IMG/VR virus record: IMGVR_UViG_3300005805_000059
Span: 26,047-90,046 of that record
Source: a virus
Taxonomy: Duplodnaviria; Caudoviricetes
Strand: one strand, 5' to 3'
Length of the DNA: 64,000 bases
Part shown: piece by piece, positions 1 through 64,000 of the stretch
How positions within the stretch are numbered: position 1 is the first letter of the stretch
Layout: every line of letters begins with the position of its first letter
Program-made: the position numbers and the translations under genes
The notes under the pieces: generated by a model
Databases searched by the model: none
Told to the model about the DNA's origin: nothing
Seen by the model: only the letters and a program-made list of their open reading frames with translations

Positions 1-589
1 CCTTGTCAAATCTTACGGCTTTTGTCCAATTATTTAATGCCCAATGTCCAATACCACAGGCATCTGCAATGTCATTATCAGTAACTACTTTATCATAGTA
101 AACTTCTACAAGTTTAATTGTTCTTTCTTTTCTTACATTACGCTCGTATGTTTTATACCACGAATTTGATTTGCCAGGATGTTGCTTTCTAATTTCTAGT
201 TGCTCATCCTTGCTTAACTTCTTGTTACCAAGATAATTCTGCCAAGTGATTGGAGATACCCTGCCAATTTCTACAATACCTGCAATACCTGCAGCACCTA
301 TGATAGCCCCTTGAACCAATGCAAGATCGGCAGCAGTCTTAGGACTATTCATAAATACTGTGTGTTCTATAATTAAAGAGTGTGTATCTGAAAAGGTGGG
401 GTGTCTAAAGAATGCCGATATCTTCTTAGATGCATCAATACACTTCTCATATATAGTGTCGCCAAGAAAGACTATCTTTCCAGTAAACACAATCTTGTCT
501 GAATCAAACAAAGCAAATGCAAGATTATTAGTACTAGCATCAACAGATATAAACTTTGTAGGTTTATTCGTCAGTGGTATTTTTGCCAT
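1..589 (-). CDS. ruvC: RuvC-like Holliday junction resolvase (runs off window edge; not in ORF track)
   Basis: Manual translation MAKIPLTNKPTKFISVDASTNNLAFA...IIEHTVF...NDIADACGIGHW shows the RuvC acidic motifs (D in strand 1, E, DxxD). Confidence 0.75.
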   Translation of the reverse strand, partial: MAKIPLTNKPTKFISVDASTNNLAFALFDSDKIVFTGKIVFLGDTIYEKCIDASKKISAFFRHPTFSDTHSLIIEHTVFMNSPKTAADLALVQGAIIGAAGIAGIVEIGRVSPITWQNYLGNKKLSKDEQLEIRKQHPGKSNSWYKTYERNVRKERTIKLVEVYYDKVVTDNDIADACGIGHWALNNWTKAVRFDK

Positions 590-863
590 TCATAAATCCT
601 TTCAGTTGTTTCATTTGTTTATCTAATTCTTTTTTATTGATGTTACAAGCATTACACAGAACATCATCATTATAGATAGATAGTTTCTTACCACAGCCAC
701 CTGCACAAATTTTTGGTTTAGAAAGTCTTTTCCTTCTTTGATTAGCGACATATCTTTCTGCAATCTTTATCTTAGTTGCTTCTGTCCTACACTCAGGACT
801 GCAATATACCTGATATGTTACTTTAGGTTGAAATGTATTGTCACACCACTCACAAGGCTTCAC
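564..863 (-). CDS. Zinc-finger hypothetical protein
   Basis: CEWC..YCSPEC and CAGGC..CNAC cysteine pairs; overlaps neighbours. Confidence 0.6.
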   Translation of the reverse strand: MKPCEWCDNTFQPKVTYQVYCSPECRTEATKIKIAERYVANQRRKRLSKPKICAGGCGKKLSIYNDDVLCNACNINKKELDKQMKQLKGFMNGKNTTDE

Positions 864-1635
864 TTAAATCCTCCAGGGACTTGATAGTAATCTGCCCTGC
901 TCCTGCTAATTCACAAGTTTTTGAAATAGGACAAGTCTTACAGATCTTTGAGTTAGACCTATAATTTTTCTTAGGTAACTTTTTATCTACCCAAGCCTTT
1001 CGTACTTCTCTCATCCACTCTAGTGAATTATCTACCCATTTAACATACTCTGCCTTTACTTCTACTGGATACAAAAATAACTCGTGAGTATTTTTGTTTT
1101 CATAAATAAGGACACCCTTTTCCCTATTTAATAACTTCATGTATAGAAGTAGTTGCTTTAGATGATCTTTCTTTGGTGTATTAGTCTTCTTACGATACTC
1201 AAATGCTTCCATGTTAGAAGTTTTAATTTCACCAACGATTACTTCACCTTCCCATTTAATGAGAACATCTCCGAAACCAAAGATTGGTGGATCATCACAA
1301 ACAATTTTGAATTCTTTATCAATAAGAATTCCAGAACCTTCAATAGCCTTTTCAATACGAGTATGTGATAGTGTTCCACTGCTCATATTTGCTGCACCAT
1401 ATGGATCTGTATTATCTTCAAAGTCTGCACCTTCAAATGCAAGATACCAATATCTTGGACATTCTCCGTGACTATAAACAATTGTTGATGGTGCAAATGT
1501 TTTCTTTGTCGTAAACTTTGTTCCTCTATCAGCAAGATAACCTGATTCAATCTTTTCGATAAGAGCCTTTGTATCTAAAGAACTCTTTTTCTCAGCAGGT
1601 TTCATCATAACTTGCTGTAATAAACTTTTTGCCAT
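850..1635 (-). CDS. Cas4-like PD-(D/E)XK exonuclease with 4-Cys Fe-S staple
   Basis: N-terminal ECPRY, central GFGD..GEIKT, QLLLY motif, C-terminal CKTCPISKTC. Confidence 0.8.
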   Translation of the reverse strand: MAKSLLQQVMMKPAEKKSSLDTKALIEKIESGYLADRGTKFTTKKTFAPSTIVYSHGECPRYWYLAFEGADFEDNTDPYGAANMSSGTLSHTRIEKAIEGSGILIDKEFKIVCDDPPIFGFGDVLIKWEGEVIVGEIKTSNMEAFEYRKKTNTPKKDHLKQLLLYMKLLNREKGVLIYENKNTHELFLYPVEVKAEYVKWVDNSLEWMREVRKAWVDKKLPKKNYRSNSKICKTCPISKTCELAGAGQITIKSLEDLSEAL

Positions 1636-1667
1636 TTTAGACCTTTCGTATCATACTATTATACCAT

Positions 1668-1970
1668 CTATCGCATGATATATTTGAGTGCAGCAACTAA
1701 ATTGTTGACTGCTTCTGCTGCAGTATAATAAATATTCTTCTTAGATCTATTTGATTTATCAACATTAGCATACCAAGTTGCCATAAAAGCCATCTTAGAA
1801 GCGATAGCCTGTAGCCTTACAATTTCAAGACTAGCAACATGAGGTGGAATATCTGGCTTAACTATAAGTTTAGCAATCATAGTCAATGCTGTTGTAAGTT
1901 CTTCATCTTCCATAAACTCAGCAATCTCAGCCAAACCATTTATTTGTTCAAGTGTTGTTTTGTCTTCCAT
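1668..1970 (-). CDS. Hypothetical helical protein
   Basis: 100-aa ORF, abutting neighbours in operon. Confidence 0.6.
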   Translation of the reverse strand: MEDKTTLEQINGLAEIAEFMEDEELTTALTMIAKLIVKPDIPPHVASLEIVRLQAIASKMAFMATWYANVDKSNRSKKNIYYTAAEAVNNLVAALKYIMR

Positions 1971-2260
1971 TATTCTTCCTCCATTAGTTGTTCAAGCAAT
2001 GCTAATTCTACAACTGCAAGTCGAACCTTTTTATTACCCTCTCCAATTACCACAATAATTGCTGGAGACTTATCCTTACCTGCTTTGATAGCATCAGTAG
2101 TAGCCTTAGCCCACACATCTTGATTAAGTGTAAATGACTTTGATACTTCTTTGAAGTCAACAACAAACAATTCCCAAGTCGCATCACCTTTTACAGTACC
2201 ACGACCAGAATTTTTATGTTGTCTAGCCCCTATTCTCTTGCTCTCGCTCTTCTCGCTCAT
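1970..2260 (-). CDS. Small PD-(D/E)XK nuclease, Hjc-type resolvase-like
   Basis: NSGRG..KGD..VDFKE..SFTL pattern; 96 aa. Confidence 0.55.
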   Translation of the reverse strand: MSEKSESKRIGARQHKNSGRGTVKGDATWELFVVDFKEVSKSFTLNQDVWAKATTDAIKAGKDKSPAIIVVIGEGNKKVRLAVVELALLEQLMEEE

Positions 2261-2429
2261 AATCTCTCTTTGTCTTTTTTATAGGTGTCAACTGCACCTC
2301 TGATATGTGTCCTTGTTTACATCTCCAAGATGAAAGACCAGACTCTTTCCATACACGCATTGACCCAACATTTTCTTTACAAGTCTTGCAAGGAAAAATT
2401 CCTGGGTATACAGAATATGATTTAGACAC
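2223..2429 (-). CDS. Zinc-ribbon hypothetical protein
   Basis: CKTC...CKQGH. Confidence 0.5.
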   Translation of the reverse strand: MSKSYSVYPGIFPCKTCKENVGSMRVWKESGLSSWRCKQGHISEVQLTPIKKTKRDYEREEREQENRG

Positions 2430-3429
2430 TTAGTACCTTTGCCTTAATCTGATCTTGTAGGTCAAGGTCTTCTCTTACACGAGCAACAAATGCATCTCTA
2501 CCCTGAACCTTTGTGCCATCATCTAATTGATACCAAGCACCTGTTCTAGTAACGATACCAAGCATTTCTGCTGTATCTACAAGATCACCAATCTCATCTA
2601 CACCTACATCATTACCTCTAAAGTAAAAGTCATACTCTCCACTTTGGAATGCTGGAGATGTCTTTGAGAACTGTAATTCCCAACGAACCTTACGACCAAT
2701 CTTTTCTTCAATTAGTTTATCACCAACTGCAATCTTGCCTTTTAGTGCTTGGTTGTCAGACTCAGAGGAGAACAACTTAATAATACTTGACGAGTAGAAC
2801 TTGGTTGCTTGTCCACCTGATGGTTGCTGACTTGTATACATAGCACTGATATTATTTCGTGACTGACTAATTAAAATAATCAATGTTGGCTTTACTTTAT
2901 TATTTGCATAATTAAGCATCTTCCAAGCATTACTAAAGTCACGAGACTCTGCACCAATCTGTTTAGTGTTCTCTAATTCCTTTAGTTCGTCTGTACCCTT
3001 CTCAAAATAAATAGCAGGTAATAGTGATGTGATCGAATCAACCACAATAATATCTACACCAGCATTAAGAAGATTAGTGCCAACATCAACCATATCGTTA
3101 ATAGTGCGAGCCTCAGAATAAATTAACTTATCTGTGTCTACACCAAGACGAGTAGCCCAATCAGCAGAGAAAGACATCTCAGCATCAATCCAAGCACATA
3201 CTTTGCCTTCTTTCTGAGCCAATCCAATAGTCTGGAGACACAAGGATGATTTAGCACTAGACTTACTACCCCAAATCAATACTTGCCTTCCATATGGCAA
3301 TCCACCATTCATAGCCCTATTAAGACCATAACTAGGTGTTGGCTGATATTCCACATGAATACCAGTTCCTGTTCCAAGACGCTTACGAATCTTTGGGTCT
3401 AACTGTGCTAATACATCATCTACTGACAT
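2422..3429 (-). CDS. recA: RecA/UvsX-like recombinase
   Basis: GGLPYGRQVLIWGSKSSAKS (Walker A), CAWIDAE, IIVVDS (Walker B), GGQATKFYSS, GAWY; start moved to MSVDD at 3429. Confidence 0.92.
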   Translation of the reverse strand: MSVDDVLAQLDPKIRKRLGTGTGIHVEYQPTPSYGLNRAMNGGLPYGRQVLIWGSKSSAKSSLCLQTIGLAQKEGKVCAWIDAEMSFSADWATRLGVDTDKLIYSEARTINDMVDVGTNLLNAGVDIIVVDSITSLLPAIYFEKGTDELKELENTKQIGAESRDFSNAWKMLNYANNKVKPTLIILISQSRNNISAMYTSQQPSGGQATKFYSSSIIKLFSSESDNQALKGKIAVGDKLIEEKIGRKVRWELQFSKTSPAFQSGEYDFYFRGNDVGVDEIGDLVDTAEMLGIVTRTGAWYQLDDGTKVQGRDAFVARVREDLDLQDQIKAKVLSV

Positions 3430-3431
3430 TG

Positions 3432-3635
3432 TCAATTTTCTATCCAACCTTTCACTATTGCTGCATCCTCTTCGTGTGTACAATCACTGTAACAACAAGG
3501 AGTTGTATTATCGTTTGGCGTATGCCATTTCAAAATATCTTGTGCAATCTTTGCTCTAACTTTTTGTACAACCTTGTGAGTGCCATTGCAATCACCATCT
3601 GGATCAGTTGTAAATCCACAACCACACTTAGCCAT
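3432..3635 (-). CDS. CDGSH-like iron-sulfur microprotein
   Basis: CGCGFTTDPDGDCNGTH resembles the CDGSH 3Cys-1His motif. Confidence 0.5.
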   Translation of the reverse strand: MAKCGCGFTTDPDGDCNGTHKVVQKVRAKIAQDILKWHTPNDNTTPCCYSDCTHEEDAAIVKGWIEN

Positions 3636-3952
3636 TAGAATCGTACTCCGTGTTTCTCTGGTCGCTCTGTATTCTTTTGCATTTTATTAATGACAGCCCA
3701 ATCTAAAGATATTGAAGTATATTTGTTTTCTACTAATCCTGCATACAAATCAAGTACACGGATAATAATATCTGCAAACTCAAAGGCTATCTCTTCTTCG
3801 CCCTTTTCTTTTCTAATCGCTTCCATTGCTTCTACAACTTCTGACACAATCATCATCAACTGTTTAGCAATAAAAATATCATCAACTTCTTCGTGCCAGA
3901 AACCTTTTTCTGTAGCAATGGCATGAACTTGTTCTGCTAACTCATCAAACAT
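3635..3952 (-). CDS. mazG: MazG-like nucleotide pyrophosphohydrolase
   Basis: SEVVEAME and EIAFEFADIIIRVLD acidic helices. Confidence 0.8.
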   Translation of the reverse strand: MFDELAEQVHAIATEKGFWHEEVDDIFIAKQLMMIVSEVVEAMEAIRKEKGEEEIAFEFADIIIRVLDLYAGLVENKYTSISLDWAVINKMQKNTERPEKHGVRF

Positions 3953-6900
3953 TTTCTATATCCTCCAATATCGGTGTTCCATCTTTAGTCTTACCAAAGA
4001 CAAACTTATAAACATTTCCCTCTTTAATATGCATATACGCTTTAGCAAAAGCAGTTGGGAATACTGTGATAGAGTGTAATTCTCTACCAGCATCTGCTAC
4101 TGTAAGCGAAGCCATTTTCTTACCTGTCTTAGTGACTCGTGGCTTAAACGAGACTACATAATGCTCACCTTCTTTGTATGGCAACATCTTGTAGTTCAGG
4201 AATTTAACTAATGCTTCTTTAGATTCTTTGACTTCATCAACAGGAATATAAGAAACAATTCTATTATCTGATGCAAGAATAATATATGTTCTACCAGACT
4301 CAATCTGTGTATTCTCTTCATCAAAGATACCGATAGATCCTGTCTTGTCTAGAACTTCCACTCTTGACCAACCCTTTGCCCTCTTAATCGATTTTACCAT
4401 ACCCATTACGATAAATGCACCTTTCTCTTCATACTCATCAATATCATTGATGTATGCGTGATAGTGTTGTGGTACGGTCATATTGAACTCAGGCAAATTA
4501 AGATATTCATATAGATTTTCTTTTACCTTATCCTGATTGAGAGGATTGTCGGGGAACGATAATGCACCAATTGCATTCATTGCTTGCAATGCACGACTAT
4601 TCACTCCATTACCCTTTGTAAAAGTAAACTCTTCTACTTCTTTGTAAGACTTAAATGGTCGTCCAGCAATGTATCGCTCTGCAATCTTGTCTGAAATATA
4701 TTTAATTGCAGAGAGACCGAATCGAATACCCTTGCCCTCAATCTTAAAATCAATATCTGATTCATTGATATGTGGCAACTTGATTGCAATGCCCATACGC
4801 TTTGCTTCAATAAGATACTCTGTGCGAGCATCCTTATCCTTTTCATTCTTTAGGATTGAATACATAAACTCAAGTGGGTAGTAATACTTCAACCAAGCAG
4901 TCCAATAGGATAGAGTTGAGTATGCTACTGCGTGAGACTTATTGAATGAATACCCTGCGTGTGCTTCAAAGTCGTGCCATAGATCATTAGCCTGACCTGG
5001 CAAGATGTGTTCTGATGCACCCTTTACGAATCTATCTCTAAACTCATTAAATTCTTTTGCATCTTTCTTCTTACCAATAATCTTACGAACCTTGTCTGCT
5101 TCTGCCATTGACATACCACCAAGTTTTACGCAAGCAAGCATAACTTGTTCTTGGTATAAAACTAGACCATAGGTTTCTTCTGTGAACTCTTTAATAATTG
5201 GATGTAAGTAACTAATCTTTGATCGTCCGTGTTTACGGTCAAGATAAAGTTTACCAATGGTATTCATAGCACCAGGACGAACGAGTGCATTAGAAGCAGC
5301 AAGTTCATCAAGATTCTTTACACCCATCTTTACAAGAAGGTTTGTGTATGGTGTGGCTTCACATTGGAACACACCTTTTGTGTATCCGTCTGACAACATC
5401 TGATAAACATTTGCATCGTCCATCTTGATGTCAAGCAAGTTAATCTTTTTACCTTCTCGCTTTTCAATAATATCTACGGTGTCTTTGATGACTGATAAGG
5501 TTTTGAGTCCAAGAGCATCAATTTTGATGAGTCCGATTTGTGCAGCCTCTTCCATATCAACCGCCACAACAGGTATACGCTCATCGCTACCAGTAGAAGA
5601 CCGTGTTTCCAACGGTGCGTATTTAAAAATAGGATCTTTAGAAGTAACAACGCCAGCAGCGTGTATGCCAGTACCTCTAATACGACCACGAAGTTGTTCT
5701 CCATATTTCTCCACTTCAGGGTATTTATCTCTAAACCATTGAGCATTCTTTGATGTGCAATACTCATCCCAAGTATCTACACTCTTCAAGACTTTATTTA
5801 CATCTGGAAGTGGAATATTCAATGCACGACTAACATCTCGCACTACACCCTTATCCTTAAACTGTAGGAAGGTAGCAATAGATGCAACATTCTTATATTC
5901 TTTTACAAGATAATCTTTTACTTCATCTCTGCGTGAGTCCTGAATATCTGAATCAATATCAGGGAAGTCATTACGCTCTGGATTAATAAATCGGAAGAAT
6001 AGCAATCCGTGTTCAATAGGATCAATATCTGTAATACCAAGTGCATAGCAAAGCAAAGACCCTGCAGACGAACCACGACCTGGACCGACCATAATGTCAT
6101 TTTCCTTAGCCCAGTTCAACATATTACGAACAACCAAGAAGTAAGCCCCGAAGTTTTTATCTTTAATGATTTCTAGTTCTTCTTTGAGCCTGTCCTCATA
6201 GACAGTATCACCAGTGTGCTTACTTGTAAGTTTGCGTTGTTCTAAACCATCAATTGCTAACTTGTGCAATTGTGCTTGTGGATCATCATATTGAACAGGT
6301 AGTAAGTCAAGGTTTTCCTTGATATCATACTGCTCAATCTTATCTGCAATCTCAAGCGTAGACTCAAACATATCTTGTCTGTCGAATCCTTGCTTTGCCA
6401 TAGCCTCTTTCATTTGCTCGTATGACAATAGATGAATATCAAATCGATTAAACGACATCATTCTATCTTTGCCATACAAGTAGTCTAGGCGTTCCATCAT
6501 ATCTTCATACTTCTTAGACTTCTCAAATGTCACACCCTTTTCTAGTTTAGCGTGAGTGTTGAGAATAAGCATCATCTCTTGGATTACTTTTTGATCTACA
6601 TCAGAATGATGACAATCAGGAGTAACTACAGGTTTAACACCAAATGCGTCTGCTAGTTCAAGAATACCCCTGTTTACTTCTGGTGGATTATGTGGCATAA
6701 CTTCCAAATAATAATCATCACCAAATACATCCTTGAACCAACTAATCTTTTCTTTGGCTACTGCTAGTTCGCCTAGTTCTACAGCCTTTGCTACCCAACC
6801 ACTTAAACAAGCAGAAGTAACAATAAGACCTTCGCTATACTTTTCTAATACCTCAAAATCAAATCGTGGCTTAGAAAAGAAACCTTCTGTCCAAGCAATC

Positions 6901-7232
6901 TCATTAATCTTGTTGAGATTTTCTAGACCTGCCTGGTTCTTGGCTAGAAGAATTATATGATGATAGTTTTGATCTAATGGGTCAGTGCGGTCTGCTTTCT
7001 GCCTATTATCAAACCTATTCGTGGTCATATAACCTTCTACACCAAGAATCGGCTTTATGCCAGCCTGTGTAGCAATTCTATGCATTTCTCTATGACCAGA
7101 TAAAGAACCGTGGTCAGTGATAGCCAATGCTGGCATACCAAGAGATAACGCTCTATCCACATATTCTTGTGGAGTAGCAACTCCATCCATAAGTGAATAA
7201 TGTGTGTGTACATGCAAGCCGACATAGTTCAT
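3945..7232 (-). CDS. dnaE: DNA polymerase III alpha subunit (family C)
   Basis: PHP HVHTHYS/TDHG/DCH, GPGRGSSAGS, PDIDSD, GYSFNKSHAVAYS, C-terminal OB-like region. Confidence 0.97.
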   Translation of the reverse strand: MNYVGLHVHTHYSLMDGVATPQEYVDRALSLGMPALAITDHGSLSGHREMHRIATQAGIKPILGVEGYMTTNRFDNRQKADRTDPLDQNYHHIILLAKNQAGLENLNKINEIAWTEGFFSKPRFDFEVLEKYSEGLIVTSACLSGWVAKAVELGELAVAKEKISWFKDVFGDDYYLEVMPHNPPEVNRGILELADAFGVKPVVTPDCHHSDVDQKVIQEMMLILNTHAKLEKGVTFEKSKKYEDMMERLDYLYGKDRMMSFNRFDIHLLSYEQMKEAMAKQGFDRQDMFESTLEIADKIEQYDIKENLDLLPVQYDDPQAQLHKLAIDGLEQRKLTSKHTGDTVYEDRLKEELEIIKDKNFGAYFLVVRNMLNWAKENDIMVGPGRGSSAGSLLCYALGITDIDPIEHGLLFFRFINPERNDFPDIDSDIQDSRRDEVKDYLVKEYKNVASIATFLQFKDKGVVRDVSRALNIPLPDVNKVLKSVDTWDEYCTSKNAQWFRDKYPEVEKYGEQLRGRIRGTGIHAAGVVTSKDPIFKYAPLETRSSTGSDERIPVVAVDMEEAAQIGLIKIDALGLKTLSVIKDTVDIIEKREGKKINLLDIKMDDANVYQMLSDGYTKGVFQCEATPYTNLLVKMGVKNLDELAASNALVRPGAMNTIGKLYLDRKHGRSKISYLHPIIKEFTEETYGLVLYQEQVMLACVKLGGMSMAEADKVRKIIGKKKDAKEFNEFRDRFVKGASEHILPGQANDLWHDFEAHAGYSFNKSHAVAYSTLSYWTAWLKYYYPLEFMYSILKNEKDKDARTEYLIEAKRMGIAIKLPHINESDIDFKIEGKGIRFGLSAIKYISDKIAERYIAGRPFKSYKEVEEFTFTKGNGVNSRALQAMNAIGALSFPDNPLNQDKVKENLYEYLNLPEFNMTVPQHYHAYINDIDEYEEKGAFIVMGMVKSIKRAKGWSRVEVLDKTGSIGIFDEENTQIESGRTYIILASDNRIVSYIPVDEVKESKEALVKFLNYKMLPYKEGEHYVVSFKPRVTKTGKKMASLTVADAGRELHSITVFPTAFAKAYMHIKEGNVYKFVFGKTKDGTPILEDIENV

Positions 7233-7239
7233 ACGGATC

Positions 7240-7887
7240 TTACCATTCCGTATTGGTGGTAGAAGCAGATGGAGTATCGAAGCCGAAATAAAACGCTTCT
7301 TGCTCAGTATAATCTACTTCACGAACTACCTTTTCAAGATTGAAAAGTTCTAGTTCTTCCCACTTGTATTCTGACTTGTCAGGTGTTGGAATCAAGGTAT
7401 AGTTAGTTTCTGTACCAAGTCCATTACGCTTAATCTTCCACTGAAGATTTGAGATGCTACCTGTTTCAAGTGCATATTCACGAATCGTGTTAAATGCTGA
7501 TTGCTTGCTCACACCTTGTGACCAAACTGCAACATATGGATCTTCCAAACCATCATCAACAAAAACATTGATGTAGAATCGAAGTCGTGCTCGCCAACCA
7601 CTCTTAGGTTCTTTGCGAGCCATTTCACAACCATAGCATCGACCTTGCGACTCCATTGTGCAAGCAGCCTTACGCTTATAGTCTTTTGGATTTGAATGTT
7701 CTGCAATCACAACTGCAAGACCACGAGACTCTGCATATGCTGGTGAGTCTGCATCTAATTCGTTAATGAATCGAACTTTTGCAGCCTGTCCGTCAGTTAA
7801 GTTTAACCAGCGAACTTTAGGTGCATTACTATCTTTTGGTTTATCAAGCAGGGCGTTTATATTTTTTAATCCCTTTACTACGCTCAT
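7240..7887 (-). CDS. Phage single-stranded DNA-binding protein (gp32-like)
   Basis: H/C metal cluster (EH..AAC..CYGC), RFYINV, position between primase and polymerase. Confidence 0.65.
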   Translation of the reverse strand: MSVVKGLKNINALLDKPKDSNAPKVRWLNLTDGQAAKVRFINELDADSPAYAESRGLAVVIAEHSNPKDYKRKAACTMESQGRCYGCEMARKEPKSGWRARLRFYINVFVDDGLEDPYVAVWSQGVSKQSAFNTIREYALETGSISNLQWKIKRNGLGTETNYTLIPTPDKSEYKWEELELFNLEKVVREVDYTEQEAFYFGFDTPSASTTNTEW

Positions 7888-7915
7888 ATTATTTTCCTAT
7901 CTTTTTGTGTATACA

Positions 7916-8860
7916 CTATTTTAGCATAGACGATATAGCATTGTCAAATCGAAACTCAATATTCCTGAGTTGGTCATTGTCCATATCACCTATATCCTTA
8001 TATTTCTTATCTAACTTAACAATTGAAAGTTTTCTTGAAAGTCGTTCTTGTAACTTAACAGACATACTTTCTCCTGCCTCATCATTATCTGCTATCAATA
8101 CAATATTATTAAAGTATTTATCTAACAGATCTGTTTGCACCCTTGACACATTGGAGCCAAGAGTTGCAACTGCTGCAAGTCCAACTTGATCTAATCGAAT
8201 AGCATCAAATGTAGACTCAACAACATATATTGTATTCTGATTCTTAACTCTATGCAAGTTGAACAGAATCTTAGATTTTGGAAGTCCTGGGGTATTCTTA
8301 AATTCTTTACCCTCTACAGACCTTCCAACAAAACCAATATCCATACCATCGGGAGACTGTACTGGAATAGTAACCATATCCTGATTTTCTGAATATCCTA
8401 AATTAAATTTATTAATTGATTGTACAGAAATCAAACGGCTTTCATAGTATCGTAATGCTCTAGGTGATTCTAGTGCTTGATTGTTTAGTCGCTTTAATAG
8501 TACCTCGTCAAATTGAACAAAGTCTGGCTTAACATATAAAGCCTTATTGACAATTTGTTCAATATTAGTTTTTCCTTCTTGGTTCTTAATAAATCGAACT
8601 GCCTCAAAGTATGATCGATTAGTTGTAAACATTACAAATTCAATTAAGGTTCTTACTTCGTGACAAGAGAAGCAGAAGAATGTGCCGTTCTCTTTTGATA
8701 TTTCTCCAGCAGGAGTTCTAGTATTATTGTGATAGGGGCAAAAAATTAGAAAGTCAGAATCTACTTCGCCCGCAATATCTATACCTGAGCCTTCGATGAC
8801 TCGTTTAATTTGCTGTTCTGTATATAAATTGGTTGATATCTGTCTATTCCTTGTATCCAT
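7916..8860 (-). CDS. dnaG: DNA primase (CHC2 zinc finger + Toprim)
   Basis: CPYH...CFSC, GRSV, VVESTFD, IADNDEAG. Confidence 0.9.
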   Translation of the reverse strand: MDTRNRQISTNLYTEQQIKRVIEGSGIDIAGEVDSDFLIFCPYHNNTRTPAGEISKENGTFFCFSCHEVRTLIEFVMFTTNRSYFEAVRFIKNQEGKTNIEQIVNKALYVKPDFVQFDEVLLKRLNNQALESPRALRYYESRLISVQSINKFNLGYSENQDMVTIPVQSPDGMDIGFVGRSVEGKEFKNTPGLPKSKILFNLHRVKNQNTIYVVESTFDAIRLDQVGLAAVATLGSNVSRVQTDLLDKYFNNIVLIADNDEAGESMSVKLQERLSRKLSIVKLDKKYKDIGDMDNDQLRNIEFRFDNAISSMLK

Positions 8861-9102
8861 TCGCTCTTTCTCTTTCCTACATACACTCCGTATACCGATA
8901 GGGTAAAACCAAATGTACTATTGCTTTCTATATATTCTATCGTAAAATCTGGGTCAATGTCAAATCTTGGTACATATCCATCGTGTTTCATTTCTAGTGT
9001 TAGTAAATTAATATATTCTTGTTTCATTCTTGGAATGAACCCATCATCATAGATTACCCCCTCAAGGAAGAACCTTTTAACTGGTTTATGATGATAGTTC
9101 AT
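8779..9102 (-). CDS. Hypothetical protein
   Basis: 107-aa ORF with extended -10 six nt upstream of ATG. Confidence 0.6.
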   Translation of the reverse strand: MNYHHKPVKRFFLEGVIYDDGFIPRMKQEYINLLTLEMKHDGYVPRFDIDPDFTIEYIESNSTFGFTLSVYGVYVGKRKSEWIQGIDRYQPIYIQNSKLNESSKAQV

Positions 9103-9119
9103 ACACCAATTATACCAAT

Positions 9120-10334
9120 TTATTCATAATCCTTGTATCTGTAATAACCTCTGTCAAAGTCAACTTGAACCAAGAATTCACCCATAAATCCATTACGATT
9201 CTTACGAAACGCACACTCAATAATATCGCTGTTACTACTGCGACCAAGTGCCATTACCCAGTCAGCATCGTATGCAATCTGTCGTGACCAAGCAGTTTGA
9301 CCCAATGTTGGAACGGTACTTAAATCGGTCACATCATCAGGTGTTGCAGATGAAATTGCAATGATAGGAACTTCATCTCTAATTGCCATAAGTTTAAGTT
9401 CTCGTGACAAGTTCTTCATACGAACAGTTTCATTGTCAGACTTTTGGTTTGGACTCATCAACTGTAAATAGTCCACGATAACAAAGTCAGGCTTGTATTG
9501 GTCAATCTTACCACGCAATACTGACGGTGTAATTTCACCACCTTGATCATTAGAAATAATATGGAAAGGTGGTCTATTGGCAATCTCTTTACTATGCCAC
9601 TTTTCCATCATTTCTACTTCTACTTCACCATTAGACAATTTTCTATGTGACCATAGTCCATTTCCCATAATTGTTAGCACACGGTTACGCACCTCTGCCT
9701 CTGACATTTCAAGGCTTATGATCAATGGTGTACGACCCTGCTGCCAAGCCTGTACAGCAAAATAGAGAGCCAACCACGACTTTCCTATACCTGGATATGC
9801 AAGGAACACTCCTAACTGTCCTGGAGCGATTCCAGACGGCATATAGTTATCGAATCCTGGCAGACCTGTCCTGATACCAACAACACCCTCTTCTTTAAGT
9901 CTCTGTACATTTTGAAAGTGGGCAATAGTCGCATCTGTGTTAGTGACATCAATATCTCTAATCATAGATGTATTCTTTTTAAGTTCTGAAGTTTGTGTAA
10001 TTAGGTTATCAAGTGCTTCTATAGGTTTGCCACTCTGAACATCATATGCTGCATCACGAAGAATACTTTTAACACTATCGTTAAGATAAGAATATTGTAG
10101 TTCTTCAAGATGATGTTTTGTACCACCAACATTTTGAACAGGAACAAAGTCAGAAAACTTTTCTGTTACTAATTCAATTGGTGGCAATGTGCTATTTTGT
10201 TCTGAGTAATGCCTAATAAATTTCCATACATCTGTATGCGTTTTTAATAGATTATCAACATTTGCCTGTAACAAAACATGAATTTGTTTATCTTTTAATA
10301 CAGCAGTTAAAACTCTTGCTTCTAGGTCATTCAT
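9120..10334 (-). CDS. dnaB: DnaB-like replicative helicase
   Basis: AYPGIGKS, SLEMS, IVDYLQLM, KNRNG; start at ATGA overlap 10334. Confidence 0.93.
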   Translation of the reverse strand: MNDLEARVLTAVLKDKQIHVLLQANVDNLLKTHTDVWKFIRHYSEQNSTLPPIELVTEKFSDFVPVQNVGGTKHHLEELQYSYLNDSVKSILRDAAYDVQSGKPIEALDNLITQTSELKKNTSMIRDIDVTNTDATIAHFQNVQRLKEEGVVGIRTGLPGFDNYMPSGIAPGQLGVFLAYPGIGKSWLALYFAVQAWQQGRTPLIISLEMSEAEVRNRVLTIMGNGLWSHRKLSNGEVEVEMMEKWHSKEIANRPPFHIISNDQGGEITPSVLRGKIDQYKPDFVIVDYLQLMSPNQKSDNETVRMKNLSRELKLMAIRDEVPIIAISSATPDDVTDLSTVPTLGQTAWSRQIAYDADWVMALGRSSNSDIIECAFRKNRNGFMGEFLVQVDFDRGYYRYKDYE

Positions 10335-10636
10335 TTTAACCAATCCTTTGCTAATTTTCTACGCATTAAGCGTTCTTGTATATCTTTTTCTTTTTCTAAC
10401 ATTGCTTTTCTTGCCTTGTCTGCATTATGTGCAAAATGTGACCAAGTAGGATTTTCTCTAACTTGAAAATAATAATCAATAATTTCTTGACATTCATATA
10501 TGCCATATGATTCAAGCAGTGCATCTGCAGACCACTGTTCTGAATTAATATTAATTATATATCTCTCATTAAACTTTTTCTTATACTTTTTTTTAAAGTA
10601 ACTAATTAGTATCATACGATCTTTATATGATGCCAT
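10331..10636 (-). CDS. Hypothetical protein (possible helicase loader, by position)
   Basis: Directly upstream of DnaB with overlapping stop/start. Confidence 0.5.
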   Translation of the reverse strand: MASYKDRMILISYFKKKYKKKFNERYIININSEQWSADALLESYGIYECQEIIDYYFQVRENPTWSHFAHNADKARKAMLEKEKDIQERLMRRKLAKDWLK

Positions 10637-10845
10637 TATTCACTGATTTCTGACTTAGCCTCATTAATTTTTTCAGCAAGTTTAGACTCTACAAATGTAT
10701 AGACTCGTTCCATAGCATCATTTACAGACTCACCATCTCGCCTTGCATCAACAACACCAAGATCTAATCTTAGTGATTGAAAGTTACCCAAATTAAGGGT
10801 ATATCCAAGTGTCACAGACACCTTTGTATCATTTCGCTCTTCCAC
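10636..10845 (-). CDS. Hypothetical protein
   Basis: RBS AGGAGG; TLGYTLNLGNFQSLRLD. Confidence 0.6.
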   Translation of the reverse strand: MEERNDTKVSVTLGYTLNLGNFQSLRLDLGVVDARRDGESVNDAMERVYTFVESKLAEKINEAKSEISE

Positions 10846-10860
10846 TGTTAACCTCCTAGG

Positions 10861-11403
10861 TTATATGCTCTCTGACCAGACTGGGATGTAGCGACCATCT
10901 TCAGTCCTTGTATATGTAAGTATACCATCTCCCATTTTTCTTGTCAACTCCTGGGAGGTAGGAGTCATATTATTAGTGACTAATCCATCTTTTCTTGGCT
11001 GCCCAATATGGATAGTAGCAAGTATATCACGAATCTCACGGATGTGGTCTTCAGAGTAGTAGGATCTTATCTGCCATCCCCTTTTACCGTCCTTACTGCA
11101 CCCTACAGGGGGAGGAATGACCCCACGCTTAATCAGACTAGGGATATATTTTTTGTGCCTGTTAATCAACACAGCGGTCTCTCCTACGGTATAGGCTCTT
11201 TGTCTAAATTTCTTAAAATCGGACAAAAGGCAATTTTCTAATCTATCTTTATTTATATTATAAAGAGATACCAAACCTGTTGATCTTGAGTGATGGTGGA
11301 CACGCACTAGGTCTCCGTTAAGAAACCACACCTTCTGACTACCCTTGATTACAGAGGAGTTATTGTATTCTTCGACCTCAAGATTTCTTTTTGAAGAATC
11401 CAC
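10861..11403 (-). CDS. MerR/excisionase-like winged HTH DNA-binding protein
   Basis: YTVGETAVLINRHKKYIPSLIKRGVIPPP..RSYYSEDHIREI; GTG start after GGAGGG. Confidence 0.6.
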   Translation of the reverse strand: MDSSKRNLEVEEYNNSSVIKGSQKVWFLNGDLVRVHHHSRSTGLVSLYNINKDRLENCLLSDFKKFRQRAYTVGETAVLINRHKKYIPSLIKRGVIPPPVGCSKDGKRGWQIRSYYSEDHIREIRDILATIHIGQPRKDGLVTNNMTPTSQELTRKMGDGILTYTRTEDGRYIPVWSESI

Positions 11404-11540
11404 ATTCCCTCCCCAGTTTCTGTGGGTGGATGGAAAAACTTCCTCTCCCCACATCTAATACAGAAAGTTTCAATGTGATCTATGGAGGAGTAGGCTCGAT
11501 CAACCATTACTCTTCCTTCACACTTTTTACACATCAACAT
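11349..11540 (-). CDS. Zinc-ribbon hypothetical protein
   Basis: CKKC...CIRCG. Confidence 0.55.
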   Translation of the reverse strand: MLMCKKCEGRVMVDRAYSSIDHIETFCIRCGERKFFHPPTETGEGMWILQKEILRSKNTITPL

Positions 11541-11983
11541 TAGTTTGGAATTCCTATCGCAATCAAATTAACTGCAAGAGACAAGTCTCCAGACGCACCG
11601 AAACGAACAACTCCTTCAATTCTAGAAGTTGTAATCGTCTTTAAAATGATTGTAACATTCTGACCAGCAGGTGTGTTACCAATGTTCACTGGTGTTGCAG
11701 TAACAATTGGAGCATACTTAAAGTCTCCTGGAAAGTCATATGTAAATGGTTTTTCAGATGCTGCTTGAACAGTAGAGTTATTTGCAACCTCTACATAACC
11801 ACCAATGACTCGGGCTTCAGATGTTTTAATGTTTTGTTTTCCAGCACTTACAGTATCAACTGTTGTATAGTTGTATGTTGCTGATGATACTTGAGTTGAT
11901 ATATCGTTAACGCTTTCGGCTAACTTATAAATATAACCAACATCTAGTGGTTGTCCTCGTTCTGGTAGTGGTACTTTTGCCAT
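11540..11983 (-). CDS. Putative minor tail/virion protein
   Basis: Beta-rich C-terminus (FKYAPIVTATP..VNLIAIG); end of tail operon. Confidence 0.5.
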   Translation of the reverse strand: MAKVPLPERGQPLDVGYIYKLAESVNDISTQVSSATYNYTTVDTVSAGKQNIKTSEARVIGGYVEVANNSTVQAASEKPFTYDFPGDFKYAPIVTATPVNIGNTPAGQNVTIILKTITTSRIEGVVRFGASGDLSLAVNLIAIGIPN

Positions 11984-11992
11984 ATTTCCTCC

Positions 11993-12517
11993 TTATACCG
12001 CATGCCTTAGTTTAAATAAGGTTAGTCTGTTGTCTCTATTTTTTATTAATGTTGGAATTTGTACTTCAAAATCTATTGTTTTATATGTTGAACTTGGCAA
12101 CTCAATAGAAAATGTATCAGCAGAGATCGTAGTAAAATAATTCCAAGATGTCCAAGTACTTGAATCAGTTGCATTGTTTTCAGTTGACCATCTAATATAA
12201 ATATCAAACACAGTAGTTTGATCAAATATTTCTTCTAACTTAGATGCATATAAATCTGGATGTGTCCAAGTAATTAAAAGTGTTTTTTCTCCTGTACCAC
12301 CACCAATTTCTTTTAGACCAATTCTATTGGCTGCAGTGTATGGTAATCCAGCACTAGATGTTGGAGGATAGTCCACACGAATAGTTGGAGACCAATGAGA
12401 AAATCTATTTCTGTCTTCTGATATTATACGATATCGAACAGCATAAAATAAACCATCAGCATCAGTTTGTATATATGGTAATTCATTTGGTTCAATATTT
12501 ACATATTTGGTAGCCAT
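11993..12517 (-). CDS. Putative minor tail protein
   Basis: Ig/FN3-like beta pattern (YAVRYRII..SHWSP); tail operon context. Confidence 0.45.
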   Translation of the reverse strand: MATKYVNIEPNELPYIQTDADGLFYAVRYRIISEDRNRFSHWSPTIRVDYPPTSSAGLPYTAANRIGLKEIGGGTGEKTLLITWTHPDLYASKLEEIFDQTTVFDIYIRWSTENNATDSSTWTSWNYFTTISADTFSIELPSSTYKTIDFEVQIPTLIKNRDNRLTLFKLRHAV

Positions 12518-13827
12518 TATGTTACCCCTAGAACAAATCTAAACTCAACATAGTTGTTTGTATTTGGACTCTTAAGAACTGTTTCTCCATCAAAGTTCTT
12601 AACAACTGCGTATCCTGTCAATCCATATAGTGGATTTTGTGTAGATACATTTTCTAGCCTCATTGCATCAAGTGCTATGTAGTAGTTTTCTGAGGGAACT
12701 TCAATATAAGCACCGCCACCTGCAGCAGTTGTTTGATCACCTGCAGTTACAGGAAATGTAATTGTATTTGGGTTAGTTACAGTAACTGTTCTTACTCCAG
12801 ATATTACTCCAAAAAGTGTTGAAGAGTCTACAACAGTAATTATATCTCCAGTTGTTAAATTATGTACAGAACTGAATGTTAATGTCGCAAGATTGTTAGT
12901 AATATTTTTACTTGCTATTAATTGTTTTTCCATAGCACAAGCATAAATTTTTGCTGCATTAACTGCTGACCAACTAAAGTTTTGAGAATAAACCAAGTTT
13001 TGTAGTTGTTTTGAAACTAATAAATATCTATTGGTTGCAAAGTTATAATCACTTGCACTTAACTTTACTTCAAATCTAGCATAGTTTGATGACGATGTTT
13101 GATCTCCAAACTCAACCATAAGTCGAACATTTTCTGGTTCTGGTGCTGTTGCTGACTTATGTACTACAGAAAAGACAAGTCTTAATTCATCTGTTGGTGC
13201 GTTTTTACTAAAATCTGCACGAATACCACTTAAATTAATATGGCTTGATCCAGTTGCAATTCCTAAGTTTCCATTACTTAAATACAAATTAGATGTATCT
13301 CCACGCATTAAAATCATATTGTTATAAAATCTACCACGCTCAAACGGTCTCTGTGTTGATGTAAATGCAACATTATCAGCGTTTGCTTGAAATATAGGAT
13401 TGGTAACTGTTATAACATCACCAGAATCTGTTAATGGAGTAGTGACTTGTGGAATTAAACTAGCATTCTGAATTCTCCATTGTTCTGCTGTACTAAATCC
13501 AAATATAGTTCTACTATCAATAGATGCTGCTGAAGGATTAGAGCCAGCAGAATAAATTCCAATTTCAGATATTTCATACCTTTCTTCTGTTGGCAGTTCT
13601 GCTGTTAAAACAATCTTTGATACCCCATTTTCTTCAACAAACCCTTTAGACGATATTGGAACACGAAACATTTCAAAATCTAAAGATTGCTTTTCGCTAT
13701 AGTCTCCAGGTGTTTCAAGATTTCCTAAAGGTTTTGGACCGCAACCAATAGCAATATAAGAGGCATATGCTGGAGCCTGTCCTAGCAAATACTTGCCTAT
13801 AATGCTTTTGCCTTTGTCTGTAATCAT
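12517..13827 (-). CDS. Putative minor tail protein
   Basis: 436 aa; N-terminal YIAIGCG..EIGIY baseplate-like region; tail operon. Confidence 0.55.
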   Translation of the reverse strand: MITDKGKSIIGKYLLGQAPAYASYIAIGCGPKPLGNLETPGDYSEKQSLDFEMFRVPISSKGFVEENGVSKIVLTAELPTEERYEISEIGIYSAGSNPSAASIDSRTIFGFSTAEQWRIQNASLIPQVTTPLTDSGDVITVTNPIFQANADNVAFTSTQRPFERGRFYNNMILMRGDTSNLYLSNGNLGIATGSSHINLSGIRADFSKNAPTDELRLVFSVVHKSATAPEPENVRLMVEFGDQTSSSNYARFEVKLSASDYNFATNRYLLVSKQLQNLVYSQNFSWSAVNAAKIYACAMEKQLIASKNITNNLATLTFSSVHNLTTGDIITVVDSSTLFGVISGVRTVTVTNPNTITFPVTAGDQTTAAGGGAYIEVPSENYYIALDAMRLENVSTQNPLYGLTGYAVVKNFDGETVLKSPNTNNYVEFRFVLGVT

Positions 13828-14399
13828 ATCAAATCAACCTCCTCTATTATACCATTAGTTGCTATCTGAACCTCTACTTCTTCGTCTTCGGCAATATCAT
13901 TTAGTTCTATAATGATCCCGCCTGTTTGTGAATTACGATAAATCACTGTAGAGTCTGCCCTTAAATTAAGTTTAATTGGGAAATTATTAAAGTATTTGTC
14001 TGAAGTTTGCTGTAGGCTCAGGATATTATTTGGGTTGTATTGCTGCTGAATGAAAGATAAGTTTTTGATAAGTTGATAAGATATTGTTTCACCATTGATA
14101 ATATCATTTCTTGAAATATCAATAAGTTCTTGACCACCAATATCTTCAAATATAAGATCTGTCATTATTTCAATTGGCAATGCTTCATCATCTATAAGTA
14201 TGATTTCTGGAGTGGCAGACTTAATAGATTGAGTAATACTTGGTGGTGTTACAGGTATTACCTGATTAATTGGCTCTGGATCTACAACTAATATTGGATC
14301 TCTTTCCCATGCTCTTGGAACAGTTCCACTTGTATTTTTTTCTTTTCTTTTAGCCCTTCTTTTGTTGATAGGCTTTTTACTATTTTCATCTTTATCCAT
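13824..14399 (-). CDS. Putative virion structural protein
   Basis: RBS GAGGTG before ATG 14399; tail operon. Confidence 0.5.
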   Translation of the reverse strand: MDKDENSKKPINKRRAKRKEKNTSGTVPRAWERDPILVVDPEPINQVIPVTPPSITQSIKSATPEIILIDDEALPIEIMTDLIFEDIGGQELIDISRNDIINGETISYQLIKNLSFIQQQYNPNNILSLQQTSDKYFNNFPIKLNLRADSTVIYRNSQTGGIIIELNDIAEDEEVEVQIATNGIIEEVDLI

Positions 14400-14400
14400 A

Positions 14401-17400
14401 TTACACCTCACTCAAGTACAAAGTCATACTTGGACCTTCTGTACCTCTTTCATATTCAATATTATATACAACAAATCTAACATCTTCTGGTGTCACTAAA
14501 TCTAAACCATCTTTATCTTTGTAATTAACTGTGACTATATCTCCAAGTTGTATTGTTGGTATTGCAAATACCTTTACGCCAATTAGTTTTCTAGGCTTCA
14601 TAATTTTATTAATAATCCACCCCATAAGTTCTTCTGCGTCATCTTGTGTTTGAATATATGGAGTATCTAGTGTAAATTCATTCTTACCATATACCATTCT
14701 ACTTAATTTAATTTCATCATATTTTGCTTTTTCAACAAGTGGTGATCTAAGCAAAGTACTATCAGAATTTAACTGTGGGCTTGAAAGATTGCCATTTTTC
14801 TTAAAGTATTGGTCTACTGTGTATTCATATGTAGTGTCTTGCGTAAATGTAATACCCTGAATTCTTAGGTAGTTACCTGTTGTCTCGTCAAGATTGAGTG
14901 CTGAGTCTGTGGCATTAAATATTAAGAACTCTGCACCATATGAGTCTGCATAAAATCCTGATGTGGTATATCCCTTAATCCTATTAAATGTAGGAGATAA
15001 TTTTGCATATAAAGCAGGGTATGCCTTATCATACTTAATATCAAAGTACGCACACTCACGCATAATGGTTCCAAATTCATCAAAGTACATCTTATATTCT
15101 GGTGGCTGTATTCCACTAATTCCAGATAAATATGTAGACTGTAAAATACCACTCATAGAGTACTTACGCAATGCTTCATTAACATTTATTTCTTTATCAC
15201 CGAAAACTTTAGATAATGGTTGACCAACAGTAAATACAGTGTTCTGTGAATAGTTTTCAGATAAAGCATATACATTTTCAAACATACATCGTGAAGCACC
15301 TCTTGTAAACAGTGCTATGCTTTGTCGAACTGGTAGTGGATTTGGATCATCTACAGTTGCAATTAGTTTATTATTGATATATAGGTAAAATCTTAGTGAG
15401 CCACCGATTTTTTCATATTCAACAGCAAGGTCATAAACAGTTGGGTTTTCTTCTCCTGTTACACGATACTGACCTGTAAATTTACCATCATCAACTAGAA
15501 TCTTTGTTAGTCCACCCCATAGTTTTACAGGTATAGCCTTGTCTGTATTAGAAGCACCCACCTTCTTCACTATTTTGTAAAAAACAACATTGTTAATGTA
15601 AACATTATTTTCTATATCGTTTGGTGAGTTTTGTCTCATATATGATTCAATATTGTTTTGAGTTAATGCAACAATTTCAAAATAATATCCATTATTAGTA
15701 TTTGGATTTACCATAATGCCGATACCACCAGATCCACCGTCAATATTTAAAGAAACATCTGGCTGTGTGGATGGCACTTGGAAATAAGATGTACTACCCA
15801 CAGCATTTTGAAGTCTCGACAAACTGTTTTCAATTCTACCAACAATTCTCATTCTAGTTCCAAAATGCTTATAAGCACCATCAGTTAATGGTTTGTGAAC
15901 ATATGATATAAAATTAAGTGGCGATTGGAATGATTCAAATACAGGACCATTTAAAACTAAGGCTGATGATTGCACAGTTCCTGTTTGTGTTGTTCTCAAA
16001 TAGTTTGTTTGAGTTTCAGTAATTTTAGCAGATGACAAAAAGTTTTTAATAATTCCATTTCTTGATGCTTGAGTATAAAATTGTCCAGAATCTATGCCAG
16101 CAGCCCCTGTTGTTGTATTAGGAAAATCAGTTCCTTCAACTAGCAATTCTGTGTCTTTAGTATTAAACAACAGGTTTGATTCCATAAAACATCCACGACT
16201 ATTGTTTATATTATTCCAATGTGAATTTAGTCCAGCACTATGTGCCACTACTGGTGTTCCAAACTGACCTCTACCGTGTTCAAATACAGGACCATTCTGC
16301 AGCCTTGTAATTCCATCAATAGTCTCATAATATGGTGTGCTAAAAATTCTAACCAACCCTGTTGGATAAATTTTGCCATTAAATGGTAGTTTAGAAACAT
16401 AGTTTTGATATTCTTGGTTATTTGTAATCCATACATTTCCAATACCTGTAACATTGTATTCAACAGCATCATATCTAATTACTTCTCCGTTAGAATAAAA
16501 GTAGCCCTGATTTCTAGTAACCCAGTAAACATTTTCACCAAAGTCAATAACATTATTTATAAGTTGATTAGAAACAACCTGTGGAACTTGATCAGTCAAA
16601 TCAGAGTTCAATGGCATAGCACCTAAGACATATTGACCTTGTTGTGATGCTACCTCATTAATGGTTTTTGTCATTTCTGTTCCAGATACTTCCCAAAGTA
16701 GTGCTGGTTTATAAATCCAGTTTTTGTCATAATCTACCATTGTAGACTGTCTTATGCTTCCATATGACCTTTGTATATATCGCTGAGTAAAGTTAATTTT
16801 GCCATCATTAAATACCTTTTTTTCTTTTGAAGATAAAGCAATAATATTGGGAAGCAGTGATGACTGAGAATAGTTTTTAATGACACCATTTTGAATCTGA
16901 TTATTAGTTCCTATCAAAGCAAAATCAACATCTCTGGTTTCTTGAGTTGGCAACATATATTCTTTACTCATTACGACAAAGTTGTTGTACTCATCAAAAA
17001 ACATTGCTGATTGTGTAGAAACAGCAAGTTGTGCTAAAACTTCAGCAACATTTTGATCTGGTCCAATAAAGAAATATGGAATTACAGGTTCTGTTTCATT
17101 TGGTGCTCTATAAAATGTATAGTTTGTAAATCCTATATAGTCTAGAAGTGTTGCAACAGCATAACTCAATGATGCGTTTGTTACTAATAATCTGGGTGCT
17201 GGCATTGACTCAAAATGAAAATACAAATCTCTCAAATCAATAGATATATTTACTGGATTGTCTCCAGACTGTGGAATACCTTCCGAATACAAGGTTTTAA
17301 TTGGAACAAAATAATCATATGCATCTACCTCTTTGATGACTTCATAAAACATAAATTTAATATTTTTTGAAATAAATCCATGAATAATACTATTTTCATT

Positions 17401-18756
17401 ATACTCATTAAATGATTGATCATAATCAAATAACTCCATGCTTCCTGTTGAAGCAAGTAATTGACCAACTGGTAATGCACCTTGATTTAAATCTGAAAGA
17501 ATCTTTTTTACATTATATGACTTTATACTATCGGTCATATCTACAATTAGTCGTGGGGACATTTCAATTAAATCGAAAGTTGAATCAAACTTGTTCATTG
17601 TTTCAACAACAATTCTAATGCCACGAAGATATGAAAATTCTCTATAAAATGTTTTATTGTTTATGTTGAATAGTTCTGGAGATGTTAAATCTGTAACAAA
17701 AAATGTTTTATCAGTAATACTTGAATCTCCTAATATCCAATTATATTCTGGTACTGAAACTTGGTATTCTTCTGTATTACTATCCCATATATATAGTTGT
17801 CCAAGATCTCCCTCGTTAGGTACTACCAGGTATGCATATCCATTAATAGATTCTTCTGGAAGCAAGGATGCAGACGAAACTCTGTTAATAAACTTAAAGT
17901 CTTCTTGAAAATTTTGTGGTATTACTAATCCGTATTGTAGTTCTATATATCCATCAGTACCAATAATTGGCTCTCCATTATTTCTAGTAGAGTTTTCATC
18001 AAAAGAATACGCATCTACCCAACTATTGTCGTCAAGATATTGAATCTTCCATCTTAATGGTGTTGTTTTATTTGCATCTCCGTAAAGTGGATCTTGAATA
18101 TTTGATGCACCAATTCTAAAAGGACCTTGATCTATGTTACCAACATTTGTTTGCATTTTAATAATAATTCTATTTGCTGGAACTTTATTTTTATATACTA
18201 CAAATGGCACTGTATCATCTATATAAAATAAATTATTTTGTACTTTATTAGCAATACCACGCTCGACATTGCCCTCTGTTCTGTATGATGTCCAATACTT
18301 AAATTGATCATACTTAGAAGCCATATAGTATCTTGGTCTACGAAACATATCTTGGTTTGTATTTGCTAAGTATTTTGTTGTAAAATATGTAGCCTTATTA
18401 ATACCAGACCGTGGTCTAAATGGTTTCGTACAATCTTCTAATGAATAAATAGTTTTAAGTTTATCTTTGTTAAGAGTTATAAATTGTGGAGAAGGTGTAG
18501 CACCATTATCTACTCCAGAATCAACAACAATGTCTGCATCCGTTGCACCTGTGTAAAAATTACCAAAGTCGTATGGGTCATACTCGGTTGGCAAAAATCT
18601 ATACTGTATTTCAGAATCTATAAGCCTTTGTCTATAGTTGCCAAGTTTTTCAATATTTTCAGGCATATTCATATTCCACTCAGCAAGAATTAATGCTTGA
18701 GTTTTTACTGTAGAAGATTCTTGAAAATGTTGCTTTAGTTCATCACTAATAAACAT
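14401..18756 (-). CDS. Large minor tail protein (Tal/hub-like)
   Basis: ~1450 aa, second gene after tape measure; C-terminal PTIQLGDIVTV..YNIEYERG hub-like end. Confidence 0.7.
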   Translation of the reverse strand: MFISDELKQHFQESSTVKTQALILAEWNMNMPENIEKLGNYRQRLIDSEIQYRFLPTEYDPYDFGNFYTGATDADIVVDSGVDNGATPSPQFITLNKDKLKTIYSLEDCTKPFRPRSGINKATYFTTKYLANTNQDMFRRPRYYMASKYDQFKYWTSYRTEGNVERGIANKVQNNLFYIDDTVPFVVYKNKVPANRIIIKMQTNVGNIDQGPFRIGASNIQDPLYGDANKTTPLRWKIQYLDDNSWVDAYSFDENSTRNNGEPIIGTDGYIELQYGLVIPQNFQEDFKFINRVSSASLLPEESINGYAYLVVPNEGDLGQLYIWDSNTEEYQVSVPEYNWILGDSSITDKTFFVTDLTSPELFNINNKTFYREFSYLRGIRIVVETMNKFDSTFDLIEMSPRLIVDMTDSIKSYNVKKILSDLNQGALPVGQLLASTGSMELFDYDQSFNEYNENSIIHGFISKNIKFMFYEVIKEVDAYDYFVPIKTLYSEGIPQSGDNPVNISIDLRDLYFHFESMPAPRLLVTNASLSYAVATLLDYIGFTNYTFYRAPNETEPVIPYFFIGPDQNVAEVLAQLAVSTQSAMFFDEYNNFVVMSKEYMLPTQETRDVDFALIGTNNQIQNGVIKNYSQSSLLPNIIALSSKEKKVFNDGKINFTQRYIQRSYGSIRQSTMVDYDKNWIYKPALLWEVSGTEMTKTINEVASQQGQYVLGAMPLNSDLTDQVPQVVSNQLINNVIDFGENVYWVTRNQGYFYSNGEVIRYDAVEYNVTGIGNVWITNNQEYQNYVSKLPFNGKIYPTGLVRIFSTPYYETIDGITRLQNGPVFEHGRGQFGTPVVAHSAGLNSHWNNINNSRGCFMESNLLFNTKDTELLVEGTDFPNTTTGAAGIDSGQFYTQASRNGIIKNFLSSAKITETQTNYLRTTQTGTVQSSALVLNGPVFESFQSPLNFISYVHKPLTDGAYKHFGTRMRIVGRIENSLSRLQNAVGSTSYFQVPSTQPDVSLNIDGGSGGIGIMVNPNTNNGYYFEIVALTQNNIESYMRQNSPNDIENNVYINNVVFYKIVKKVGASNTDKAIPVKLWGGLTKILVDDGKFTGQYRVTGEENPTVYDLAVEYEKIGGSLRFYLYINNKLIATVDDPNPLPVRQSIALFTRGASRCMFENVYALSENYSQNTVFTVGQPLSKVFGDKEINVNEALRKYSMSGILQSTYLSGISGIQPPEYKMYFDEFGTIMRECAYFDIKYDKAYPALYAKLSPTFNRIKGYTTSGFYADSYGAEFLIFNATDSALNLDETTGNYLRIQGITFTQDTTYEYTVDQYFKKNGNLSSPQLNSDSTLLRSPLVEKAKYDEIKLSRMVYGKNEFTLDTPYIQTQDDAEELMGWIINKIMKPRKLIGVKVFAIPTIQLGDIVTVNYKDKDGLDLVTPEDVRFVVYNIEYERGTEGPSMTLYLSEV

Positions 18757-19448
18757 TATGCCTCTTCCAGCGTAAGAGAAATGTTCCATAAATCCATTGT
18801 TCCTCCACGCTTGACAACATCATATGTAAAACTAGAAAAATAAACTTCTATAATTTCATTATATTGTGGAAGATGGTTATATCTATTAGAAGTAAAGTTA
18901 GTATATTTATCATATGCTAAAAATACCCAGAACGAACCAGGATGATTTTCGTACCACTCAAGTAATTCAACTCCCCCTGCCCCACCATCTGCAGTATACT
19001 GTATATCATTTCCAGAACTTAATCCATAACCTTTTCTTATTGGTGGTGTACTATTATTGTTATCATGATCTACTGCAGGAATAATTGCTGCTTCACCATT
19101 AGCATTAAAATTAGGATATCCTGAGTATGATCTTGATGGTAATAATGACCAGGAAGTGCTTATCTGTAACTTATCACCTATGTAGTATGAACGCATCCTG
19201 CCATTAATAGTACGCTCTCTTGTTTCAATTCTTTGTGGAGCCATAGAAATATCAGACCTATTATGATCTGAAAGAATTATAAATTGATCTAATAAATTAG
19301 GATCAGTAACCCCAGTAGTATTAGCACCTACTTCATATCCAGTTGGAACATATAAGCCATCTACCAATGTACCGCTATTTTCTGAAAACAATAATGCTTG
19401 AGGTCTTGCATAACGCTTACGACCAATCATATATTCATCTGTTGTCAT
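18756..19448 (-). CDS. Distal tail (Dit-like) protein
   Basis: Immediately follows tape measure; ends WNISLTLEEA. Confidence 0.6.
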   Translation of the reverse strand: MTTDEYMIGRKRYARPQALLFSENSGTLVDGLYVPTGYEVGANTTGVTDPNLLDQFIILSDHNRSDISMAPQRIETRERTINGRMRSYYIGDKLQISTSWSLLPSRSYSGYPNFNANGEAAIIPAVDHDNNNSTPPIRKGYGLSSGNDIQYTADGGAGGVELLEWYENHPGSFWVFLAYDKYTNFTSNRYNHLPQYNEIIEVYFSSFTYDVVKRGGTMDLWNISLTLEEA

Positions 19449-22400
19449 ACTCTTTGACTCCTAATTTGCTGGTTATCGATTGCCTTAATTTGAGTAATAA
19501 CTGCTCGTGCAATATCATTTGGATTACCATTTCCTGTCTCAACATTAACGCTGTAACTATTATACACTGTCTTGTTGTTTGGTGCAACAGGCTTTGACTC
19601 TATTCTGTCTGTTCGATACCGTGGCTGCATATCGTCAAATCTTGGTGGCTGATATGGAGGAATAATTTTAGATAGTGGGCTTCTAAAGTTACCACTATTT
19701 AAATCATTAAAGAATCCAGAACCAAACTTGTCCACAATCTTTTTACGCATTACAAATTCCCCAGGGGTAAGCATAGTAGGAACTGTGTCACTACCAAATG
19801 GCTTCATACCACCATTAGCCATATAGTTAATCATTCCACCCATTGCACTATAGTTTGGCTTAAACCCAGGATCCCATGTAGCATCTGTTTCATCATAAGG
19901 TGATTTCACCCACTTATTAGTGTCTAAATCCCAGTATGCAAGTTTTTCAGTTCCATCTTTATATTTAATTTTAATTGTTTGAACATGAGTATATGGTTCA
20001 ATCTGTTCCATTACCGCTGATGCAACATCATCTGGTAATCCAGTAGTTGGAACTTCATTTCCTCCAGGAACTCCAGTACTGCCACCACTTCCACCACCGC
20101 CATCACCACCAGAAGGAGGAAGAACAGCATCTGGTCCAAGAGCAATAATTGCTTTCATTGCGTCAAGTGCTGCTTGCATATCATCTTTAAACTTTTTACT
20201 TTGTGTTACAGCAAGTGCAGCCTTTGCTTCAATTTCAACCCAAGCATCTTTTGTTAATCCACCAACAGTAATAGAGTCATTGATTGCATCGTAGTGCTCT
20301 TGTGCTGCATCTCTTGCTGCTGTTGCTTTATCAACAATATCTTGATACTTATCAATTTGTGCCTGAATTGGTTCAATAACATCTTCATTGATTTGATAAA
20401 TTTGATCTTCAAGATCTCTAATCCTAAGAATAACATCTTCTTTTTGTTCTTCAAGATTATAAATAACATCTTGAATTGCACGAATTTGTGCTTGTTTAGC
20501 CTCTTGCTGTTCTTGTAAATCATAAATTCTATCTTGTATTGCAAGAATTTGTTTATCTACTGCTAGTTTTTGTTGTTCAAGTGCAAATGTTTCCTGACCA
20601 ATTTGAAATTGACGCTCTTCAATTTGTTCTCTTGTCATACCGCTTGCTGAACGGAGTGAGTCAAGTTCAAGTTGTCGTGCTGCAGCAAGCATACCAGACT
20701 GCTGTCCTTGTGCAAACTGTGCAGACTGTGCTCGTAAATCTTGTGCTGCTTGGGCTGCTGCAGATATATCACCTTGTGTTAATGCATCAGCAAGACTAAT
20801 TCTTGTCTTTTCTTGTGCAATAAGTTCATTATTGATTTCAGCAATCTTGTTAAGAGCCTCTTCTTGTTTATCATATTTTTCATTAATTGATTCTGCAGCC
20901 TTATCAAGAAGTGTTAAATCATTTGCAAGCCTTGTTGACTCTTCTTGTAAAGCCTTGATTGGTCTATCAAATTGTAATTCTGTTTGTCTTTGCAAATCAT
21001 TTATTTGCTCTTGCAAAACTTCAATAGGACGAGTAAATTGCATTTCAATATCTCGTTGCAAATCACTAATTTGTTCTTGATATGCTTGAATAGGACGGTC
21101 AAAATTAATTTCCATCTCTCTATTCATATCATCAATTGTTTCTTGAATTGCATCTACTTGATCTTGAGCATCTTGCATTTTTTCTTGTTCGGCTTCAATT
21201 AACTTATTGTATTTATCAATAGCCTCATTTTGTGCTTCTACTTCTTTATATGCACTTTGCATTGCTTTTAATGCATCGATGGTTGTCTGATCCATATTTT
21301 CTGTAATAGCACCGAGATCATCTATGTTTACCCCAGATTGTGCAATTTTTTCATAAGCATCAAATGTTTGATTTGCAGCAGATATACCAGCCTGTACAAG
21401 TTCATTTCTACCTTCTGGTGTTAACATTTTAATTTGTATTTGAAGTTCTGCGTCCTTAGCAGCATTATCAAGTGCTTGTTGAAGTTTTTCTTTATCTACA
21501 ACTGGTTGGTCAAGAATTAATTGTAATGCTTCACTATTTAAAATTGTATTAACTTGGTCTGGAGTTAATCCACCCAACTCTAATTGTGCTCTAGCAACAA
21601 GACTTGGAAGTTTCATTCTTTTTTCAAGATCTGCAGTTTCTTCATCAATTTGGATTTTAGCCATAGCAAGTGCTGCTTCATCTGCTGCTTTCTTGATAGC
21701 CTTTAATTCTTTATCTGTTAATTGCTTACCTGCAATCGCTGCTGCTAAGGTTTTATCTTCAAGAATTTTGTATGCATCTGCTGCTGACATACCAGCACCC
21801 ATAAGTTTGTTCATTGCAATGGTTGTATTTTTTACATCAGCAACTACTCTTTCTTGTGCCACAGAAAAGTCTCCAGCAGAAAGTTCGTCAAGAGTATCAC
21901 GAAGAGTCCTACCCTTATCACTTAATACTACTTTACCCTTCTTTGTTACCTTCATAAACTTTGCTCGTTGCTTTGGATCCATACCAGAAATTTGATTTAC
22001 AAAGTCTTCACTGTATCCTCGTCTTGTTAGTTGTTGTTCGATGCCTTCAAACTTTCCAACTTTACCAGGTTTGGCAACAAGTTTTTGCAATTCTTTCCAA
22101 GACAATGTTGCAGAAATAGTTGCATCACGAACTTGCTTAAGCCTATTAAGCAACTCACTAAGCATATCATCACCTGCACCAGCACCGCCATCTTTAGTAC
22201 CTTTATCTTTTGTACCGCCACCGCCATCTTTAGTGCCGTCACCAAACTTAATCTTGGTTGCTTCTGCAGCCATTTCTGCAGCAAGTTTGTTTCTTCCTTC
22301 TTGACTCTTGTATAAATCTAAAACATATCCACCACCAATACCAGCAGACTTTACCCTACTTGCAATTTCAGCATCAATTTGATCTTCAGTAATAGTTCTA

Positions 22401-25400
22401 TATACGCTAACAAAGTTTTGTACAGCATTTTTTTCAATATTATCTGGTAATGATTTAATATAGTCCCAAAAACCTTTTACGCTTTCCATAGCAGCACCTT
22501 GTTCTTTTGTAAGAACATTTAAAACTGCTTTTTTAGTTAATGGATCTGGCAGTTCTTCAATTTGTTGCAACCTAGATGCCAACTGCTCCAAAAACTTTAG
22601 TGCATTCTTTTTAGTTTTTAATATTACTTCAAGGCTGATGTCTTTACCTGCAAGTTCTTGAATTAGTGTAATAGAAGAAGCAATTTGATCAAACTCTTCT
22701 GGATTCTTTTGAGAAATTCCAACAAGCAAATCTTTTGCAAGTTTTTTATTTTTAAAACCACCAAGAAGATTTGTTAATTGTCCAATTTTATCCATACCAT
22801 GTGTTTTAACTCCAAGGTTTAAAACTTTATTTAATGCTTTGCCATCTTCACCAAAAGTATTTAATAAGTTAGTAACTGCTTGTGGATCAATTATTCCAGA
22901 AGCCATCATAGTATTAAGTGTTACCTCAATTTTTTGTGCCTTTTTCCCATCAATGTTAGTTAAAGTTTCTTGTAACTTACTTGTTTTTCCTAATGCTTCA
23001 TCTAAGAATAAGCCTAAAGGACTATCTTTCCATTTATTTCTAACCTGATCTTCAAGACTATCAAAAAATGCTGTAACTGCACCTCCACCTGGTAAAAGTT
23101 GGTTAGATTGTGCTTGAGCAGCATTAAAAGCCTTTAAAGTTGTTTTAAGTGTATTTTGCATTTCATCTCTAATTGCTTGTTCTTGACTAGCAGACTTTTC
23201 TTTTAATTTTAATATTTGTTCTTCAATTTGTTTTCTTTGTTCTGCAGTTGTGGCATTTTGCAATTGTATATTTAATTGTTTTAATTGTTCATCATTTTGT
23301 AATTTTAAAGAGTCTAACTGTGCCTGTGCTAATTCAATATTTTGTGCAGATTGTGCAGAAATAAAAGCAAATCTATCCATCAACCCTTGATCAAATACAG
23401 ACTGAATAGCAGCACCAAAATCTCCTTGACTAAACTTATCAATATATTGTTTTTGTTCGTCTAGAGCACTCTGCAAAGCATTAGACATTGTTCCTTGTCC
23501 AGATTCAATAATGTCAAGTCTTACCTGCAATGGGTCTTGTTCAAGTCTTTCTCCATTTGGACCTATAATTGTTGTCAATTGTCCACGAATTTGTGCAGAT
23601 ACTGACATATTATTAAGATCTCTACCAATTTGATCTGCAATACTTGTTGCTTGTTCTGCAGTTAAAACACCATCAGCAACATATGCAGATAATTCTGTAG
23701 CAAGCATAGTTGCTGCTTCACCTGCACCTCTATCTTTCATATTTTGTACAAATGAATCAACAATTCCTTTACCAACTTCAGACTCTACAAACTTAGTACC
23801 AAATTGACGACCTTTACGATCTGTTTTGTCGCCATACATATTAAAGCCAGTTTGATCTTTTCTACGCCGAGCCATAATTTCAGAAGCCCCGACTTTGCCA
23901 GTAATTTCACCAATAGCCTTCATCTTTTCAGTTGTTGCATTCGTTGCATCAACATTTCTAGATATAGCCTCTGCTTGTTCTTTTTGCTTATTATTTAAGT
24001 ACCAAAGACTTCCAGCAAAAGCAGCAAGTGCTACACCTGCTAAAACCCAGGGGTTCATCAACATAGGAATCATTGGACCAATCATAGACAGTGCCATTAA
24101 TGGACCCATAATTTTATTAGCAATTTCTCCTGCAGGTCCACCAACCATAGAAGCCATCATTGCTACTGATGAGGCTGCTGCAGCAGCACCACCAACCCTT
24201 GCACCCATTTGTGCCATTGCAAACTTTCGTTCTTCTGCAGTTGCATTTCTAAATGATGCAATCTTTTCTCTTAACTTAGCACCTAAAGTTTGTTTTTGTG
24301 TTGCAAGTTGTGCATTCTTAATTGCAAGTTCTTGTTGTGCAAGATCTGCTAAAAGTTTTTCTCTTACAGCACTATTCTTAACATTATTAAGAATATATTG
24401 TCTTTGAGCATTAATTTGACTTAACTTATTATTTAAAAGTTCTTGCCCTACCGCCTCCTTATTAGAAGCATTTACAAGGCGTTTTTTAATTAGAATTTCT
24501 TCTTGTTGAAGTTTTTGTAATTGTCGTCTAAATGATTTATCAATTGCAGTTACTTGTGATGGATCCTTACCATAAAGACTCATAGCACTTTGCATAGATG
24601 CTTTTGGAAATGCCATTTGAGATGGTGTACTTGCTGCACCTGCAGCAGCATCACCAAGAGTTGCTCCTGCATTAGTAACCTCATCAAGTTTATCTGTCAT
24701 ACCAAGAATAAGACCATCAGCAATATCGTTACCAGTTCTTTTTGTGCGTCTTGATGGAGATTTAACTTCGGCTTCAACTTCACCAGCCGTAATTCCACTA
24801 TCTACAACATTTGTCATTGCTGCATCTATTTCTTCTTGATTTTGTACAATTCCTTCTTTTACGCCCTGTGTTAATGCATCACCTAATTGAACACCCCGCA
24901 GTTTTGCCACATCTATGTCTTTTTGATCTACTATTGTTGCAATAGTTCCTTGAGCACCAGATGAACCAGATATCCTTGCATCATTTTGAGTAGCAAGATA
25001 ACTATTTTCTAAAAGATCGCTTGTGTCAATGTTTACATCTGGACGATTACCAATTTCAATAAGTTTTTCTCGTATTTCTTCTTTAGGCATTCCGCTAGTT
25101 CCAGAAGTAATACCACCTCTAAATTCTGCAATTTGTTTTGCAGCACTATCTATAACATCTGCAAATTGTTGAACACTAACTCCAGTTTCTCTTTGAATTC
25201 TTGCTAATTCTTCTGTTTGTGTTGCAACTTCATTTATAGAATCTTGGAACACTTCTTCCATAATGACAGTTTTGCTTTGTACCTCTGGAGATAATTGATC
25301 AAATTCTGCTTGTGAATCTACTATATTTGTTTTACCTGCTGCTGCTAAATCTTGTAACTTTTTCTGCATTACACTATCAAGAAGATCCCAGTATTGTTTC

Positions 25401-28276
25401 ATTGATTCATAACTACCCTTTTGAGTAGACTCTGCCATTTGTTTAAATTTTTCAGAACCTCTCATTGCAGCATCAGCAATTAACTTATTTAAGTCTGCAC
25501 CTGAACCAGCCATTTTTCTATTAATTTCAGCAGTAGATGTAATTCCTAGTTTACTTTTTGCTCTTATGTTTATAGGATTAAATCCATGTTCTTGTTCAAA
25601 GATATCTGAAATAGTTGCAACTTTTTGTAGTTTTGCAATTCTTCCTTCGCCTCGTACATCTACCATTTCACCAGAAAGTGCTTGTCTTGGTGTCATTACA
25701 TTTATACCAGAGCCTATATGTGTGAATTCTTTTTGCTGTAACTTTGCTTCTCCTGTTGCACCTAATCGTCCTCTTTTTTCTTCAAACAAGCCCTTAAACT
25801 CTGCAGCGTTAATTGTTTCTTGTTGTGCAGTTTGTGTTGCTTCTCTTGCAATATCAATAACATCATTAACAAACTGTTCTCTTTCTTTTTGATCTGTAAT
25901 AATCTTGCTTGCAAAAATATCTTTTAATACAACTCCAAGTGTTGCTGCTGGAGTTTTTACTCTTCCGCTTACATTTGTCGTCTGAAAGTCCTGAAGAACT
26001 TTTTCTAACTCCAACAATTCTGTCTGTTGCTGTGGAGTTACATTTCCTTGTATAGATGGTCTTGCTAAAATTGCTGCCATACCGCCATTGTACCCAGGCA
26101 AATTACCAGCAATCATTGCCTCAATAAATGGAGCATATTTTTTAGCCATCTCTTTTGGAATGACTGCTTCACCAGGAGTCAGCAATGCGGGAACTGTATC
26201 TTGATTTCCTTTTCCTGGTACACTAAACGCACCTGAAGCGTATTTAAATACATTTCCTACCATTCCACCTTTATTGAATTTACGAGGTGCTACTTTAGGT
26301 GGCAAGAAAGCACCAGGATTTGCTGATGCAAAATTTCTACCTGCAATATTTGCTTGTTCATAAGCCTGTCGCAACTTATCAACGGCACTTGCTTCAATTG
26401 TAAATACTTGTGTTAAGTTAGAATGTGCTTGATCAAGTGATGCAGCAACCGTCTGTGCTTCAATTTGTTCTGAAGTCATATAGTTTGTTTGTAGACCAAG
26501 AATCTTAGATTGACCAGTTAGTGCATAATATCCATCTTTTAGTTTTAGAATAAACTTAATTGCATTTGCAATACCGTTGGCTACAAGACCGAAAGCCATA
26601 AGAGCAACAGGAGCAATACCACCAACAACTGTAATGATGGTTGTAATTGTTGACTTAACTCCGTCACTAAGTCCATTAAATCTATCAAGTAGTCCTGTAA
26701 TAAAGTCGACAATAGGTGTAAGAATTTTTAGGAACTGTTCTCCAACTGGTGCAAGTGCTGCTTGCATTTTTTCTACTGCTGCAGTAAACTTAACACCCAT
26801 TGAATCTTCTACAGCACCCAATTCTCGTTCTGCCAAAATTGCAAGTTCTTCTGTTGACTTACCAGCCAAATCTAGAACGGTAGCAGCCTGAGATCCATCT
26901 TTGATAACATTCTGAAAAAGAGTTGATAGACGAGAAAATTGGAACTTACCAAATAGTTGTTCAATTGCTCTTGCTCTATTTAATGGATCAAGTTGGTCAA
27001 GTGATTGTGCAAATTCTACAACTAAGCCTTTAAGATTACCCTTGTTTCTTTGAACAATTGCCTCAATATTAATACCAAAACCTTTAAGAAAATCTGATGC
27101 TGTTTTGGTTGGATTAATAAGAGATGCAAGACCAGACTTTAAAGCGTTAGCACCTTCAGATGCGTTAATACCGCCCTCTTTCATAGCAGTAAGGAAGAAG
27201 GCTAAGTCTCTTACATCGCCTCCGAGTTGTTTAACAACTGGACCTGCTTTTGGAACTGCAATAGTTAAATCTTCAATTGCAGTAATAGTTTGGTTTTCAA
27301 CTGCGTTCAAAAAGTTAATATCTGTAGCAAGATCTTGTGCTGCTACACCAAAAGCATTTGTAAGAGTAATTGTTGTTTGAAGTGCTTCACTTTGTTCTAC
27401 CTGACCAAGAACTGCAAGTCGTGTTGCCTGTGCAACTTGTGCAGTAAGTTCAGCACCTTGCTTACCCATTGCTGCTGCTTCTGCAGCCATATTCATAGTA
27501 TCAACAATTGCTACACCGTATTTAGTAAACTCTTGAGCAAGAAGTCTAATATCTGTTAATGCTGTTTCTGTTTCTACAGGACTTGTCATTAAATCACCAT
27601 AAACTCTGCGGAACTTAACAGCAGCCTTTTCAATTTCCATAAATGATTTAACTGCAACAGAACCCATCATAGACAATGGAACAGTAAAACCAACCATCAA
27701 CTGACGACCAGCCCATTGTGTATTCTTACCAAAATTCAAAAGTTGTGTTGAACCCTGCTTCAAAAGTTCATTAAATATTTGTTGCTTTTGTGCAGAAACC
27801 ATTAGTCTTGTGGTGTAATTATTTAAATCAACCATATTTGGTGTGACAGCAATAGCCTTCATTGCACCTTGTGCATCACGACCCAATTTAATATACTGAG
27901 TTTGAAGTTTTCTTACACGATCAATTGCTGTCTTCTCAATTGTATTCATTTCAGTTGAGAATAACTTGCCAAATGTTTTTGTTGCACCGCCAGCATATCT
28001 AAAATACTGACCCATAGTCAGTTTATTTTTTTCAAGAGCAGTTGTAAAAGATTCTGAAGCAGTCTGAATGCCAACAATTCTGGCTTCAAATGCACCAGTA
28101 GCATTAATAGAGTTTACAAGGTTACGCTGCATATTCTGTGCAGCAGCAGCAGCAGTAGCACTGCCTTTATTGATTGATGTATAGAAGAGTGATATCTCTC
28201 GTTGAAGCCTTTTTATTTCTGCAAGGGCTTCAGAGGAGTCAATATTAATATTAATATTGGCATTGACATCACTCAT
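19445..28276 (-). CDS. Tail tape measure protein, 2943 aa
   Basis: TP901-type core near N-terminus (AGRQLMVGFTVPL, EGANALKS), hydrophobic segments, long coiled coil; follows tail chaperones. Confidence 0.93.
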   Translation of the reverse strand: MSDVNANININIDSSEALAEIKRLQREISLFYTSINKGSATAAAAAQNMQRNLVNSINATGAFEARIVGIQTASESFTTALEKNKLTMGQYFRYAGGATKTFGKLFSTEMNTIEKTAIDRVRKLQTQYIKLGRDAQGAMKAIAVTPNMVDLNNYTTRLMVSAQKQQIFNELLKQGSTQLLNFGKNTQWAGRQLMVGFTVPLSMMGSVAVKSFMEIEKAAVKFRRVYGDLMTSPVETETALTDIRLLAQEFTKYGVAIVDTMNMAAEAAAMGKQGAELTAQVAQATRLAVLGQVEQSEALQTTITLTNAFGVAAQDLATDINFLNAVENQTITAIEDLTIAVPKAGPVVKQLGGDVRDLAFFLTAMKEGGINASEGANALKSGLASLINPTKTASDFLKGFGINIEAIVQRNKGNLKGLVVEFAQSLDQLDPLNRARAIEQLFGKFQFSRLSTLFQNVIKDGSQAATVLDLAGKSTEELAILAERELGAVEDSMGVKFTAAVEKMQAALAPVGEQFLKILTPIVDFITGLLDRFNGLSDGVKSTITTIITVVGGIAPVALMAFGLVANGIANAIKFILKLKDGYYALTGQSKILGLQTNYMTSEQIEAQTVAASLDQAHSNLTQVFTIEASAVDKLRQAYEQANIAGRNFASANPGAFLPPKVAPRKFNKGGMVGNVFKYASGAFSVPGKGNQDTVPALLTPGEAVIPKEMAKKYAPFIEAMIAGNLPGYNGGMAAILARPSIQGNVTPQQQTELLELEKVLQDFQTTNVSGRVKTPAATLGVVLKDIFASKIITDQKEREQFVNDVIDIAREATQTAQQETINAAEFKGLFEEKRGRLGATGEAKLQQKEFTHIGSGINVMTPRQALSGEMVDVRGEGRIAKLQKVATISDIFEQEHGFNPINIRAKSKLGITSTAEINRKMAGSGADLNKLIADAAMRGSEKFKQMAESTQKGSYESMKQYWDLLDSVMQKKLQDLAAAGKTNIVDSQAEFDQLSPEVQSKTVIMEEVFQDSINEVATQTEELARIQRETGVSVQQFADVIDSAAKQIAEFRGGITSGTSGMPKEEIREKLIEIGNRPDVNIDTSDLLENSYLATQNDARISGSSGAQGTIATIVDQKDIDVAKLRGVQLGDALTQGVKEGIVQNQEEIDAAMTNVVDSGITAGEVEAEVKSPSRRTKRTGNDIADGLILGMTDKLDEVTNAGATLGDAAAGAASTPSQMAFPKASMQSAMSLYGKDPSQVTAIDKSFRRQLQKLQQEEILIKKRLVNASNKEAVGQELLNNKLSQINAQRQYILNNVKNSAVREKLLADLAQQELAIKNAQLATQKQTLGAKLREKIASFRNATAEERKFAMAQMGARVGGAAAAASSVAMMASMVGGPAGEIANKIMGPLMALSMIGPMIPMLMNPWVLAGVALAAFAGSLWYLNNKQKEQAEAISRNVDATNATTEKMKAIGEITGKVGASEIMARRRKDQTGFNMYGDKTDRKGRQFGTKFVESEVGKGIVDSFVQNMKDRGAGEAATMLATELSAYVADGVLTAEQATSIADQIGRDLNNMSVSAQIRGQLTTIIGPNGERLEQDPLQVRLDIIESGQGTMSNALQSALDEQKQYIDKFSQGDFGAAIQSVFDQGLMDRFAFISAQSAQNIELAQAQLDSLKLQNDEQLKQLNIQLQNATTAEQRKQIEEQILKLKEKSASQEQAIRDEMQNTLKTTLKAFNAAQAQSNQLLPGGGAVTAFFDSLEDQVRNKWKDSPLGLFLDEALGKTSKLQETLTNIDGKKAQKIEVTLNTMMASGIIDPQAVTNLLNTFGEDGKALNKVLNLGVKTHGMDKIGQLTNLLGGFKNKKLAKDLLVGISQKNPEEFDQIASSITLIQELAGKDISLEVILKTKKNALKFLEQLASRLQQIEELPDPLTKKAVLNVLTKEQGAAMESVKGFWDYIKSLPDNIEKNAVQNFVSVYRTITEDQIDAEIASRVKSAGIGGGYVLDLYKSQEGRNKLAAEMAAEATKIKFGDGTKDGGGGTKDKGTKDGGAGAGDDMLSELLNRLKQVRDATISATLSWKELQKLVAKPGKVGKFEGIEQQLTRRGYSEDFVNQISGMDPKQRAKFMKVTKKGKVVLSDKGRTLRDTLDELSAGDFSVAQERVVADVKNTTIAMNKLMGAGMSAADAYKILEDKTLAAAIAGKQLTDKELKAIKKAADEAALAMAKIQIDEETADLEKRMKLPSLVARAQLELGGLTPDQVNTILNSEALQLILDQPVVDKEKLQQALDNAAKDAELQIQIKMLTPEGRNELVQAGISAANQTFDAYEKIAQSGVNIDDLGAITENMDQTTIDALKAMQSAYKEVEAQNEAIDKYNKLIEAEQEKMQDAQDQVDAIQETIDDMNREMEINFDRPIQAYQEQISDLQRDIEMQFTRPIEVLQEQINDLQRQTELQFDRPIKALQEESTRLANDLTLLDKAAESINEKYDKQEEALNKIAEINNELIAQEKTRISLADALTQGDISAAAQAAQDLRAQSAQFAQGQQSGMLAAARQLELDSLRSASGMTREQIEERQFQIGQETFALEQQKLAVDKQILAIQDRIYDLQEQQEAKQAQIRAIQDVIYNLEEQKEDVILRIRDLEDQIYQINEDVIEPIQAQIDKYQDIVDKATAARDAAQEHYDAINDSITVGGLTKDAWVEIEAKAALAVTQSKKFKDDMQAALDAMKAIIALGPDAVLPPSGGDGGGGSGGSTGVPGGNEVPTTGLPDDVASAVMEQIEPYTHVQTIKIKYKDGTEKLAYWDLDTNKWVKSPYDETDATWDPGFKPNYSAMGGMINYMANGGMKPFGSDTVPTMLTPGEFVMRKKIVDKFGSGFFNDLNSGNFRSPLSKIIPPYQPPRFDDMQPRYRTDRIESKPVAPNNKTVYNSYSVNVETGNGNPNDIARAVITQIKAIDNQQIRSQRV

Positions 28277-28296
28277 TCATATACACCTACCTTAAA

Positions 28297-28605
28297 TTAA
28301 ATAAGACCTTTTTCACCAAGTTGTACACCTGATGCTGCTTCCACAATCTTATAGACTGTAGGAAGGTCAATATTATCCTCCAATGCAACAAGATTTTCTG
28401 CTAAGTCTGGAGAGTATTGTTGCATTGCAATTCCAACACATTCCATAAGTACACTCATAGACTTTTCATTGTTATCCGCTACCTTTGAAATTTCTTCAAA
28501 TTTCTTCATAAATGGTTTTAGCAATGAAATTTTGAGAGGTCGCAACTCAATTTTTGTACCGTCAATAAGTTGTACGACTTCGGTTTCGTGCTTAGTTGTT
28601 GCCAT
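28297..28605 (-). CDS. Tail assembly chaperone, gpG-like
   Basis: Between major tail and tape measure; paralog of N-terminus of 28639..29364. Confidence 0.7.
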   Translation of the reverse strand: MATTKHETEVVQLIDGTKIELRPLKISLLKPFMKKFEEISKVADNNEKSMSVLMECVGIAMQQYSPDLAENLVALEDNIDLPTVYKIVEAASGVQLGEKGLI

Positions 28606-28638
28606 ATTTTTCCTCCTATATAGGCTGTATTAATTATA

Positions 28639-29364
28639 TCATACCGTGTCCGATTTTGTGGGTAATTGGTTATCATAATCAAGCCCAAAACCAATACCAA
28701 ATCCAGCCTTTTGAGCAGTAACTCCTTGTAAACTTAATATGTCGTCTGGATCGCTAGTAGCACCTTTACTAAACACTCTAGCCTTCATTTCTTCCCATTT
28801 ATTTTGTGCAGACTCTTTGTTCCCTTTATCAAGATCTACACCTTGAAGTGCTGCTAAAAATTTCTTTTCATTATACTCTAGTTCTCTTTTACTAGATAAA
28901 ATAGCAAGTAATTCTGTTAAAGACAGGTTAGTTTCAAGTTCTTCAAAATCAGACCATTTACCAATAATGAATACCTCTGCTTCTAAGACAGCCAAATCTA
29001 GATCGTCCCACCCATTACCTTTTTGTTGTGATCTAGACTCTTGTATATCTGGATCTCCATTTGGGTCTTTTTTTAATTTTAGTCCCGCCCCATATTCTAG
29101 TAAATCATAAAGTGTATCCATATCAAAATTATCCTCAACATCTGCTATTGTTTTTATTTTGTCTGGCAAAAATTGTTGCATAGACTCATAGGCACAGGCT
29201 ATGAATATGTCTAATGACTCTTCATTTGACAATGCTTTTGTAGCATCTCTATCATGAAATATGTCCATTACTTTACGAAGATACTTTAATTTTAACGGCT
29301 TAATCTCTATTTGAGTACCGTCAATTAATGATATAATTTTGGTTTTATAAACTTGTGTAGCCAC
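28639..29364 (-). CDS. Tail assembly chaperone, gpGT-like in-frame fusion
   Basis: N-terminal ~100 aa align with 28297..28605, plus ~140-aa C-terminal extension. Confidence 0.7.
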   Translation of the reverse strand: MATQVYKTKIISLIDGTQIEIKPLKLKYLRKVMDIFHDRDATKALSNEESLDIFIACAYESMQQFLPDKIKTIADVEDNFDMDTLYDLLEYGAGLKLKKDPNGDPDIQESRSQQKGNGWDDLDLAVLEAEVFIIGKWSDFEELETNLSLTELLAILSSKRELEYNEKKFLAALQGVDLDKGNKESAQNKWEEMKARVFSKGATSDPDDILSLQGVTAQKAGFGIGFGLDYDNQLPTKSDTV

Positions 29365-29392
29365 GCTTCTCCTATTTGTACTATTTTACCAT

Positions 29393-29426
29393 AAAACAAT
29401 GCCCCCCAGAGTATGGGAGGCATTGC
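29393..29426 (-). terminator. Intrinsic terminator after major tail gene
   Basis: GCAAUGCCUCCC-loop-GGGGGGCAUUGU then UUU. Confidence 0.75.
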
Positions 29427-29447
29427 ACCAAGGTAGCGTAACCTTAA

Positions 29448-30092
29448 TTATGAGAGCGATGTTGTTGATCGGTCAATGATCTTACCATAAGAACCTGAAG
29501 TATCTTCTGGAAGTAGACGGAACGAAACTTCGAACATCGTTGCTTCATCACGCTTTGCAGATACAGTAACATTCTCAATTGACAATGCACGATATGCTAC
29601 ATAAACACGCTCAAATTCGGATGAGTTTGCACAGTCGCCTGTTCCTGGACCTACAGCCACAAGACCACGCTCAACTGGACATTCACCGAGTTCACCTGCT
29701 GAGAGATTTAGAACCTCACCTGCAGACAATTCACGATCACCACTTCGTTGATTGTCATTGTATGCCAACGCAACAAGAAGGTTTTCAAGTGTTGCTTCTG
29801 CGAAAGCAGTAGCCAAGTTCACCTGCATACCTTGCTTGAAAAGTTTAGCCACATCCAACAATTGGTCAACCTGCACCTCACCAAAATCTGGCTGGAACTG
29901 AAGTTCAAGACCGTTCATTGTATAACCAACATTGCGGAAATTTGCTGCGTAATCACCACCAAGATCAAGAGTTGTCTTAACTGATTCTCCTGCCTTAATG
30001 ATATCGCTATCTCCATCAAGGATGTCATCTGCAACAAACATTGCAGCAGCACCCACGATGATATTCTTCGATTCACCACGCTTATATGCCAT
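29448..30092 (-). CDS. Major tail protein
   Basis: GYTMNGLELQFQPD, VYVAYRALSIENVTV..FEVSFRLLP; RBS GAGGTG, own promoter and terminator. Confidence 0.8.
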   Translation of the reverse strand: MAYKRGESKNIIVGAAAMFVADDILDGDSDIIKAGESVKTTLDLGGDYAANFRNVGYTMNGLELQFQPDFGEVQVDQLLDVAKLFKQGMQVNLATAFAEATLENLLVALAYNDNQRSGDRELSAGEVLNLSAGELGECPVERGLVAVGPGTGDCANSSEFERVYVAYRALSIENVTVSAKRDEATMFEVSFRLLPEDTSGSYGKIIDRSTTSLS

Positions 30093-30162
30093 AATTTTCA
30101 CCTCTTCTTTCGATTATGAAATTATAGGGCTTTGTTTCCTCACCCTAAGTATATCATTATTT

Positions 30163-30726
30163 TTAAATATATCTTTGGGAGGATGTGCTATTATGATAAT
30201 CATAATCAATAAGGAGTTTACTTACTGCATACCCCCTCAGAGTGTCTATTTCACCTAAATCACGAACCTCTTCAAGTTGATAAACCTTGAAATCATGGAA
30301 AAATACATTATGCTCTAATATGTCTGAATTGGGCTTAGAAGGGTCTTTACGGAGTGGATTATTTCCAGCCTGTCTTTTTATAGCCCAGTCATTTAAATCC
30401 TGTGCAGCAGCGTCTGAGCGGTCTAGAAGTTCCCTTAAAATAGCCTCAGCCTGATAAACTTTTTCTGGTAGTCCGTATAGATAAACTTGCATTTGTTCAC
30501 ACTTAATTGGATAAAATGGTCCTCTTCTAAGTTTAAATAATTTATCATATTGAATCACAATGTCTGGGAATTTTTTATAATTTTTGAGTATATCTTGTAT
30601 TGATGTTGCTGAGGCTGGAATTGCCACTACTGACTCAAACCCTTCATATTTTAAAAATTCCTCAATAAGATATTCTTTAATCCAAAATGGAGCATAGGGA
30701 ATTTCTATAGGTTGTAATTTAGCCAT
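30163..30726 (-). CDS. Putative tail terminator/neck protein
   Basis: Synteny: last neck gene before major tail. Confidence 0.5.
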   Translation of the reverse strand: MAKLQPIEIPYAPFWIKEYLIEEFLKYEGFESVVAIPASATSIQDILKNYKKFPDIVIQYDKLFKLRRGPFYPIKCEQMQVYLYGLPEKVYQAEAILRELLDRSDAAAQDLNDWAIKRQAGNNPLRKDPSKPNSDILEHNVFFHDFKVYQLEEVRDLGEIDTLRGYAVSKLLIDYDYHNSTSSQRYI

Positions 30727-30730
30727 AAGA

Positions 30731-31408
30731 CTATTCTACCTCAACCTTTATACTTGTTATCCATTTTGTTCCAGCCTTTACTCCAGCAGCCTTACCCTGC
30801 TTACCTCCAGCACCAAATGATTCCTCAAATGCTCTTGGATTTTCTAACTTTTGCTTAACTCCACTTGACATTAAAAATGCTTGAGAAAAGTATCTTTGAA
30901 AAAATTGGTTAAATATTGTTTGGTATTGTCCAGCAGTCGCTCCACCAGGATTATCTACTCTGACAGGATTTGGAGTAAATACCTGTTCTCCATTAACTTC
31001 AAATGCAAGAACACGAGATGTTCTAGGAGCAATAACTACTGACATACCACTTTCCATTACTCTGGCTTTATCAAAAAATGGGGTATTAGATCCTTGTTGA
31101 ATACTTGTTGACTGCTTAAAGTTAGACATAAAATTAATTGTATCTTCAGAAGCCTTGAACTGTATATCAAATAGTCTAGCATCTGGACTACCTGTTCTAT
31201 ACCACTCATAAATATGATGCAATAAATCTGGATTGCTTCTAGCAGCAGCATCTATATACTTATCTGCCATATCCTTAACTGATTCACCAAGATTATTCAT
31301 AAACATCTTTTTCCCCTGCTTTGTTCCGTCAAGGAATCCAATTGAATAATTTATAACATTATTCATTGTTTTATTAAATTCTTTAGTATTAAATTTTACT
31401 TTTATCAA
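30731..31408 (-). CDS. Putative neck/tail completion protein
   Basis: Synteny in head-tail block. Confidence 0.5.
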   Translation of the reverse strand: MIKVKFNTKEFNKTMNNVINYSIGFLDGTKQGKKMFMNNLGESVKDMADKYIDAAARSNPDLLHHIYEWYRTGSPDARLFDIQFKASEDTINFMSNFKQSTSIQQGSNTPFFDKARVMESGMSVVIAPRTSRVLAFEVNGEQVFTPNPVRVDNPGGATAGQYQTIFNQFFQRYFSQAFLMSSGVKQKLENPRAFEESFGAGGKQGKAAGVKAGTKWITSIKVEVE

Positions 31409-31848
31409 TCGTCAACACCTTGATTCTCAGTTCTACGCAAGGTTAAATTATAATACTCAATATTTCCAAATGGACCAACAAATGGATCAAAGGCAACAAC
31501 TTCAAATAGTGTTCCTTTTCCTTCTCGCTCACCAGAAGTTTCCATATAAATTAAATCATCATAGGCATTACGAATGTTTGCAAATAAAATATTTGATATA
31601 GGATATTTTTCTCCAGTTCTAGATGTTCTTACATCAATTTGAATTCTACCAACTAAACGATCTTTGGGATGAACATATGCATCTACAGGAATATCTTCTT
31701 TAGATAAATTATCTTGAAGAAAACTACAGTTAATTGTTCTTTCAAAAGACCAATCTTTTTTAATTTGACCATACATATTTTGTTCTACTTGTGGATAGTA
31801 AATATCTACTTTCATTGGAAACAAAAAGTCGGAACCGCAGCACCCCAT
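31405..31848 (-). CDS. Putative head closure (stopper) protein
   Basis: Synteny; beta-rich, 147 aa. Confidence 0.5.
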   Translation of the reverse strand: MGCCGSDFLFPMKVDIYYPQVEQNMYGQIKKDWSFERTINCSFLQDNLSKEDIPVDAYVHPKDRLVGRIQIDVRTSRTGEKYPISNILFANIRNAYDDLIYMETSGEREGKGTLFEVVAFDPFVGPFGNIEYYNLTLRRTENQGVDD

Positions 31849-32763
31849 TTATAGCACCCCAAATTTATGAATTGCTGGAGTATATTTTGCTAGAATTTTG
31901 TCAACAATTAAATTACCTGTTCCATTCATCATCTTGGGATCATATTCTAATTTAAATTGATCTGTGCTATATGATTTTACATATCGTTTATAGTAGTCTA
32001 TCTTGCCACACTTGATATCTTCAATTAACAAATCTGTTGCTCGTTTAATATCAGAAGGTACTACTTGATACCCTGTTTCTAAATAGAATATGTAATCATA
32101 ATCTTTTGGAAACATTGTGCTTGCTCTTCCATAGATATCTAATGTATCTGAAACACCTGCAGGGAAAGCAAGGGCTGCTGCTTGCCTACGATTATAATCA
32201 TTTTCTACATGGCGTGTAATTGCAGTTTTATCTTCAGTAACATGGAAGGTTGCACCTTCAAGACCTGGGTTGTGATCAATATGATCAAATACAATTACAT
32301 TGTTTTCAACAACAGTTAAAATTTTATGTGGCTTATACCAAATAGGAATATAGTCTGCACCAAGCCCTACTGTTTCCACAACTGTCTTTTTGTAATAGAA
32401 TCCACCTGTAATAGCATCAATGAGGAGTCGTGCTAGTTCTTCATATGACTGATTTTGTGCGAACTCTGAAGCGGTATCTCCAGTAATTGTAGTATATGGT
32501 CTAACTATTTCTAGTCTATCTTCTACTACCTTGTCACCATCAATACCATCGTCACTTTCATAAATTCCTACAGAGTATGTCTCATCATATAAATAAGCAT
32601 CTTCTGGTAGTTCTACAACAATTTGTAAATTAGATGGCTCAACTATAGTATCTATTAATAGATCTCCAATTGAGTCTTGTATATAAATACTATAAAGTGT
32701 CTCATTGGATGGTACATCAAAAGTTACAGTTAGTGGAAATGGTGGTACTCGTAAAATAATCAT
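31849..32763 (-). CDS. Putative head-tail adaptor with N-terminal Ig-like domain
   Basis: GYQVVPSDIKRAT..YSTDQFKLEY adaptor-like end; synteny. Confidence 0.55.
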   Translation of the reverse strand: MIILRVPPFPLTVTFDVPSNETLYSIYIQDSIGDLLIDTIVEPSNLQIVVELPEDAYLYDETYSVGIYESDDGIDGDKVVEDRLEIVRPYTTITGDTASEFAQNQSYEELARLLIDAITGGFYYKKTVVETVGLGADYIPIWYKPHKILTVVENNVIVFDHIDHNPGLEGATFHVTEDKTAITRHVENDYNRRQAAALAFPAGVSDTLDIYGRASTMFPKDYDYIFYLETGYQVVPSDIKRATDLLIEDIKCGKIDYYKRYVKSYSTDQFKLEYDPKMMNGTGNLIVDKILAKYTPAIHKFGVL

Positions 32764-32767
32764 ATTG

Positions 32768-33097
32768 TTATCCGTAATAGTTGGCTACTTCTGCTGGTGA
32801 TGCTTCTCGTACCGCTTTATGTTGTAGCCACTTTTCGGATGCCTCCTTCGTTACAATGTTGTAACCTTTTTGTAATGAACCCACACCATTCCAAGTTAGG
32901 TTTTTCTCTGAAAAAACTGCAACCTTTTCTCCAGAGTTTTCTTTCTTAATCTCTTCTTTCTTTTCAGGATTGAAACTAGAAATAACTTCTAGAATTTCTG
33001 CCTTTTTAGAAACGCCTTCTAAATTGATATTATGCTCTTTGGCATAAGATCGCAATTCAAGAACTGTCTTTTTAGACATTTCTTCCATAAAAGACAT
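32768..33097 (-). CDS. HeH/Rho-N-like domain protein
   Basis: LELRSYAKEHNINLEGVSKKAEILEVI; C-terminus paralogous to 33106..33411. Confidence 0.55.
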   Translation of the reverse strand: MSFMEEMSKKTVLELRSYAKEHNINLEGVSKKAEILEVISSFNPEKKEEIKKENSGEKVAVFSEKNLTWNGVGSLQKGYNIVTKEASEKWLQHKAVREASPAEVANYYG

Positions 33098-33105
33098 TTT
33101 TCCTC

Positions 33106-33411
33106 CTAGGGTAGATATTTCTTAACTTCATCTTCTGAAGCAAATCTTACTTTTTTATGCTTCGTTACAATTTCTGCTACATCTTCTGAAACCTTAGAAT
33201 ATCCATTTTTTACTGCAATGCCATCTACTGTTACTTGTTTTGCTGCATAGATTGCCACATCATTTTTAGCCTTCTTTTTTACTACTGGCTTTTCAACAAT
33301 TTCTTCTTTAACTGCTGGCTCTTCTGCTACCTTTTCAGCCTTTGGTTCTTCATCTAATACAAAAAAGTCTTTATCTTCAAAGACTTCTTCTTTGTCATAA
33401 AAGTTTTCCAT
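33106..33411 (-). CDS. Hypothetical protein downstream of capsid gene
   Basis: RBS GGAGGT, start 33411; E/K-rich N-terminus. Confidence 0.55.
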   Translation of the reverse strand: MENFYDKEEVFEDKDFFVLDEEPKAEKVAEEPAVKEEIVEKPVVKKKAKNDVAIYAAKQVTVDGIAVKNGYSKVSEDVAEIVTKHKKVRFASEDEVKKYLP

Positions 33412-33446
33412 TATTACCTCCACATATATTATACCAGAATATGACG

Positions 33447-33474
33447 AAGAGGAGTGGTATTTCACACTCCTCTT
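33447..33474 (-). terminator. Hairpin after major capsid gene
   Basis: 10-bp inverted repeat AAGAGGAGTG/CACTCCTCTT; weak U-tract. Confidence 0.5.
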
Positions 33475-33492
33475 GCCATATCAAAGATCAGA

Positions 33493-34554
33493 TTATGAAT
33501 CTGCTCCTGCATCAGCGTAAGCGACTGCATCCAATTCTTCCCATTGGATACCAAATCGGACGAATACTGTGTATTCAATTGTGTCCTTCTTTGGCTTGTA
33601 CTCACGGTTGACGGTGATGTCACGCTGGAAGCCCCATACACGGTTCTGTGGGAATGTCAAATCGACATAACCTTCAGGGTAGTAAGGAACTTCAAGAACA
33701 TCAATACCCAATACACGAGTTGTTCGTGCATTGCCTACTGTCTGTGCTGCACCGTTAAGGTATGCTGCACGAGAAGCATCGGTTGAACCGACTGCATCCC
33801 AGTATGTACCATTGTTCTTTACGATACCAGCAAATACATCTGTACCTGCGTAGAACTTCATTCCAGATCGCAAAGCACGATACTTTCGTGGCATTGCAAG
33901 GATGATGTCCTGCATAACTTCTGGTGTCCATGCATTATCAGCAACTGTAACGACTGCTTCATGAGCATCGCCATCAAGTGCCTTTGGCACGAAACCTTCC
34001 ATAATAGAAAGGAAGTCGCCTGTAGATCCATCACCATTGATAGCCAAATCTTCTAGGTCATTACCAAAAGCATTGGTCATCAAACGGACTAGATGGTCTT
34101 CAAGAGCACCTCCTTCAATATTATCTTCAAGAGCCTCGGTGGAGACTTCCCAGTCAAGACGAATCTTCTTGGTTGTCAATTCCACCTTGGTGAAGGTAGC
34201 ACCAGCGTTTGTATAATCGCCGTCTGCCTGATTAGCAGCACGAATCACACGCTCGCCCACATTAACTTTTTCAAGTTCCATTGTGTTCGCTCGCATTGTA
34301 ACTCTACGACCATCTTTGGCGAGAACTGTTGCGTCCCACACATAGTCGATGAAACGGCGAGCCTGTTCTGGTCCTAAAATACCACCAGCAACACCTGTTG
34401 GGTTGACAGCGTTTGGTCCTGTTGTTACACCATACTCAGCATCTGGAATATTTCCCAGAGTGTCAAGTGCAGGGTTAGTGACTCCACCAACTCCACCTGA
34501 TGCAAACGGACCTTCAGCAGCAGCCTTCAGGATCTCTTTTTCTTGTTCCGACAT
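33493..34554 (-). CDS. Major capsid protein (HK97 fold)
   Basis: GGILGPEQARRFIDYV, EVSTEALEDNIEG, DLEDLAINGD; RBS AGGAGGTG. Confidence 0.88.
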   Translation of the reverse strand: MSEQEKEILKAAAEGPFASGGVGGVTNPALDTLGNIPDAEYGVTTGPNAVNPTGVAGGILGPEQARRFIDYVWDATVLAKDGRRVTMRANTMELEKVNVGERVIRAANQADGDYTNAGATFTKVELTTKKIRLDWEVSTEALEDNIEGGALEDHLVRLMTNAFGNDLEDLAINGDGSTGDFLSIMEGFVPKALDGDAHEAVVTVADNAWTPEVMQDIILAMPRKYRALRSGMKFYAGTDVFAGIVKNNGTYWDAVGSTDASRAAYLNGAAQTVGNARTTRVLGIDVLEVPYYPEGYVDLTFPQNRVWGFQRDITVNREYKPKKDTIEYTVFVRFGIQWEELDAVAYADAGADS

Positions 34555-34577
34555 ATTGTTCACCTCCTATAGTGTTT

Positions 34578-35828
34578 TTATTTGAATAGGTCGGCAGTTT
34601 TGAGGAAACGCCCGCCCCATAGGGATTTTTGAACCACTTCGGGTTCCTGCACGATCTCGCCAAGATCGCCAGACTTGCGGAAAGCAGTATCGAGTTCAAC
34701 TGCGTCTACTCGCTTTCCAAACTCATTAAAGTTACCCTTAACTTCACTCAATTCCTGAGTAACGGCTTCAAGGGACTTTGATAGTGCAACAACTTGCTCG
34801 TGAAGTGATTTCACGGTTGTTGCAAGATCGCCAAAGGCATTAGTTACTGTTTCTTTGATTTCGGAGACTGACTTTTCTAGATTATCTTCGACTACAACTT
34901 CTTCAGCAACAACTGGTTCAGAAGGAACATCTTCAGGAGAAACTGACTTTTCAACTTCTACTGGGGCTTCTTCTGCGACTACGGCTTCTTCAACCAAAAC
35001 TTCTGGCTGTGCCTCTGGAGCGACCTCAACATTTTCAACTGCAGTTACCTCAACAACTGCTTCTTGATTTTCTGTCATAGGACTTACCTCCTCATTCTTC
35101 TTAATTGTCACAATGCCTTTAGCACTATCAACTAAGAACTTTACTATTTCTGCATCATTGTTTTCTACAAAACCAATATTCTGCATTGTGGTATCACAGG
35201 ATGGACAATACGCACTCTCTTCTTCTGTAAGTTGAACAATATCATCAGACTTGCAGTAGTAAACATTATCGATAACAGCCTTTGACAAATATCCACCAAG
35301 GACATCTTGTCCGTTTACCTTTTCGATAGAAATTACATTTGCAAACTGATTTGCAGGATTATCAACGAGTGATAGTTCGTGCAGTTCATATTGCTTAATG
35401 ATACGGATTGATTTATCTAACTTAGCGTCATATCCGTCATCATATTTTTGGATGCTTCCCCCTATTGAGAAACCTGTGTATGTTCCGTCTAAAACCTTCT
35501 CCCAAGCATCCTGAGCACCCTTCGACACATACGCAGATACAAAAACACCTTTATAGAATTGCTTGGTTTCTGGATCGAAATAACGATCCTCTTTGAAGGA
35601 AACTACTTTTCCTACTGCACTTGGGGTGTGCATTTCACGCAAATTACCACGAAACTTTTTGAATGCATCAAGACTAGCGTCTGCTGTAATAATGTCGCCT
35701 TGCTTATCAATGTTGTCCAAAGTAGCAAAGCCTGATACTAATCTACGCTCTACATCAACCTTGTTGATGGGCATAGAGAAACGCACATTGTCTCCGTCAG
35801 TGACGAAGTTAGCCTTGTTGATAATCAT
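34578..35828 (-). CDS. Prohead protease fused to scaffold-like domain
   Basis: LREMH, GFSIGG, ELSLVDNPAN; acidic E/V-rich linker and coiled-coil C-terminus. Confidence 0.85.
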   Translation of the reverse strand: MIINKANFVTDGDNVRFSMPINKVDVERRLVSGFATLDNIDKQGDIITADASLDAFKKFRGNLREMHTPSAVGKVVSFKEDRYFDPETKQFYKGVFVSAYVSKGAQDAWEKVLDGTYTGFSIGGSIQKYDDGYDAKLDKSIRIIKQYELHELSLVDNPANQFANVISIEKVNGQDVLGGYLSKAVIDNVYYCKSDDIVQLTEEESAYCPSCDTTMQNIGFVENNDAEIVKFLVDSAKGIVTIKKNEEVSPMTENQEAVVEVTAVENVEVAPEAQPEVLVEEAVVAEEAPVEVEKSVSPEDVPSEPVVAEEVVVEDNLEKSVSEIKETVTNAFGDLATTVKSLHEQVVALSKSLEAVTQELSEVKGNFNEFGKRVDAVELDTAFRKSGDLGEIVQEPEVVQKSLWGGRFLKTADLFK

Positions 35829-35872
35829 CCCTTATATTATACCAAACTTTTTTACAAATATCCGATTTGTCC

Positions 35873-37468
35873 TTATTCGGATGATCTGCCTTCACCTTGA
35901 GGATTCCTACCACTAATTGTAGCAGGACTATCAGATGAATTGTTTGCCCTTTCTGCATCTCGTTCTCTGTTACCAGCCAAATTTGCCCTAGCGTCAGTTG
36001 CTTGTCGTGGAGACATTACAAATGGCTCATCACCATCTGGTCTTTGTGGCAATCCTACCTTTTCACGAGCCTCATTTGGTGTCATAACCTGAGTCTTTAC
36101 ATATCGTTCTATAATTTGTGATTGTGCAACTTCATCAGTCAATGTCATTTCATTGAATCGAAGTTCAAGAATGTCTGTCTTTTCACGGACAATCTTGTTA
36201 ACCACTTTTTCTAGGTGTCTTTGAGCAGGTCGTGCAACTTGCTCTTTGAATGTGCGATCTGCTGCTAATGCTGACGCAACTTGGGAAGATTCTAGACCAC
36301 CCAACTTTGAAATAGGAACTTGATGTGCAATCAAAATATCATCACGGTTTTGCTTACGATATTCTTTAAATGAACTATCTTGTATTCCATTTTCAATAGC
36401 CTTCATCTCAAACTCTACCTTCCGAGTATCAGTATCTCCTGGAAGTGGAATGTAGAGAGTTCTATGTGATTGTGCCTTTAGTCCTGTTTGTAGGAATCGG
36501 AACATCTTGTCTTCTGAGTCAGGATGTAATTCTGCACCCTTGAGAGTTACGATATATCGTGGCACTGCTTTGTTTTCAAAATAATCAATGTTATATTGTG
36601 ATGCTAGTTGGTCTCCAACAAGTGAAGGCATAGCAGCAACAATATCAGGAACACCGTAGTATGTATTTAGTGGTGAGTATTCCTTGATGTGGATAATTTC
36701 ATTAGGTCGTGGATCATTAGTAATTGGGTTTGGATTCTTTGCCCCGAAGTTTCTAAAATAAACTACTCGTTCACCAATGATTTGAACATAACCGTCACGA
36801 ATTCTACGCACACGCATAGTGATTGATGGAATATGTCCTACATATCCAATTTCTCCAGTTACAGTTCTACCTACCTCAAGATACGCATTTCCTGTTGACT
36901 GAAGATCGATATAAATTTTTTCCATTGTTTTAATAAATGAGTCATCATCATTAAGTGATTCAAGCCATTCTTCAAGTTCCATCTTGGCTCGTTCAATTCT
37001 GTTTCTTGCTCTTCCTAGTGCAGCAGTGTCTTCAACCATTTCAAGACGCATAGCAGTTCGATCTGTAACCTCAAAGTGGTATCCAAGACTTACGATATTT
37101 TCTACCTTAGCATCAATGGCTGCGTGATTGGCAAAAGATGTGTCATAAAAGTTAGCCAATTCATAAAGATTATATGGTGGCGTAATTACATCAAAAAGAC
37201 CGTAGCCATTACGAAATACCATTCCTGGCTGCAAAGCCTTTGATTCTGCATCATCACGACCACCCTGAACAGCATTTGCTGCGTCTAAATATGCTGCTGT
37301 TGGTTGAGCCTTATTTAGTTTACGAGTTTCTCGTCTTTTAAAATTTGTGTCAATACCGTTAAATTCTTTTAGTGAGTCCCAAGATTTTGTGAATGGGTCT
37401 TTATCTCTAAATGGATTGTCATCACGCTCTTGCGTATTAAGACTAGCCTTTACATATTCCTCAGTCAT
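35873..37468 (-). CDS. Portal protein
   Basis: TGNAYLEV, EIIHIKEY..YYGVP, ILIAHQVP, MTPNEARE..GLP. Confidence 0.9.
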   Translation of the reverse strand: MTEEYVKASLNTQERDDNPFRDKDPFTKSWDSLKEFNGIDTNFKRRETRKLNKAQPTAAYLDAANAVQGGRDDAESKALQPGMVFRNGYGLFDVITPPYNLYELANFYDTSFANHAAIDAKVENIVSLGYHFEVTDRTAMRLEMVEDTAALGRARNRIERAKMELEEWLESLNDDDSFIKTMEKIYIDLQSTGNAYLEVGRTVTGEIGYVGHIPSITMRVRRIRDGYVQIIGERVVYFRNFGAKNPNPITNDPRPNEIIHIKEYSPLNTYYGVPDIVAAMPSLVGDQLASQYNIDYFENKAVPRYIVTLKGAELHPDSEDKMFRFLQTGLKAQSHRTLYIPLPGDTDTRKVEFEMKAIENGIQDSSFKEYRKQNRDDILIAHQVPISKLGGLESSQVASALAADRTFKEQVARPAQRHLEKVVNKIVREKTDILELRFNEMTLTDEVAQSQIIERYVKTQVMTPNEAREKVGLPQRPDGDEPFVMSPRQATDARANLAGNRERDAERANNSSDSPATISGRNPQGEGRSSE

Positions 37469-37868
37469 CTAGTGCCTCCTTACCATAAACATCTACTGTG
37501 TCTTGGGCTGCTTTCCAAGCACCTAAGTCATTCATAGAAGGAATAAGTCCTTCCTTCATTCTGTCAAACTGTTCTGTATATTCTTCTTCAGTAATTCTGG
37601 TTAACCCAGGTACAAAAACAGCCTGTCCATCTCCAGGATCGCCAAAGTACATTGCTGCTTGCTTAAGTTTAAGCATTTGATTTAAGTCTCCACGCATAGA
37701 AGGAATATTAAGAACATTGCCCTCTCCGTCTGTAAACCATTTACCATTTGCTTTTTTCCATACATATAGTCCCCAGTCATAATTCTTTTCAATTACCTTT
37801 TTACGGACATTGCTGACAATTGGCTTACCTGTTTTTGGGTTTATTGGTGTTTCTTTTGGTGGTTTCAT
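37461..37868 (-). CDS. Hypothetical protein upstream of portal
   Basis: 135-aa ORF with leaderless-type promoter. Confidence 0.6.
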   Translation of the reverse strand: MKPPKETPINPKTGKPIVSNVRKKVIEKNYDWGLYVWKKANGKWFTDGEGNVLNIPSMRGDLNQMLKLKQAAMYFGDPGDGQAVFVPGLTRITEEEYTEQFDRMKEGLIPSMNDLGAWKAAQDTVDVYGKEALDD

Positions 37869-37885
37869 GTATCAATTATACCACA

Positions 37886-40800
37886 TTAAACGGCAGATTC
37901 GGTTCTTCTTAACCACTTGATGTCAGAATATGTGTTAATCTTTTCACTATTAAGGTTAATTCCTTCATCATCATCAAACACTATTTTGTTTGTTCCAATG
38001 TAAGCCTTATAGATTGTTCCTGGGTCAAAGTCTGTTGTTTGATAGGTGTCTAATGCAAGAACATTAAACCAACTGCCCCAGTTTACGCCCCTAGCAGGAT
38101 TAGCCTTCCAGTATCTCCATCCTTCATCATCTGTCCCACCATTTTCTTCTGCTGGAGTTGGATAATTTGGATTAGCAGTTGTTTCAACACTAGCCCAACT
38201 CCTTGTAACAATATTTTGCACATTTGCAAGACTATTAGTTCTGTAGAACGATATATTATTAAACACAAAAGGACCGAGCAAATTAACTTTACCAGCAAAA
38301 TTTTCTAGGTCTAGTGGAGTCAAAAAGAATACTCCCAATGCTGTCCACTCTTTGGCTGTAATTGTTGGCACAGCGACTGGTCTTCCATTAATATAATATG
38401 CCAAATCTAGGAATTGTTCTGAACTGTTTGATCTTAGTGCATAAATTCTTCCTCTTCGTCTTAATGTGTCAGAAGGCTCTAGATAGAATACAATATCCTC
38501 ATTTTTATATTCAATACTAAATAATTTTATAGTCTCTGTTGGAAAGTTGGTTCCGTCATATCTCATCCAAACTTGTAATGCATTTACATCATAATCTGGT
38601 GCTAACTGCTGGTTGATTGGTATAGATAAACCTCTTTCTTTTTGAGTCACATCTCCACGCATTTCAATACCAGATGTTCTTGTTAGATATAGATAAGGCG
38701 TACTTCCCTTATAGATACTGAAAGGATTTTGAGATTTATAATCAAAATAAATACCAGACTTAGTGTATGGAAACAGGTTAACACCGAATCTAGTTCCTAC
38801 AGGTGTAGAGGCATTTTGACTAAATACTTGTGAGGCAAACTGAACTCTGTCTATAGTAACAGTTTTTCCAATTGTGCTACGAACCTTAAATTCTAAGTTA
38901 AGAACTACAGCAAGATCATTAAAATCAAAATCTTTTCTTGGATAGATAATTGTATTATCTACTACTTCAAACCTTGTTGTCCTCCAATTTGTATATGCTG
39001 ACAGATTAATAAGTTTAGATTGGTCAGCATTTTGTGTTGTTGTAAAGTTGTCATTTGTTAAGTTAGCCCCATCTATAATATTTTGAAATGTAAGATATGA
39101 CTTAACAGATGCGTTTTCTGTGTTATAGTCAAACTGACTTTGAGTATTAAATGCTAATTCCTGGTAATCGTCATATCCTGTTAAAGCAATATTGCTTAGT
39201 TGTAAATAAGACTTAGTAACTGGACTAGAATATGCTGCAGATAGTTGTGCATATGTCCAGCCACTGTTTATTTCCGTTTCTGTTAATGATGATATTGCTG
39301 GATAGCCAATATTAAACTGCAAAAAGTCCAAGTCATAATAAGTGTCTCCAGCATAATCTTTAACAAATTTAGCAAAATAAGATAGTGGAAGATAATCTTC
39401 CCAATATGCTGACACACCTATATCAAGATTATATTCACCATAATTTTGTCCAACCAATAGTGAGTAACTTGCTAGGTGATCAATTAATTGATTTGCATCT
39501 GCAACTTTAGCAATACCGTTTTCATTAAAATGATCTGATATATCTGCAGCATTTCTTTCTGAACAAAAATCAATATCATAAATTTTACCAGTAAAAGATT
39601 TAGCAGAGTTTATTGGATCTCCTCCAACATATACTTCTATACCATTTTGATTACCGAAAAAGGCTGCAACATTTCCACCGTAGTATTCTGCAAACTTTTG
39701 AATATTAATGCCCACAGCAATTCTATTGCCAGGTGTATATTCATACATAATAAAATCATTTTGAACTTGACCATTATATACAAGATAATAAGCAATTACA
39801 TTTTCTTCAACACCATCATTATTGATATCATGTTTATCAACTTCAATTGATAAATAGTTTCCTGTAATTTTATTATTAAACTTAATTAAAACTTGGTTGT
39901 CTAAAAATGTTGTTGATGGTTTAAATACTCCATAAAATGTATGAACTTCATCATTTAAAATATTAAATTTAGGAAAATTAAAATATGTATGCTTATTATC
40001 CCAAGAACTATTTGGTCTAAATGTAATGAACTTATATGTTTCATTTTGCACACCTGTAGCACTGTTATCTGCATATAGTTGATTTAATGTTTTACCAGGT
40101 ATAACTATTTCTGGTAGTTCATATTCTGGTATAGATAAAAATTTATTGCTAGTTACAAGATTATCAAATGTTCCTTGATCCCACCTTGCAAAATCTGGGT
40201 AGTTATAGTTAACTGCATAATTAGCAAATGCGTAGTCAATAAATGCTGTTGTACCACCAAAAGTGCTGTTAATATTTTCTGGAGAGCCTACACCCTGACC
40301 ATAAACAAATCGTCTTTTAATTACAGCAATTGGAACTTGATACGAATAAACAGATATACAACTTATTTCAAATGGAAATATATCATCATAAGAATAAAAT
40401 CCAAGCCAGTCTTGATTTTTACCATATAGTGCAGAACTTGTATCTTGATTTAAAATATCTGGCAAAACCATAGTGTCTGTATTAATTGAAAAGTTTATAA
40501 CTTCTTCTCCGTTAATAAGCATCGATACAGAATTTCTAATTAAACGAATATCAACAAGCATAGGTCTATACCACTCATTTACAAAGTATGACTGTGATTG
40601 ACCACCAACAACGAGTGTTAAGAACCCATCTTCTGCATAAAGACCATCATTACCAGAAATAGGTCCAAAAATTTTCTTTGGTATGCTGGCATCACAATTT
40701 ACACGCATCCAAAATTCAACTGTATATTCCTGATTTCTTCCTGCTTCATTTAAAAATCCTTTGCCTGGAACAATTAAAGATGGCAATGTTGTTGATCCAC

Positions 40801-41611
40801 TTTTATTTGGACTAATGATAGTTAGATTAGAAGCACCAAATACTAAAGGAATACTGGTATTTTTTGCAGTAAAATATTTATTGTTTACTAAGTAATATCC
40901 GTTATCAGACGATAAACCATATGCATTTGCTACTGTTCCAGTTAATCCAGATGGCAAAGCAATTGTTGAGGGAATAGAGGTTGGGACGACACCTAAAGAT
41001 GTTGAGTTAAACTCAGAACTCCACTGACCAAGAGTAAGTCCATTAACATAAAAATTGTAGTCTCCAGCATTACCTGCCGTATTAACCTTTAACTTAATAA
41101 AAAATCTAAAAGGAATATTCTCATTAACAATGTCAAATGTTTCACCAATTAAAACCCACTCTGGAATATTTAAGAAGTTAATCTTTTTTTCTACAACTGT
41201 TGCAGATGTGTTTCCTGGAAGAGTATACTCTATTCCTATATACATATCTTCAAAGTATGCATCAATTATTTTTGAATACACATATGACGATATTGTTACA
41301 GTTCCAATACTTTGATTAAGAGTTGACATATTTGGCATCTCTGGACTTTTAATAACTATGTCATAAGTTTCAGGACTAGAGTCTGCATCACCAATAATTT
41401 TGCTTACATAACTTGTATCAAATGGCTCTTCTTTATCAACATCTGTACCTGCTGATGCTGTGCAATTTTCTAGTATCCATCCAGGTGCTGTCCATATCTG
41501 ACGCTGTGATTCTGTGATCAGACTAACATAATCAGCCTGATCATCCAGAACCCACAAATCTATTGGATGCTCCGCAAAGATTTTTTCAGCGTAGATATTA
41601 GAGACAGTCAT
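37886..41611 (-). CDS. Large virion protein with concanavalin A/LamG-like domain
   Basis: YTVEFWMRVN..SMLINGEEV beta-sandwich signature; 1241 aa. Confidence 0.6.
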   Translation of the reverse strand: MTVSNIYAEKIFAEHPIDLWVLDDQADYVSLITESQRQIWTAPGWILENCTASAGTDVDKEEPFDTSYVSKIIGDADSSPETYDIVIKSPEMPNMSTLNQSIGTVTISSYVYSKIIDAYFEDMYIGIEYTLPGNTSATVVEKKINFLNIPEWVLIGETFDIVNENIPFRFFIKLKVNTAGNAGDYNFYVNGLTLGQWSSEFNSTSLGVVPTSIPSTIALPSGLTGTVANAYGLSSDNGYYLVNNKYFTAKNTSIPLVFGASNLTIISPNKSGSTTLPSLIVPGKGFLNEAGRNQEYTVEFWMRVNCDASIPKKIFGPISGNDGLYAEDGFLTLVVGGQSQSYFVNEWYRPMLVDIRLIRNSVSMLINGEEVINFSINTDTMVLPDILNQDTSSALYGKNQDWLGFYSYDDIFPFEISCISVYSYQVPIAVIKRRFVYGQGVGSPENINSTFGGTTAFIDYAFANYAVNYNYPDFARWDQGTFDNLVTSNKFLSIPEYELPEIVIPGKTLNQLYADNSATGVQNETYKFITFRPNSSWDNKHTYFNFPKFNILNDEVHTFYGVFKPSTTFLDNQVLIKFNNKITGNYLSIEVDKHDINNDGVEENVIAYYLVYNGQVQNDFIMYEYTPGNRIAVGINIQKFAEYYGGNVAAFFGNQNGIEVYVGGDPINSAKSFTGKIYDIDFCSERNAADISDHFNENGIAKVADANQLIDHLASYSLLVGQNYGEYNLDIGVSAYWEDYLPLSYFAKFVKDYAGDTYYDLDFLQFNIGYPAISSLTETEINSGWTYAQLSAAYSSPVTKSYLQLSNIALTGYDDYQELAFNTQSQFDYNTENASVKSYLTFQNIIDGANLTNDNFTTTQNADQSKLINLSAYTNWRTTRFEVVDNTIIYPRKDFDFNDLAVVLNLEFKVRSTIGKTVTIDRVQFASQVFSQNASTPVGTRFGVNLFPYTKSGIYFDYKSQNPFSIYKGSTPYLYLTRTSGIEMRGDVTQKERGLSIPINQQLAPDYDVNALQVWMRYDGTNFPTETIKLFSIEYKNEDIVFYLEPSDTLRRRGRIYALRSNSSEQFLDLAYYINGRPVAVPTITAKEWTALGVFFLTPLDLENFAGKVNLLGPFVFNNISFYRTNSLANVQNIVTRSWASVETTANPNYPTPAEENGGTDDEGWRYWKANPARGVNWGSWFNVLALDTYQTTDFDPGTIYKAYIGTNKIVFDDDEGINLNSEKINTYSDIKWLRRTESAV

Positions 41612-41635
41612 ATGTCCTATTATATCAGGTTACGA

Positions 41636-43666
41636 CTACCTTTGTGGCATTATACAAGCATCTGTTGTACAGTATGCTTCGCCTTCTGCCTCAAGGTTTT
41701 CTACACCCTCGTAAATTGCTGAGAAATCAATCTTAGCAATCTTACCGATATAAGCGTCATATTCTTCTTGAGTAATTTGTGTATATGGTTGTTGTGGATA
41801 TACTGTATTACCCATTGGAAGGAATGATACAGCCTTCAACTCTCCCTCGTACAAATGTAGAGCGGGAGCAATATGCTGAGTCTCAGTTTCCTTATCAAAT
41901 GACAGGGTAACAGATACACCATTGTCAGACCAATACTTTTGAGCAGTTGCTGCTAGACCAATCTTTTCAAATAGAGATACATCCTTTTCAGAACGCTTGT
42001 TCTCTGATTCTACTGGGAAGTAAACTACCTGAGTATTTGATGATACCAAGTCTGGCTCAATCTTATACCCTGCTGCTTTGAAAAGGTGCAACATTGGATC
42101 TGCATCACCAAAACGAATTGCACGAAGGAAGTACTTTCCACCTACTGACCAATGCACTCCTGGAGATGCTCCAGAAAGCAATGAAACGGAGCCTGACGGC
42201 TTTACAGTAGTTACCCTAATAGATTCACGCACACAAAGCCATTCTGAGTATGCGTGGTCATATTTACGGATTGTCTTGTATCCTTCATCCATCCAGTCAC
42301 GAACAACTGGCAAACCGTGATTATCAGCAAATGATGCAATACCTGTAAGTGATGTACCAATACGGCGATTGCGTTGCATAATACCATTTGTCTGTTGCCA
42401 ATGTGTTGGAAGAAGAGTTACAGTCTTGCCATACAAATAAGCAAACTTAAGTGTACGCAAGAAGTCTTCTTTTGACTCGTGACGATTAAGATGCACTTCG
42501 ACAAGAGTACATAGTTCGTATGACTCTAGTGGTTGTTCAGCACAAGGATTGAATCCCATTACCCGATAATCTTTGCCATCTGCAGGGTCTGCAAGACGAC
42601 CATAGTTACGAGCAACATCTAGCCAAATAAATCCTGGCTCTCCATTGTTTACAATAAGATCAACATACTCTTCGTAGTTTGTTCCTACCTTAGCAGCAAT
42701 AGAGTTATTGCTCATCCAAGCCCATCCTGGTTTTTCTGGGTCGTATGAGTTACGCTCTGGGAATACATCTGGATTCTTGAGATTAGCAAACACTTCATCA
42801 TCTGCCTGACCTAACGCAAGGGTAGCAGAACGGCGAACATTACCTGCAACCACACAAGTACCAATAAGGTTTACAAGGTCTACAATGGCTCGTGAGTCAA
42901 GTGTTTCACCTGTTCGACTACCTACAGCAGTACGAATTCGTTCGTGTAGTGTAATCAGTGGTTCTGGACCTGAAGCAACACCACCAAACCCTTTAATTGG
43001 AGCACCAAATGGACGAATGACTGAATAGTCAAATAGTTGCTTTGCTTGATTTGGTCTAAGATATGAATTGATTAAAAGTCGTACAGACTCTACCCAACCT
43101 TCACGAGTATCTGGAATCTGATAAGTAATTTCTTCTTCTGTATTTGCATAAATAGGAAGTTCCTTCTCGTGACCCAATGTATCAAAGCCTACACCAATAC
43201 CGAGCATTAGTGCATCCATTACCCAAGCAAATAGTTGTCCTGGATCATTACGATCAATATCTCTTGTGGATACCATTGCACAATTCTGGAGGGAAGCAGA
43301 GTTCCTTCGTTCCATTGTCATAGGTGTACCAAATGCCCATAGACCACGACCTGGTGGTGTCCACTTCAAATTAAACATTCGATCAAATGCTTCTTGTGCA
43401 GACTTCTGAGCCTTATTATCATTCCACGGAAGTCTATTTTCTTTAGCGTGATTCTTTTGGACTGAATACATACCTTCGATTACTCTTCGACATACTTCGT
43501 GCCATCTTTCCTTTGTACCGTCCTCCTTTACACGAGAGTAGGTACGGATAAAGGTAATTTCTCCAAGAGAGTTAGCACCTGCATCCTTAAAGCCAAAAGG
43601 TGGCTCAACCTGTGTATATTTATTTACGAATTCATCTGAGAGACGAAACGAAAATACATCTGACAT
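41636..43666 (-). CDS. nrdJ: Class II (adenosylcobalamin-dependent) ribonucleotide reductase
   Basis: RTYSR, PPGRGLW, NCA, FNPCAEQPLESYELCTL, TTVKPSGSVS, C-terminal YCTTDAC; start 43666 after AAAGGA. Confidence 0.92.
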   Translation of the reverse strand: MSDVFSFRLSDEFVNKYTQVEPPFGFKDAGANSLGEITFIRTYSRVKEDGTKERWHEVCRRVIEGMYSVQKNHAKENRLPWNDNKAQKSAQEAFDRMFNLKWTPPGRGLWAFGTPMTMERRNSASLQNCAMVSTRDIDRNDPGQLFAWVMDALMLGIGVGFDTLGHEKELPIYANTEEEITYQIPDTREGWVESVRLLINSYLRPNQAKQLFDYSVIRPFGAPIKGFGGVASGPEPLITLHERIRTAVGSRTGETLDSRAIVDLVNLIGTCVVAGNVRRSATLALGQADDEVFANLKNPDVFPERNSYDPEKPGWAWMSNNSIAAKVGTNYEEYVDLIVNNGEPGFIWLDVARNYGRLADPADGKDYRVMGFNPCAEQPLESYELCTLVEVHLNRHESKEDFLRTLKFAYLYGKTVTLLPTHWQQTNGIMQRNRRIGTSLTGIASFADNHGLPVVRDWMDEGYKTIRKYDHAYSEWLCVRESIRVTTVKPSGSVSLLSGASPGVHWSVGGKYFLRAIRFGDADPMLHLFKAAGYKIEPDLVSSNTQVVYFPVESENKRSEKDVSLFEKIGLAATAQKYWSDNGVSVTLSFDKETETQHIAPALHLYEGELKAVSFLPMGNTVYPQQPYTQITQEEYDAYIGKIAKIDFSAIYEGVENLEAEGEAYCTTDACIMPQR

Positions 43667-43801
43667 ATGTATCAATCCTTTTCTATAAAAATTAGTAAGT
43701 GCTTCAGAATTTCTGAAGTACTCTAAGTATATCATACATTTTTTGTGCTTGCAACTCTAAAGTTTTACTTGAGTGCTTGACAATTTGCAAAGTACTTGCA
43801 A

Positions 43802-45025
43802 TTATGCAATAAGGTTACCAAATACGACCCAAGTATTAGTTGCAGTCTTAATTGCTGTTGCAAATGCAAATTGACCAGCAAATGTTCTCTTGTTTCCTTG
43901 AGCATTATTATTAGTTGCTGCAAAAGATAGGGCAGATGCTGTATTACTCATAAAATGAATTTGTGTTCCTACATCAAAAGGATGAGTAGCATTTGTTGGT
44001 AATGTAATCGATCCACCAGCAGTTACAAAGTTAATTCTATTCATACCAAAAGCCCAAGAAGAAGGTGGTGTTGATGGTGTTATATCTGTTGTAATAACTT
44101 TGCCAACTATCTCATCTGTGCCACCAGCCTCATGGCTTGTCTTATGTGAACTAAGCGTTGTATTGATAGTTGTAGTTCCACTGCCTGTAATAGCACCCGA
44201 CAAAGTAATTTCTTGGTTAACAGTCAAGTATGTGCTTGAATCAAGGCTATAGGTGTTATTAGAGTTTCTTCTAACAATACCAGAACTACCAGGAGTAATT
44301 CCTGTAGATCCTGAAAGATCTGTTAAGATTTGACTGCTTGCTTGATATGATGTTGTATCAAGTGTCCAAGTATCTGCTGCAGTCTTTTTCAAAAATCCTG
44401 ATGTTCCACCAAGCCCTGCAATTGCAGTAAGATCTGCATCTAACGGCTGAAAAGTATCTGATGTAACAGAAAATTCAGTTCCAACCAAAGTTAATCCAGC
44501 ACCTGCTGTATATGTTGTATTCGTATCTGTTGGTACTACCCAAGTACCATCTCCACGAAGGAACTGTGTGCTTTCACTTGTGGGTGCTGCACTTGTAAAA
44601 TTAGTTAGAACCCCACCTGTTGTTGTACCAATAATAAGACCTGAAATAGTACCAATCTTTCCATCATTTGTAATATTTCCGTGTATATGACTAGACAAAG
44701 AATAGGAGTTAGAATCAGTAGAGCCATCTCCTTTTAAGAACTGACTTGATGTACCACCCGAAAGTTCAAACTCACCTGCAACAATTTTGCCTGTTGTACT
44801 GATTGCTGCACCTGAGCCAGATTGGGTAACTGTGACTATTGGGTCAGCAGATGATGCAGAAAATATGTTAGTGGCAGCAAATGTATTAGAGTTATTTTTA
44901 AAGGCTACCCCATTAAGGGCAGCAGCAACATCCTCAGCCAAAGCCTGAATATCTCCGTGTACATTGACTGGATCCGAAGATAACGGATATTGTAGGTTAA
45001 ACGGTGATCCTGTTGTTGATGGCAT
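43802..45025 (-). CDS. Tail fibre-like protein with C-terminal adaptor-type domain
   Basis: Gly/Ser/Thr-rich; C-terminus GTQIHF..ATAIK..W..G shared with 47745..48722. Confidence 0.6.
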   Translation of the reverse strand: MPSTTGSPFNLQYPLSSDPVNVHGDIQALAEDVAAALNGVAFKNNSNTFAATNIFSASSADPIVTVTQSGSGAAISTTGKIVAGEFELSGGTSSQFLKGDGSTDSNSYSLSSHIHGNITNDGKIGTISGLIIGTTTGGVLTNFTSAAPTSESTQFLRGDGTWVVPTDTNTTYTAGAGLTLVGTEFSVTSDTFQPLDADLTAIAGLGGTSGFLKKTAADTWTLDTTSYQASSQILTDLSGSTGITPGSSGIVRRNSNNTYSLDSSTYLTVNQEITLSGAITGSGTTTINTTLSSHKTSHEAGGTDEIVGKVITTDITPSTPPSSWAFGMNRINFVTAGGSITLPTNATHPFDVGTQIHFMSNTASALSFAATNNNAQGNKRTFAGQFAFATAIKTATNTWVVFGNLIA

Positions 45026-45053
45026 AGTACCTCCTATTATACCAGACTTTAGC

Positions 45054-45755
45054 CTATGCTATTGCCAGTCTAAACGACTGACCTATGTTTGTTCCAGCGT
45101 CTGATGTTGTAGTTGAAAGCGTTCCTGGAAGCGTATCACCCTGGTTTAGCCTTCTATACAAAACAGTCAAAGACCTACTAATTGATGTGTTTTGTGAATG
45201 GTCTATTTCTGTCATACCCAAGGTTGTTGGTAATGGACTAAATGTATGTGGTGTGGTTCCAGATCCAACTGCGTGAATAAAAGCAAGGTATGGATTGCTT
45301 GTTGTTGATCCATTGGTTAAACTAATAGACACTGCATTTCCACTTAAAGTGTTAGTTTCTGTTGTTGGCGTAACAGAAGTAATTGCAAAATTAGGTCTAA
45401 ATGCAAGAAGCATAGACATTGAGTTCATATTTGCATCTGTAGTTAAACTTACACCAGTTTCTACACCAGAACCAACAACCCTGTATGCAGTTCTTGCTGA
45501 AATAAGCCCTGAAGTAGTATTTGACATAATTGATGTAAATGCTGCTGGAATTGTTGGTTGAGGTGCAGTTAAACTAGAATCATACATTCTAAAAAGTACT
45601 AGAAGATCTCCTTCCTGAGTGCCACTAGGATAGGTTAGAGTTTGTGTTTGTCCAACTGCTGTTGTATATATATCGCTTGAATTTATATATGTTAAAGTTT
45701 TTAATGGTTCTGGTTCTGCTGTGGTAGATCCACTACTTGCAATAATTCCAAACAT
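45054..45755 (-). CDS. Putative receptor-binding/fibre-associated protein
   Basis: MFGIIASS start; PSGTQEGDLLVL beta-sandwich pattern. Confidence 0.5.
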   Translation of the reverse strand: MFGIIASSGSTTAEPEPLKTLTYINSSDIYTTAVGQTQTLTYPSGTQEGDLLVLFRMYDSSLTAPQPTIPAAFTSIMSNTTSGLISARTAYRVVGSGVETGVSLTTDANMNSMSMLLAFRPNFAITSVTPTTETNTLSGNAVSISLTNGSTTSNPYLAFIHAVGSGTTPHTFSPLPTTLGMTEIDHSQNTSISRSLTVLYRRLNQGDTLPGTLSTTTSDAGTNIGQSFRLAIA

Positions 45756-45764
45756 AGTACTATT

Positions 45765-45989
45765 TTACCACTTTCCCAATGGACATTTTGCTGCTTTTAA
45801 TTTGGTCTTAGCAAACATAAAACAGCCACATTCAGTACACTGTGTAGTAGCCTTGATAAATTTAGGACATTGTTTACATATTTCTAGTCTTTCTGCTGCT
45901 ACCTCGTCTGTAGCGTGTTGAGTTCTAGGATTAAGCATATCTAATGGAGTTACCCCATTTTTCTTTTTATATTCCGACCATTTAGACAT
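45765..45989 (-). CDS. Small Cys-rich protein, copy 1
   Basis: RLEICKQC..CTECGCFM..K...KCPLGKW. Confidence 0.65.
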   Translation of the reverse strand: MSKWSEYKKKNGVTPLDMLNPRTQHATDEVAAERLEICKQCPKFIKATTQCTECGCFMFAKTKLKAAKCPLGKW

Positions 45990-46426
45990 TACAGCCCCTG
46001 TATATCTTCAATAGGTATAAACAATTCGTGTACCTCTCCAGTATCCTCTACAATGACAGGATTAGGTTCATAATTAACAAACTTTTCACCATCAAATGTA
46101 GCATATGGCGATACTACTGAGATACCGCCTTCATAATCCAATAGATTAAGAACTAATGGATTGCTTAATAAAATACTTCCAAAATACTCAGATGTTTGGA
46201 GTTCTTCAATAAGTACTCCCTCTCTATAAAATGCAACAGTAATTCCATTGTGATCTGGGTAGTCATTAGATACATCCAGCACCTCATCATGGTTCATAAA
46301 CATATCTGCATCAGTAGGGCTGAGTGGTAGGTCATATAGACATTCACCATCAATAACCCAAACTAAAGGTATTCCAGGATTTCCTTGAAATACAAATGGT
46401 AAATCATTATCAGTTATCATTAACAC
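45989..46426 (-). CDS. Hypothetical protein
   Basis: 145-aa ORF coupled to neighbours. Confidence 0.55.
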   Translation of the reverse strand: MLMITDNDLPFVFQGNPGIPLVWVIDGECLYDLPLSPTDADMFMNHDEVLDVSNDYPDHNGITVAFYREGVLIEELQTSEYFGSILLSNPLVLNLLDYEGGISVVSPYATFDGEKFVNYEPNPVIVEDTGEVHELFIPIEDIQGL

Positions 46427-47745
46427 GCTCCCGCTTCAAATGTTCCAGTAACTGTAGTACAGTTTGTTCCAGCACCGTAAAATCCACAGGTTGTAGTTGC
46501 TGTACAACATCCAACTGTAATTTGTGCAGAAGTACAAAGTTTTCTTGGGTCTGGTGTTACTGATGTAGAATAAGATGAGTAAGACCCAGTTCCAGTAGCA
46601 TTAATTGCAGCAACCCTAAATGTATATGTAGTATTTGTATTAAATGACCCTGTTACACCAATAGGAGATGTTGTATCACTACTGCTATATGTTAAAGCAA
46701 TTGATGGGTTAGACTGAATACTATATCCAGTAATAGTGCCAGTGTTTGGAATAATTGCAGTTGTATATCCAGAAAATGTTCCATTGTTTGTACTACTGTT
46801 TGCCCTAATTCTAAATTGATATCCAACACCACCACCAGATGGTGGACTAAAATAAACATCAACTGCATCTTGTCCTACTACAAGTGGAGTTTGAATTACT
46901 GGTGTTCCTGGAACAGAACCTAAAAATGAACCAGTTACACGAATTGGACTTGTTAAATCTGCTGCATTATCACGAGTTAACGAAATTGATGCTAATGTAT
47001 CTGCTCTTCTACCTTCAATTGTGTATGATGCTATACCGCTAGTATTTGGAGCCACATTTGGATTTCTTGTTGCTCCAGTTCCGTTTGCATTTATTCCTGC
47101 AGTATTAAAGGTATAATTTACTGCTGTTGGAGCACTTGGTGCAGTAAAGTTTATATCTACTGTGCTGTTATCTATTCGTGTAGCACTAACACTTGTTGGT
47201 GCTGCTGCTGTTGTTGTTTGAAAATTTCCAGTTACGGCTATAGGACTTGTTACATCACTTGTATCATATGAAACTGCAATTGATGATGTAATTGAATATC
47301 CAGTAATGGTTTTACCACCATTATCATGAGCACCTGTCCAAGAAATATTTACAGTACCATTATCTACTCTAGTTGCAGTTAGTACTGGTGGTAACGCTGG
47401 AACAGATGTAACAGTTACAGTTCCTGTAGTAGTTGAGTTAGCACTATTTCCTACCGCATTTGTTACAGTTCCATTAAATGTATAAGATCCACCATTTGTT
47501 GTATTAAGACCTGTAATTGTTCTTGGCGATGTACCACCGCTGTTAGTACCACTTGGACTTCCTGATACTGTAGAAGCATTATATGCTGTTATTGGAAGTC
47601 TACCAGTATATACTGGATCTGTAAATGATACAGTTACTGAACCATCATCATAAGTCCTGTTTAATCCAACATCTACTGCAGAAACTGTTGGGGCATTAGG
47701 AACAGTCTTTTTAGATATATCAACTACTCCTGGAATTACTCCCAT
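46420..47745 (-). CDS. Fibronectin type III adhesin with Cys-rich tip
   Basis: PNAPT..YTF..N.VG, YTFRVAAINATGTG; six Cys in last 40 aa; start 47745. Confidence 0.75.
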   Translation of the reverse strand: MGVIPGVVDISKKTVPNAPTVSAVDVGLNRTYDDGSVTVSFTDPVYTGRLPITAYNASTVSGSPSGTNSGGTSPRTITGLNTTNGGSYTFNGTVTNAVGNSANSTTTGTVTVTSVPALPPVLTATRVDNGTVNISWTGAHDNGGKTITGYSITSSIAVSYDTSDVTSPIAVTGNFQTTTAAAPTSVSATRIDNSTVDINFTAPSAPTAVNYTFNTAGINANGTGATRNPNVAPNTSGIASYTIEGRRADTLASISLTRDNAADLTSPIRVTGSFLGSVPGTPVIQTPLVVGQDAVDVYFSPPSGGGVGYQFRIRANSSTNNGTFSGYTTAIIPNTGTITGYSIQSNPSIALTYSSSDTTSPIGVTGSFNTNTTYTFRVAAINATGTGSYSSYSTSVTPDPRKLCTSAQITVGCCTATTTCGFYGAGTNCTTVTGTFEAGAC

Positions 47746-48722
47746 TAAACAACATCTCCTGTTACTATCCAAGTTTCGGTATCAAGTTTGATTGCCGTAG
47801 CCATTGAGTTTGTGGTTCTAAGTTTTGGTGCAGTTGTTGTAGCACCAGTAGAAATGATAGTTGTAGTTCCTGAAGTAAGAGCCTGAATTGTTACCTGACC
47901 ATTGCCAGTTTGAACAAAATGAATTTGTGTTCCAATTGTATAGGCAGTAGAGTTTGTAGGAATATTAACAGTATATGCACCAGCAGTATTAATTCTTATA
48001 ATTGTATTTGCATCTGCAGCAAGAAGAGTATATGGAGAGCCAGATGTCTTTGCAGCAATTGCATATCCAGGAAGTGTTGAGACTACACGACTATTTGTGC
48101 CATCGCCAATAAGTGAGTGATGATATGTTGTATCCCAAGACAGCCTTCCGTCATCAGTGCTGGATGTTGTGCTTAGTGTAAGAGATGGTGTATTGAGTAC
48201 TGGGCTTGTTAAAGTTTTGTTTGTAAATGTTTCATTACCGTCCAAAGTAGCAAGAGTTCCAGTAGTTGGAAGTGTAAGTGAAGTTGTTGCGGTAGCAGTT
48301 AATGTTATTGCAAAAGCACCAGAAGTAGTAAAGTTACCACCAAGAGTTATAGTTTGGTCTGAATCTACCCACTCAGTTCCACTATATCGCAAAAATGCAC
48401 CAGTGGGTGGAGTACTAATAGCAACATCTGTAAGACCATCAAGTGTAGTAGCACCACCTCCACCACCTGCTAGTAAATTGCTTCCAACAGTAGCACCTGC
48501 AGCAGTTAAATCAATATATGCACCTTTAAGACTAACAGAATCAAAAATTCTGAATTTATCTTGATATACATCTATAACTATTGGACCAGACAGTGTGCTG
48601 CCAGAAGATGGGAGTGCTAACTGAATTTCACCACCTTCATTGGCAGCAGAATTAAGAGATTTGAGAACTCCAGAGGCTTCGACATCATTCTTTGTCGTAA
48701 AAGGCTTATTAATCGTTGCCAC
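47745..48722 (-). CDS. Tail fibre-like protein with C-terminal adaptor-type domain
   Basis: TTLDGLTDV, NKTLTSP fibre motifs; GTQIHF..ATAIK C-terminus. Confidence 0.6.
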   Translation of the reverse strand: MATINKPFTTKNDVEASGVLKSLNSAANEGGEIQLALPSSGSTLSGPIVIDVYQDKFRIFDSVSLKGAYIDLTAAGATVGSNLLAGGGGGATTLDGLTDVAISTPPTGAFLRYSGTEWVDSDQTITLGGNFTTSGAFAITLTATATTSLTLPTTGTLATLDGNETFTNKTLTSPVLNTPSLTLSTTSSTDDGRLSWDTTYHHSLIGDGTNSRVVSTLPGYAIAAKTSGSPYTLLAADANTIIRINTAGAYTVNIPTNSTAYTIGTQIHFVQTGNGQVTIQALTSGTTTIISTGATTTAPKLRTTNSMATAIKLDTETWIVTGDVV

Positions 48723-48758
48723 TGAAGTTCCCTATCCCTTCGTGTTTTCTATTAAGGC

Positions 48759-51260
48759 TTATGCCTCAATAAGTGTCCTATGTACTTTGACTACTGTTCC
48801 ATTTGATGCACTAGCAACTCTTAGTTCTACAGTTGTACCATTCAGTACTGCGTTAGTAGTTCCTAACACTGCGTTGCTATAAACATCTGCATATTCTGTT
48901 AAATATACATTGCTGTTTCCATCTACAGTAACCAATATTTCAATTACTTCTACATCATTGCCGTTTTTCATTTGTACAAGATATTTAGCACTTGTATATG
49001 AAAGTGAAGACCATGAATCTACAAGTTGATCACTTGAACTAACTGTAGTTGTCTTATCTGCAATTGCTGAGTTAGCCATTGTAAGTGCTACATCATTTGT
49101 TAATGTCAATGCAGCGAATGATGGCGTTGCTGTTGTACCAATTGCCTGACCAATTGAAATTTCATGAGTTGTGCCTTCACCAGCACCAGCATTCGTAAGT
49201 GATACACCAGTTCCTGCCGAAATCGAAGCAACATAGTTGCCTGTTGTATCTGTTCCTAATTCTACTGAGTTAGCAGCAATAGATGCAACACCGTTTGCGA
49301 ATGTAACATCACCTGTTGCCTCACCGAGAATATAAGGAGCAAGATTAGACAATGCTACCTTTCGGTTTGCACTTACTGAAGAATCGTAGATTGCTATAGT
49401 ATCTGCATCTGCAGGTGCTGTTTCTGCTGTCAATCCATTGATATCTAGGGCGAGTGAAATAGTAGCACCTTCGCTACCTGTTGCACCACCTGAGATACCA
49501 GAAGATGTACTTACAGAAGCAACATAATTTCCTGTAGTGTCATCTCCAAGAGCAATTGAACCTAGCAATGCTACAGTACCAGTTGCGTTTGGAAATGTAA
49601 TTGTGCGATCTGCCGTAGGATCTGTAAATGTTACCGTTGTTTCGTGAACATCGTCAGTTCCTTCGACAATAATATTGTTATCTGACAAATACAATCCAGA
49701 AATTACTGGGCTTGTAAGAGTCTTATTTGTAAGTGTTTGAGCAGTAGTCTTATCTACAGTAACTGCTGTATCGATTCTAAACTCATTACCTACAAGGCTA
49801 AGACCATTTCCAGCACTATATGTACCAGCACCAGAAAATTGAGTAAATTCAATATCATCACTACCTACTGTAGCGATAACATTTGTTTGTACCCATCCAG
49901 TTTTACCGTTAACCGTACCACCTTCAACGAAGATAAAGTCACCAGCGTCAACTTCTCCTGCTGAGTCGTAGTCTGTTGCTCGTGTTGGTGCTCCAGATGC
50001 AGCAACAACATAGACACCGTTTTCAGACTTTGTTGTCTGGTTCTTAACAAGAATTCGGTTTCCTGTTGCAAGAGTTACACCATCAAGAACATCTCCGTTT
50101 TCTACTGCACTAGCAAGCGTAATGTTTGCTGTTGTTGCAGCCTTAACTGAAGCGTGAACATTGAGTCCAGCAGTTGCAGCGTCAACATATTGCTTTGTTG
50201 CTGCTTCAAGTGCATTCTGTGGATCTGCATTGAGAGTTACAGTTCCTGGGAAGGTGACGGCACTTGGCAAAGACAAAGTAACAGCACCAGTATATGGACC
50301 TGAACCTGTTCCAGTAACCGAAATTTGATTTGTTGTACCAGCAACAGAAACAACACCATCGTTAGTAACTGTTACGGTTGCACCTTCTGAACCTGAGCCA
50401 GATACACTAATTCCTGTACCTGCTGAAACACCAGCAACATAGTTACCAGTTGTATCTGCTCCAAGTGCTACTGAATCGGCAGCAATTGTTGCAGTAAGTG
50501 TTGCATTTCCAAGATTTGTTACTGTTGCAGAACCTGTCAAGTCACCACCAAGTGTGATTGTAAAGTCAGCGACATCAAAATCAAGTTTGCCATTGGTATC
50601 ATCATAAGTTACAGCAATTCCGCTTTCGCTGTTGCTTGAAACCATTGCACCCACAATATCTTGAACTGCTTCTGTATCAAGTGTTGCTACTGTAAAATTG
50701 AGTTTGCCTGTTGCATCATCATATTCTACTGTAATTCCACTTTCAGTATTTGATGAAACCATTGCACCGACAAGATCTTGAATATATTCTGTATCAACTT
50801 CAAAATCAATTGTTCCATCTGCATCCTGATAAGTAACTGTAATACCAGTCTCAGTATTGCTAGAAACCATCGCCCCAACAATATCTTCAATTGCTTCTGT
50901 TGTTGGAATATCAGATGTCAGAGCAACTGTTCCACTAGCATTAGGAAGGGTAATAGTCCTGTCTGCTGTTGGATCAAGTACCTGCAAGATTGTTTCATAA
51001 TCATCTGCTGTTGCACCCTCAAAAGTGATGCTTGTTGTAAATGTTGGTGTTGATGAGACTGTTGCGTCTACAACACCTGTCGTATCATTGTACGAGAAAG
51101 AAATTCCTGAATGACTTCCGCCAGTCAAAACTGCTGCGGTTGTATCCTGAAGGAATTCTGTGGATGCTTCTGTTAAAACTGTTGATCCGTTGACGGTAGC
51201 AGTAGTACCCTCAACAACAAGACCGTGTTTAACTCTGAAGTCTTTGTTAACTGTTGCCAT
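48759..51260 (-). CDS. Tail fibre protein with internal repeats
   Basis: ADRTITLPNASGTVAL, DTTGNYVA x3, VKAATTANITL..GNRILVKNQT..NGVYV. Confidence 0.75.
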   Translation of the reverse strand: MATVNKDFRVKHGLVVEGTTATVNGSTVLTEASTEFLQDTTAAVLTGGSHSGISFSYNDTTGVVDATVSSTPTFTTSITFEGATADDYETILQVLDPTADRTITLPNASGTVALTSDIPTTEAIEDIVGAMVSSNTETGITVTYQDADGTIDFEVDTEYIQDLVGAMVSSNTESGITVEYDDATGKLNFTVATLDTEAVQDIVGAMVSSNSESGIAVTYDDTNGKLDFDVADFTITLGGDLTGSATVTNLGNATLTATIAADSVALGADTTGNYVAGVSAGTGISVSGSGSEGATVTVTNDGVVSVAGTTNQISVTGTGSGPYTGAVTLSLPSAVTFPGTVTLNADPQNALEAATKQYVDAATAGLNVHASVKAATTANITLASAVENGDVLDGVTLATGNRILVKNQTTKSENGVYVVAASGAPTRATDYDSAGEVDAGDFIFVEGGTVNGKTGWVQTNVIATVGSDDIEFTQFSGAGTYSAGNGLSLVGNEFRIDTAVTVDKTTAQTLTNKTLTSPVISGLYLSDNNIIVEGTDDVHETTVTFTDPTADRTITFPNATGTVALLGSIALGDDTTGNYVASVSTSSGISGGATGSEGATISLALDINGLTAETAPADADTIAIYDSSVSANRKVALSNLAPYILGEATGDVTFANGVASIAANSVELGTDTTGNYVASISAGTGVSLTNAGAGEGTTHEISIGQAIGTTATPSFAALTLTNDVALTMANSAIADKTTTVSSSDQLVDSWSSLSYTSAKYLVQMKNGNDVEVIEILVTVDGNSNVYLTEYADVYSNAVLGTTNAVLNGTTVELRVASASNGTVVKVHRTLIEA
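50571..50900 (-). repeat. Three tandem ~37-aa coding repeats
   Basis: (E/Q)D(I/L)VGAMVSSN(T/S)E(T/S)GI.V.Y.D..G...F.V three times. Confidence 0.85.
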
Positions 51261-51271
51261 ATTTTCTCCTT

Positions 51272-51709
51272 CTAGCCTTTAAGTCCTGTTCGATAATATC
51301 GCACAGTGACTGGGCTTAATGTTGGTGTTACCGTCAAACTAATTATACCACTACTGTAACTTGCTGAAATTGTAGCAATATCTGATTCACTATTGGATAC
51401 TGTGCCATATTCCGATATATTCACATTTGTACCATCAAAAATAATATGTAGTTCTGTGCCAACAAATGAATTTGATGCTGCGTGAGAGATTTGAATCAGA
51501 TACTTTACTGTTCTCCAAGTCGAAGTAACGATAGTATCTATTACGGTTGGGTTTTCAATTCCATTTATTGTTGAGGAATTGTTTCCATCTGCCCCTAGTG
51601 CCGTAGCATTATGAGCAGTAGTGTCAATTAAATCCGCAAAGTCTGATCCAGTGGGTCGATCCCCACTCTCAAACTTAGATTTCAGGGTTGAAATTGGAAT
51701 AATTGGCAC
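51272..51709 (-). CDS. Fibre-associated protein
   Basis: C-terminal KYLIQ..E..I.FDGTNVNISEYG paralogous to end of 48759..51260. Confidence 0.55.
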   Translation of the reverse strand: MPIIPISTLKSKFESGDRPTGSDFADLIDTTAHNATALGADGNNSSTINGIENPTVIDTIVTSTWRTVKYLIQISHAASNSFVGTELHIIFDGTNVNISEYGTVSNSESDIATISASYSSGIISLTVTPTLSPVTVRYYRTGLKG

Positions 51710-51721
51710 AATGCAATTATA

Positions 51722-51949
51722 TCACAAAATATAGTTACTAATGCCAATTACTGCAACGCCAATAGGTGCAGCGGTACTTGGTCCGTACCCTGGAATTTCT
51801 ATATTTGTGAACCTCACTCTAAAAGGAATATCTGCTCTAGCAAAAGAACTTCGATTCTGTAAATCAGTAATCTTAACTGGTGCAAGGACTTCAGTAGTTG
51901 ATGCCTTAACAATACGAGATGTTATGTCTGTTACCCTTGCAATCCCCAT
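51722..51949 (-). CDS. Hypothetical virion protein
   Basis: Ends APIGVAVIGISNYIL; coupled. Confidence 0.5.
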   Translation of the reverse strand: MGIARVTDITSRIVKASTTEVLAPVKITDLQNRSSFARADIPFRVRFTNIEIPGYGPSTAAPIGVAVIGISNYIL

Positions 51950-52326
51950 TAGTCTGTTACATCCTCAATAATAATCATTTTGCCCGCAGCAATTGTCCAA
52001 ACACGATCTCCATCTGATAACTGAATATCAAAGATATCGTCTGTTTCTAGGACTTCTGATTCTGATGCTTCAAGATCAACAGTGAACTCGCCATCACCAT
52101 CATCTACGCCCTGTTCAGGAATTAACGATAAAATAACATTTTCTGTTGATGGTCTATAAATATCCATAGCAATGTTCCAATCTGGAATTTCTAGTGGAAT
52201 TTTGTTACTGTCTGTTACATAAACACGGAACGCAGCCGTATCTCCCCTCACAACCGTCCAGGTAATCTGGGGTGGGGGTGAGCCAATTTCGAAAGAAGAG
52301 GCTGAAGAATTACGATAAGTAGCCAT
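51949..52326 (-). CDS. Ig-like baseplate adaptor (BppU-N-like), paralog 1
   Basis: WTVVRGDT...FDIQL..VWTIAAG.M.IIEDVT. Confidence 0.5.
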   Translation of the reverse strand: MATYRNSSASSFEIGSPPPQITWTVVRGDTAAFRVYVTDSNKIPLEIPDWNIAMDIYRPSTENVILSLIPEQGVDDGDGEFTVDLEASESEVLETDDIFDIQLSDGDRVWTIAAGKMIIIEDVTD

Positions 52327-52357
52327 AGTGTAATAATTATACCACCTTTTCCCTTAT

Positions 52358-52386
52358 TTGACAGCCTTTTTTATCTATGGTATACT
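52358..52386 (+). promoter_or_regulatory. Consensus sigma70-type promoter for transglycosylase gene
   Basis: TTGACA (52358-63), 17 bp, TATACT (52381-86), with TGn extension. Confidence 0.85.
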
Positions 52387-52400
52387 AGAGTATGGATAAC

Positions 52401-52430
52401 GACACCCTTAAACAAGGTGTTTTTGTTTTT
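52401..52430 (+). terminator. Terminator-like hairpin in transglycosylase leader
   Basis: GACACC-C-UU-AAAC-AA-GGUGUU then UUUGUUUUU, before AAGGAGG. Confidence 0.5.
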
Positions 52431-52447
52431 CTAAGGAGGAAGACATC

Positions 52448-52993
52448 ATGAAAATAAGTTCAAATAAGATAGTGGTGGGATTACTCGTTGCTATGACTCT
52501 TTCGTCAATAGGCGAAACTCAGGCTCAGGGTCGTGTAGACGATAGTGCGGTTTATGTTAAAAATACCGCAAAGGAATCCACAAAGGAGAAAGACGCTAAG
52601 CCTACTAGGAAAGAGATCCTAGAGAAATATAGAAATAAGAAAAATTTAACAGACGAGCAACTTGTAGAACTTTTGAGGGCTGTTGGCTTTAAAGGCAAAG
52701 AACTCAAAGAAGCCTATGGCATCGCTAAAAGGGAATCTAATGGAAGACCTCGTGCATTTAATGGAAATAAAAGCACAGGTGACCATTCCTATGGCATATT
52801 CCAAATCAATATGATTGGTGATTTGGGGGTAGCAAGAAGGGAAAAGTTTAATCTAAAGTCTAATGCAGAACTTTACGATCCTGTAACAAATGCCCAGATT
52901 GCGTATCATATGTCACAAGGTGGAAAAAATTGGTCTGCTTGGAAAGGTGTTACACCTAGGGCTGTTACATATATGAAACAATTCCCTAATTAA
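52448..52993 (+). CDS. Secreted lytic transglycosylase (lysozyme-like/SLT fold)
   Basis: Signal peptide ending TQA; AKRESNG catalytic Glu, SYGIFQIN, ELYDPVTNAQIA, WSAW. Confidence 0.85.
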   Translation: MKISSNKIVVGLLVAMTLSSIGETQAQGRVDDSAVYVKNTAKESTKEKDAKPTRKEILEKYRNKKNLTDEQLVELLRAVGFKGKELKEAYGIAKRESNGRPRAFNGNKSTGDHSYGIFQINMIGDLGVARREKFNLKSNAELYDPVTNAQIAYHMSQGGKNWSAWKGVTPRAVTYMKQFPN

Positions 52994-54765
52994 TCCTGAG
53001 TTGGCTCCCATCCACCTTCTGTACCGTTTCCAGTATATCTATATACTTTAATGTATTGTGCCTGGTTTGGTAAGTCTGCTCTTTCTAAATACCTTTTTAC
53101 AGAACCTGCAAAATTTGCACTTGTTGCTACATTCACTCTGCCACCATCAGTTATTCCGTAAGCGATAGTAGAGGCACTTCCATTATCTGTAATGGCAGTA
53201 AGTCTGTAGGCATATGGGGTATATGGGTTTAGTGCAGGACTTGGAGCATCCGAATAACTTGTAAAACTAGAGGATAATGTACTTGAAAGAGTAGTCCAAG
53301 TTGTTGGTGGAACATAACTCCAAGCACTTCCAGTCCAACTTCTAGTTGTTGCTGCTCTTTCTAGCCTATATCTAGGATTTGATCCATTACCAAAAGAAGA
53401 TGCAGTCCAGGTTAAACTTAGTGCTCCTGTATTAAAATTAATTGTGCTAACAGTTAAATTAGTTGGTGCTGTTGGTATAGACGGTTCTACTGGTATTATA
53501 AATGATGGAGATGTAAGAATTGAACTTGTTCCAACAGAGTTTGTTGCAGTTATAGCAAAAGTTAGAGTACGACTCCATCCTGTGGTTATTGGTACTACTT
53601 GTGGCTGAGCAGTAATACTTGCTGCAGGAATATCGATTGCAGCACTTCCATCACTTGGAACAATTCTAATAGCCTGATTTGTACTTAAAGCACTTCCATT
53701 AATAGCATATCTAATATTTAAAGTAATTTGATTAGCACTTGATCCACTACCCTGACTAAAAGAACTGTTTGTCAATGGTGTATTATTGTCAAAACTTGCT
53801 ATAGTTGGAACTGAAATTGCTGTGCTACCTGTTCCATAGCCAATGTCACCAGAGTTAGTAACGCCAACAACAGTTGTTGTTAAATAGGTATATGGATAAT
53901 ATGTTTGACCTACTGTTAGCGTATCTTTAAAAAATGTTGTTACACTGTTTCCAGAAGAAGTAAAAGTACCCTTTGCTGGAAGAGCACTTGGATTTGGTAC
54001 TGAAGTATTTACGAGGGTATACAGTGTATAGGGAGTTGTCCAATCTGCTGGCATCGAAAAAGACCAATCAATTCTTTTGTCTGTTCGTGTAGCAGAGTAG
54101 GACATAATTCTTGGGGGTGGTCCATCTCCAACTATAGACATATGGAAGTCTGTAGATGGAATTGCAGTTACTGTAACTGTTCCACTTGGGTTGTCTGCAC
54201 TAAGTATACTCCAGTTGTTTGCTTCACTATTTGCAAAAGAAGATGCTATGTTTTGATCCGCAGAATCCCCTTCAGTTCCTGTACTTGGAACAATATATCT
54301 AATTTGTAAGTCAGCACTTGCACTTACAGTTTGAAATCCAATTAAGTATGTTTGACCGCCAAGTGCTTGGTTTGCACCACCTGTTAATAGTAAGTTTCCA
54401 GTATCGACATCATTTAATAAAGTTAAGTCTCTTTGATGCCATCCAGCAGCGGTGCTAATTGTTGTGTTACTTCCTTTTCTAACTAAAGACGCATTATCTC
54501 CAGTCGAATCCAAAAGATATACTACAGCCTGAACAACTCTATCAGATGTTAACTGTCGAATACTTGTCATTGATATGGCAGATATAGAATAGGCTTGACC
54601 ATATGAAACCCAGATAGGATGGTAATAGGTATATCCATTATTTGTTGTGTTTCCTGGAACGGTATAAAATTGACTTGTCGTTGATAATGTTGGAGATGTA
54701 TGTGCTAAAGGAACTCTAGTCCCTAAAGTTGCATCTTCTCTTTCTATAACATAAAACTTAGACAC
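52990..54765 (-). CDS. Tail fibre/adhesin with FN3-like domains
   Basis: PTAPTNLTV..LTWTA..YAYRLTA. Confidence 0.6.
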   Translation of the reverse strand: MSKFYVIEREDATLGTRVPLAHTSPTLSTTSQFYTVPGNTTNNGYTYYHPIWVSYGQAYSISAISMTSIRQLTSDRVVQAVVYLLDSTGDNASLVRKGSNTTISTAAGWHQRDLTLLNDVDTGNLLLTGGANQALGGQTYLIGFQTVSASADLQIRYIVPSTGTEGDSADQNIASSFANSEANNWSILSADNPSGTVTVTAIPSTDFHMSIVGDGPPPRIMSYSATRTDKRIDWSFSMPADWTTPYTLYTLVNTSVPNPSALPAKGTFTSSGNSVTTFFKDTLTVGQTYYPYTYLTTTVVGVTNSGDIGYGTGSTAISVPTIASFDNNTPLTNSSFSQGSGSSANQITLNIRYAINGSALSTNQAIRIVPSDGSAAIDIPAASITAQPQVVPITTGWSRTLTFAITATNSVGTSSILTSPSFIIPVEPSIPTAPTNLTVSTINFNTGALSLTWTASSFGNGSNPRYRLERAATTRSWTGSAWSYVPPTTWTTLSSTLSSSFTSYSDAPSPALNPYTPYAYRLTAITDNGSASTIAYGITDGGRVNVATSANFAGSVKRYLERADLPNQAQYIKVYRYTGNGTEGGWEPTQD

Positions 54766-55994
54766 TATACCCCCAGTTTAATCCAAATGTCGCCTACTAT
54801 TGCTCCAGCCCCAGTTGGTGCTGTGCTAGAAATAAAAATTCTAGAACCACCAATAATTAAACCTGTTGTTCTTGAAGTTAAATCGTTTTGAACCGTAACA
54901 CCGCCACTAAATGTTGCACCTGCCAAATTAGCCTTTAAGTTAAATGCTCCAACAACACTATATTCTGTTGCTGTTCCAGCATTTAAAGGACCAGTTCCAA
55001 TACTTATTTTATTTGTATCTGCTGTTAAAGTTTTGTTTGTAAATGCTGCAGTACTTGTTGTTGTAACCAATGTACCATCTGTTGTCGGAGCAGTTAAAAT
55101 AACACTCTGTGTAGAAGGAGTAAATTTAATACTATTTGAACCATTACTAAATGAAACAGTACCAGAGTCTAAAGTTTTATTAGAAAGCGATTGTGATGTA
55201 TTTGTTGTAACTAAAACTCTAGATGCAGTTCCATCGTGAAATGTAAGATTATTAGATGTATAACCTAATTGACCAGAAGCACTTGATGTACCAGCAATTA
55301 CTGGCGTAGTTAAAGTTTTGCTACCTAATGTTTGTGATGCTGATAAGGTTACAACTTCTGATCCACCAATTTTTACAACACCAGTTCCTTTTCCAGCAAG
55401 ATTGAGATCAATATTTGTGTCAGTAGTTCCAAAAGCAGCCAAAATTGGTCCACTTCCAGTAATAGCATTAGTAATATTAATATGGTTAATACCATCAGCA
55501 ACTGTTGTAAAAATTAAGTATCTTCGTGCATCAACAGTCGTATCTATTATTCCTCCACCACTAGCAATTGCTGGTAGTGTTAATGTTTTATTTGATAAAG
55601 TAGTAGCATTTGACGCTGTTACTTCAACTGGAATCCATTTTAACCCTGATGTTGCAGCACTGTCAGCACTTAAAACATATCCTTGTGGATTGGGAGTTGT
55701 TGGTAAAGATAAAATTCCAGCATCTTGAAATGCAGTTCCTACAATTAAATCTCCTTTTGCTGTTATTGTACTTTCTTGAATACCTTGTGTAGTTTGAAGT
55801 GTCTGAACAGTTTGTTGTAAATCATAGATATATCTTGCAATTCCCTGTGATGGTAGGTTTGTTGCGTCAGCGTTAGAACTATTATATTGTTCATCACCAT
55901 AGTGATACATTCTTAATGCTGTTTGAATATCAGCATCTGAACCAAGCGTTGGTATTTGTGTTTTAACCAAAGTACCAATATCTTGCTCTGCCAT
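54765..55994 (-). CDS. Tail fibre protein
   Basis: TAKGDLIVGT, repeated NKTLT, ends GDIWIKL. Confidence 0.65.
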   Translation of the reverse strand: MAEQDIGTLVKTQIPTLGSDADIQTALRMYHYGDEQYNSSNADATNLPSQGIARYIYDLQQTVQTLQTTQGIQESTITAKGDLIVGTAFQDAGILSLPTTPNPQGYVLSADSAATSGLKWIPVEVTASNATTLSNKTLTLPAIASGGGIIDTTVDARRYLIFTTVADGINHINITNAITGSGPILAAFGTTDTNIDLNLAGKGTGVVKIGGSEVVTLSASQTLGSKTLTTPVIAGTSSASGQLGYTSNNLTFHDGTASRVLVTTNTSQSLSNKTLDSGTVSFSNGSNSIKFTPSTQSVILTAPTTDGTLVTTTSTAAFTNKTLTADTNKISIGTGPLNAGTATEYSVVGAFNLKANLAGATFSGGVTVQNDLTSRTTGLIIGGSRIFISSTAPTGAGAIVGDIWIKLGV

Positions 55995-56002
55995 TTATCC
56001 TC

Positions 56003-56596
56003 CTATGATGATACAACCGATATAAATACCTGTACCGATTGCTCTCCTGTTAAATTTGTTGCAGTGCTTCCTGTAAAGGACACACCTTTAAAAACTAATC
56101 GTAAATTTTTAACACTACTTATTGTCTGAATTGATTTAGTTACAGAACTTGCAATAGGTAAACTGTTAACTATATTAAACTGAACATTAAATGTGTTTGC
56201 ACTTGTTATTGCATTAATTTCAGATGATGTAGCATCTGGTAAAATTTCAGATAATGGAATATCTTTAGTTACGCTACCAGAGTCAAATGTTAATGCATAG
56301 TTTTTTGCGAATAATACTGGAGATACCTTTACAATTGGCTTCCAAATATCACCGAGTGCTGGATCATTAATGTATTGATAAAGATATGAGCCTCCAGAAG
56401 AAGATATATCAAGAAACATATCATAAAGTTGTATAGGCTCTGCTGGCAAATCAGTTTCAGGATCTCTTGGATCCCCATTACCAGAAAATATCTTTGTTCC
56501 ACGAATACCCTGTGGACCAACATCTACTAAAAGATCTACAACTTCTGGTGGTCCAAAAACAACAATGTCTGCAGTATTCAATAGAACATCTGTCAT
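56003..56596 (-). CDS. Putative minor tail protein
   Basis: GPQGIRGT..GDP; start moved to MTDV at stop/start overlap 56596. Confidence 0.55.
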   Translation of the reverse strand: MTDVLLNTADIVVFGPPEVVDLLVDVGPQGIRGTKIFSGNGDPRDPETDLPAEPIQLYDMFLDISSSGGSYLYQYINDPALGDIWKPIVKVSPVLFAKNYALTFDSGSVTKDIPLSEILPDATSSEINAITSANTFNVQFNIVNSLPIASSVTKSIQTISSVKNLRLVFKGVSFTGSTATNLTGEQSVQVFISVVSS

Positions 56597-56943
56597 TATA
56601 TTGCTCCTGTAATATCGTTTGTTACTGTAATTGTCCCAGTTAAAATTGTATAAATAAGAGTTCCGTTTGTAATCTGCACATCGTATACATATGTTCCTGG
56701 TGCTAGAGGACGACCCTGTGCTGGAGTAATTGTGCAAGTAACTGTATTGTTTCCTGTATTAACTACAGCAGTTGCAGGATATTGTGTTACATTTGCACCA
56801 GACCCTCTTAAATTAGCAATAGTAAATGCTGCACTATATCCTGTTAGTGGAAATGCAGTGTTGCTTGAAGTTTTTGGTCGAACTACCATTTCGTAACTAT
56901 CTCCACGATAGTAATTAAAATTGTAAGTTGATGGAAATGCCAT
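56596..56943 (-). CDS. Ig-like baseplate adaptor (BppU-N-like), paralog 2
   Basis: YYRGDSY..YVYDVQIT..ILTGTITVTNDIT. Confidence 0.55.
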   Translation of the reverse strand: MAFPSTYNFNYYRGDSYEMVVRPKTSSNTAFPLTGYSAAFTIANLRGSGANVTQYPATAVVNTGNNTVTCTITPAQGRPLAPGTYVYDVQITNGTLIYTILTGTITVTNDITGAI

Positions 56944-57038
56944 TATCTCACCTTTATAACCTTTCCATCTACCTTAATGACAGGCGGTAGATAAGAATTA
57001 ACTGTACTTACCTTTACTACTGGTGGTAAATCTGTCAT
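56943..57038 (-). CDS. 31-aa microprotein MTDLPPVVKVSTVNSYLPPVIKVDGKVIKVR
   Basis: Manual translation; fills gap exactly with overlaps at both ends; GGAGGT RBS. Confidence 0.55.
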   Translation of the reverse strand: MTDLPPVVKVSTVNSYLPPVIKVDGKVIKVR

Positions 57039-57430
57039 AATAAACCTCCAGGTGTTACATCTCCAATAACATTAATTGTTCCAACGACTGGTGTCCAAGT
57101 GTAGTCTCCACCCATAGTAGGAATTGTTACTTGAAGATCAAAAATTAAATTTGCTATAGAAAATCCGTACGCTGTTCCCCAATTTTCTGTGACAGATGCA
57201 GGTGCTGTAATGGCAACACTATGTCCTTCGGATTCAATAGTTAGTTCGTCAAGAACATCTCCAAATTTATCATACGCTGTAGCAACATATGTCCATCCTT
57301 CAGTATCCCATCCAGTAGACTCATCTGATTCTAGAAAATCTATCATTAGTGTTGCTGTGTCACCACGCACAACATCCCAAACAATATTTGCTGGAACAGA
57401 CCCAAATCGTGTATTATTTATTCCGCACAT
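57035..57430 (-). CDS. Ig-like baseplate adaptor (BppU-N-like), paralog 3
   Basis: WDVVRGDT..FDLQV..WTPVVGTINVIGDVT. Confidence 0.55.
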   Translation of the reverse strand: MCGINNTRFGSVPANIVWDVVRGDTATLMIDFLESDESTGWDTEGWTYVATAYDKFGDVLDELTIESEGHSVAITAPASVTENWGTAYGFSIANLIFDLQVTIPTMGGDYTWTPVVGTINVIGDVTPGGLL

Positions 57431-57449
57431 AGTTACATAATTATATCAC

Positions 57450-57504
57450 AAAAAACTACCGCCTAGGGGCAGTGGGTGGGTAGAGAGCAATCCTAGACGG
57501 CAGT
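57450..57504 (-). ncRNA. Candidate ~55-nt hairpin small RNA
   Basis: 13-bp stem (2 G-U pairs on minus strand only), 24-nt C-rich loop, U-tract, promoter directly upstream. Confidence 0.6.
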
Positions 57505-57510
57505 CGTATA

Positions 57511-57539
57511 ATTATACCAGAACGGACATAACTTGACAA
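57511..57539 (-). promoter_or_regulatory. Promoter for candidate sRNA
   Basis: TTGTCA, 17 bp, TATAAT with TGn extension. Confidence 0.7.
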
Positions 57540-57593
57540 CAGAATAATTTTCGTGTAATATATATAATATGGGGGGTAGGGGGGATAGATACT

Positions 57594-57788
57594 CTACTTA
57601 TTGATAAGAAGGGAATAAATCTCATCAACTCTAGATTCAAGTCTATCAACTTTGTCTTTTAGAGAAGATCCACCATTAGGCTTGAGTTCGGACAAATAAT
57701 GTTTGACAAGCCACTTGACAGCAGCACCAAAACCTGTTACAATTGATATAACACCGACAATGACGGCGATCCATTCGTTTGCTTGCAT
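57594..57788 (-). CDS. Holin-like single-TM membrane protein
   Basis: N-terminal TM helix then PNGGSSLKDKVDRLE coiled coil, a pattern I recall from actinophage lysis-linked proteins. Confidence 0.5.
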   Translation of the reverse strand: MQANEWIAVIVGVISIVTGFGAAVKWLVKHYLSELKPNGGSSLKDKVDRLESRVDEIYSLLINK

Positions 57789-57831
57789 ATTGTCTTAATT
57801 ATACACATAATTTTAAGGAGAACTTCAAAAA

Positions 57832-58578
57832 ATGAAAGATGCTATATTAGAAACTTTAGACTACTCGGACAAAATCATCATATCCCCTGATATTGATGGC
57901 TTTTCGTGTGCAAAAATGTTAGCCGACTACAACAACTCGCAAGTGGTCGGTTTGTATGACAAGAACATTCTCGTTTTAGCCGAGCACATCAATCCGATAG
58001 AATGTTTATTTGTTGATTGTGATATGAACGCACCGTATGTCAGCATCGGCAATCACATGCGACTGTCTGACGACAATATGAGCATTATCTCGTTTAACCC
58101 AAACACCTATTATGATGTAAAGCAGTATACGAGCAAATTCCCATACGCAACGGCGTTTTTGATCGCCCACGCATTAGAGGTTGAGACCACACATACGACC
58201 AAAATACGCATGAGTTATGCAGATAGCACATATAAGAATGCTAAGAAATATGAGAGTAACATGCGAGCCTGGTCGGAAAAAATGTGGGATGACAATGTAA
58301 AATTTGTCCTTGATGAAAGTAATTATTTGGACATTGACCGACTGTCTTTAGAATATCCAAAACAAGCATTTGTGTCAAGACGAGTGAATCCACAGACTTA
58401 TATTGATAAAATTCAAGAAGAATTGTCTAATTGGGGAATTCCTTCTTTACCCCTCGTAAATTACCAAAAATTTGATACTGGACTTGTGGATAAGACTACG
58501 ATCAAAAGATACATGGATGATATAATATCTTATGCAGAGATTTATACAAATGAATACTCTGTGACTTATAGGAAGTGA
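57832..58578 (+). CDS. DHH-superfamily-like phosphoesterase (tentative)
   Basis: IISPDIDG, LFVDCD, IGNH; RBS AAGGAG. Confidence 0.4.
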   Translation: MKDAILETLDYSDKIIISPDIDGFSCAKMLADYNNSQVVGLYDKNILVLAEHINPIECLFVDCDMNAPYVSIGNHMRLSDDNMSIISFNPNTYYDVKQYTSKFPYATAFLIAHALEVETTHTTKIRMSYADSTYKNAKKYESNMRAWSEKMWDDNVKFVLDESNYLDIDRLSLEYPKQAFVSRRVNPQTYIDKIQEELSNWGIPSLPLVNYQKFDTGLVDKTTIKRYMDDIISYAEIYTNEYSVTYRK

Positions 58579-58582
58579 TAAT

Positions 58583-58783
58583 GTGTCAGATGATACGAAG
58601 CCTTGGGATCTTTTAAATCCTAATGCACCTCGCAGTCCAGAAGAGATTGCTGCATACCGTCTTTCGATATGTGAAACATGTGAACATTTTAGAAAGACAT
58701 CAAGAACCTGTCGCAAGTGTGGTTGTTTTATGAAATTAAAAACTACCCTTGCAAAATCAAAATGTCCTGTAGGTAAGTGGTAA
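58583..58783 (+). CDS. Small Cys-rich protein, copy 2
   Basis: RLSICETC..CRKCGCFM..K...KCPVGKW. Confidence 0.65.
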   Translation: MSDDTKPWDLLNPNAPRSPEEIAAYRLSICETCEHFRKTSRTCRKCGCFMKLKTTLAKSKCPVGKW

Positions 58784-58784
58784 T

Positions 58785-58862
58785 GTGTCGCTATTGGATA
58801 TCTTTACCACTATCTGTGGATTGTTTATTATTATTTATTATGGAATAAAGTTCTTTAGGTAG
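58785..58862 (+). CDS. Possible 25-aa membrane micropeptide
   Basis: GTG start; SLLDIFTTICGLFIIIYYGIKFFR fills intergenic gap. Confidence 0.3.
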   Translation: MSLLDIFTTICGLFIIIYYGIKFFR

Positions 58863-58867
58863 GATAT

Positions 58868-59491
58868 ATGCACGAAGATACCGACTTAATGAACAACTTC
58901 ATTAACATATGCAAAGTCATCAAGCCAAAGATCTCTATTGAGGTTGGAGGCTTTGATGCTGTTTATTCCCAAGAAATAGCCAAATACGACTTTTGTGAAG
59001 AAGTATATGTATATGAGGCTAATCCTTATGTGTATGAACATTTCTTACCTACATTCCCCCCTAAAATCAAATATGAGAACATTGCCATATCAGACTACCA
59101 AGGAACCGCTAATCTTGGCTTAGAATCGATTCTAGACCCTATACAAGGTCATTTCTCAATTAAGACTAGACCAGATAGAAATATAGAAGAGACTATTGGT
59201 GTTACCTGTTCTTCTTTGGACTTTTTACATTTGTATGCCCCCGAAAGAAAGATAGCAATGTGGATCGACTGTGAAGGATCAAATAGGGAAGTCTTGTTAG
59301 GTGCTAGGAATTTGTTATCAAATGTAGAAGCATTATTTATAGAGACTGAGCATTATCCGTTTTGGGAAGATCAATGGCTACACGATGATGTTGTGGAATA
59401 TTTGGCTACCCTCGGATTTTTGCTATTTTCACAAACACCGTATGGTGAGATGCAGTCAAATTGTATTTTTCTGAAAAAATTTCCATTTTGA
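58868..59491 (+). CDS. FkbM-family SAM-dependent methyltransferase
   Basis: IEVGG, YEANP, AISD, WIDCEG..VLLG, IET. Confidence 0.8.
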   Translation: MHEDTDLMNNFINICKVIKPKISIEVGGFDAVYSQEIAKYDFCEEVYVYEANPYVYEHFLPTFPPKIKYENIAISDYQGTANLGLESILDPIQGHFSIKTRPDRNIEETIGVTCSSLDFLHLYAPERKIAMWIDCEGSNREVLLGARNLLSNVEALFIETEHYPFWEDQWLHDDVVEYLATLGFLLFSQTPYGEMQSNCIFLKKFPF

Positions 59492-59677
59492 CAAAATCTG
59501 AATATTTTGCAAAGATGTACGATGCACGATCTGTGTAAATAAAATAGAAATAAATAGTGAGCACACTGCATGCCCGCACCTGGTCACCCCTAAATAATTT
59601 TTTACTACACGCCACCCAAATTTATTTTACAAATAAAAAAAATGCTAGTAACTTTTACATCACTAGCATATCTATTT

Positions 59678-59959
59678 TTATTTATTTATTTTGTTATTCA
59701 CTTTAGTTGCGAGTTGCTTCACTTGTTCGCTAGTGAGTGCTGTGTTCTGCGTAATCTTGTCAATGCCTATGTCTTTGATAACTTTGCTAGTTTCAATGAC
59801 GATAGTTCTTGCAAAATAAACCCCCAATAATTTGAAGGCAAACGGAATAACTGCAAGCACTCCAACAGTTAGCAAGGTGATGATGAACGCACCAAACACC
59901 ATTGCATAACCTAGCCAAGTGAAGGCTGTATTTATTGGGTCAGTAATAAAGTCAAACAC
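59678..59959 (-). CDS. Membrane protein
   Basis: Long hydrophobic N-terminal stretch; RBS AGAGG. Confidence 0.6.
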   Translation of the reverse strand: MFDFITDPINTAFTWLGYAMVFGAFIITLLTVGVLAVIPFAFKLLGVYFARTIVIETSKVIKDIGIDKITQNTALTSEQVKQLATKVNNKINK

Positions 59960-60150
59960 TATTCAACCTCTTGGAAGAATAGCACTTCAAATTCGTCAAT
60001 TTGGAAATTCTTATTTAGATAAGCGTTATTTATCTTTAGTGTTTCTAATTGAGCCGACAAAATTTCTGCAACTCTTTGATAAGAGTGTGCTTCATAGTAA
60101 TAAGGTGTATTGTCAATGACAACTTTGAGGGTGCAAATGCGATTAGTCAT
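59959..60150 (-). CDS. Hypothetical early protein
   Basis: AAGAAAGG RBS before ATG 60150. Confidence 0.6.
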   Translation of the reverse strand: MTNRICTLKVVIDNTPYYYEAHSYQRVAEILSAQLETLKINNAYLNKNFQIDEFEVLFFQEVE

Positions 60151-60184
60151 AATCAGCCTTTCTTTAGTTTGAATTGGTAGGCAA

Positions 60185-60207
60185 ATTGTAGCATTACCCT
60201 CTGACAT
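60185..60207 (-). promoter_or_regulatory. Leftward TGTCAG-N10-TACAAT promoter
   Basis: Same box and spacing as the three rightward cassettes. Confidence 0.6.
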
Positions 60208-60246
60208 CAGGAATTGTCCTATTTTGTCCGAATTTAGATCTAGGAA

Positions 60247-60350
60247 TGTGACCTAATTCACAAAAATAGTGGTGTCCTATTTGTCATAAAAAAACGGACA
60301 TATCCGACAATATGGGACATTTGAATGTCAGACCTATGCCTTATTATTGG
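60247..60350 (+). repeat. Early promoter cassette 1 (CRP-type site, GGACA boxes, TGTCAG-N10-TATTAT)
   Basis: TGTGA-CCTAAT-TCACA at 60247-62; ungapped alignment with cassette 2. Confidence 0.8.
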
Positions 60351-60379
60351 AGTGTACCTAAAAGAAAGGGGTCTCACTA

Positions 60380-60574
60380 ATGACCAAAAAATTCACCTCA
60401 CTAGAGGAACTCAAAAATTTCGTTATCGCTGAAAAAATTGCAAACTATGAAAAGCAAAAGCAAATAGAAAATAAACTATTCGCTTCACTTGCTAATGCTG
60501 AATTGCAAGAGTGTGCTAGATGTGGTGCTGATGTATCACCTACAACACACCCTGAAATTGGTTGCGACTACTAA
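60380..60574 (+). CDS. Early microprotein with CxxC
   Basis: RBS AAGAAAGGGG; CARCG. Confidence 0.65.
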   Translation: MTKKFTSLEELKNFVIAEKIANYEKQKQIENKLFASLANAELQECARCGADVSPTTHPEIGCDY

Positions 60575-60588
60575 GAAAGGTAATAACT

Positions 60589-60753
60589 ATGAATAAAAAT
60601 TTACTAGATTGTGATTGGTGCTTTGAATACTATCCGTTTGATGACCTCTACAATGTAGACTACAACGATGGTTTCTGTAATGTATTGTGTCCTCTTTGCT
60701 TGTCAATGGCACAAGAAGAAATGCCTAATAGAATAGAAAGTGTGTGGAAATAA
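60589..60753 (+). CDS. Early zinc-finger microprotein
   Basis: RBS AAGAAAGG; CDWC..CPLC. Confidence 0.65.
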   Translation: MNKNLLDCDWCFEYYPFDDLYNVDYNDGFCNVLCPLCLSMAQEEMPNRIESVWK

Positions 60754-60896
60754 TGAGAGATACAATAATGCTGTTTATCGTAATGGATGATACTAATCAA
60801 GTGTACGCAATGTACGACAATTTGCAAGACGCTGAAAATGTAATTGCAAAAGTTGGTAATGAATTTTGGTACATAGATACAGAAGAGGTATGCTAA
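60753..60896 (+). CDS. Early microprotein, 47 aa
   Basis: TAATG coupling at both ends. Confidence 0.55.
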   Translation: MRDTIMLFIVMDDTNQVYAMYDNLQDAENVIAKVGNEFWYIDTEEVC

Positions 60897-61078
60897 TGAA
60901 GAAACTAAACTACTATGAGCGTGACGCTATGCTTGAGCAATCTATTGAATTTATCAAGCAAAAGTACGGCTTCAATCGTGATAGGGCTTCTGTCGTACTT
61001 ATGGGAATGATGTTCTCTTTGATAAATGATAGTGACTTAGAACTAATACTAACTGTTGCACAAAAGGAGCGTGACTAA
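60896..61078 (+). CDS. Early hypothetical protein
   Basis: TAATG coupling; GAGG RBS. Confidence 0.6.
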   Translation: MKKLNYYERDAMLEQSIEFIKQKYGFNRDRASVVLMGMMFSLINDSDLELILTVAQKERD

Positions 61079-61290
61079 TGAACGAACTAAACCCCTATAC
61101 CCTTGAATACATAATCGCTGACCTACAAAAGAAATTGGTGAGTTACAGAAAAGACTTTGCCTTTGGATTGAGTTGGTCAGAACCTCAACGGCGTGAGCGA
61201 ATTGGGCAAATAAAATTGCTTGAATTGCTAATTGCAAACTATGAAAATAGATTGAGTGAATTGCTGATTGACCTTGACAATCAAAAATAA
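61078..61290 (+). CDS. Early hypothetical coiled-coil protein
   Basis: AAGGAG RBS; coupled. Confidence 0.6.
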   Translation: MNELNPYTLEYIIADLQKKLVSYRKDFAFGLSWSEPQRRERIGQIKLLELLIANYENRLSELLIDLDNQK

Positions 61291-61447
61291 ATTTGGAAGG
61301 TATTCTGTTTATTGTGGTAAAGTGGTTATCACAATAAGCAATTTACATTCTGCAATTGAATACGCAAAAGAATTTGACGCAACAAAAGTTGTAGATGAAA
61401 AAAATAAAATTGTGTGGCAAAATTCCAGGATCAGCAAAATAGGGTAA
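61274..61447 (+). CDS. Possible early protein, 57 aa (TTG start)
   Basis: Open frame up to the next non-coding cassette; weak RBS. Confidence 0.35.
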   Translation: MTIKNKFGRYSVYCGKVVITISNLHSAIEYAKEFDATKVVDEKNKIVWQNSRISKIG

Positions 61448-61457
61448 ATCAGACAGG

Positions 61458-61594
61458 GTGCATGCAAGTCGGGCAAATCGGACATCCAGGTGTGACTAAG
61501 ACCACAAAAATACTTATGCCCGAATTGTCATAAAAAAAGGTACATATCCGACTTTTTGGTACATTTCAATGTCAGACCTATCGCTTATTATTGC
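61458..61594 (+). repeat. Early promoter cassette 2
   Basis: GTGCATGCA, TGTGA-CTAAGA-CCACA (61491-506), TGTCAG (61570), TATTAT (61586). Confidence 0.8.
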
Positions 61595-61612
61595 CTTGTA
61601 AGAAAAAATAAA

Positions 61613-61714
61613 TAGTGTGTAGGTGAGCCTAGCAAATAAATCTGAGGTGAGCCTGATTAGAAATAATCAGCAAATAAACTCAGAGTGAGCCTAGCAAATA
61701 AACTACACACACTA
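61613..61714 (+). ncRNA. Candidate branched cis-regulatory leader RNA with three GUGAGC..CAAAUAAA units
   Basis: Three nested stems and three motif copies between promoter and RBS. Confidence 0.7.
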
Positions 61715-61732
61715 ACTAAGAAAGGTGTCACT

Positions 61733-61897
61733 ATGACAATTACAGAAATTGAAAATTCACTAGAAATTTTAGAAACCTATGAAACTACTTGGTGTGAAAT
61801 TCATAAGAATTTTATTAGCCTCGCTGAGTGTGTTGAGTGCGAGATGTCTACTTGTGCAGACTGCCTTCGTGCTTATGGTTGCGATAACTGTTACTAA
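61733..61897 (+). CDS. Early Cys-rich microprotein
   Basis: RBS AAGAAAGGTG; WCEIH..CVEC..CADC..CDNC. Confidence 0.65.
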   Translation: MTITEIENSLEILETYETTWCEIHKNFISLAECVECEMSTCADCLRAYGCDNCY

Positions 61898-61911
61898 AGA
61901 AAGGTAAAACT

Positions 61912-62073
61912 ATGAAAACTAATAATCCGTTTATGGACATTCTAAATTGTAAAGAATGCAACGGCTCAGGCTATTTTGGCTTTAGCGTTGCAGGTGTTTG
62001 GGAATTTACATTCTGCAAATGCAATCCACATAAATTAGACTTGTCAGGTTTCAAAAGGAGTGTGACTAAATGA
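61912..62073 (+). CDS. Early zinc-finger microprotein, 53 aa
   Basis: RBS AAGAAAGG; CKECNGSG..FCKC. Confidence 0.65.
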   Translation: MKTNNPFMDILNCKECNGSGYFGFSVAGVWEFTFCKCNPHKLDLSGFKRSVTK

Positions 62074-62243
62074 TGACAAGAAAAGACTATGTAACTACTG
62101 CCGAAATTCTAAACGGCAATCGCTATTTCATAACTGAAATGGTATTCATTGAAATGGTAAATGAATTTGCAGACTATTTTGCAAGTGATAATCCTAGATT
62201 CAATCGTGAAAAATTTATTTCTGCTTGCAATGGAGGTAAGTAA
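62070..62243 (+). CDS. MTRKDY/DNPRF family microprotein, copy 1
   Basis: RBS AAGGAG; paralog at 63624. Confidence 0.7.
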   Translation: MMTRKDYVTTAEILNGNRYFITEMVFIEMVNEFADYFASDNPRFNREKFISACNGGK

Positions 62244-62329
62244 TGAAACTACAATTGAAATGTGTTGAGTGTTCTCAGTGGATAGACGCTGATGAATTCG
62301 CTTGGGGACACGATTGCGAAGTGGCGTAA
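62243..62329 (+). CDS. 28-aa zinc-finger micropeptide
   Basis: GGAGG RBS; CVEC..HDC. Confidence 0.55.
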   Translation: MKLQLKCVECSQWIDADEFAWGHDCEVA

Positions 62330-62385
62330 AGCCACCTAGCAACACCCCGACACGCCCGAGGTCGGCATGCACTCAAGATCAGGCT

Positions 62386-62523
62386 GTGCATGCAAACCAG
62401 ACAAATCGGACATTCTGATGTGATAATACTCACACAAACCAATTTTGTCCTATTTGTCCTAATAAATAGGGCATTTCCGACTTTAGTGGACATTCAGATG
62501 TCAGACCCCTATGTTATTCTTAT
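62386..62523 (+). repeat. Early promoter cassette 3
   Basis: GTGCATGCA, TGTGA-TAATAC-TCACA (62419-34), TGTCAG (62499), TATTCT (62515). Confidence 0.8.
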
Positions 62524-62561
62524 CCTGTAAGTAAAGAAAGTCTCTTGAAAGGAGAACTCAG

Positions 62562-62726
62562 ATGATAGTTTCAGTTAGTGTCTATCCTAAGAACGACAAT
62601 GCAATGCCGTTCAAAATAAATTTCCCTAATCGTGATGAGGCTAATGCCTATTGCGAAGCAATAAGTAATCGTTGCGACTTCTTCGTAATGGAATTTCCTA
62701 ACGAAGTTTATCGTGAGTTAGACTAA
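62562..62726 (+). CDS. Early microprotein, 54 aa
   Basis: RBS GAAAGGAG. Confidence 0.6.
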   Translation: MIVSVSVYPKNDNAMPFKINFPNRDEANAYCEAISNRCDFFVMEFPNEVYRELD

Positions 62727-62740
62727 GAAAGGTTGAACTA

Positions 62741-62869
62741 ATGTCTAGAAATGTCTACTATCTATCCTGCGAAATTTGCAGAATTTCATCTACTCTATCG
62801 GGAGTAAAGGTTTCAGGTTCTAAAATAATCTGCAACGAATGTTATTCATCAGTATTGGAGGTCAAGTAA
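62741..62869 (+). CDS. Early zinc-finger microprotein, 42 aa
   Basis: RBS AAGAAAGG; CEIC..CNEC. Confidence 0.65.
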   Translation: MSRNVYYLSCEICRISSTLSGVKVSGSKIICNECYSSVLEVK

Positions 62870-63024
62870 TGAATAAGAAAACTAAAATTTACAATTTGCA
62901 AAAATTAATTGATAATCAAAATTGGTTGAAAGACCAATTGGCTAATCACCCAAGTGATACGCTAATGGTTGAACACTATCAACAGATGATAGACTACTAC
63001 TCAAAGAAAGTTTGGGGTAAGTGA
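62869..63024 (+). CDS. Early microprotein
   Basis: GGAGG RBS; TAATG coupling. Confidence 0.6.
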   Translation: MNKKTKIYNLQKLIDNQNWLKDQLANHPSDTLMVEHYQQMIDYYSKKVWGK

Positions 63025-63152
63025 TGGCAGTTGCAATTGCACTTTGCACATCGTTTGGATGTACAGGCATAACTGTATTTGAAGATGTGCCTTCGTGTTT
63101 CAAACCTGTTGACATTCCTTGCGAGACTTGTCAACCTGTTGCGAGAGTGTAG
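63024..63152 (+). CDS. Early Cys-rich microprotein, 42 aa
   Basis: TGATG coupling; 5 Cys incl. CETC. Confidence 0.5.
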   Translation: MAVAIALCTSFGCTGITVFEDVPSCFKPVDIPCETCQPVARV

Positions 63153-63190
63153 GGCGATCAGCCCTCACTCAATGCCCGAATTGTCCGAGT

Positions 63191-63291
63191 GTGCATGCAC
63201 CCAAAGCATGCGACCTGTGGTGTAAATCACACAAAGATGTCCGATTTGTACGCATTTTGGATTTGACTTTTTCAGAATTTTATGGCAAACT
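63191..63291 (+). promoter_or_regulatory. Early promoter cassette 4 (variant)
   Basis: Two GCATGC, TGTGG-TGTAAA-TCACA (63216-31), TTGACT-17-CAAACT with TGn. Confidence 0.6.
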
Positions 63292-63321
63292 AAGGCTATG
63301 AGAACAAAGAAAGGGTTCAAA

Positions 63322-63432
63322 ATGAAAGAACTACTAAAAAATGTAATCGAGTCCGATTGGATTTGGTACGCTACTCCAATTGTTTGGGGTCTTGTAATTG
63401 TCCTACAATTCGTGCGAATTGTTCTAAACTAA
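63322..63432 (+). CDS. 36-aa single-TM microprotein
   Basis: RBS AAGAAAGGG; hydrophobic C-half. Confidence 0.6.
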   Translation: MKELLKNVIESDWIWYATPIVWGLVIVLQFVRIVLN

Positions 63433-63447
63433 GAAAGGTAAAAACTA

Positions 63448-63624
63448 ATGTACAAAGTAAGACTAGAAACCTTCAATGGTGATGTGAGAGTAATTGAACT
63501 ACCTTCAAAGGGTGCTGTTGCTCAATTCATAAATTCCTACCCTGAAAAATTGCCAACAGGCATTAGCGTAAAAATTGCTTGTGACGCTTTGGGTGTTTCA
63601 GGTGTGTTGCGAGGTGTTGCGTAA
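63448..63624 (+). CDS. Early microprotein, 58 aa
   Basis: RBS AAGAAAGG. Confidence 0.6.
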   Translation: MYKVRLETFNGDVRVIELPSKGAVAQFINSYPEKLPTGISVKIACDALGVSGVLRGVA

Positions 63625-63791
63625 TGATGACACGCAAAGACTATGTGCGAACAGCACAAATCATAAACTCTGTTCACTTCTTTGTCAATGACAATGTGTC
63701 TCTGCACTTGATAAATAGTTTCGCTGACTATTTCCAAGCAGATAATCCTCGCTTTGATAGACAAAAATTTATTCAGGCTTGCACTAAGTAG
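63624..63791 (+). CDS. MTRKDY/DNPRF family microprotein, copy 2
   Basis: TAATG coupling; paralog of 62070..62243. Confidence 0.7.
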   Translation: MMTRKDYVRTAQIINSVHFFVNDNVSLHLINSFADYFQADNPRFDRQKFIQACTK

Positions 63792-63800
63792 GAGGTGACT

Positions 63801-64000
63801 ATGTTAGATAATTTCTATTTCCAAATTTGGTTCTCTAAAGAATACGGATTTACTTTTGACATCTACCCATTGCTACAATTTCAAATTGACTTTGGTGTGA
63901 TTGCAATTGTGTTTGGTCTTGTTGTTGCGTTGCGAATTCGTAAAGCAATTCAAAATCGTAAACGCAAATTCATAAACAAAACTGTTGTGAGTGATTTCTA
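63801..64000 (+). CDS. Membrane microprotein (ends at window edge)
   Basis: RBS AGGAGGTG; TM segment FGVIAIVFGLVVAL then basic tail. Confidence 0.6.
   Translation, partial: MLDNFYFQIWFSKEYGFTFDIYPLLQFQIDFGVIAIVFGLVVALRIRKAIQNRKRKFINKTVVSDF

Follow-up and report, generated by a model that had tools for sequence, protein, structure and literature searches.

C-rich-loop RNAs and the phage hairpin

The 6C/B11 RNAs (RF01066) are chromosomally encoded and consist of two or three hairpins, whose C-rich loops bind G-rich single-stranded sites of mRNAs without participation of Hfq or ProQ (PMC6486639). The element described here, a single phage-encoded hairpin on the minus strand of a 64,000-nucleotide stretch of viral DNA (in the following, the window), resembles 6C/B11 in that it would give rise to a short, promoter-driven RNA of the actinobacterial world presenting an unpaired C-rich loop as its functional surface. 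It differs in having no sequence or model similarity to 6C/B11, and in its much longer loop (about 15–25 nt) with a fixed CUCUC..ACCCACC core. With the 6C model, neither the window region nor the complete genome of the phage gave a match at E ≤ 10; the hairpin RNA did not reach the 6C gathering threshold of 47 bits, and whereas 6C RNAs are recognized by two adjacent hairpins with at least six C residues in each loop, it has one hairpin and one loop with 12 C. A further mark of 6C RNAs is the repression of translation when their loops pair with G-rich mRNA sites. A retrieval of 6C RNAs from five actinobacterial genomes for loop comparison returned no matches. The general Rfam comparison (Rfam 15) that the first-pass annotation of this DNA had recommended matched no known family, neither at E ≤ 10 in the window region nor at E ≤ 1 in six typical members of the phage family.

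RsaE/RoxS of Firmicutes and CcsR/“cuckoo” of alpha-proteobacteria likewise present C-rich motifs in their loops, directed against ribosome-binding regions rich in G. These RNAs stem from other phyla and distribute several short CCC/UCCC motifs over several loops, whereas the phage RNA has a single loop which, unlike the motifs of RsaE/RoxS and CcsR, is not an anti-Shine-Dalgarno sequence. An analogy with C-rich-loop RNAs of Gram-positive bacteria had been drawn in the first-pass annotation; the assignment to the C-rich-loop kind held, whereas the nearest analogue is 6C/B11 and not an RsaE-type RNA, because the host is an actinobacterium rather than a Firmicute (see below).

Among phage-encoded RNAs, the c4 immunity RNAs of phages P1 and P7 and the CI immunity RNA of phage P4 are also small stem-loop RNAs with the recognition sequence in exposed loops. 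They are, however, processed from longer transcripts and pair with their own phage operon, whereas the hairpin RNA is predicted to be a primary transcript and its loop has no complementary site in the phage genomes examined; the loop thus lacks the complementarity to the same phage genome that characterizes antisense immunity. To our knowledge, hardly any small RNAs have been described from actinobacterial phages, and what is known of the phages that infect the dominant actinobacteria of fresh water comes mostly from metagenomes alone.

With intrinsic terminators, whose loops usually measure 3–8 nt, the hairpin has in common a G+C-rich 13-bp stem directly followed by a tract of five U residues, and it very probably ends its own transcript. 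It departs from them in its 24-nt loop, in place of a short unconstrained loop of about 3–8 nt, in a loop sequence that is better kept than the stem, and in a dedicated promoter that is directed straight into the hairpin. The hairpin represents a new, widely conserved family of phage small RNAs of a known general kind, the C-rich-loop sRNAs.

The phage and its presumed host

The window, corresponding to bases 26047–90046, is the right part of a ~90-kb lake-water virus record, a 90,046-bp IMG/VR entry with direct terminal repeats, and the public runs that contain DNA of this phage are lake or freshwater metagenomes. The phage is long-tailed, has a genomic G+C content of 36%, and codes for a 2943-aa tape-measure-like protein, a portal protein, a DnaE-type polymerase, and a class II ribonucleotide reductase. 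A WhiB protein (48 bits, exceeding the Pfam cut-off) is encoded as well. WhiB proteins are exclusive to Actinobacteriota and regarded as a key indicator of actinophages (PMC10202952); the phage is thus an actinophage.

The word TGGTATAAT (or TGATATAAT), followed by 6–7 nt and a start codon, recurs about 12 times in the genome on the gene strand. Start codons located 6–10 nt past such an extended −10 box, and hence leaderless or nearly so, are found on the minus strand of the window at positions 51724, 45770, 41627, 37883, 35844, 9117, and 52344, with further sites elsewhere in the genome. Since this arrangement recurs so often, leaderless mRNAs transcribed from extended −10 promoters are the usual form of gene start in this phage, which documents a phage clade with many leaderless genes. 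Leaderless mRNAs are typical of actinobacteria, and the leaderless genes together with WhiB point to an actinobacterial host and not to a Firmicute. Other genes of those same operons have classical GGAGG sites; ribosome-binding sites of the phage take the form GAAAGG in early genes and GGAGG in late genes.

Structure of the hairpin locus

The first-pass annotation had recognized, on the minus strand, a promoter of the form TTGTCA-17-TATAAT leading into a 13-bp stem with a 24-nt C-rich loop and a U tract, followed by a separate promoter of the next gene, and this description was borne out in every element. In the upstream promoter, termed P1, the −35-like hexamer TTGTCA (57539–57534) is separated by 17 nt from TATAAT (57516–57511), which is preceded by TGG and so forms the extended −10 box TGGTATAAT (57519–57511), the same word as that found before the approximately 12 leaderless gene starts. 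The −35-like hexamer is specific to the window; most relatives are devoid of a −35 box, and ATGTCCGTTTT occurs at the corresponding position of P1 in relatives. A promoter scan scored P1 with 11 of 12 matches plus TG, but as it returned 36 promoter-like sites in the region versus 45 expected, the P1 match alone is not above chance; it is conservation in relatives, and not a promoter match in a single sequence, that raises the hairpin element above chance.

The predicted transcription start, A57504 (or G57505), is the first base of the 5′ arm ACUGCCGUCUAGG (57504–57492), six nt past the −10 box of P1. The arm pairs over 13 bp with the 3′ arm CCUAGGCGGUAGU (57467–57455), and two stem positions which are not Watson-Crick pairs are G-U on the minus strand and C-A mismatches on the other strand, as had been noted before. 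The apical loop AUUGCUCUCUACCCACCCACUGCC (57491–57468) comprises 24 nt with 12 C and only 2 G; this conserved, nearly G-free loop is open in the RNAfold prediction except for a possible 2-bp GC/GC inner helix, which is invariant in relatives. The stem is followed by five U residues (57454–57450), at which the RNA is predicted to end by intrinsic termination. The extended −10 box TGATATAAT (57448–57440) of a second promoter, P2, lies immediately downstream, and the ATG of the next gene is located at 57430, nine bases beyond it.

RNAfold assigned the hairpin a free energy of −23.9 kcal/mol (z = −4.3), and none of 200 shuffled sequences was as stable. A terminator scan picked up only a smaller alternative hairpin at this locus. 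Because the hairpin of about 50 nt with its 13-bp stem begins at +1, it leaves no space for a coding frame. Judged from its sequence, the locus combines the generic features of a stand-alone sRNA gene, namely a promoter, a terminator, absence of coding capacity, and a covarying structure.

At position 57473 of the window, the C run of the loop is longer by two bases in a high-depth contig (95 of 106) from an independent freshwater metagenome; the insertion agrees with the family consensus and represents natural variation in the length of the C tract. A second C-rich stretch, CCCCCCUACCCCCC (57584–57571, minus strand), is located upstream of P1 in the 3′ untranslated region of the preceding 64-aa gene, and was not seen at that place in the relatives inspected. 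A single RNA run contains part of the window, in contigs that span neighboring genes at 56899–57390 (originating from a relative) and 57764–58181, so that the hairpin lies outside of them; contigs and standard libraries are, in any case, unsuited to show an RNA of 55 nt.

Distribution and modular organization

A module consisting of promoter, hairpin, U-rich tail, promoter, and leaderless gene occurs in more than 150 IMG/VR contigs, once per genome. A search with the 131-aa protein encoded downstream of the hairpin returned 25 IMG/VR loci (~55% aa identity), all of which possess the module in the order −10 box, 6–7 nt, hairpin, U-rich stretch, −10 box, 6–9 nt, ATG. Scanning of IMG/VR for the loop motif, with filtering by fold, yielded at least 61 distinct hairpins, and a homologue of the 131-aa protein (49–63% identity to that of the window) is encoded downstream of every hairpin listed among these. 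A profile search with the protein produced more than 476 loci; when 80 of them were fetched, 71 had the hairpin just upstream. Searches with the covariance model likewise detected one hairpin per genome or locus, and no further copies or iterons of the hairpin were found within the phage genome. The idea of a mobile hairpin element was discarded, as the hairpin is single-copy and syntenic and its arms covary.

The geometry of the module was evaluated in 86 distinct type-1 homologues. The distance between the end of the P1 −10 hexamer and the first paired base is 3–8 nt, with a mode of 6, in 76 of the 86, and at least five T residues occur within 9 nt past the stem in 71. The promoter that the first-pass annotation had assigned to the next gene recurs as a P2 −10 box in 77 homologues, 4–16 nt past the last paired base (9–16 nt in 75 of them; mode, 12); it carries TGn in 77/77, and the start codon follows after 6–9 nt. 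Given the conserved geometry of P1, stem, and tail, the predicted product is a primary transcript of roughly 55–65 nt, made up of the hairpin with a short U tail attached. As many relatives have an interrupted U tract, some read-through from P1 is conceivable. As TGGTATAAT and a spacing of 6–7 nt recur before start codons in this phage, P1 is built like the gene promoters of the phage, with the hairpin standing in the place of the start codon and gene.

Two natural variants separate the hairpin from its neighbor. In one relative (L318), P2 and the neighboring gene with its leaderless start are kept without the hairpin, whereas another (L271) has the hairpin in front of a promoter and a leaderless gene that both differ from the usual ones. 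These variants argue for an RNA that is independent of the neighboring gene and, along with the conserved distances of P1 and P2, are in line with the earlier proposal of a stand-alone small RNA extending from its own promoter to the U tract.

Beyond the metagenomic contigs, megablast of the 2-kb region against GenBank phages gave no match. A loop-motif scan of species genomes revealed a true hairpin in none of the matches listed (at least 120), and the covariance model did not match in 151 evenly drawn Actinomycetota genomes, these cellular negatives denoting absence from the genomes searched and not proof of absence.

Covariation and conservation of the loop

The search for homologues and covariation recommended in the first-pass annotation strongly supported a paired RNA. 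In an RNAalifold consensus, 11 of 13 pairs have undergone compensatory changes. In a model-based alignment of 62 distinct copies with 828 stem cells, 97.2% of the cells are standard pairs; each of the 11 main-helix pairs shows double changes, and the alignment contains 151 compensatory cells. In 500 column shuffles, none of these pairing measures was ever reached, and when the partner was slid by 1–3 columns as a control, pairing dropped to 27–57%. G-U or U-G pairs account for about 10% of the stem cells; because they would turn into C-A mismatches on the opposite strand, pairing is selected only on the strand transcribed from P1.

Conservation is higher in the loop than in the stem or the flanks, with mean major-allele frequencies of 0.91 (1.69 bits) for the loop, 0.74 for the stem, and 0.54–0.64 for the flanks, and this conservation holds across phages whose adjacent proteins are only about 55% identical, i.e., the loop evolves more slowly than the neighboring protein. 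The first-pass annotation had reasoned that a stem kept without its loop would indicate a plain terminator; the opposite was observed. Since the loop sequence is kept while the stem drifts with compensation, the hairpin, by its sequence, appears to be neither a plain terminator nor the leader of the next gene, and it is very likely a selected, independently transcribed structured RNA.

The type-1 loop has the consensus G-UUGCU-(cucu)-A-CCC(C)-A-CCCC(C)-ACUGC-C, in which variation is limited to the short 5′ part and to the number of C residues; the family core is CUCUC..ACCCACC(C)..ACUGC. The top pairs of the stem are near-invariant (C-G in 60 of 64 and A-U in 61 of 64). A more distant subtype 2, whose loop reads (U/C)GUCUCUCAUACCCACCGA, shares the promoter geometry, covaries in 8 of 12 stem pairs, and was found in 46 further contigs, many of them from records of at least 60 kb and about a dozen of 94–123 kb. 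Its copies precede several different genes at varied genome positions. The core common to both subtypes is CUCUC(A)UACCCACC. Covariation in 11/11 pairs, a promoter that fixes strand and start, a loop evolving more slowly than the adjacent protein, occurrence in more than 150 contigs, and the existence of two subtypes are rarely combined in an RNA candidate from metagenomes. The family is suitable for inclusion in RNA family databases, and the RNA is short enough for direct synthesis and testing.

Possible modes of action

By analogy with 6C/B11 (PMC6486639), we rank first a stand-alone RNA that acts in trans by base pairing, and assign this statement as a whole a probability of about 0.4. A host RNA polymerase of the sigma-A type would start at P1, with +1 either on the first paired base (about 57504) or on the base preceding it, and would transcribe the 13-bp hairpin with its 24-nt unpaired, C/U-rich and almost G-free loop. 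Transcription would stop in the U tract (57454–57450), releasing an RNA of ~55–60 nt in which the loop is the sole exposed surface. The stem would then act as scaffold and terminator, and the loop as the working part that pairs, chaperone-free, with single-stranded G-rich stretches of host, and possibly phage, mRNAs.

This pairing model has to be reconciled with the results of the target searches, in which no site complementary to the loop was conspicuous in the phage genomes examined. Perfect complements of the loop in five related phage genomes were limited to the antisense strands of the hairpins themselves, and near-matches equaled the control. A duplex scan of the phage's own genome gave a best value of −29 kcal/mol (at ~2446, minus strand), which is within the range of −26 to −34 kcal/mol obtained with shuffled loops. 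The search for phage targets suggested in the first-pass annotation thus produced nothing above chance, and the ribosome-binding sites of the phage itself, GAAAGG and GGAGG, show no complementarity to the loop. Matches to the loop complement in five small actinobacterial genomes were fewer than in the reversed control. A loop of 24 nt would also be unusually large as a seed region, and the invariance of its UUGC and ACUGC flanks and of the uppermost stem pairs would also be compatible with a protein as the binding partner.

The same stand-alone RNA might instead offer its loop and the conserved top of the stem as a specific protein-binding site, either as a decoy or sponge for a host factor with a preference for C-rich, G-poor single strands (Rho or KH/S1-type proteins being candidates) or as a partner of a phage protein. 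We regard this as unlikely, although conservation at the UUGC and ACUGC edges and in the near-invariant top stem pairs exceeds that of a plausible seed, and a base-pairing target was not found in the phage genomes searched. Rho prefers C-rich, G-poor unstructured RNA, and an unstructured loop with 12 C to 2 G has just this composition; 24 nt are, however, short for a full Rho site, and the variation of loop length and C count among relatives is something that a precise protein site might not tolerate. With respect to a phage-encoded partner, the constant neighbors are only a tail Ig-like protein and a small membrane protein, with no candidate among them, and subtype-2 copies adjoin other genes.

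It is quite improbable, in our estimation, that the hairpin works in cis, as a terminator or insulator which heads the tail gene block, ends the transcripts of the 64-aa gene and of P1, and hands over the polymerase to P2. Such a role would agree with the terminator-like hairpin and U-rich tail (at least five T of nine in 71/86), with its being the first strong hairpin past the upstream gene in relatives, and with another promoter within 4–16 nt of the stem in 77 of 86 copies; yet a terminator needs neither a 24-nt loop nor an invariant one, P1 is situated at a conserved hexamer-to-start distance from the stem so that its transcript would be the hairpin alone, and the downstream gene of L318 retains P2 and the leaderless start without any hairpin. 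5′ stabilizers classically consist of a stem that begins at +1, and the hairpin could accordingly protect the end of an mRNA that reads through from P1, but such an mRNA would have an internal AUG without a Shine-Dalgarno sequence. A further variant of the cis model would attribute the conservation of the loop to a regulator that binds the loop DNA, which is located at about −45 to −70 relative to P2, and the operator-like TGTCCG motif associated with P1 could be cited in its favor; a site in double-stranded DNA cannot, however, account for the G-U-specific covariation of the arms.

A DNA-level element, i.e., a hairpin extruded in single-stranded or supercoiled DNA for replication priming, packaging, or recombination, is very improbable: its position, about 300 nt from the divergence of minus- and plus-strand genes at 57.8 kb and close to the lowest value of the cumulative GC skew, and the tolerance of G-T wobbles in DNA hairpins would suit it, but the promoter placement is exact and conserved, the U-rich tail is present on one strand only, the element is devoid of iterons or repeats, and subtype-2 copies are found at varied genome positions.

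Some other ideas were considered and rejected. An anti-Shine-Dalgarno mimic would require CCUCC, which is not contained in the loop, and the sites of the phage are GAAAGG and GGAGG. An N4-type DNA-hairpin promoter was dismissed because the 2943-aa protein is a tape-measure protein and not a virion RNA polymerase, a template-strand G-quadruplex because the fourth G tract is not conserved, and pairing with the 5′ coding region of the neighboring gene because the matching segments are in the wrong order.

Returning to a trans-acting RNA, a more far-reaching proposal, which we consider somewhat doubtful, would see in the family a minimal one-hairpin class of riboregulators, present in hundreds of uncultured freshwater actinophages, whose invariant, G-free loop recognizes one conserved host component (a set of mRNAs, or a C-binding protein such as Rho) for take-over of the host. 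If so, phages would carry a functional counterpart of 6C that acts in bacteria ranking among the most abundant of fresh water, and both the RNA family and its target would be new. A partner of the loop, if found, would show action of phages on their hosts at the RNA level.

Neighboring genes and regulatory motifs

The 131-aa gene downstream of the hairpin (57430–57035, minus strand), whose start 9 nt past the P2 −10 box is leaderless or nearly so, is a conserved neighbor but lies outside the RNA itself. Its product belongs to phrog_1084, of which three paralogues are encoded on the minus strand of the window (57035–57430, 56596–56943, and 51949–52326); many homologues of these Ig-like proteins start with Met-Cys. 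The structural model of the 131-aa protein is an all-beta sandwich (pLDDT 86.8), and its best structural matches are small Ig-like tail-tip or baseplate proteins of T5 and DT57C and a mycobacteriophage baseplate protein (E values of 1e-7 to 5e-5). The fold search was more informative than a comparison of the family profile with PDB sequences, which resulted in a weak match only (E = 0.19). With a tail Ig-like protein predicted from the fold as its neighbor, the RNA gene would head a block of tail accessory genes. The conserved upstream neighbor (57788–57594, minus strand; stop at 57594) codes for a 64-aa protein of phrog_9869 with an N-terminal membrane helix and a coiled coil; its transcript may also end at the hairpin.

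Words of the type TGTCC(G/T)(A/T)T, often in tandem (TGTCCTATTTTGTCCTAT), cluster beside early promoters at both genome ends, i.e., at 60215–63238 of the window and at 188–4551 of the whole-genome record, and are probably the operator of a regulator. One copy, TGTCCGTT (57528–57521, minus strand), is located within P1 as a possible operator; in relatives the motif takes up the −35 position of this promoter. Its presence in P1 and in the early regions suggests that P1 may share a regulator with the early genes. In the early promoters, ATGTCAGACCCT-N2-TGCTAnAAT precedes a ribosome-binding site of the GAAAGG type; they occur at 1182, 3087, 3521, and 4582 of the whole-genome record (plus strand) and at 60193 of the window (minus strand). 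In relatives (positions 2780–2900 of L021 and equivalents), a long non-coding stretch with repeated TATAAC/GTTATA words and a conserved AAACGGACAT box precedes P1; this stretch resembles a regulatory region, and the window does not contain it in this form.

Words of the CCCACCC type occur nine times in the genome, compared to 3.1 ± 1.7 in dinucleotide shuffles. The loop-like 11-mer CACCCCCACCC has three further copies, at 52278 of the window (minus strand) and at 3572 and 5889 of the whole-genome record (plus strand); one of these codes for Pro-Pro-Pro within a paralogue of the neighboring gene, and one forms the 3′ arm of a terminator-like hairpin.

Follow-up and report, generated by a model that had tools for sequence, protein, structure and literature searches.

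The palindromes that precede the first promoters of a lake phage are rather likely to be binding sites of a host regulator of the CRP/GlxR family, with a class I-like role as upstream activator. Since they stand upstream of these promoters, and in over a hundred contigs of related phages at distances of whole helical turns, a host global regulator probably helps to start the infection. We infer from the sequence that CRP binds these sites and activates from them, and likewise what the host of the phage is.

Promoter cassettes of the phage early region

The window, i.e. the whole stretch of 64,000 nucleotides that was analysed, is the right end of a complete phage genome of 90,046 bp. The phage comes from a lake and is uncultured; its WhiB gene marks it as an actinophage (PMC10202952). 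BLAST of the region found no counterpart among named phages, protein searches with two neighbouring proteins retrieved no relatives, the phage WhiB had no match among the genome contigs searched, and the GMP-reductase-like gene, used as a host marker, had none at E <= 1e-60 in 151 actinobacterial genomes. The portal is 48% identical in distant cultured relatives, the Streptomyces Stanwilliamsviridae; three of these contain 1, 0 and 0 perfect palindromes, so the feature was not inherited from that wider family.

The following elements were located in the window (the ladder is that of the related phages, see below):

60247..60262, no strand: palindrome 1, TGTGACCTAATTCACA, perfect TGTGA-N6-TCACA, centre about -99.5 from the predicted start of promoter 1
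60301..60308, plus strand: pseudo-box 1, TATCCGAC, at a ladder distance of 54 nt downstream of palindrome 1
60326..60347, plus strand: core promoter 1, TGTCAGAC-N8-TATTAT, PafBC/RecA-NDp geometry, leading into an operon with its first ATG at 60380
61476..61485, plus strand: AATCGGACAT box, directly upstream of palindrome 2
61491..61506, no strand: palindrome 2, TGTGACTAAGACCACA, one mismatch (CCACA arm)
61545..61552, plus strand: pseudo-box 2, TATCCGAC, 54 nt after palindrome 2
61570..61591, plus strand: core promoter 2, TGTCAGAC-N8-TATTAT, with a long leader before the ATG at 61733
62070-62243 and 63624-63791: micro-proteins of the MMTRKDYV family
62404..62413, plus strand: AATCGGACAT box, upstream of palindrome 3
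62419..62434, no strand: palindrome 3, TGTGATAATACTCACA, perfect
62474..62481, plus strand: pseudo-box 3, TTTCCGAC, 55 nt after palindrome 3
62499..62520, plus strand: core promoter 3, TGTCAGAC-N8-TATTCT, ATG at 62562
63216..63231, no strand: palindrome 4, TGTGGTGTAAATCACA, one mismatch (TGTGG arm)
63237..63246, minus strand: ATGTCCGATT, inverted copy of the AATCGGACAT box, directly downstream of palindrome 4
63263..63291, plus strand: promoter 4, TTGACT, then TTTCAGAA-N8-CAAACT (degenerate box, weak -10), ATG at 63322

The four palindromes of the preliminary description were recovered, perfect at 60247 and 62419 and with one mismatch at 61491 and 63216, and so was the start of TGTCAGAC at 60326, 61570 and 62499, that is 79, 79 and 80 nt from the palindrome start in cassettes 1-3. 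The gapless alignment that it reported for cassettes 1 and 2 was likewise borne out, over 117 nt with 78% identity; cassette 3 belongs to the same 117-nt family with 62% identity, and the leading genes of cassettes 1 and 2 share 37% identity. Cassette 4 lacks the TGTCAG box and has instead the degenerate TTTCAGAA-N8-CAAACT together with the -35-like hexamer TTGACT. The AATCGGACAT box is a second recurrent motif in these intergenic blocks, and neither terminators nor terminator-like hairpins were found between the cassettes.

Cassettes 1-3 are paralogous duplicates, and cassette duplication was demonstrated by this comparison. Their 79-80 nt spacing is inherited through the duplication and, because of this paralogy, provides no independent evidence. 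The two identity values, the related first genes and the inherited spacing would also suit a reading in which the palindromes are passive parts of duplicated cassettes, i.e. recombination or duplication scars of the PeSL kind, with no binding protein of their own.

Across the window, sites with at most one mismatch number 7 against 4.4 expected, which is not significant alone. Four of them fall inside 3 kb, where about 0.2 would be expected (Poisson estimate about 7e-5), and base composition predicts about 0.1 perfect sites for the whole genome, which contains 5. About 17 early promoters of the genome fit TGTCAGAC-N8-TAnnnT, the PafBC/RecA-NDp pattern, namely the three at 60326, 61570 and 62499 and about 14 more. 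A palindrome stands on only 6 of these roughly 17 promoters, at the heads of rightward and leftward early units, and the earlier suggestion that each early operon responds to the regulator was thus not supported.

The palindrome in related lake phages

Retrieval through the core promoter alone yielded 120 related lake-phage loci (1.08 Mb). The perfect TGTGA-N6-TCACA occurs 254 times in them, while same-composition permutations of the half-sites yielded at most 10 (median 1), an enrichment of roughly 200-fold; with N4, N5, N7 and N8 spacers the counts were 2, 0, 0 and 0. The mean density in the early region of the relatives is about one palindrome per 4 kb. Chance origin of the palindromes is ruled out by these counts together with that of the genome.

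The window palindromes consist of inverted TGTGA/TCACA arms exactly 6 bp apart, as in sites of the CRP/GlxR family. Among 252 sites of the relatives G4 is present in 100% and C13 in 98%, values somewhat inflated by the selection of sites with at most one arm mismatch, and a central T-A is preferred. G4/C13 is the CRP-type choice, Cmr preferring 4C/13G (PMC5758884). The proposal that the putative site is of CRP/GlxR type is hence the best-supported element of the preliminary description, as arms, N6, G4/C13 and central T-A all match (PMC5758884).

The arms are conserved among the relatives while spacers and flanks vary, and more than 70 loci carry the motif in cassettes without homology, with strict N6 and phasing. 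Both facts argue against passive scars of cassette duplication, a reading to which we assign only a very slight chance. The preliminary description had named as a refuting outcome palindromes conserved no further than the rest of their cassettes; this did not come about, since the site is kept in relatives with cassettes that cannot be aligned to those of the window. The 79-80 nt spacing of the window is off the ladder of these relatives.

The arrangement in the relatives is regular. TGTC[AG]G-N10-TAnnnT lies 30-90 nt downstream of 206 of the 254 sites, and no site overlaps the core promoter or the leader in any of 549 non-redundant promoters. Distances from site to box peak at 34, 44, 54 and 64-65 nt; 206 of 255 sites (81%) are within 1 nt of this 10-bp ladder against 30% expected, and the Rayleigh test gave p of about 1e-50 at a period of 10-10.25. 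Judged by these distances, the phasing is an activator-like geometry on one face of the helix. The -10 elements are equally good in promoters with and without a palindrome (4.91 and 4.87 matches to TATAAT, respectively), so the palindrome does not make up for a weak core, and compensation for a weak -10 was rejected.

In the window palindrome 4 alone is on the ladder, with 54 nt to the degenerate box and a centre at about -74.5; so is a site at genome position 10315 outside the window. Palindromes 1-3 (79/79/80 nt) have centres at about -100, approximately half a turn off the ladder, and belong to a rare class; no second, weaker in-phase palindrome with two mismatches or fewer was detected in their cassettes. 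They do keep a ladder distance, 54-55 nt, to a T(A/T)TCCGAC box that has decayed. At 60301..60308 this pseudo-box is 25 nt upstream of the real box, with GGACAT repeats on the flanks. Cassettes 1-3 therefore probably go back to a class-54 promoter, in which a new core arose 25 nt downstream before duplication took place.

Candidate binders of the palindrome

Of 151 genomes sampled from the class, 143 encode a CRP orthologue; the actual host of the phage may differ from them. We have focused on five streamlined actinobacterial genomes (1.4-1.5 Mb, single-contig), which are complete and CRP-bearing but may not represent the host of this phage. Their CRP has the recognition helix SRETVNKALADFA (RETVNK), identical to that of M. 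tuberculosis CRP over the DNA-contacting Arg, Glu and Lys (PMC5758884); it matches Rv3676 with E = 4e-78 and retains the cAMP-pocket motif FGELS...RTS. Adenylate cyclase of class III (PF00211) or CYTH type (PF01928) was found neither in these five genomes nor in the phage. The proposed link to cAMP and host carbon status was therefore not supported, and cAMP dependence of the palindrome effect is doubtful. M. tuberculosis CRP itself binds DNA without cAMP (PMC5758884).

Sites with at most one mismatch are not enriched in the host-like genomes (69 against 70 in the control), perfect ones occur once in 7.3 Mb, and the composite of CRP box and TGTCRG promoter is absent from all five, so the phage does not copy a host promoter type seen there. 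The composite pattern had six matches in genome contigs, in MAGs labelled as five different phyla; most simply these are mis-binned phage contigs and carry no host information.

Instead of host CRP, a dimeric DNA-binding protein encoded by the phage might recognise the palindrome. Made early in infection, it would activate the head promoters or set their timing through a site copying or competing with the CRP consensus. Such a protein would fit the absence of matching promoter architecture from the host-like genomes, and palindromes that abut in tandem, 16 bp apart, would accommodate a small protein more easily than bent complexes of CRP. Palindrome-rich loci also share conserved early micro-proteins, the MMTRKDYV family being present in 52 of 58 of them and in 1 of 8 palindrome-free loci, but this co-occurrence is confounded by common ancestry. 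The family is predicted to fold into a three-helix bundle of generic type (pLDDT 93.5), for which the PDB offered no helix-turn-helix match, although a protein of this fold may still bind DNA; among named phages the family has only a weak match in a Pelagibacter phage. No recognisable DNA-binding domain was detected in the early proteins scanned, the only hint being a Clr5 match below threshold in an ORF of 80 aa, and the complete phage genome has no CRP-like gene, with neither an HTH_Crp_2 nor a cNMP domain. Furthermore, the very first promoters fire before any phage protein is present, and a protein of unrelated fold would have to match the CRP consensus at 10/10 positions, with N6, by coincidence. 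We consider a phage-encoded binder unlikely.

Still less likely, in our estimation, is that the sites serve mainly as a high-affinity sponge, which would titrate host CRP off its regulon as phage DNA replicates and leave any promoter effect secondary. The near absence of perfect sites from the host-like genomes would favour this, set beside the 5 perfect sites in 90 kb of the phage and the density in the early regions of the relatives. Position should not matter to a sponge, but 81% of the sites of the relatives are on the ladder upstream of promoters and none is elsewhere in promoter or leader; the sites per genome are also few.

According to the preferred reading, a CRP/GlxR-family regulator of the host would occupy the palindromes upstream of the first phage promoters, in relatives as a dimer on one helix face centred near -54.5, -64.5, -74.5 or -84.5. 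The bound CRP would contact the transcription complex of host RNA polymerase, and this contact would increase initiation at the promoters that head the early units, where the predicted core comprises the TGTCAG box, 8 nt and an extended -10, TGnTAnnnT, with no good -35.

Some observations count against this mechanism. The ladder centres (-64.5 etc., relative to a predicted start site) deviate by about 3 bp from the class I positions of E. coli, and at abutting sites 16 bp apart two bent CRP-DNA complexes would be crowded. Palindromes 1-3 miss the ladder by about half a turn, and the host-like genomes show neither an enrichment of sites nor the composite promoter nor a cyclase.

As a more tentative extension, for which we see somewhat less than an even chance, two host activators may be stacked on early promoters across a whole group of abundant lake actinophages: a PafBC-type box would take the place of the -35, and a CRP box of perfect consensus would lie upstream of it by one to four helical turns. 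The hosts appear to retain CRP without a recognisable adenylate cyclase; a cAMP-independent, always-present regulator would thereby be exploited, and the perfect sites, which host chromosomes virtually lack, may also outcompete the host regulon.

Significance and comparison with known systems

We know of nothing that describes early transcription in phages of the most abundant freshwater bacteria, the hosts of which are nearly uncultivable, and no description of CRP/GlxR boxes on actinophage early promoters was found in the literature searched. A phased CRP-type box on PafBC-type promoters provides a concrete model with two host activators and one 16-bp site. If true, it would explain how the programme of these phages starts and how host physiology could gate infection. 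A further question is then which signal CRP responds to in streamlined actinobacteria, as these seemingly have no cyclase.

Like PeSL elements of T4, these are repeated early-promoter cassettes between small early genes, in duplicated modules; unlike them, they have no accompanying stem-loop or terminator. With the regulons of M. tuberculosis CRP (Rv3676) and C. glutamicum GlxR the sites share the consensus and G4/C13 (PMC5758884; PDB 3d0s, 3i54, 4cyd), and the CRP orthologue of the host-like genomes shares the DNA-contacting residues of the M. tuberculosis protein. Most known chromosomal sites of these regulons depart from the consensus, unlike the perfect or near-perfect sites of the phage; the host-like genomes differ in showing no cyclase, and phage targets of Rv3676 or GlxR are not described in the literature searched.

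The PafBC-dependent RecA-NDp promoters are a mycobacterial system (PMC6789036, PMC8223512). The phage promoters share its TGTCAG box, 8-nt gap and TAnnnT, a pattern enriched 34 to 2 in streamlined actinobacterial genomes. The consensus reportedly given by Gamulin et al. in 2004 is tTGTCRgtg-N8-TAnnnT; the phage box reads ACC where RecA-NDp has GTG, while GTG is common in relatives, the box of which is often TGTCAGTGG. What the phage adds is the upstream CRP-type box, a combination absent from the five host-like genomes.

In class I CRP-dependent promoters of the E. coli lac type, CAP is centred at -61.5, -71.5, -82.5 or -92.5. The phage group departs from this series by about 3 bp in its predicted centres (-54.5/-64.5/-74.5/-84.5), its PafBC/RecA-NDp-type core has an extended -10 but lacks a -35, and its promoters belong to the early region of phages with actinobacterial hosts, with window cassettes 1-3 at about -100 and off phase. 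Class I spacing is found in the phage group and at palindrome 4 (54 nt), not at palindromes 1-3. Common to both systems are a 16-bp TGTGA-N6-TCACA upstream of the core, steps of one helical turn and a core that is never overlapped.

Palindromes at the ends of the phage genome

The window forms bases 26047-90046 of a 90,046-bp single virus record, which has direct terminal repeats (its first ~100 bases equal its last ~100) and is classified as complete, has a G+C content of 37%, and contains portal, protease and capsid genes. The portal is ~48% identical to Streptomyces phage portals, and a WhiB gene, regarded as an actinophage marker (PMC10202952), was found at genome 17096-17374; the cultured Streptomyces phages related at portal level have 1, 0 and 0 perfect palindromes. 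Transcription turns rightward near the record's right end, which is where the cassettes are situated, and the early block runs on across the record ends into genome 1-12.6 kb.

The four TGTGA-N6-TCACA palindromes of the preliminary description, of which two are perfect and the other two deviate at one position, were confirmed together with the box spacing of cassettes 1-3, and two further promoter-linked palindromes were recognized beyond the window. Their distances from palindrome start to box start are as follows, ladder referring to the 34/44/54/64-nt steps seen in related phages:

Window 60247, palindrome 1: 79 nt before a TGTCAGAC box
Window 61491, palindrome 2: 79 nt before a TGTCAGAC box
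Window 62419, palindrome 3: 80 nt before a TGTCAGAC box
Window 63216, palindrome 4: 54 nt before a box that is degenerate (TTTCAGAA-N8-CAAACT) and accompanied by a TTGACT -35-like hexamer, ladder class
Genome 161, palindrome: 80 nt before a TGTCAGAC box
Genome 10315, palindrome: 44 nt before a leftward box, ladder class

A gapless alignment of cassettes 1 and 2, as had been claimed for a somewhat shorter stretch, covers 117 nt with 78% identity, and cassette 3 aligns at 62% identity. The number of palindromes with at most one mismatch across the window is unremarkable (7 against 4.4 expected); their clustering is marked, with 4 within 3 kb, and the whole genome holds 5 perfect copies against ~0.1 expected from base composition. 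The fifth perfect copy (TGTGACACTTATCACA, genome 20266-20281, outside the window) lies within a leftward coding sequence; its surroundings contain no TGTCAG box, and it may be a chance or unrelated site.

Conservation and phasing in related phages

Since circularity was to be avoided, IMG/VR was scanned by the core promoter alone (AATGTCAGACC-N7-TAnnnT), without the palindrome, which yielded at least 120 loci (1.08 Mb, 35-42% G+C). By blastn the window cassettes were not alignable to the 120 fetched loci, apart from short gene fragments. The 120 loci listed nevertheless hold 254 perfect palindromes, where 30 half-site permutations of the same composition never gave more than 10 (median 1), and the same arms with N4, N5, N7 or N8 spacers occurred 2, 0, 0 and 0 times. 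The palindrome is kept beyond the rest of the cassette, and it is a real, functional-looking regulatory element; beside this conservation, and with the mutual alignment of the cassettes on the other side, a passive duplication scar is a very improbable explanation.

In these loci a core promoter follows 30-90 nt downstream of 206 of the 254 perfect palindromes. After removal of near-duplicates 549 promoters were obtained, ~42% of which carry a palindrome with at most one mismatch. The distance from palindrome start to TGTC start shows sharp peaks at 34, 44, 54 and 64-65 nt: 206 of 255 palindromes are within 1 nt of a 10-bp ladder, where 30% would be expected (Rayleigh p ~1e-50, period 10-10.25), and a minor 49-nt class consists mostly of the second members of abutting double palindromes (65 + 49 nt). 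The spacing is thus conserved in relatives as a 10-bp ladder, but the 79-80 nt class of the window has only 1-3 members there. Among the 549 promoters no palindrome starts from -20 to +44 relative to the box, therefore none overlaps the core promoter, the start site or the leader. Taking the -10 hexamer as -12 to -7, the ladder centres are ~-54.5, -64.5, -74.5 and -84.5, and this placement is the signature of a one-face upstream activator, not of an operator. Set against it the idea of a CRP sponge appears improbable.

Other modules accompany the relatives' promoters. In classes 44, 49 and 54 (L001-L120), for example, the palindrome is often immediately preceded by a DnaA-box-like TTATCCACA or CTGTGGAAAACCC, then CCCTGGAAATT; CCCTGGAA is ~10-fold enriched, and the GC-rich modules GCCCGCAA, CGTGTCG and TGAGCGTCTCA also recur. 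The exact composite of palindrome and promoter was additionally met in six genome contigs (L123-L128) with MAG labels of Proteobacteria, Bacteroidia, Beijerinckiaceae, a cyanobacterium and Actinomycetaceae, for which the simplest explanation is that phage contigs were wrongly binned into lake MAGs.

Palindromes 1-3 and that at genome 161 are out of phase with the ladder by about half a turn. Judged from their sequences, these four cassettes have one shared origin, because they align mutually and cassettes 1 and 2 begin with homologous genes (37% identical). Cassettes 1-3 contain a T(A/T)TCCGAC pseudo-box, which may be a relic core element:

Window 60301-60308: pseudo-box 54 nt after palindrome 1
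Window 61545-61552: pseudo-box 54 nt after palindrome 2
Window 62474-62481: pseudo-box 55 nt after palindrome 3

The working box follows 25 nt downstream of each pseudo-box, and the pseudo-box lies between two GGACAT repeats 19 nt apart. A former class-54 promoter probably acquired a new core downstream, the old box then decaying; if CRP still acts at these cassettes, it would do so from ~-100, perhaps with a protein on the GGACAT or AATCGGACAT boxes. The AATCGGACAT / ATGTCCGATT box occurs in both orientations, at 5-13 bp from a palindrome:

Window 61476-61485: box
Window 62404-62413: box
Window 63237-63246: box, inverted
Genome 187-196: box

The 8-mers AATGTCCG and TGTCCGAT are ~11-12-fold enriched upstream of the relatives' promoters. 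Paired GCATGC (often TGCATGC) palindromes (window 61460, 62365, 62388, 63193 and 63206; genome 132 and 151) lie in the interval from the upstream stop codon to the CRP-type palindrome, with no T-runs after them and no terminator call.

Candidate binding proteins

The weight matrix of the palindrome, TGTGA-t-n-T-A-n-a-TCACA, has G4 at 100% and C13 at 98%; it is by these positions that a CRP-type site differs from a site of the paralogue Cmr (PMC5758884). Neither an HTH_Crp_2 nor a cNMP-binding domain is encoded in the complete phage genome, and a CRP orthologue (E <= 1e-20) is present in 143 of 151 sampled genomes of the actinobacterial class, a tally including seven unpublished-flagged genomes used for it only (G011, G019, G028, G034, G036, G040, G047). 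Five single-contig genomes of 1.38-1.50 Mb and 45-49% local G+C (G043, G073, G099, G122, G144) appear Nanopelagicales-like from size and composition. Each has one CRP (E = 4e-78 to M. tuberculosis Rv3676) with the helix SRETVNKALADFA, which retains the DNA-contacting Arg, Glu and Lys of M. tuberculosis CRP (PMC5758884). Taken together, the palindromes are probably host CRP/GlxR boxes that PafBC-type early promoters use as upstream activator sites, a type of arrangement for which our literature search found no published description on actinophages.

These five genomes contain 1 perfect palindrome in 7.3 Mb, no excess of palindromes with at most one mismatch (69 against 70 in the control), and no composite of CRP box and TGTCRG promoter; therefore no host promoter seen there served as the model for the phage architecture. 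The proposed link to carbon status through cAMP became doubtful, since searches for a class III cyclase and for a CYTH domain gave no hit in the five genomes or the phage. The cAMP pocket (FGELS...RTS) of their CRP is intact, and cAMP-free DNA binding has been shown by M. tuberculosis CRP (PMC5758884).

A phage-encoded protein could bind the palindrome instead, which we consider rather unlikely. The palindrome-rich phages form one related group with common early micro-proteins, among them the MMTRKDYV...DNPRF family (55-57 aa), found at 57 of the 121 early-region loci, and at 52 of the 58 that are palindrome-rich, with two paralogues (56% identical) in the window:

Window 62070-62243: MMTRKDYV micro-protein
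Window 63624-63791: MMTRKDYV micro-protein

The AlphaFold model of this micro-protein, a confident three-helix bundle (pLDDT 93.5), gave no helix-turn-helix or other specific match against the PDB, and ~40 early proteins scanned showed no recognisable DNA-binding domain. Over its first ~46 nt the MMTRKDYV gene shows 85-90% identity between phages that have diverged elsewhere. The sole DNA-binding hint among the early ORFs scanned was a sub-threshold match (E = 2.5e-4) to the helix-turn-helix-like Clr5 in an 80-aa ORF at genome 12742-12984, outside the window, behind a promoter at genome 12566.

Early core promoters

The core of the early promoters is TGTCAGAC(C). About 17 copies of TGTCAGAC-N8-TAnnnT extend from genome 86.4 kb across the ends to 12.6 kb, each followed after 30-50 nt by a ribosome-binding site and then a small gene. 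It had been supposed that each early operon responds to CRP; this was too broad, as the palindrome stands on only 6 of the ~17 promoters, namely the leading five of the rightward cassettes and, among the leftward promoters, the one lying furthest upstream, i.e. the heads of early units. The -10 elements are equally good in promoters with and without a palindrome, and the TGn extended -10 is likewise conserved. The box is frequently TGTCAGTGG in relatives, and in the five streamlined actinobacterial genomes TGTCRGTG-N8-TAnnnT occurs 34 times against 2 in the control. The consensus of the mycobacterial PafBC-dependent RecA-NDp promoters is tTGTCRgtg-N8-TAnnnT, with which the geometry of the phage core promoter agrees.

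Follow-up and report, generated by a model that had tools for sequence, protein, structure and literature searches.

Does the sequence of about 100 nucleotides that separates a predicted promoter from the first ribosome binding site (RBS) of a small-gene operon in a freshwater phage act as a structured RNA, and if so, of what kind? The phage is known from an IMG/VR virus record of 90,046 bp. The window, by which we mean the whole stretch of DNA analyzed (64,000 nt), is the final 64 kb of this record; GC content is 37%. The 'direct terminal repeat' of the record is only 99 bp (genome positions 1-99 equal window positions 63902-64000), so the record is probably a circular assembly, with the repeat looking like an assembly overlap of a circular or permuted genome. 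This is a long-tailed phage with a tape-measure protein of 2,943 aa, and its DNA is present in lake and freshwater metagenomes from several studies.

Among its auxiliary and replication genes are those for an IMPDH/GMP-reductase family protein (genome 13102-14100 (L087); Pfam E 3e-86), a ribonucleotide reductase (window 41636-43735) and a DnaE-type polymerase closest to those of Streptomyces phages (window 3945-7232; 55% identity to the Streptomyces phage BillNye polymerase). Taking these three genes as hints, an actinobacterial host is plausible.

The region from 60.2 to 63.3 kb consists of paralogous cassettes, each with a conserved region of ~117 nt that ends in TGTCAG-N10-TANNNT and is followed by an RBS. 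In cassettes 1 and 3 the distance from promoter to RBS is 20–35 nt. The ~100-nt element is present in cassette 2 only (one of three cassettes), and there is no second copy in the rest of the 90-kb genome. Small-gene cassettes on the plus strand run past the end of the window into genome positions 1-5600. Cassette 1 ends in a hairpin with a terminator-like score (61306-61340, 15 pairs), and cassette 2 in a hairpin pair without a U run (~62322-62367; GUGGC-GUAAA-GCCAC and CCGAC...GUCGG).

Secondary structure of the element

A first-pass annotation of 61613-61714 described a branched leader RNA built from three copies of a GUGAGC-containing module, two of them identical 18-nt units, placed between the promoter and the first RBS. 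Its letters and coordinates are all exact on re-reading of the sequence, and the placement holds, with TGTCAG-N10-TATTAT at 61571-92 and the first ATG at 61733. The topology and the choice of module did not survive. Two identical 18-mers (GUGAGCCUAGCAAAUAAA) are indeed present as unit 1 (61623-40) and unit 3 (61685-702). Unit 2 (61647-78) keeps GUGAGC and CAAAUAAA, with CUAG replaced by CUGAUUA-GAAA-UAAUCAG. However, the minimum-energy fold of the plus strand (-27.8 kcal/mol, z = -3.3; RNAfold) is a single rod without a junction, in which the palindromic CUAG 61629-32 of unit 1 pairs with CUAG 61691-94 of unit 3. Thus the 18-nt units are not the functional modules. The object that repeats is an internal loop, formed by GUGAGC from one unit and CAAAUAAA from another.

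The rod consists, in order, of P1 (8 bp), a loop, P2 (4 bp), a flipped loop, P3a (6 bp), a loop, P3b (7 bp) and a GAAA cap. The window copy therefore has 25 bp of stacked helix interrupted by three identical internal loops, the middle one flipped. The features of the leader are as follows.

61571..61592, plus strand: predicted promoter, consisting of a TGTCAG box, a 10-nt spacer and TATTAT (-10 at 61587-92); TGTCNG-N10-TANNNT layout shared with the paralogous cassettes and relatives
61615..61622, plus strand: P1 5' strand, GUGUGUAG; pairs with 61703-61710, and P1 columns covary among relatives
61623..61628, plus strand: module 1 short strand, GUGAGC; opposite CAAAUAAA at 61695-61702
61629..61632, plus strand: P2 5' strand, CUAG; pairs with CUAG 61691-61694, with compensatory variants among relatives
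61633..61640, plus strand: module 2 (flipped) long strand, CAAAUAAA; opposite GUGAGC 61685-61690
61641..61646, plus strand: P3a 5' strand, UCUGAG; pairs with CUCAGA 61679-61684
61647..61652, plus strand: module 3 short strand, GUGAGC; opposite CAAAUAAA at 61671-61678
61653..61670, plus strand: apical hairpin P3b, CUGAUUA, GAAA loop, UAAUCAG; relatives have GNRA-capped or other hairpins here
61671..61678, plus strand: module 3 long strand, CAAAUAAA (from sequence and fold)
61679..61684, plus strand: P3a 3' strand, CUCAGA (from sequence and fold)
61685..61690, plus strand: module 2 short strand, GUGAGC (from sequence and fold)
61691..61694, plus strand: P2 3' strand, CUAG (from fold and covariation)
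61695..61702, plus strand: module 1 long strand, CAAAUAAA (from sequence and fold)
61703..61710, plus strand: P1 3' strand, CUACACAC (from sequence and fold)
61720..61735, plus strand: Shine-Dalgarno sequence GAAAGGU and ATG (61733) of the first gene; the GAAAGG-N-ATG layout recurs at other genes

The window contains four occurrences of the pattern GTGAGC-N(0-30)-CAAATAAA, where 0.03 would be expected; none of 100 shuffles reached this count. The fourth occurrence (61193-61214) is on the same strand, 430 nt upstream of the element and inside an ORF (61078-61290). Its spacer is GAATTGGG, with neither a hairpin nor flanking complementarity, and it could be due to chance or be the remnant of a module. 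Among DNA contigs from lake populations, the variant 61642 C>U retains a U.G pair, and one relative is of the plain two-loop form, its P3 being CUUA-GAAA-UAAG.

A family of rod-shaped RNAs in freshwater phages

The exact 18-mer was found in 79 IMG/VR viral contigs, where the units are nearly always paired. The usual order is P1, N-UGAGC-CUAG-CAAAUAA-N, a hairpin, a second such unit and P1'. A covariance model (R1), built from 35 viral copies with the window excluded, detects 98 copies in the 18-mer loci. It also finds 61603-61723 with 70 bits (E 2.7e-16); the alignment spans the whole model (1-86) and includes 38 nt inserted in P3. These results place 61615-61710, with its three modules, in a large family of RNA structures that are rod-shaped and occur in uncultured freshwater phages. 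For a second set we picked 80 loci solely via a neighbouring protein gene, and 72 of them contain the motif (96 copies). The two sets together comprise 135 distinct sequences from 146 IMG/VR loci. Below, A3 denotes the set ascertained by the 18-mer and A5 the set ascertained by the neighbouring protein gene.

The commonest form, seen in 105 of the 135 sequences, has two loops across a 4-bp helix. Between one and four modules are stacked per rod, in either orientation. Some rods carry a single module alone in a hairpin (L027:7185, L013:2785 and L157), others have modules nested in the same orientation (L052:5745 and L007), and tandem rods occur at L070. The central hairpin of relatives may be CCGAAAGG, CCCGAAAGGG, CCGUAAUGG, CCGCAAGG, TGTGA-N6-TCACA, CCUCU-ACC-AGAGG or a whole extra module, and apical loops are GAAA, GUAA or GCAA. 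Typical members have only 11–13 bp of helix, and the element measures 45–100 nt.

Among cellular genomes (596 Gb) the 18-mer has five matches, all lone units without partners, which does not exceed the chance expectation. No GenBank phage matches the region, and the 96-nt element yields only chance 24-mers in Pseudoalteromonas phages. As judged by these sequence matches, the searches show a motif that is restricted to phages.

One copy (L038:13029-13112) follows the end of a gene and runs directly into GUUAUUUUUUUG, which contains a U7 run; no ORF starts for ~290 nt behind it. This copy may be a terminator or a stand-alone small RNA.

Conservation and covariation

The module consists of 5'-R-UGAGC-3' opposite 5'-C(A/G)AAUAA-R-3', an asymmetric internal loop closed on one side by G.A or A.G. 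The stems diverge, but the GAGC and C(A/G)AAUAA strands are almost invariant (61 and 73 distinct rows). Occasional rows have A or C in place of the U preceding GAGC, and on the long strand the second letter can be A or G. The closing position is either G.A or A.G and never G.G. For the second loop in A5 the closing counts are 27/1/0/37 (Fisher p 2e-17, a value that overstates the significance as the rows are related). In the window all three loops are G-UGAGC / CAAAUAA-A with a G...A closing, and G61623 and A61702 occupy the position that switches from G.A to A.G in the family. The helices around the loop are free to change in sequence. The two-loop core has a pseudo-twofold axis across the 4-bp (rarely 5-bp) helix. 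The loop could stack as G.A, U-A, G.A, A-U and G.A, followed by a bulge of two or three nucleotides.

All three helices covary, and P1 takes more than ten different sequences. Standard pairs fill 91.0% of paired cells in A3 (66.1% in shuffled alignments) and 92.2% in A5 (69.7% shuffled). The covariation score is 0.556 for A3 and 0.499 for A5, compared with 0.116 and 0.109 after shuffling; none of 500 shuffles reached the observed score in either set, and the best slid controls scored 0.095 and 0.098, respectively. Pairs altered on both sides number 9 of 11 in A3 and 10 of 11 in A5. P2 is mostly invariant. However, it has the variants CUAC/GUAG, CUAU/AUAG, AUAG/CUAU and the 5-bp CUUAG/CUAAG. 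Because these variants compensate in sequence and in length, they prove, on comparative sequence grounds, the CUAG/CUAG helix and the register of the rod. On folds constrained to keep the loops open we counted 30 G.U pairs and six A.C mismatches, an excess expected of an RNA read from the sense strand.

The suggestion in the first-pass annotation that RNA structure is under selection is thus well borne out. The collection of homologs that it proposed as a check now holds 135 distinct instances, covariation is present in both sets and strong in all helices, and the letters of the loops stay fixed.

Predicted promoters and leader position

From the predicted promoter, transcription is predicted to start at ~61599, which would place P1 ~15 nt from the 5' end of the RNA. 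Promoter-like TGTCAG(ACC)-N10-TANNNT sequences number ~22 in the 90-kb genome and include those at window positions 60206 (minus strand), 60326, 61570 and 62499. Twelve TGTCAG-type copies lie on the plus strand between 86.4 kb and 4.6 kb of the genome, spanning the junction of the record. The TGTCAG box stands about where the MotA box of phage T4 would, not at -35, and the recurrence of TGTCAG-N10-TANNNT suggests a phage-specific promoter class. Only one of the ~22 promoters is accompanied by the motif, which is therefore not a regulon-wide tag.

In relatives, a promoter-like site lies at most 100 nt upstream of the motif in 126 of 136 contexts. The -10 element ends a median of 34 nt ahead of the first loop, and a start codon on the same strand follows the last loop by a median of 65 nt. 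The commonest type has the rod flanked by two promoters, TTGACT-17-TAGTAT on one side and one of the TGTCAG type on the other, and the central hairpin of the rod is a CRP-like palindrome. As a second promoter separates motif and RBS in this form, direct occlusion of the RBS is unlikely there.

CRP/GlxR-like palindromes (TGTGA-N6-TCACA) occur within the motifs of relatives at L004, L009, L081 and many other loci, where they form the central hairpin or overlap P1 on its 3' strand. The window has TGTGA-N6-TCACA palindromes at 60247, 61491, 62419 and 63216, ~79 nt upstream of each TGTCAG box. These palindromes may have a dual role in DNA and RNA.

The downstream operon

The leader precedes an operon of four small ORFs.

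61733..62329, plus strand: four-ORF operon behind the leader; small ORFs of 28–57 aa
61733-61897, plus strand: ORF of 54 aa, Cys-rich; only a below-threshold match to a B-box zinc finger
61912-62073, plus strand: ORF of 53 aa with CxxCxGxG
62070-62243, plus strand: ORF of 57 aa, 'family 0', MMTRKDYV...DNPRF
62243-62329, plus strand: ORF of 28 aa, Cys-rich

Family 0 (MMTRKDYV...DNPRF..F..AC, 55–60 aa) is present in more than 557 IMG/VR viral contigs; among the early genes of this group of phages it is the most conserved. A paralogue occurs in the window at 63624-63791. It is also the gene most constantly linked with the motif, usually ~470 nt downstream of it, and the motif heads an operon containing a family-0 gene in 72 of 80 loci. 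An AlphaFold2 model predicts a three-helix bundle (pLDDT 94) for which a structure search returned no fold match in the PDB. The family has no Pfam or PHROG assignment and no relative among GenBank phages, and the Atlas gives viral hypothetical proteins only. The protein lacks a known fold and, being acidic, is a poor candidate for an RNA binder. The other genes behind the motif in relatives are diverse small ORFs without known families.

Comparison with known RNAs

The first-pass annotation recognized no named family, and its proposed check agrees with this. A cmscan of the element against Rfam 15 produced no match at E values up to 10, and nothing was found at E up to 1 in seven loci with canonical copies. 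The unit sequence is not printed in any paper that we found in the searchable literature. Fremin, Bhatt and Kyrpides (2023; PMC10690425) reported 10,006 candidate structured RNAs from IMG/VR, the same data source as used here, including covarying candidate cis-regulatory RNAs upstream of phage genes that are in this respect like our motif. The text of that paper does not describe the motif, while its catalogue may list it. We consider the motif a new and apparently unnamed RNA family, of a familiar general kind (phage leader RNA) with an unusual building-block design.

Kink-turns and other modular internal loops bound by L7Ae-type proteins are like the motif loop in being autonomous and asymmetric and in lying between a regular helix and one that opens with purine-purine pairs. 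Any host helix can accommodate either of them, in both orientations and more than once. The kink-turn signature is a three-nucleotide bulge followed by tandem sheared G.A and A.G pairs. However, the long strand C(A/G)AAUAA has a U, not a G, after AAA, and with no G after the bulge the tandem sheared pairs cannot form. The kink-turn C-stem register is also contradicted by the compensatory CUAC/GUAG and CUAU/AUAG variants in P2. We take the resemblance of the loop to the k-turn or the UAA/GAN motif to be one of outline only.

Several phage leader RNAs share the position of the motif. The lambda nut site (boxA and boxB, bound by N) is likewise a short stretch of RNA that follows an early promoter and precedes the first genes. 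Both elements occur in more than one early operon, including divergent ones, and in both cases a small phage gene lies in the same operon. In lambda, boxB is a conserved 15-nt hairpin whose loop is recognized by the arginine-rich protein N. In contrast, the apical hairpin of the motif varies freely and is not a conserved recognition loop. The recognized part would instead be the internal loop, and no arginine-rich N-like protein was found. The put sites of HK022 (putL and putR), known from lambdoid coliphages, have a fixed architecture of two neighbouring stem-loops and render RNA polymerase terminator-resistant without a protein. They are cis-acting structured phage RNAs just past early promoters, as the motif would be, and like it are sense-strand-specific and carry conserved unpaired letters. 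However, the motif is a single rod with one to four copies of one internal loop, and we saw no sequence similarity.

An RNase III processing site of the T7 R0.3 type needs coaxial double helix of about two turns, or 20 bp and more. Like the motif, R0.3 and its sister sites are rod-like hairpins that contain internal loops, lie downstream of early promoters and ahead of the first gene, and occur in several copies per genome. The window copy has 25 bp of helix, and typical members have 11–13 bp. Hundreds of divergent phages share the fixed loop sequence of the motif, a constancy far greater than RNase III would need. In phage Mu, the small zinc-finger protein Com binds a structure in the mom leader RNA and controls translation from within the same operon. 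Cassette 2 encodes three small Cys-rich proteins, but they have no homology to Com.

Three further candidates were rejected. There is no terminator-like site at 61615-61710, where the tail is ACUAACUAAG, which speaks against an intrinsic terminator. A miniature inverted-repeat mobile element is contradicted by P1, which differs and covaries between copies, and by the flanks AAAUA and ACUAAC, which are not duplicated. ToxI-like type III antitoxin RNAs consist of direct repeats in tandem, with a single fixed period, that precede a gene for a ToxN-type nuclease. Here, the repeats are spaced by 24–38 nt and nested in inverted repeats, and the downstream ORFs encode 28–57 aa.

Possible functions of the motif

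We tentatively favor a role as a cis-acting platform for a sequence-specific, probably dimeric RNA-binding factor that would set transcript stability or translation. Each loop would take up one fixed non-Watson-Crick fold, to which the factor would dock. The factor, encoded by phage or host, would probably bind as a dimer to the two-loop core, and its binding would decide the fate of the operon transcript soon after infection. The third loop in this phage would simply be one more site. Consistent with docking, twelve letters are fixed amid freely changing helices, modules vary in copy number and orientation, and the two-loop core is pseudo-twofold symmetric. However, no partner was found among the proteins searched. 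Neither the small proteins of the cassette nor the commonest neighbours had a significant match to a Pfam or PHROG family, and the larger phage proteins showed no RNA-binding domain. In addition, a promoter separates the motif from the RBS in the common type, and a fixed loop sequence is equally compatible with an RNA-only fold, a ligand or catalysis.

An unlikely, but still credible, explanation is processive antitermination. The nascent rod, alone as in put or with a small phage protein as in N/nut, would stay on RNA polymerase through the hairpin terminators between cassettes. The motif lies 15–30 nt past the predicted start whatever its distance to the RBS and is strictly sense-oriented, and hairpins do stand at the cassette ends (61306-61340 and ~62322-62367). 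The position of the motif ahead of family-0 operons in 72 of 80 loci can be likened to that of nutL, which precedes N in lambda. However, with a promoter for every short cassette there is no obvious need for read-through, which argues weakly against this mechanism. One to four modules of changing orientation look like independent sites rather than one fold that fits the polymerase, and the motif is found at a single one of the ~22 promoters of this genome.

It is rather improbable that the leader is a decoy. As an abundant early transcript it would titrate a host RNA-binding protein or nuclease, with a role in defense or housekeeping, that normally recognizes the same loop in host RNA, and the downstream genes would be incidental. 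Several identical sites per RNA and per genome, together with the diversity of the genes downstream, fit a sponge, as does L038:13029-13112, with its U7 and ~290 nt without a gene behind it, if read as a stand-alone RNA. The invariance of the loop across phages of 40–110 kb would suit a conserved host target. However, we know of no host RNA with this loop, and the 18-mer is absent from cellular genomes beyond chance (596 Gb, in a search that a split loop would escape). Nearly all copies are, moreover, in leaders and not in separate genes.

We similarly doubt a role that is independent of protein partners, in which the RNA is a 5' stabilizer, a processing site like that of the T7 early leader, for RNase III or a different RNase, a ligand aptamer or a small self-cleaving motif that leaves an mRNA with a 5'-OH. 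The rod is near the 5' end and has GNRA caps, the 25 bp of stacked helix in the window copy would suit such a role, and a set of twelve fixed letters in the loop is typical for a tertiary or catalytic core. Nevertheless, the helix of typical members is too short for RNase III, and a single-stranded 5' tail of 15–25 nt ahead of P1 makes a poor shield against 5' exonucleases. No known ribozyme or riboswitch model in Rfam 15 matches, and several cleaving modules in one rod make little sense.

A DNA-level element, either an operator or iteron array or a miniature mobile insertion with terminal inverted repeats, is very improbable: the insertion-like presence in one of three paralogous cassettes, the CRP-type DNA site TGTGA-N6-TCACA as central hairpin in many relatives and the shuffling of cassettes at this spot are outweighed by unit spacing of 24–38 nt without helical phasing, by segments between and around the units that are always self-complementary and covarying, which a duplex DNA site does not need, by the excess of G.U pairs over A.C mismatches, by P1 sequences that differ between copies and by the lack of a target-site duplication flanking 61615/61710.

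A more specific version of the docking platform is speculative and, in our estimation, improbable. The GAGC/CAAAUAA loop may be an autonomous recognition module, a phage counterpart of k-turn/L7Ae or boxB/N, with the family-0 protein as its partner in a circuit, either autoregulatory or modifying the polymerase, that only a very large clade of uncultured freshwater phages would possess. Otherwise, the loop might be a new small catalytic or ligand-binding core.

Significance

Phage leader RNAs such as nut, put and RNase III sites have been informative on transcription and RNA decay, and nearly all of them come from a few cultured coliphages. The motif described here is compact (45–100 nt) and covaries strongly; hundreds of uncultured lake phages carry it, and it is built from one stackable internal loop of twelve letters. 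Its minimal two-loop form (~55 nt) is of a size that suits direct structural and binding studies. If the loop acts without a protein, it would be a new tertiary or catalytic RNA motif. If it is a specific protein site, it would define a new small RNA-protein pair, with potential as a tool, and would open a way to study the control of early genes in phages with hosts that are difficult to culture.
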